Assembly (NCBI GenBank): GCA_964645535.1
Contig: CAZYCQ010000078.1
Coordinates: forward strand, 1 to 12,779
Source: an uncultured archaeon
GTDB taxonomy: Archaea > Asgardarchaeota > Heimdallarchaeia > Heimdallarchaeales > Kariarchaeaceae
Direction: 5' to 3'
Length of the DNA: 12,779 nt
Shown: positions 1-12,779 of the stretch, in pieces
Numbering within the stretch: position 1 is the stretch's first letter
Layout: every line of letters starts with the position of its first letter
Translations under genes and position numbers: made by a program
Notes under the pieces: generated by a model
Database searches by the model: none
What the model saw: the letters and a program-made list of their open reading frames with translations, nothing else
Told to the model about the DNA's origin: nothing

Positions 1-2
1 TA

Positions 3-1076
3 CCCTCCCTCATAAGAAAGGATCGGTCAAACCAATTTATCTCTGTCAATGGGAGAATTGTGAAGGTTGTTGACATCAACAAGGCAGTTGAGGAGGGATA
101 CGGTTCACGTCTTTTGAAAGGGAACCATCCTGTATTTATTGTCAATCTCAAGGGTGACAACAGTTGGGTGGATTACAATGTTCATCCACAGAAAATTGAA
201 GTGCGTTTTGAATCAAAAGACAATGTACTGGATGAAATTGCAAAACTTGTAAATCAAGTTCTTGAGGGCAACGCTAGTCTTCCCAAATTAACGGAAACCA
301 AAAGCAGACTTGTTACCAAAAATTCTCCATCTTCGATTCCAACATCTTCTTCCCCTCCCATTGCCATTTCTATTGATGAAAGAAATGATGAAGCAAAAGA
401 TTCTTTTATCCAAACCACTCTTTCTTCAATAGTTGATGGTACTGAAGAAAATCGTTACGAGGTATCCGTCCAAGTTCAAAGGGGATTCAGGGTTCTTGGC
501 CAGATCATGAAGAAATTTGCCCTTGTCGAAAAAGATGAGGAACTCTGGCTTGTCGATCTTCATGCAGCAGATGAAAGGGTAAAGTTCGAACAGTTTGCAA
601 AATCGAAAGACAAGTTGATTATGAACCAACAATTCCTGGAACCAATTAAAGTGAATTTAGGAAAGGCAGATTTGGACTTGCTCAATGAATACATCCCAAT
701 CCTGAAACAATTCGGAATGGAAATTTCAGTAACGGAAAACAATGTCTTCATCCACAGTCTTCCAGTTTACTTTGATCAAAAGATTACTGCCGAAACAATA
801 CAGAATTTTCTCTTTGACATCATTGCCTTTTATTCTGACACTCCAGAGAATATAGTTTCTTCTCCCTTTGATGACCTTGAATATAAGGTCGTATCTCGAT
901 TGGCATGTCACGGTTCTGTTAGAGCTGGAGTGTTCATTACCAATTCAAAAATCGCAGAAATTCTCTCCAACCTTCTTAAATGTCAGGATCCATGGACCTG
1001 CGCCCATGGTCGACCAACTGTAATCCGAATTGATAGACAGACCATGGAAAAATGGTTTAAACGTATTGGACAATGA
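3..1076 (+). CDS. mutL: DNA mismatch repair protein MutL, 5'-truncated (end of transducer domain, linker, C-terminal endonuclease domain)
   Basis: Frame is open from base 3 (PSLIRKDRSNQFISVNGRIVK, a MutL transducer FVNGR-like motif), so GTG 60 is not the true start. Motifs: VDYNVHPQKIEVRF, DLHAADERVKFE (DQHA-x2-E-x4-E variant), LACHGS (ACR-like), CAHGRP. Confidence 0.96.
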   Translation, partial: PSLIRKDRSNQFISVNGRIVKVVDINKAVEEGYGSRLLKGNHPVFIVNLKGDNSWVDYNVHPQKIEVRFESKDNVLDEIAKLVNQVLEGNASLPKLTETKSRLVTKNSPSSIPTSSSPPIAISIDERNDEAKDSFIQTTLSSIVDGTEENRYEVSVQVQRGFRVLGQIMKKFALVEKDEELWLVDLHAADERVKFEQFAKSKDKLIMNQQFLEPIKVNLGKADLDLLNEYIPILKQFGMEISVTENNVFIHSLPVYFDQKITAETIQNFLFDIIAFYSDTPENIVSSPFDDLEYKVVSRLACHGSVRAGVFITNSKIAEILSNLLKCQDPWTCAHGRPTVIRIDRQTMEKWFKRIGQ

Positions 1077-1078
1077 AA

Positions 1079-2218
1079 TCAGTTATTTGACATTCTTGAT
1101 TCCAATAACACTTTCAACTCGGTCTCAAATCCAAGCGTTTTCAGTGTAAGTGGAAGGAAGTCATATTCCTTGATGTATCTGATATTTTGGATGCTCATTG
1201 TGTAGGTTTTAGGTTCGTCGATGATATAGTCATGTTTGAGGTAATATCGCATGAGTTCATCATGAGCCGCATTGAACTCTTCGAAAGACCGGTGTGCGGA
1301 AATAATGAATCCGTCCAAATTTTTGGAGACATAGAAGAACGGGGCTAGGAGATTTCTCACCATTTCTGCGGCTTCCTGTCTCTGTCTCATTGTTGTTCTT
1401 GGATTGAATTTCCGGTAAGAGAAAACGAGAATCTTCATTCCAAGCTTTTGAAGGTCTGGCACTGCCCTTGGGAAGCAAATATTCTGAGCCAGGAACTTTC
1501 TTTTTGCATTTGCTACAGTGTTTCGTGAAACTCCAACTTCTTCAGCAATTAATGTATCAGATTCCTCCGGAAATTGTACCAGTCCCGTCAAAACCTTCTT
1601 TTCCGCCTTTGTTAGCTTGACGGGTTTCACCTTCCCTGTAGGGATCGTCTTTCTTTTGTCATATGGATCTGAAGCAAAACCAAACGTTTTGGCCACAAGA
1701 CTTTCATAATCCATGAATGCCCTGATTCTGGTGATTTCAAATGGGAAATGCACAACCTCCATTCCATTTTTATCCAAGAACTTATTATCTGAATATACTT
1801 GGATGAACTTTTCCTGATTCTTTGCATATTCGGTAAGGTTCTTTGATGCTGACAGATTAAATGCCTTGTTTGATTCACTGGCTATGTGAAAATCCTCAAC
1901 AAAAGTTTGCAGGAGATTCTTAGCGACTCTCATTCTTTCTTCAATGGTGGTAAACCGGTTGAGGTTTCCATGCATGGCAACAAGCAGCTCAAGACCGATT
2001 TTCGGGAAGTTCGGAACATAATATCTCTTATAATATCCGTTTTCCTTGAGCCGAGTCTTTATGGAAGAGAAAGTAGATTTCTTCATACCAATTTGTGAAT
2101 GTACTGCTTGGTCAGTCAGATCTGGCCACTTAATCAAAGAATGAAGGACACGTGCTTCATTCTGGCTCAAACCGCTTACGCGGTCATCCATTCCACTCCA
2201 TTCATCATATCTCTGCAT
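1079..2218 (-). CDS. Transcriptional regulator with two tandem Lrp/AsnC-like units (wHTH plus effector-type domain, twice)
   Basis: Internal duplication: LSQNEARVLHSLIKWPDLTDQAVHSQIGMKKSTFSSIKTRLKENGYYKRYYVPNFPKIGLELLV vs LTKAEKKVLTGLVQFPEESDTLIAEEVGVSRNTVANAKRKFLAQNICFPRAVPDLQKLGMKILV. Start placed at ATG 2218 (alternative 2191) instead of 2305 because a TTTAAG box lies at 2251-2246 on the minus strand. Confidence 0.8.
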   Translation of the reverse strand: MQRYDEWSGMDDRVSGLSQNEARVLHSLIKWPDLTDQAVHSQIGMKKSTFSSIKTRLKENGYYKRYYVPNFPKIGLELLVAMHGNLNRFTTIEERMRVAKNLLQTFVEDFHIASESNKAFNLSASKNLTEYAKNQEKFIQVYSDNKFLDKNGMEVVHFPFEITRIRAFMDYESLVAKTFGFASDPYDKRKTIPTGKVKPVKLTKAEKKVLTGLVQFPEESDTLIAEEVGVSRNTVANAKRKFLAQNICFPRAVPDLQKLGMKILVFSYRKFNPRTTMRQRQEAAEMVRNLLAPFFYVSKNLDGFIISAHRSFEEFNAAHDELMRYYLKHDYIIDEPKTYTMSIQNIRYIKEYDFLPLTLKTLGFETELKVLLESRMSNN

Positions 2219-2476
2219 GGTATACAACCAATTTAAGTAGTTCTTCTTAAAAAAGATTTTGAAAATTTTCACCAATCCAAAATCTGGAAAAATTCTCAAA
2301 AACATGCTGAAATCTGACCTGTTTCCGAGAAAACTACGTAGTGTAAATTGATGCCATTTCTTTCTTTATTCAATTAATCCATTGTTTGATGGAAGAATCT
2401 CCACTTAACCTTTTCAACAAAGTTTAGGTGTCTGCCTCTTAAGAGAAAAATTTAAGGGAAAGAAAGAGCATTGGGC
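2219..2476. promoter_or_regulatory. Divergent promoter region with TATA-like boxes and three short perfect palindromes
   Basis: TTTAAG at 2451-2456 (+, 26 nt before ATG 2477, preceded by purine-rich GAGAAAAA) and TTTAAG at 2251-2246 (-). Palindromes TGAAAATTTTCA 2260-2271, ACTACGTAGT 2333-2342, CTCTTAAGAG 2436-2445. Confidence 0.55.
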
Positions 2477-3079
2477 ATGTTGTCAACCGAAATCAAAACC
2501 TTTGTCCGTCAACTGGAAAAATGGTTTGAGGAAAATCCCCAAGAGGCCATTGACAGGGCGATTTCAGCCATGAAAGAAGCGGATGAAAAGGGCGATTATG
2601 AAGCTACTTTCCATTATGCCAAAAAATTGGCCGAATTATACGAAAAACTAGGTGATCGAACAAAATCACAGCGGATGATTGCAATAGCGACAATAAGATC
2701 TTCCTTTCTGGACAATCCTTTGGAACAGAAACGTTTGGCGGCACTTCTTGATTTGACAAGGGGTGTTTCCAAATTTGCAGCAAGTGTATTGGAAGGGCGA
2801 GGTGATGATGCTGAAAAACACTACTTTTTGTTGGAACTTGAGCAACAGTCGCTTTGGGGTGACTTTCGTAAAATCGAGCCTTTACCACTCATTGATTTTG
2901 CCAATACGGAAGAGGCCAAGATCATTCTAGAGGATTATTTTCCTCATGGTGTGTATCACCTTCATATGGTGGAAAGGAATTCTCACCAAAGAAGAAGAAT
3001 TGATATTCCAGTTGGGAAGCAAGAAAATCTGGACATTATTGATTCAGTTTATTCAGTGACAATCAAAGGAGACTTTTAA
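2477..3079 (+). CDS. Hypothetical protein, N-terminal TPR-like helical hairpin plus C-terminal alpha/beta region
   Basis: 200-codon ORF. AMKEADEKGDYEATFHYAKKLAELYEKLGDRTKSQRM has TPR/SNAP-like periodicity. ATG 2477 preferred over TTG 2471 from TATA spacing. Confidence 0.7.
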   Translation: MLSTEIKTFVRQLEKWFEENPQEAIDRAISAMKEADEKGDYEATFHYAKKLAELYEKLGDRTKSQRMIAIATIRSSFLDNPLEQKRLAALLDLTRGVSKFAASVLEGRGDDAEKHYFLLELEQQSLWGDFRKIEPLPLIDFANTEEAKIILEDYFPHGVYHLHMVERNSHQRRRIDIPVGKQENLDIIDSVYSVTIKGDF

Positions 3080-3161
3080 GTCCAACAATTCTTGATGATT
3101 GGCACATCCTGACACTCGAATTGCACAATAGATTTTAATGGAGATTTACAGATTTGATTGA

Positions 3162-4790
3162 ATGAGCCTTGGAAAAAAACCAATCGGAAAGGCAATATGG
3201 GGTACTACAACCTACCGGGTTCACTTGGAAACATCTGCAAAGACATTTTCAGAAGACATTTCTGGTGTCTTGACCCTTTACGAAAGAAGATGGGTGTCTC
3301 AGAAAGCTGAATTTGGCAATCGAAAGGAAATGATTGTGGCTTTGCGGGAGATGTGGGAATCTTCCTTGAGACAAGGTATCATTCAAGATGCGCGGTTTGC
3401 AAGATGGTTGGAAGAATATCTAAACGAACTTGGCATTCCTGTCGACTACGAAGATGTTCTCAAAGTTGTCAAAGGCGAAGTGGAAACTGAAGTTAATGTA
3501 TCTCAAATTTCCCCTGAAGAACTCGTCCAATTACTTGAAAGCGAAAAGGATCTTGATGCAGAAGAATTGCAAACAATAGATGAACACACAGAAGGAATCG
3601 TGACTTCCGGGGTTTCCATTGGTTTCGTTAGAGAAGTTGGCAAAGATCAATCGGAAGAAATCCTTCATACATTAGCAGAAAAATACAAACCTACACCTAA
3701 TTTAAGCTCCAAAAGCTCTGTCAAATTCCTTGATGCCAATGGTGAAAAGAAAGAAGTGGTTCAAGACAACCCCATCGTTTCTTCCCCAACGACTGGCTTT
3801 ATGATACAGAAAGTAGGATTTGTTAACCCTTTTGGATCAGCAACAACTAATGTGGAAATCGAAACAAACATCCCGTATGATTTCGAACTTCTTGAATTTA
3901 ACATTGAGGGGCCTCTCTCTCGTATCGGCGAAAATAAATCCAAGGAAGGGCTACAAATCAAATGGCAGGCAGATACACTTGCGCCAGGTCAAAAAGTTGA
4001 GATACTGTTCCGACTGCTTCCTCGAATTGTTCGTACAGTAATCATACAACATCCTACCTTCGCCCGTATTTATCGTGTTTTTGAACCTCTTCAAAAGACC
4101 GAACAAGGCTATCGATGTGAAAGCAAAATTTCAAACCCAACTGCCTCTTCACTTGATTCCTTAGTTATTCTTGATCAAATTCCACGTTTCCTGAACATCA
4201 AATCTTCCGAACCTCCTATCAACCCGCCATTGGCTTCAGTAAACCTGACAGAAGAATCAATTGAAGTTAATTGGATGTTTCATGACATCGGTCCGGAATC
4301 TACGCTGACTATTCAATACGAACTTGAAGACAGACCTTACCTTGTAAGGGACATATACGTTGTTAACACACCAGAATCAGTTCCAATTTTCGAAGGCTTA
4401 AAATTGGTCAAACCCTTAAGGCGCCAATCTGGGTTCGGCATTATTTTCGGATGCAGGGGGTTACGTGATATTCAACAAACTGTGATCATTGAAGACCGAA
4501 TTCCAAAAGATGTCAAGGTTTCCATAATAGATACTACAGTTGGTGACATGACAGTAAGGGAGGAAGGCGATGAAATAGTTGTCAAATGGGAGATCAAAGG
4601 TATTAGAAGAGGGAAAGAGGAATTTGCATATTTAAAATATAAACCCGAGAACCAACTTGAAAGTACCGTTCTCAATATTGCGATCGAAGATCAAAAAGCA
4701 ATCTCCATTTCAAAAGAAGCAACCTCCCGAAAAGCCGATTCAATCGTAATGCCAAGAAAATTCATTGAAGAACTTGATGTCAAACCCTGA
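3162..4790 (+). CDS. Hypothetical cytoplasmic protein: novel N-terminal domain, acidic linker, three Ig-like beta-sandwich repeats (adaptin mu-homology/DUF11-like)
   Basis: 542-aa ORF with no obvious signal peptide or TM helix. Three repeats: NVEIETNIPYDF..IKWQADTLAPGQKVEILFRL; LVILDQIPRFL..VNWMFHDIGPESTLTIQYEL; VIIEDRIPKDV..VKWEIKGIRRGKEEFAYLKY. TTTTAATG box at 3133-3140. Confidence 0.75.
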   Translation: MSLGKKPIGKAIWGTTTYRVHLETSAKTFSEDISGVLTLYERRWVSQKAEFGNRKEMIVALREMWESSLRQGIIQDARFARWLEEYLNELGIPVDYEDVLKVVKGEVETEVNVSQISPEELVQLLESEKDLDAEELQTIDEHTEGIVTSGVSIGFVREVGKDQSEEILHTLAEKYKPTPNLSSKSSVKFLDANGEKKEVVQDNPIVSSPTTGFMIQKVGFVNPFGSATTNVEIETNIPYDFELLEFNIEGPLSRIGENKSKEGLQIKWQADTLAPGQKVEILFRLLPRIVRTVIIQHPTFARIYRVFEPLQKTEQGYRCESKISNPTASSLDSLVILDQIPRFLNIKSSEPPINPPLASVNLTEESIEVNWMFHDIGPESTLTIQYELEDRPYLVRDIYVVNTPESVPIFEGLKLVKPLRRQSGFGIIFGCRGLRDIQQTVIIEDRIPKDVKVSIIDTTVGDMTVREEGDEIVVKWEIKGIRRGKEEFAYLKYKPENQLESTVLNIAIEDQKAISISKEATSRKADSIVMPRKFIEELDVKP

Positions 4791-4809
4791 TCTTTCAATT
4801 ATTAACTAG

Positions 4810-4818
4810 CCTTATAAC
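4810..4818 (+). promoter_or_regulatory. Putative TATA box CCTTATAAC for the RHH/recombinase-like gene pair
   Basis: About 32 nt upstream of ATG 4844; the identical 9-mer occurs at 7821-7829 upstream of gpmI. Confidence 0.55.
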
Positions 4819-4843
4819 GTCAAATGAGAATATAGTCATAAGA

Positions 4844-5548
4844 ATGTCCGATTCAACGGAGAAGGGCAACCTTCCTATTCCTCCAACATCCAACAAAAGC
4901 AAATCAGATGAGGAACTAATTCCAAAAGGGAAATCAACATCCTATATTCATGTACGGGTAGATCCCCAATTTAAGGAAGATCTAATGAAAAAGGTCGAGG
5001 AAGAAAAAACCAATTTGACTGCTTTTGTAGTCAATACACTTTCAGATGCAATCTACAAGACTGATGAAGAGGAAGAGGACAAGGAAGAAAAGTTATTGGA
5101 TGAAATTCTGAATTCTATGGAAAAGTTGGAAAGAAGGATCGAAATTCGTTTGTCAACCCTTCAAGATACCTTCAACTCACTCATTGGACGGTTAATTGAT
5201 TTTGAGAACAGGGATCGTCAGAGACGAAAGAGACGAAAGGCAGGTGATGGTGAAAAAGATAATGAGGACACCATTTCTCTTGAAAATGAAAATATCCTGA
5301 AACTTGAGCCTGAAAAGATCATCTATGCAAGAGTCAAACGCTATATTGAAAACAGGGGTGCAGCAAACTTCCCTGAATTTGAAGAGATTCTTGCCCATCT
5401 TGAAACGGATAGCAGGATTAAGGAATATCTGGATCAACAGAGTGCCAATTTTCCGGGATGGAAGGAATCATTGGTCACAGATGCCATTGAAGAGGCGATT
5501 GAGGAGCTTGGTATCTCAGTGATCAAGAAGGGAGGTGAAAAGAAATAG
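4844..5548 (+). CDS. Ribbon-helix-helix (CopG/ParG-like) DNA-binding protein with coiled coil and C-terminal helical domain
   Basis: SYIHVRVDPQFKEDLMKKVEEEKTNLTAFVVNTLSDAI fits the RHH pattern (alternating beta strand, helix, turn, helix). Followed by an acidic run, heptad segment LLDEILNSMEKLERRIEIRLSTLQDTFNSL and basic RQRRKRRK. Confidence 0.75.
   Translation: MSDSTEKGNLPIPPTSNKSKSDEELIPKGKSTSYIHVRVDPQFKEDLMKKVEEEKTNLTAFVVNTLSDAIYKTDEEEEDKEEKLLDEILNSMEKLERRIEIRLSTLQDTFNSLIGRLIDFENRDRQRRKRRKAGDGEKDNEDTISLENENILKLEPEKIIYARVKRYIENRGAANFPEFEEILAHLETDSRIKEYLDQQSANFPGWKESLVTDAIEEAIEELGISVIKKGGEKK
5531..5538 (+). promoter_or_regulatory. Shine-Dalgarno-like GGAGGTGA at the 3' end of the RHH gene
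   Basis: Full match to the prokaryotic SD consensus, 6 nt upstream of an ATA (5545) that is in frame with the downstream gene. Confidence 0.55.
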
Positions 5549-5601
5549 CCAGAAAACCCTTTGTTCGAAGAAAATCAAATGAGAAAAGAAATGAGGAAGC
5601 C

Positions 5602-7116
5602 TTGGACATTTTCAAGCTTTTCAATCGATTGAGACCAAACACTCGCAAGAAGTACCTGAAAATCATAAATAGATTTGGTCAATTCTTGATAATACACAAA
5701 AAATCCCTTTGGGATGCCACTGCATTGGATGTGAAGAAATATCTTCTTCAAGAAGGTGATGCACAGGCTCGAAGTATATTGAAAACATTTTATCGTGTTT
5801 TAATTGAATCCGGTGAGTTCGAAGGGGATAATCCCGTCATCATACTTGAAAACATAGAGGAAGAAGAACGAAAGCACGGTATCGAGCAAAAAGATCAAGT
5901 TACAACCGCAGAAACAGTTTTGCAAAGTCTTAATCCGGAAATCGATACACAAATGATTGAGGACTCCAAAAAGCCTCAACCAAAGAAGAAGCTCCCCAAA
6001 AGAATTATGACCCTTGCGGATCTGGAAATGTTGCTCAAACGTACAACACATATCCGTGAAAAGGCAATACTTGAAATTCTGTTTTTCACGGGTGCTCGTC
6101 TGAAGGAAATTGTGGATCTGAATGTTTCTGATGTAGATTTGGATGGAAAGAAAATTCTCTTCTTTGAAAACAACCAGGAAATTTCGAGGGCAATAGCCAT
6201 TCCAAAACGGGCGCTTCCTTTTTTGAAACTTTATGAAAGGTGGCGCTACCGTCAATTGTCACCTTCTAATGCATACTTCATAACCAAAAAAACAAAGGAA
6301 CGAATGAATGTTTCCACAATATCTACTTGGCTCTATCGGATACAGAGAGACAAAGAGCCCGAAGCTCGATGGACTGCCACTGATTTTAGAAAACGGGCAA
6401 TATTGCAACATTATTGGTTAACCAAGGATCTCGCCTCTGTAACTCGTTTTGCAGGATACAAACGTCCTGAAGCAACTTTACGTGTTGTGAACCAAATCCT
6501 CATGGATAGGGGGATTGAGACATTAGATGAATTGGCAAACCTTCCTGAATTTGAAGAACTCGAAAAAGACAGAAGGAAGGCAAGCACAAGGTTGGAGGAA
6601 CAATCCACCACAATTACCATAAACTTGACCCCTGACGAACTAGAAATGATCCGAAAATCTGGACTTACTCCTACACAGGCAGTTAAGACGGTCATTTCCC
6701 TCAAAGACCTCTATTCCGCATTTGCACCTGTTGCAGCAGCACCCTCTACCGCTTCCTCTCCTCTTGCCGCTGCGATGAATGTAGGAAAGCCTGGTGGAAT
6801 GCCAAGTTTGGGGTCATCCAAATCTAAACCATCCAAACCTCTGAAACCAAAAGGTCCTGGTCCTAGTGGCCCCCGTCCCGGTCCACGACCTGGACCTGGT
6901 CCCGGTCCTGTTGGAGGTGGAGGTGGACTGTCATTCTTGGCAGAACTGAAATCGAAGCTTCAAGCTAGAAACAAAGAGCAAGCAGAAAAGAAATCTGAGA
7001 TTACGGTTGGTCCCAAAGATCATTTTGCAAATGTCAAAATTGTCGACAAGGACGCACCAGAAGAGCAGAAAGAAGAGTCCAACCAAGAAGAAGGAAAGGA
7101 GGAGAATCAAAGCTAA
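5602..7116 (+). CDS. Xer-like tyrosine recombinase homologue, predicted catalytically inactive, with C-terminal RHH-like, Pro/Gly-rich, amphipathic-helix and acidic extensions (true start possibly ATA 5545)
   Basis: Core-binding-domain motif LRPNTRKKYLKIINRF, KKLPKRIMT linker, box I REKAILEILFFTGARLKEIVDLNVSDVD, and degenerate box II ATDFRKRA...DLASVTRFAGYKRPEATLRV. Intact 504-aa ORF. Confidence 0.85.
   Translation: MDIFKLFNRLRPNTRKKYLKIINRFGQFLIIHKKSLWDATALDVKKYLLQEGDAQARSILKTFYRVLIESGEFEGDNPVIILENIEEEERKHGIEQKDQVTTAETVLQSLNPEIDTQMIEDSKKPQPKKKLPKRIMTLADLEMLLKRTTHIREKAILEILFFTGARLKEIVDLNVSDVDLDGKKILFFENNQEISRAIAIPKRALPFLKLYERWRYRQLSPSNAYFITKKTKERMNVSTISTWLYRIQRDKEPEARWTATDFRKRAILQHYWLTKDLASVTRFAGYKRPEATLRVVNQILMDRGIETLDELANLPEFEELEKDRRKASTRLEEQSTTITINLTPDELEMIRKSGLTPTQAVKTVISLKDLYSAFAPVAAAPSTASSPLAAAMNVGKPGGMPSLGSSKSKPSKPLKPKGPGPSGPRPGPRPGPGPGPVGGGGGLSFLAELKSKLQARNKEQAEKKSEITVGPKDHFANVKIVDKDAPEEQKEESNQEEGKEENQS
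6853..6927 (+). repeat. Coding low-complexity Gly-Pro repeat (GPGPSGPRPGPRPGPGPGPVGGGGG)
   Basis: Local GC-rich patch; repeat units use varied synonymous codons (ggt cct, ggc ccc, ggt cca, gga cct, ggt ccc). Confidence 0.9.
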
Positions 7117-7155
7117 TTGATTATATTTTTATGAGCTAACGACAACAAACCATAT

Positions 7156-7458
7156 ATGGAGGATGAGCTATTTTATAGAAACTTAAAGGTCAACATCCTT
7201 GAGATGATGAAACCTAGTGCCGCAAGGAGAAACAGACCGAAGTTGACAGATGTGGATTTTTTGGCTAAACTTAAACCACTTTACATGTTGAGCAACAGAA
7301 AACCAACTCCTGAAGAAGCAATGAATTGCTTGGATGAACTTATTGCCAAAGGATTGGTAAGAGAGGGGAAAATGGATGCGGTTAAAATTTGGTCAATAAC
7401 AGACAAGGGGGTTGAGGTATTGAAGGAACTTTCGCATGGGGAAGAAGTTGATCTTTAG
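7156..7458 (+). CDS. Small winged-helix protein (PadR/MarR-like wing)
   Basis: EAMNCLDELIAKGLVRE...KIWSITDKGVEVLKEL matches the wHTH pattern L..L...GLV.....Y.LT..G...L. AT-rich TATA-like stretch at 7121-7132. Confidence 0.75.
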   Translation: MEDELFYRNLKVNILEMMKPSAARRNRPKLTDVDFLAKLKPLYMLSNRKPTPEEAMNCLDELIAKGLVREGKMDAVKIWSITDKGVEVLKELSHGEEVDL

Positions 7459-7712
7459 GATTCTCCTTTCAATGCTGATATAATTACTTCCCCCTCTGAT
7501 TTTTCCAATTCATTACTGAGTATCAAACTGTTGATGATCTCTATCAATTGATCATGGTTTTCAAATGAATAGCGAAGAAAATCGATTTTCATCCTTTGAT
7601 TCAATTCTTCCTTTCCCAAAATCGTCTCAACCATTGTCTTAAAAATCATCGCATCCGTCAATTTTTTAGTTTCCTCTTCCCTTATATCTGCCATATCTTG
7701 GAAACCTTGCAT
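7455..7712 (-). CDS. Small helical hypothetical protein
   Basis: Fills the gap between the wHTH gene and gpmI and overlaps the convergent gene by 4 bp at the stop codons. ATG 7712 has a CTTAAAT box about 29 nt upstream (GTG 7721 is an alternative start). Confidence 0.6.
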   Translation of the reverse strand: MQGFQDMADIREEETKKLTDAMIFKTMVETILGKEELNQRMKIDFLRYSFENHDQLIEIINSLILSNELEKSEGEVIISALKGES

Positions 7713-7850
7713 AATTTTCACTGAATTGTGTACGATTTAAGAACGTTTTGGGAACAACTTCGTAAAAAAACCGCGGAAAATTGCGAACTCTGTCCTGCCT
7801 GAATGAGTCTATAGCTGAGACCTTATAACTAATGGACTGGATACAAAGTC

Positions 7851-9416
7851 ATGGTGGAAGCTAAAAAAGCCGTTCTGATTATTATCGACGGTTTTGGCTA
7901 TTCTGAGAAGAAACAAGGCAATGCAATCACACTAGCTTCAACACCGAACTGGGATCAGATGCTGTCAAAATATCCTTGGACACTTCTCGAAGCCTCAGGG
8001 AATGCTGTTGGACTTCCAGATGGGGTGATGGGCAATAGCGAGGTCGGCCACTTGACAATTGGATCTGGAAGAATTGAATTTCAAAGTTTTGAAAAGATCA
8101 ACCAAGCAATAAAAAATAAAAAGTTAGGCAAGAACGAACGGCTTCAGGATCTAATCACAAAATCAGGTACAAAAAATGGTGTTGTACATCTCATGGGATT
8201 AACCAGCTTTGGAGGAGTTCATTCTCATTACAGTCATCTGATCGCACTTCTAGATGTTCTTTCCCAATCCCCCAAAATCAAGAAGATTTACGTTCATGCG
8301 TTTACTGATGGACGCGATGTGTCCCCCCACAGTTCAGTCAAGGATATCAGTAAGCTTCTTGAAGATCTGAACAATTCTGATAAGGCCGTTCTTTCAGACA
8401 TTGTGGGAAGATTTTATGCCATGGATCGTGATAAAAGATGGGAACGAACCAAGGTTGCCTATGACATGCTAACACAACCTCGATCCCCTGATCAAATCGT
8501 TTCAAATCCGATCAAGGAAATCAAGAAACGGTACGAAAGTGGTGAAACTGATGAATTTCTTAAACCCATTCTTCTTACTGATGAAGGGATTGTAAGGGAT
8601 GGGGATACCATCTTATTTTTCAATTTCAGACCTGATAGGGCAAGGCAATTGTCACAATTCTTTTTGTTTCCTGAACGTTTCAAAGAATACGGTGCAAAAA
8701 AAATTGACAATCTAGATTATTATACCATGACAGAGTATGATCCTGAATTTCCTGCCACTGTTCTCTTCCCTGAGGAAAAATTGAACATGACTTTGGCGGA
8801 ATACTGCTCTAAATTGGGATTAAAGCAAATCCATATCGCTGAAACAGAAAAATATGCACATGTCACATATTTCCTCAATGGTGGTTGGGAGGAACCATTC
8901 CCAAACGAGGATCGTGTTCTTGTACCAAGTAAACGGAATTTCCCGACTTATGACCTCATTCCAGAAATGAGTACAAAAGAGATTTCCGAGGAAGTCATAA
9001 AGGCTATGAACTCTGACCGCAATTATTCCCTGATTGTGTGCAACTTTGCGTCTCCAGATATGGTTGGACATACAGGAAATCTTGATGCGACCATCAAAGC
9101 AGTAGAAATCCTTGATGAAGTGCTTGGGAATGTATTGCAAGAAGCACAATCAAAAGGATACACCTTGTTTATTACAGCAGATCACGGAAACGCAGAAAAG
9201 ATGGTGGATGAAAATGGCAACCCTTTCACAGCACATACTACCAATAAAGTTCCATTTTTAGTTACTGATACTGATATTTCCCTATCTCCTGGAGGACTTT
9301 CCGATGTTGCCCCAACTCTGCTCCACTTCTGTGGTTTGCCTAAACCCCCTGAAATGACGGGAAAATCTCTTATTGTCCACCAACCCAACTTATCATTAAA
9401 AAACAAGCTGTCCTAG
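7851..9416 (+). CDS. gpmI: 2,3-bisphosphoglycerate-independent phosphoglycerate mutase (bacterial GpmI type)
   Basis: LIIIDGFG, VGLPDGVMGNSEVGH (catalytic Ser), GGVHSH, FTDGRD, GRFYAMDRD, NFRPDRARQ, AETEKYAHVTYF, PDMVGHTG, TADHGNAE, TAHT. Confidence 0.98.
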   Translation: MVEAKKAVLIIIDGFGYSEKKQGNAITLASTPNWDQMLSKYPWTLLEASGNAVGLPDGVMGNSEVGHLTIGSGRIEFQSFEKINQAIKNKKLGKNERLQDLITKSGTKNGVVHLMGLTSFGGVHSHYSHLIALLDVLSQSPKIKKIYVHAFTDGRDVSPHSSVKDISKLLEDLNNSDKAVLSDIVGRFYAMDRDKRWERTKVAYDMLTQPRSPDQIVSNPIKEIKKRYESGETDEFLKPILLTDEGIVRDGDTILFFNFRPDRARQLSQFFLFPERFKEYGAKKIDNLDYYTMTEYDPEFPATVLFPEEKLNMTLAEYCSKLGLKQIHIAETEKYAHVTYFLNGGWEEPFPNEDRVLVPSKRNFPTYDLIPEMSTKEISEEVIKAMNSDRNYSLIVCNFASPDMVGHTGNLDATIKAVEILDEVLGNVLQEAQSKGYTLFITADHGNAEKMVDENGNPFTAHTTNKVPFLVTDTDISLSPGGLSDVAPTLLHFCGLPKPPEMTGKSLIVHQPNLSLKNKLS

Positions 9417-9421
9417 GAAGG

Positions 9422-10063
9422 TTGTTGTCCAAGATCGTTCTTAAATTAATCAGGCATGGAAAAACCGATTGGAACCGTTTCAAACGCCTTCAAGGTCATC
9501 TTGATATCCCTATCAACGAGGAAGGTATCAAACAAGCCAAGGCCATGGCTCAACTGTTAGACAAACAGAAAATTGACCACATCTACAGTTCGGATTTATC
9601 TCGATGCCGGCAAACGGCGGCTTATCTCAGGCTCAATCATCCTGAAGCGGTCTACCATGAGACAGAGGAATTTCGTGAAGGTAATGCAGGAATCCTTGGA
9701 GGTAAGGCGATTGGAAATTTCATGAAATCTGAAATCCAATCACTCAGCTCGTTGAAACAGTTTTTTACGCATTATGGGGAAACCATGGAGGATGTTTATG
9801 GAAGAGTTTGGAAAAAACTTGATCAAGTGGTGAAGTCACTCCATTCCGCAAAAGAAAACCGACCTGTAACTGTGGCAGTGGTATCTCATGGAGGCCCAAT
9901 ACGAATGATTTTGGCCAAGCTGATGGGATATTACCCCAATCGGTTAAATGAAGCGGCATCTGAAATAAAAGTAAACAATTGTTCCGTCACTACCATTGAA
10001 ATTCAGAATGGGATTTGGGAACTTCGTGAGTACAATTTTATAGATCATCTTCAGGATGTGTGA
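9422..10063 (+). CDS. Histidine phosphatase superfamily protein (GpmB/PhoE/CobC-like)
   Basis: LIRHGKTDWN...LQG, SSDLSRCRQTA, FRE, GET, VSHGG, NCS motifs; starts 5 bp after the gpmI stop. Confidence 0.93.
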   Translation: MLSKIVLKLIRHGKTDWNRFKRLQGHLDIPINEEGIKQAKAMAQLLDKQKIDHIYSSDLSRCRQTAAYLRLNHPEAVYHETEEFREGNAGILGGKAIGNFMKSEIQSLSSLKQFFTHYGETMEDVYGRVWKKLDQVVKSLHSAKENRPVTVAVVSHGGPIRMILAKLMGYYPNRLNEAASEIKVNNCSVTTIEIQNGIWELREYNFIDHLQDV

Positions 10064-10080
10064 AAAGGGTTTCTTAATTC

Positions 10081-10105
10081 AGTGCTCTTCCAGAGCGCTT
10101 TAATT
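10081..10105 (+). terminator. Possible hairpin terminator or operator between the phosphatase gene and pepP
   Basis: AGTGCTCT-tcc-AGAGCGCT (8-bp stem with one G-U pair) followed by TTAATT, which also overlaps the likely pepP TATA box (TTTAAT 10099-10104). Confidence 0.35.
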
Positions 10106-10120
10106 CTTCCATTGAATTGA

Positions 10121-11440
10121 ATGTTTATGGAATTGTCTCAAGAAGTTTATAAAAGACGTCGCGACGCATTGATGGAAAGAATGGATGATGGAATAATGAT
10201 CCTTCCCTCAAATCCAGAATCCATAATGAGTAATGATGTCCACTATGTGTATCGACAAAATTCCAATGTGATTTATCTGACAGGATTCAAAGAGCCAAAT
10301 ACCGTAGTCATTTTGTTAAAGAAGGATGAAGAACAAAAATTCATTATGTTTGTTCCTCCCAGAGACCCTGCAACTGAAATTTGGAATGGCAGGAGAGAAG
10401 GTGTGGAAGGTGCAAAAAAAAGATTCCATGCTGATGATGCATTTTCAATTGAATCAATTGAAGAGCAATTGCCTGAACTTATCAATGGTTCCCAGAAACT
10501 CTATTATACTTTTGGCGTAAATCCTGAAATTGATGAGCTGGTGCTGAAATTACAGAACCAATTGAAACAAAAACGTGGATATTCATTTCCAACTCATATC
10601 ATTGACCCTGAACCTCTTCTTCATGAAATGAGACTCATCAAGTCGAAAGAAGAAATAGAGATAATGAAGAAAGGGTCTAAAATATCAATTGAAGCTCATC
10701 TTGAGGCAATCAAATCTACAAAACCTGGAATGTTTGAATTTGAAATCGAAGCAATTTACGACTACATTTTCAAAAAAAATGGGGCTAAACGTGCAGCTTA
10801 TCCTTCAATAGTGGGTTCAGGGAAAAACGCAACGATTCTTCATTACATTACCAACGATTCAGAACTGCGGGAAGGTGATTTGCTGCTTGTCGATGCAGGA
10901 TGCGAATACAATGACTATGCAATTGACATCACAAGGACATGGCCAATTTCCGGGAAATTCTCAGAAACTCAGAAAACAATTTACCAAATCGTCCTTTCCA
11001 TTCAAGAAGAATGCATCGAAAAATGTTTGGAAGGAGCAAAATTTGGAGATTTACATGATCATTGCGTTAAAAGAATCAGTGAAGAACTAATCAACATTGG
11101 ATTACTTGAAGGGCCTGTAGAAAAAGTCATTGAGGAAGAAACCTACAAAAAGTTCTTCATGCATGGTTTGGGTCACAATCTCGGTATTGATACACATGAT
11201 GTTTCTCGTATCCCTTTGAAAGAAACGATTTTGAAGGAAGGGATGGTGGTAACCATTGAACCAGGCATCTATATTCCAGATTCCGAAGAAATTCCTGAAG
11301 AATATCGGGGCATAGGTGTTCGTATTGAAGATGATATAGTTATCACCAAGAATGGTCCATTGAATTTGACTGATGCTCTTCCCAAATCCATTGAGGAAAT
11401 TGAGAATCTGGTGGGTAATGGTCAATTATTCAAAGATTAG
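10121..11440 (+). CDS. pepP: Xaa-Pro aminopeptidase (aminopeptidase P, M24B)
   Basis: N-terminal domain motif YRQNSNVIYLTGFKEP...EIWNG; metal-ligand motifs VDAG, AIDITRT, HGLGHNLGIDTHD, TIEPG, GVRIEDD. ATG 10127 is an alternative start. Confidence 0.96.
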   Translation: MFMELSQEVYKRRRDALMERMDDGIMILPSNPESIMSNDVHYVYRQNSNVIYLTGFKEPNTVVILLKKDEEQKFIMFVPPRDPATEIWNGRREGVEGAKKRFHADDAFSIESIEEQLPELINGSQKLYYTFGVNPEIDELVLKLQNQLKQKRGYSFPTHIIDPEPLLHEMRLIKSKEEIEIMKKGSKISIEAHLEAIKSTKPGMFEFEIEAIYDYIFKKNGAKRAAYPSIVGSGKNATILHYITNDSELREGDLLLVDAGCEYNDYAIDITRTWPISGKFSETQKTIYQIVLSIQEECIEKCLEGAKFGDLHDHCVKRISEELINIGLLEGPVEKVIEEETYKKFFMHGLGHNLGIDTHDVSRIPLKETILKEGMVVTIEPGIYIPDSEEIPEEYRGIGVRIEDDIVITKNGPLNLTDALPKSIEEIENLVGNGQLFKD

Positions 11441-11803
11441 ATCTTCGGTACTTTGAACGGCAGGATACCTTTCCATCATTCTTTTTCCAAAATTATCAAT
11501 CTGCTCAATTATATCACAAAGAACCATCCCAAATTCACCAATAAAATAGGTGTGGTGGGGAGGGTTAATGGTTTTTTTCTCCACTATTCCATGAGTCATA
11601 AAATCAGAAAGCAATCCAGATAGTACGGACGCCGAGATGCCTGGTACTCGCTGTTTTATTTCACCGAATGTCAAGGGTGAATGAGTAAGTTCATGAAGAA
11701 CTTTAATTGCCCATTTCTTTCCGATCAACCTAAGGGTCTCTTCCACATGTTTTGGAAGATCTCCTACATTTTCATCAAAATCCACGAGTCTACTTTCCTC
11801 CAA
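11426..11803 (-). CDS. HxlR-family winged-helix transcriptional regulator
   Basis: VEETLRLIGKKWAIKVLHEL...FGEIKQRVPGISASVLSGLL....HGIVEK matches the HxlR pattern. TTG start; 15-bp convergent overlap with pepP. Confidence 0.88.
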   Translation of the reverse strand: MEESRLVDFDENVGDLPKHVEETLRLIGKKWAIKVLHELTHSPLTFGEIKQRVPGISASVLSGLLSDFMTHGIVEKKTINPPHHTYFIGEFGMVLCDIIEQIDNFGKRMMERYPAVQSTEDLIFE

Positions 11804-11937
11804 TCAATTAAAAGCTTTTCAGGCAAAAGACCAAATATTTTCACTGTTTTTCAAAAACCCATTTTTTGTAGTGTGATTTCAAACCTAGTAAAAACAATCC
11901 AAATACTCTTTTAAAGCAATAAACCCGTGATTATATT

Positions 11938-12693
11938 GTGGGCTCTGAAAGTTTGTCCTTCAAGGCAAGTTGTCCAAAATGCGGAATGACGGAGCAGATC
12001 AAATTCACTCCCCCAAAAGAAAACGTGAAGCCAAAGATTCCTGGTCTCCCAGTTCCGAAAATCAAAACCGAAGATTTGTTCTCAATTTCGTATAACCATA
12101 AAGACCATACACTCATAATAAATTTCAATCGATCTGGAGAAATCCAATCTTCCCAAACAATGAACCGGATTGATCGATCAATCGAAAGCTTGTCTGCAAA
12201 ACTTGCCCAGCAGGCAATTAATTTGGCTCAAGAAGTCGGATCAAAAGATATTGAAATCATAATTGTTTCTTCATCCGAGGATTTGGGAGAAATCATTAAG
12301 ACCTTGGGAGGTCTTTTATTTCGGAATGTCCCTACAAACATCAATTTGGAAATTGTTAGAAGTCGGACTGGATCAAAGATCAATATTGGTTCGTTGGCAA
12401 TTAGCCACTATCTGGAACCGATTCAAGTATTGGCAAATGTTCTTCAGAGAGATCAGGTCTTTGTTGTTATTGATGGAAGAAAAGGTGTCAAATGGGAATT
12501 CAATTTTAAACCTCCTCAAAGCTTTTTGATTGTTGAATCACTCGCTTCCCTTACTGATAATTCCGTTCCCGAACTTTCCAGGATAATTGACGAAATCAAA
12601 CCCACTTCATTTTTCCAAGCAAATTCCAATATTGAACTGATCAATTCTCTTTCAAATGTCCTCACTTTTGTTTCCATGTCTTTGGACGTCTGA
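11938..12693 (+). CDS. Hypothetical protein with N-terminal CxxC...HxxH putative zinc-binding domain
   Basis: CPKC...NHKDHTLIINFNRSGEI. TTTTAAAG box at 11909-11916, about 28 nt before the GTG start. Confidence 0.75.
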   Translation: MGSESLSFKASCPKCGMTEQIKFTPPKENVKPKIPGLPVPKIKTEDLFSISYNHKDHTLIINFNRSGEIQSSQTMNRIDRSIESLSAKLAQQAINLAQEVGSKDIEIIIVSSSEDLGEIIKTLGGLLFRNVPTNINLEIVRSRTGSKINIGSLAISHYLEPIQVLANVLQRDQVFVVIDGRKGVKWEFNFKPPQSFLIVESLASLTDNSVPELSRIIDEIKPTSFFQANSNIELINSLSNVLTFVSMSLDV

Positions 12694-12779
12694 TAACCTG
12701 CAAGAACCTCTTAGGGCTAAGTGAAGAGAAAAGAGCTAAGATTATACTATTACAAAGGGTAAAGAAAGTTTCACTTAAA

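Follow-up and report, generated by a model that had tools for sequence, protein, structure and literature searches.

The five co-oriented genes g1 to g5 of a hot-spring Heimdall-group archaeon are, on balance, probably not one system but three units, each conserved independently, that lie side by side only in this genus, and the gene pair g3-g4 would be a module descended from a mobile-element integrase pair. Judged from its sequence, the most likely role of g3-g4 is that of a non-cutting DNA-binding complex in which a disordered tail of g4 recruits a partner.

The window, that is, the whole stretch of 12,779 nucleotides that was analysed, contains the five open reading frames on the + strand between 2471 and 7458, followed by a convergent sixth frame:

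2471 to 3079, + strand: g1, 202 amino acids, with an ATG at 2477; N-terminal half helical, C-terminal half alpha/beta.
3162 to 4790, + strand: g2, 542 amino acids; N-terminal alpha/beta region (about residues 1 to 175), then three beta-sandwich domains (about 182 to 525).
4844 to 5548, + strand: g3, 234 amino acids; RHH-like/coiled-coil protein and obligate partner upstream of g4.
5545 to 7116, + strand: g4, recombinase-like; 504 amino acids from a TTG at 5602, about 523 from an ATA at 5545.
7156 to 7458, + strand: g5, 100 amino acids; small and winged-helix-like.
7455 to 7721, - strand: g6, an 88-amino-acid frame with a 4-nt overlap with the g5 stop.

The position of g6 is kept in the two other species of the genus that were looked at. 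As the initial annotation had described, the five-gene block lies between housekeeping genes: it is preceded by a TrmB-like gene and a fragment of the MutL C-terminus, and followed by genes for iPGM, His_Phos_1 and an M24 peptidase. Its remark that tRNA, att, transposase, replication and viral genes are lacking also holds, with the exception of the integrase family itself: no tRNA, repeat arrays, iterons or att-like long repeats were found in the window, the surroundings of g3-g4 showed neither conserved repeats nor palindromes, and Pfam, PHROGs and PADLOC returned no transposase, replication or viral families. PHROGs matches were confined to integrase families, for g4, and the PADLOC defence models gave 0 families for all six proteins. 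A TATA-like A/T-rich box is located 20 to 35 nt upstream of each of g1, g2, g3 and g5, and g4 has none, in line with the earlier caveat that most of the genes have a box of their own. In public runs, the sequence was found solely as DNA contigs from one hot-spring study, and no RNA was found.

All five genes occur together only in G000, G002 and G003, which are three species of the genus of the window, and the gene order in G003 differs from that in the other two. In G001, g1 to g4 seem to be missing; since the contig ends 311 bp beyond g5, a real absence was rejected in favour of an assembly break. The g1-g2 pair is an old operon across the order, with g1 as the upstream partner of g2; of the order's 41 genomes, 39 contain g2. 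In the sister family f2, the two genes overlap as an operon at all 8 loci, and g3-g4 was not found among 31 genomes of that family. A pairing of g5 with g1 is seen in most genera of the family of the window, and in eight other genomes of family f1, g5 adjoins g1, mostly divergently transcribed. All units are on separate contigs in family f4, while in G006 and G007 the g1-g5 pair is located 6 to 19 kb from g3-g4 on the same contig, and therefore a loose regional association of units within the family is possible.

The initial annotation had proposed a single system built from all five genes that would anchor or segregate the chromosome, any motor working in trans; we now consider this very unlikely. 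The genes are indeed adjacent and co-oriented in three species, DNA-binding-type folds are predicted for three of the five proteins, and the g1-g5 pair shares a contig with g3-g4 in two further genomes. However, synteny of all five is confined to one genus, within which the order still varies, the g1-g2 operon exists in f2 without g3-g4, and the f4 units lie apart. Moreover, an NTPase gene is found next to g3-g4 in 0 of 12 loci, none of which has, beside the pair, the ParA-, ParM- or SegA-type gene of a ParABS, ParMRC or SegAB system, and no centromere-like repeat array was found beside the cassette in a scan of the window. If the block is a genus-level coincidence, effort can be saved on all-against-all interaction screens. 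The domain assignments made earlier for the genes outside the pair fared unevenly. The three beta-sandwiches of g2 are reproduced in an AF2 model (pLDDT 82.6), and an ESM Atlas feature search with this protein gave nothing usable. The TPR likeness of g1 stands as a lead, with Atlas scores of 0.77 to 0.82, all below 0.9, and the winged-helix assignment of g5 is based on sub-threshold Pfam matches.

In contrast to the five-gene block, g3 and g4 travel as a pair. They are adjacent, with order and strand preserved, in each of the 12 loci that were fetched and in G006 as well, and a search of 400 Asgard genomes found them adjacent in all 13 genomes that have either gene. Within the same 400 genomes, a g3 profile detected full-length relatives in exactly the 13 genomes with g4 orthologues; it matched only 11 loci among 185,579 species genomes, and a collection of 1.84 billion proteins yielded just 5 clusters at E<1e-30. 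The pair is thus far confined to Kariarchaeaceae-like Heimdallarchaeia and one sister family. Its context is one of chromosomal housekeeping genes (MutS, MutL, GGT, an Rpb5 fusion and DUF2797), and the neighbours vary from family to family. In most genera, the two genes are separated by gaps of 0 to 12 nt or overlap. In the window, the junction contains the following features:

5531 to 5538, + strand: Shine-Dalgarno-like GGAGGTGA upstream of g4, present instead of a TATA-like box.
5545 to 5547, + strand: ATA, non-canonical, the probable start of g4, overlapping the g3 stop TAG (5546 to 5548) as ATAG.

The coupling of the recombinase-like gene to the RHH gene, already noted in the initial annotation, is borne out by the adjacency in all 13 genomes and by the ATAG overlap. 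This overlap and the Shine-Dalgarno-like sequence recur in three congeneric species, the 19 codons after the ATA are conserved (pN 0.06 to 0.08, with pS saturated), and other genera have ATG or GTG at the same place. The true start of g4 is probably, by these sequence features, the ATA at 5545. We also considered that a programmed -1 frameshift might fuse g3 with g4, and rejected this because a usable slippery site is present only in the window and absent in the two sister species, and the overlap and Shine-Dalgarno-like sequence are kept in all three.

The g3 protein can be divided as follows:

About residues 31 to 72: RHH-like N-terminal domain, followed by an acidic linker.
About residues 85 to 120: coiled-coil helix, highly conserved, followed by a basic/acidic linker.
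About residues 156 to 225: small, helical C-terminal domain.

The earlier assignment of g3 as an RHH protein finds a weak echo in the NCBIfam family YlcI_YnfO_N (E 6.3e-6, 26.1 bits, under the cut-off of 30) and in PDB matches to SvtR (2kel, E 0.013) and ArtA (E 0.076).

The g4 protein was previously described as a dead Xer-like recombinase, and this description is confirmed. It matches PF00589 with 48.2 bits (E 1.4e-12, cut-off 27.1), and its top Foldseek matches are XerA, Cre and XerD, with XerA (5hxy) the best at E 5.3e-7. Scores against the NCBIfam XerA and XerD models are 66.7 bits (cut-off 220) and 59.3 bits (cut-off 329.6), respectively. Its features, all on the + strand, are as follows:

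5602 to 5880: core-binding (SAM-like) domain, residues 1 to 93; weak Pfam matches to PF02899 and PF13495, AF2 pLDDT 76 to 90.
6013 to 6561: catalytic-fold domain without an active site, as seen in the alignment of catalytic columns; pN 0.09.
6097 to 6099: R166, the first Arg, kept here and Q or K in most orthologues.
6379 to 6381: T260, replacing the His of HxxR.
6388 to 6390: R263, the invariant Arg.
6457 to 6459: Y286, replacing the second His.
6484 to 6486: V295, replacing the nucleophile Tyr.
6607 to 6726: strand-helix-helix segment, residues 336 to 375; RHH-like by pattern alone, pN 0.054.
6727 to 6924: disordered linker rich in Pro, Gly, Ser and Ala, 58 to 141 residues long among orthologues.
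6925 to 6987: basic amphipathic helix, residues 442 to 462; conserved, diverged in the genus of the window.
6988 to 7113: acidic tail.

In an alignment of 17 g4 orthologues to three integrases with intact sites and to the Xer of this genome, the nucleophile column was V, L or I, the HxxR His column T or M, and the second His column Y or F in all 17. The nucleophilic Tyr, both His and the beta-hairpin Lys are thereby lost throughout, and most orthologues have lost four to five of the six catalytic residues. A canonical Xer with all catalytic residues is encoded elsewhere in the genome (L044). Like XerA and XerC-XerD (PDB 5hxy, 4a8e and 1a0p; NF040815), g4 combines a core-binding domain with the catalytic fold. 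Unlike these enzymes, it lacks the Tyr, both His and the Lys, as well as the first Arg in most orthologues, and it has an insert of about 45 residues between its two domains, the strand-helix-helix segment, a long disordered tail and an obligate RHH partner.

Despite the loss of the active site, the protein is under tight constraint, with pN values for the catalytic-fold and strand-helix-helix parts that compare with 0.24 for iPGM and 0.21 for the M24 peptidase (pS being saturated). The strand-helix-helix segment is the most constrained part of g4; searching PDB and Pfam with a 13-sequence profile of it brought up no relevant match at E values up to 10, and the AF2 monomer has two helices here and no strand. 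The net charge is +5 to +14 for the catalytic-fold domain, +5 to +6 for the N-terminal arm and -6 to -19 for the tail. The disordered tail spans 130 to 270 residues and has three conserved short motifs. A C-terminal motif, hydrophobic-Pro-Asp/Thr-Phe, is found in other genera and is absent from the g4 of the window. A GC peak at 6501 to 7000 is due to the composition of the disordered linker.

The origin of the pair is suggested by a sister genome, G009, in which an accessory gene overlaps the gene of an integrase whose R..HxxR..H..Y signature is intact; this arrangement is present in at least 7 copies. The G009 pairs (for instance, L039, L040 and L042) have the same two-gene layout with overlapping genes as g3-g4. 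The accessory is homologous to g3 along its whole length (hhalign of the g3 family against the G009 accessories: probability 96.8%, E 2.2e-10, 172 columns), the integrase shares a DFR motif with g4, and the best non-orthologous matches of g4 are these accessory-linked integrases. The G009 integrases differ from g4 in that they retain all catalytic residues and are tailless proteins of 281 to 306 amino acids; their pairs are multi-copy on short contigs, whereas g3-g4 exists as one copy at a fixed position and is dead. These homologous pairs therefore point to g3-g4 as a domesticated integrase-accessory module, but because intact pairs are known from this one MAG alone, which is 63% complete, the direction of domestication and the donor rest on few data. 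Queried with the accessory protein of G009, IMG/VR showed no relative. Wider matches of the accessory profile in Loki-type genomes were dropped, as they showed RHH-only likeness, were not beside integrases and were in some cases fused to histidine-kinase-like regions. Aloposons, whose defining marks are a ParA-like gene, giant genes and tRNA integration (PMC8813620), were rejected as the source, since all three are missing here.

In the scenario that we favour, an RHH/coiled-coil accessory protein and a tyrosine integrase of a mobile element would have become a host-kept module. The active site of g4 would have been lost, while the DNA-clamping fold, the basic N-terminal arm and the strand-helix-helix segment were kept under strong purifying selection, and g4 would have gained its long disordered tail with the basic helix and acidic end. 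Together, g3 and g4 may then assemble on specific chromosomal DNA as an architectural or adaptor complex without cutting it, and the short motifs in the tail may recruit a host partner. DNA binding by the pair is suggested by fold and charge. A complex prediction for g4(1-395) with g3 gave a score of 0.41, against 0.00 for the best of 3 controls; this is a weak pass, since 58 of 80 solved complexes attained the mark, as did 2 of 110 mismatched pairs, and scores of 0.60 or under came from only 7 of the solved complexes but from both of the mismatches. The runs shared at least 47% of contacts, and the partner pLDDT was at least 66.

That g3-g4 is simply a decaying remnant of an integrated element, made up of an integrase pseudogene and cargo, is extremely improbable: the family is integrase-derived and its active relatives are multi-copy elements, yet the frames are intact in 13 genomes of two families at 31 to 82% identity, pN is below that of housekeeping genes, the chromosomal context is conserved, and tRNA and att-like repeats are both missing. 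Neither tRNA/att borders nor strain-specific presence nor mobility or viral genes mark the pair as a mobile element, and the possibility raised in the initial annotation that the block is a strain-specific decayed element does not fit this distribution and housekeeping context. It is also highly improbable that g4 still takes part in recombination, be it by assisting or regulating XerA at dif without cutting DNA itself, or by relying on residues supplied in trans. The invariant R263 and the conserved DFR motif that g4 has in common with active relatives, together with the canonical Xer of the genome, would fit such a role; on the other hand, most of the catalytic positions are lost in most orthologues, an association with Xer was not seen, and f2 genomes live without g3-g4. 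Somewhat less remote, but still rather unlikely, is a function of g3-g4 solely as a transcription regulator, of a regulon or of itself, which would have been kept from RHH accessories and would involve no structural role on the chromosome. The RHH-type likeness of g3 to the viral regulator SvtR and to ArtA, the promoter-like box of g3 and the differing neighbours between families are all compatible with this function, which leaves unexplained, however, the long disordered tail with its three conserved motifs and the retention of a whole two-domain recombinase clamp that is constrained more tightly than enzymes.

Another possibility concerns the partner of the tail, for which the initial annotation had suggested the cytoskeleton. 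The human VASP EVH2 F-actin-binding (FAB) motif comprises residues 259 to 278 (PMC10340426), and with the human core from that work as the reference, the g4 helix scored 39 to 42 in 6 of 17 orthologues (BLOSUM62, ungapped; 9 to 10 of 16 positions identical), compared with a maximum of 32 in a background of 1.7 million windows from the genome's six-frame open reading frames. As in VASP, the helix is preceded by a tract rich in Pro and Gly and by a run of Gly. An actin is encoded in the window's genome, and a scan of this genome for further proteins with a FAB-like helix found none. Nevertheless, the helix of the window's own g4 scored 18 to 22, which is at background level, so that the likeness to Ena/VASP, seen in distant orthologues, is lost in this genus, and the match was picked post hoc. 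The best scores for a G-actin motif (GAB, WH2-like) in g4 tails were 9 to 20, each equalled by hundreds of background windows. The longest Pro run in the tails of the 17 orthologues was 1 to 3, so a classical profilin site is absent, and no EVH1 or tetramerisation domain was detected in g4 by Pfam. A basic amphipathic helix could just as well interact with membrane, with DNA or with the acidic tail of the same protein. Tethering of DNA by g3-g4 to Asgard actin through an EVH2-like tail helix is for these reasons unlikely, and the fuller version, in which the pair would clamp specific sites and a FAB-like helix ancestral in the family would bind Asgard actin filaments, making it a DNA-to-cytoskeleton adaptor, is distinctly so.

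A non-cutting DNA-binding role for g3-g4 would have precedents. In yeast, Ndc10 of the CBF3 kinetochore complex uses a non-catalytic tyrosine-recombinase-like fold to bind DNA and scaffold proteins; the comparison is one of working principle only, since Ndc10 is eukaryotic, has no RHH partner and is of independent origin. A second example is TnsF of Tn6022-like Tn7 transposons, an inactivated tyrosine recombinase that binds DNA sequence specifically and whose active ancestor is found in a related mobile element; it selects the transposon target and carries zinc fingers (PMC10293859). TnsF and g4 are both catalytically dead tyrosine-recombinase derivatives, with DNA binding predicted for g4, but TnsF serves a transposon, whereas g3-g4 belongs to the host chromosome and lacks transposition genes in its vicinity.

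Reuse of dead recombinases as DNA binders is thus already known from a transposon and from the yeast kinetochore. Our literature search found no host-domesticated archaeal dead recombinase with a partner protein, and no papers on EVH2-like proteins or dead recombinases in Asgard archaea. Here, both genes of an integrase-accessory module appear to have been retained jointly while a sister genome still harbours mobile relatives that are intact, and domestication is therefore open to study from both sides. The tail of g4, whose short motifs are conserved in archaea closely related to eukaryotes, also offers a concrete, cheap test of contact between a DNA-binding protein and actin in Asgard archaea. 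Should the adaptor reading prove true, Heimdall-group archaea would position or segregate DNA by actin, using a recombinase taken from a mobile element.

ORF calling on the window, which comes from a hot-spring metagenome MAG and whose database homologues carry the label Heimdallarchaeota / Kariarchaeaceae, placed five co-oriented genes amid housekeeping genes at 2471-7458 of the + strand, confirming the layout described in the initial annotation. The features are as follows:

g1: from 2471, + strand, 202 aa
g2: to 4790, + strand, 542 aa
g3: + strand, 234 aa (RHH/coiled-coil protein)
g4: + strand, 504 aa from a TTG start at 5602 (tyrosine-recombinase-like protein)
g5: to 7458, + strand, 100 aa
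5531-5601: probable ATA start in an ATAG overlap, and conserved SD, common to three species of the genus
Upstream neighbours of the block: MutL C-terminal fragment, TrmB-like gene
Downstream neighbours of the block: g6 (convergent), iPGM, histidine phosphatase, M24 peptidase, HxlR regulator

The annotated absence of tRNAs from the window was upheld by a tRNA search. Neither a repeat array nor a long terminal repeat was found in the window, none of its proteins matched a defence system, and its composition showed no break except for a GC-rich Pro/Gly tract within g4. The upstream TrmB-like regulator (408 aa, 1079-2305, - strand) is 96.5% identical to its orthologue in G002, a genome of the same genus, with its neighbours at 50-80%; its pN of 0.04 and saturated pS point to extreme constraint, not recent transfer. 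This regulator lies directly 3' of g4 in G003 and G007. The convergent ORF g6 (88 aa, 7455-7721, - strand) overlaps the g5 stop by 4 nt, and its position is kept in G001 and G002 at 27-39% identity.

All five genes had been read as possibly one DNA-anchoring or segregation system linked to actin or membrane. This reading is not supported by synteny and co-occurrence: each protein or family was searched in 41 related genomes and then in 400 Asgard genomes, and the block was found to comprise three units, g1-g2, g5, and g3-g4. The five genes occur together only in the window's own genome, G002, and G003, the last with the order g1-g5-g2-g3-g4, while an apparent loss of g1-g4 in G001 reflects a contig end. 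Orthologues of g4 (E below 1e-60) are present in 13 genomes, belonging to the window's own family (f1) and a second family (f4), and were not found in the sister family f2 (25-31 genomes searched). A g3 profile search returned full-length relatives in exactly these 13 genomes, and at every locus g3 lies immediately 5' of g4 on the same strand; the profile matched 11 loci in 185,579 species genomes and five clusters in 1.84 billion proteins. The overlapping g1-g2 operon (2471-4790 in the window; L061-L071 elsewhere) is conserved across the whole Heimdall-group order, with g2 found in 39 of the 41 genomes, g1 overlapping the g2 start in 8/8 f2 loci examined, and GGR, LysRS, and glycosyltransferase genes surrounding the pair in f2. 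Beyond the window's genus, g2 has no linkage to g3-g4. In eight f1 genomes g1 adjoins g5, mostly divergently, and in f4 the units are on separate contigs. The five-gene block is thus a genus-level juxtaposition of three units within a conserved housekeeping region.

The gene found most often beside g3-g4 in five other genera encodes a coiled-coil protein of ~227 aa and is located divergently upstream (L015 8224-9015; G000 C12:28912-29592). This protein occurs in 40 of the order's 41 genomes, and its gene has no linkage to the pair in the window's genome. Another conserved neighbour, of ~440-500 aa (L016 4837-6333, - strand), joins the C-terminal domain of Rpb5 to Mrr-type and inactive restriction-endonuclease-like domains, making it an unusual, extended version of archaeal RpoH; members of its cluster also occur in L014, L015, L018, and L020-L023.

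The fold labels proposed initially fared unevenly, being firm for the recombinase-like g4 and the three beta-sandwiches of g2, weak for the RHH of g3 and the winged helix of g5, and a lead only for a TPR-like g1. The g4 protein scores above threshold for Phage_integrase, its AF2 model resembles XerA, Cre, and XerD, and its catalytic residues are lost, all of which bears out its description as a recombinase-like protein predicted to lack catalysis. When g4 is aligned with three intact integrases and with the Xer encoded elsewhere in its own genome, V295 occupies the position of the nucleophile Tyr, T260 that of the His of HxxR, and Y286 that of the second His, and the hairpin Lys is absent. In most of the 17 orthologues, Q or K replaces the first Arg, and invariance is limited to R263 and adjacent residues. 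Since it lacks this defining catalytic set, g4 is functionally outside the Xer family; its score of 66.7 bits falls short of the XerA cut-off, 220. The dead domain is nevertheless highly constrained: compared with G002, pN is 0.09 for the catalytic fold and 0.054 for a strand-helix-helix segment 3' of it, whereas iPGM has 0.24 and the M24 peptidase 0.21, with synonymous sites saturated. The catalytic-fold domain and N-terminal arm are strongly basic. By eye the strand-helix-helix segment is RHH-like, and profile searches gave no RHH support.

The g4 start codon of other genera is ATG or GTG, lies 0-12 nt past the g3 stop or overlaps it, and is preceded by a purine-rich SD-like element. The corresponding codon in the window's genus (three species) is ATA, which shares bases with the TAG stop (ATAG), with GGAGGTGA 6 nt 5' of it. 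The 19 codons after the ATA encode a conserved basic arm, with many synonymous and few non-synonymous changes. A frameshift fusion of g3 and g4 is unlikely, as there is no conserved slippery site; this, together with the conservation of the ATAG overlap, the SD, and the arm, indicates that g4 is probably translated from the non-canonical ATA by termination-reinitiation. Database gene models start later (476 aa for the window's own g4, P0006). The position of TTG 5602 is no start codon in G003, so that the model P0010 lacks ~48 N-terminal residues.

We made one controlled complex prediction, of g4 residues 1-395 with g3, both supplied as alignments. The score was 0.41, compared with 0.00 for the best of three controls, with contact agreement between runs of at least 47% and partner pLDDT of at least 66. 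Of 80 solved complexes, 58 attained the complex mark, as did 2 of 110 mismatched pairs, but scores of 0.60 or under were given by only 7 of those 80 and by both mismatches. Because gene coupling gives a strong prior, we regard the prediction as mildly positive, lending weak support to g3-g4 binding. A 23-nt direct repeat (5363-5385 and 6535-6557, 91% identical) gives g3 and g4 a near-identical short peptide; the g4 copy is conserved family-wide and the g3 copy is confined to the window's genus, suggesting a local copy or conversion event.

Following the strand-helix-helix segment, g4 has a linker of 58-141 aa rich in Pro, Gly, Ser, and Ala. A basic amphipathic helix, itself conserved, comes next, and after it a short motif of the Gly-Gly-Lys-Ile type and an acidic region; in genera other than the window's, the C terminus is a hydrophobic-Pro-Asp/Thr-Phe motif. 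We scored the tail helices against the 16-residue core of the human VASP F-actin-binding motif, the sequence of which is given in PMC10340426. Six orthologues (LC_2-type and f4-type) scored 39-42, against a background maximum of 32 in 1.7 million windows from the ORFs of the window's genome, whereas the window's own helix scored 18-22, which is background level. An actin-binding tail is therefore a sequence-based lead that would fit other family members better than the window's g4. Likeness of g4 tails to the VASP G-actin motif was at background level, Pro runs in the orthologues never exceed three residues, and no other FAB-like helix was found among the proteins of the window's genome.

Neither g1 nor g2 has any family assignment. 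In g2, three beta-sandwiches (AF2 pLDDT 82.6) are preceded by two small alpha/beta domains at the N terminus; the first of these (~100 aa) recurs in order-wide paralogues of 440-560 aa. The third sandwich (aa 396-521; 4347-4724) aligned best with AP2/AP1/COPI adaptor mu-homology domains (Z 10.8, rmsd 3.1 A, 118 residues); this modelled likeness is not decisive, because unrelated carbohydrate-binding sandwiches reach Z 9.6. Atlas neighbours are DUF11/CARDB proteins at TM below 0.25.

As for the origin of g3-g4, the sister-genus genome G009 has at least seven copies of another accessory-integrase pair, on short contigs:

L039 171-1557
L040 683-2183
L042 1675-2884
L036, L037, L038, and L041

The accessory (116-215 aa) begins with an RHH-like region, followed by a coiled coil and a small C-domain, and its gene overlaps that of an integrase (281-306 aa) keeping the full R..HxxR..H..Y set. 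The near-identity of several copies points to recent activity of these elements; no tRNA was found near them. In profile-profile comparison, the g3 family matched these accessories over its whole length (172 columns, 96.8% probability, E 2.2e-10), and the best non-orthologous g4 matches among relatives are the G009 integrases. Both proteins thus have intact counterparts in multi-copy elements, and the simplest reading of these sequence relationships is that an integrase-accessory module was domesticated in the ancestor of f1 and f4. The accessory profile also had weaker matches in other Asgard families, which were RHH-only and had no integrase linkage.

The pair, whose DNA binding is predicted, can be likened to inactivated tyrosine-recombinase derivatives used as DNA binders. 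Ndc10 offers a looser parallel. The closest documented one is TnsF of Tn6022, the active ancestor of which persists in the Tsy element (PMC10293859). The defining parts of a partition cassette are absent from g3-g4.

Taken together, this analysis resolves the block into three units, connects g3-g4 to intact accessory-integrase pairs, points to a probable ATA start, and adds a background-calibrated VASP test, and it identifies g3-g4 as a real, lineage-restricted, domesticated, non-catalytic module.
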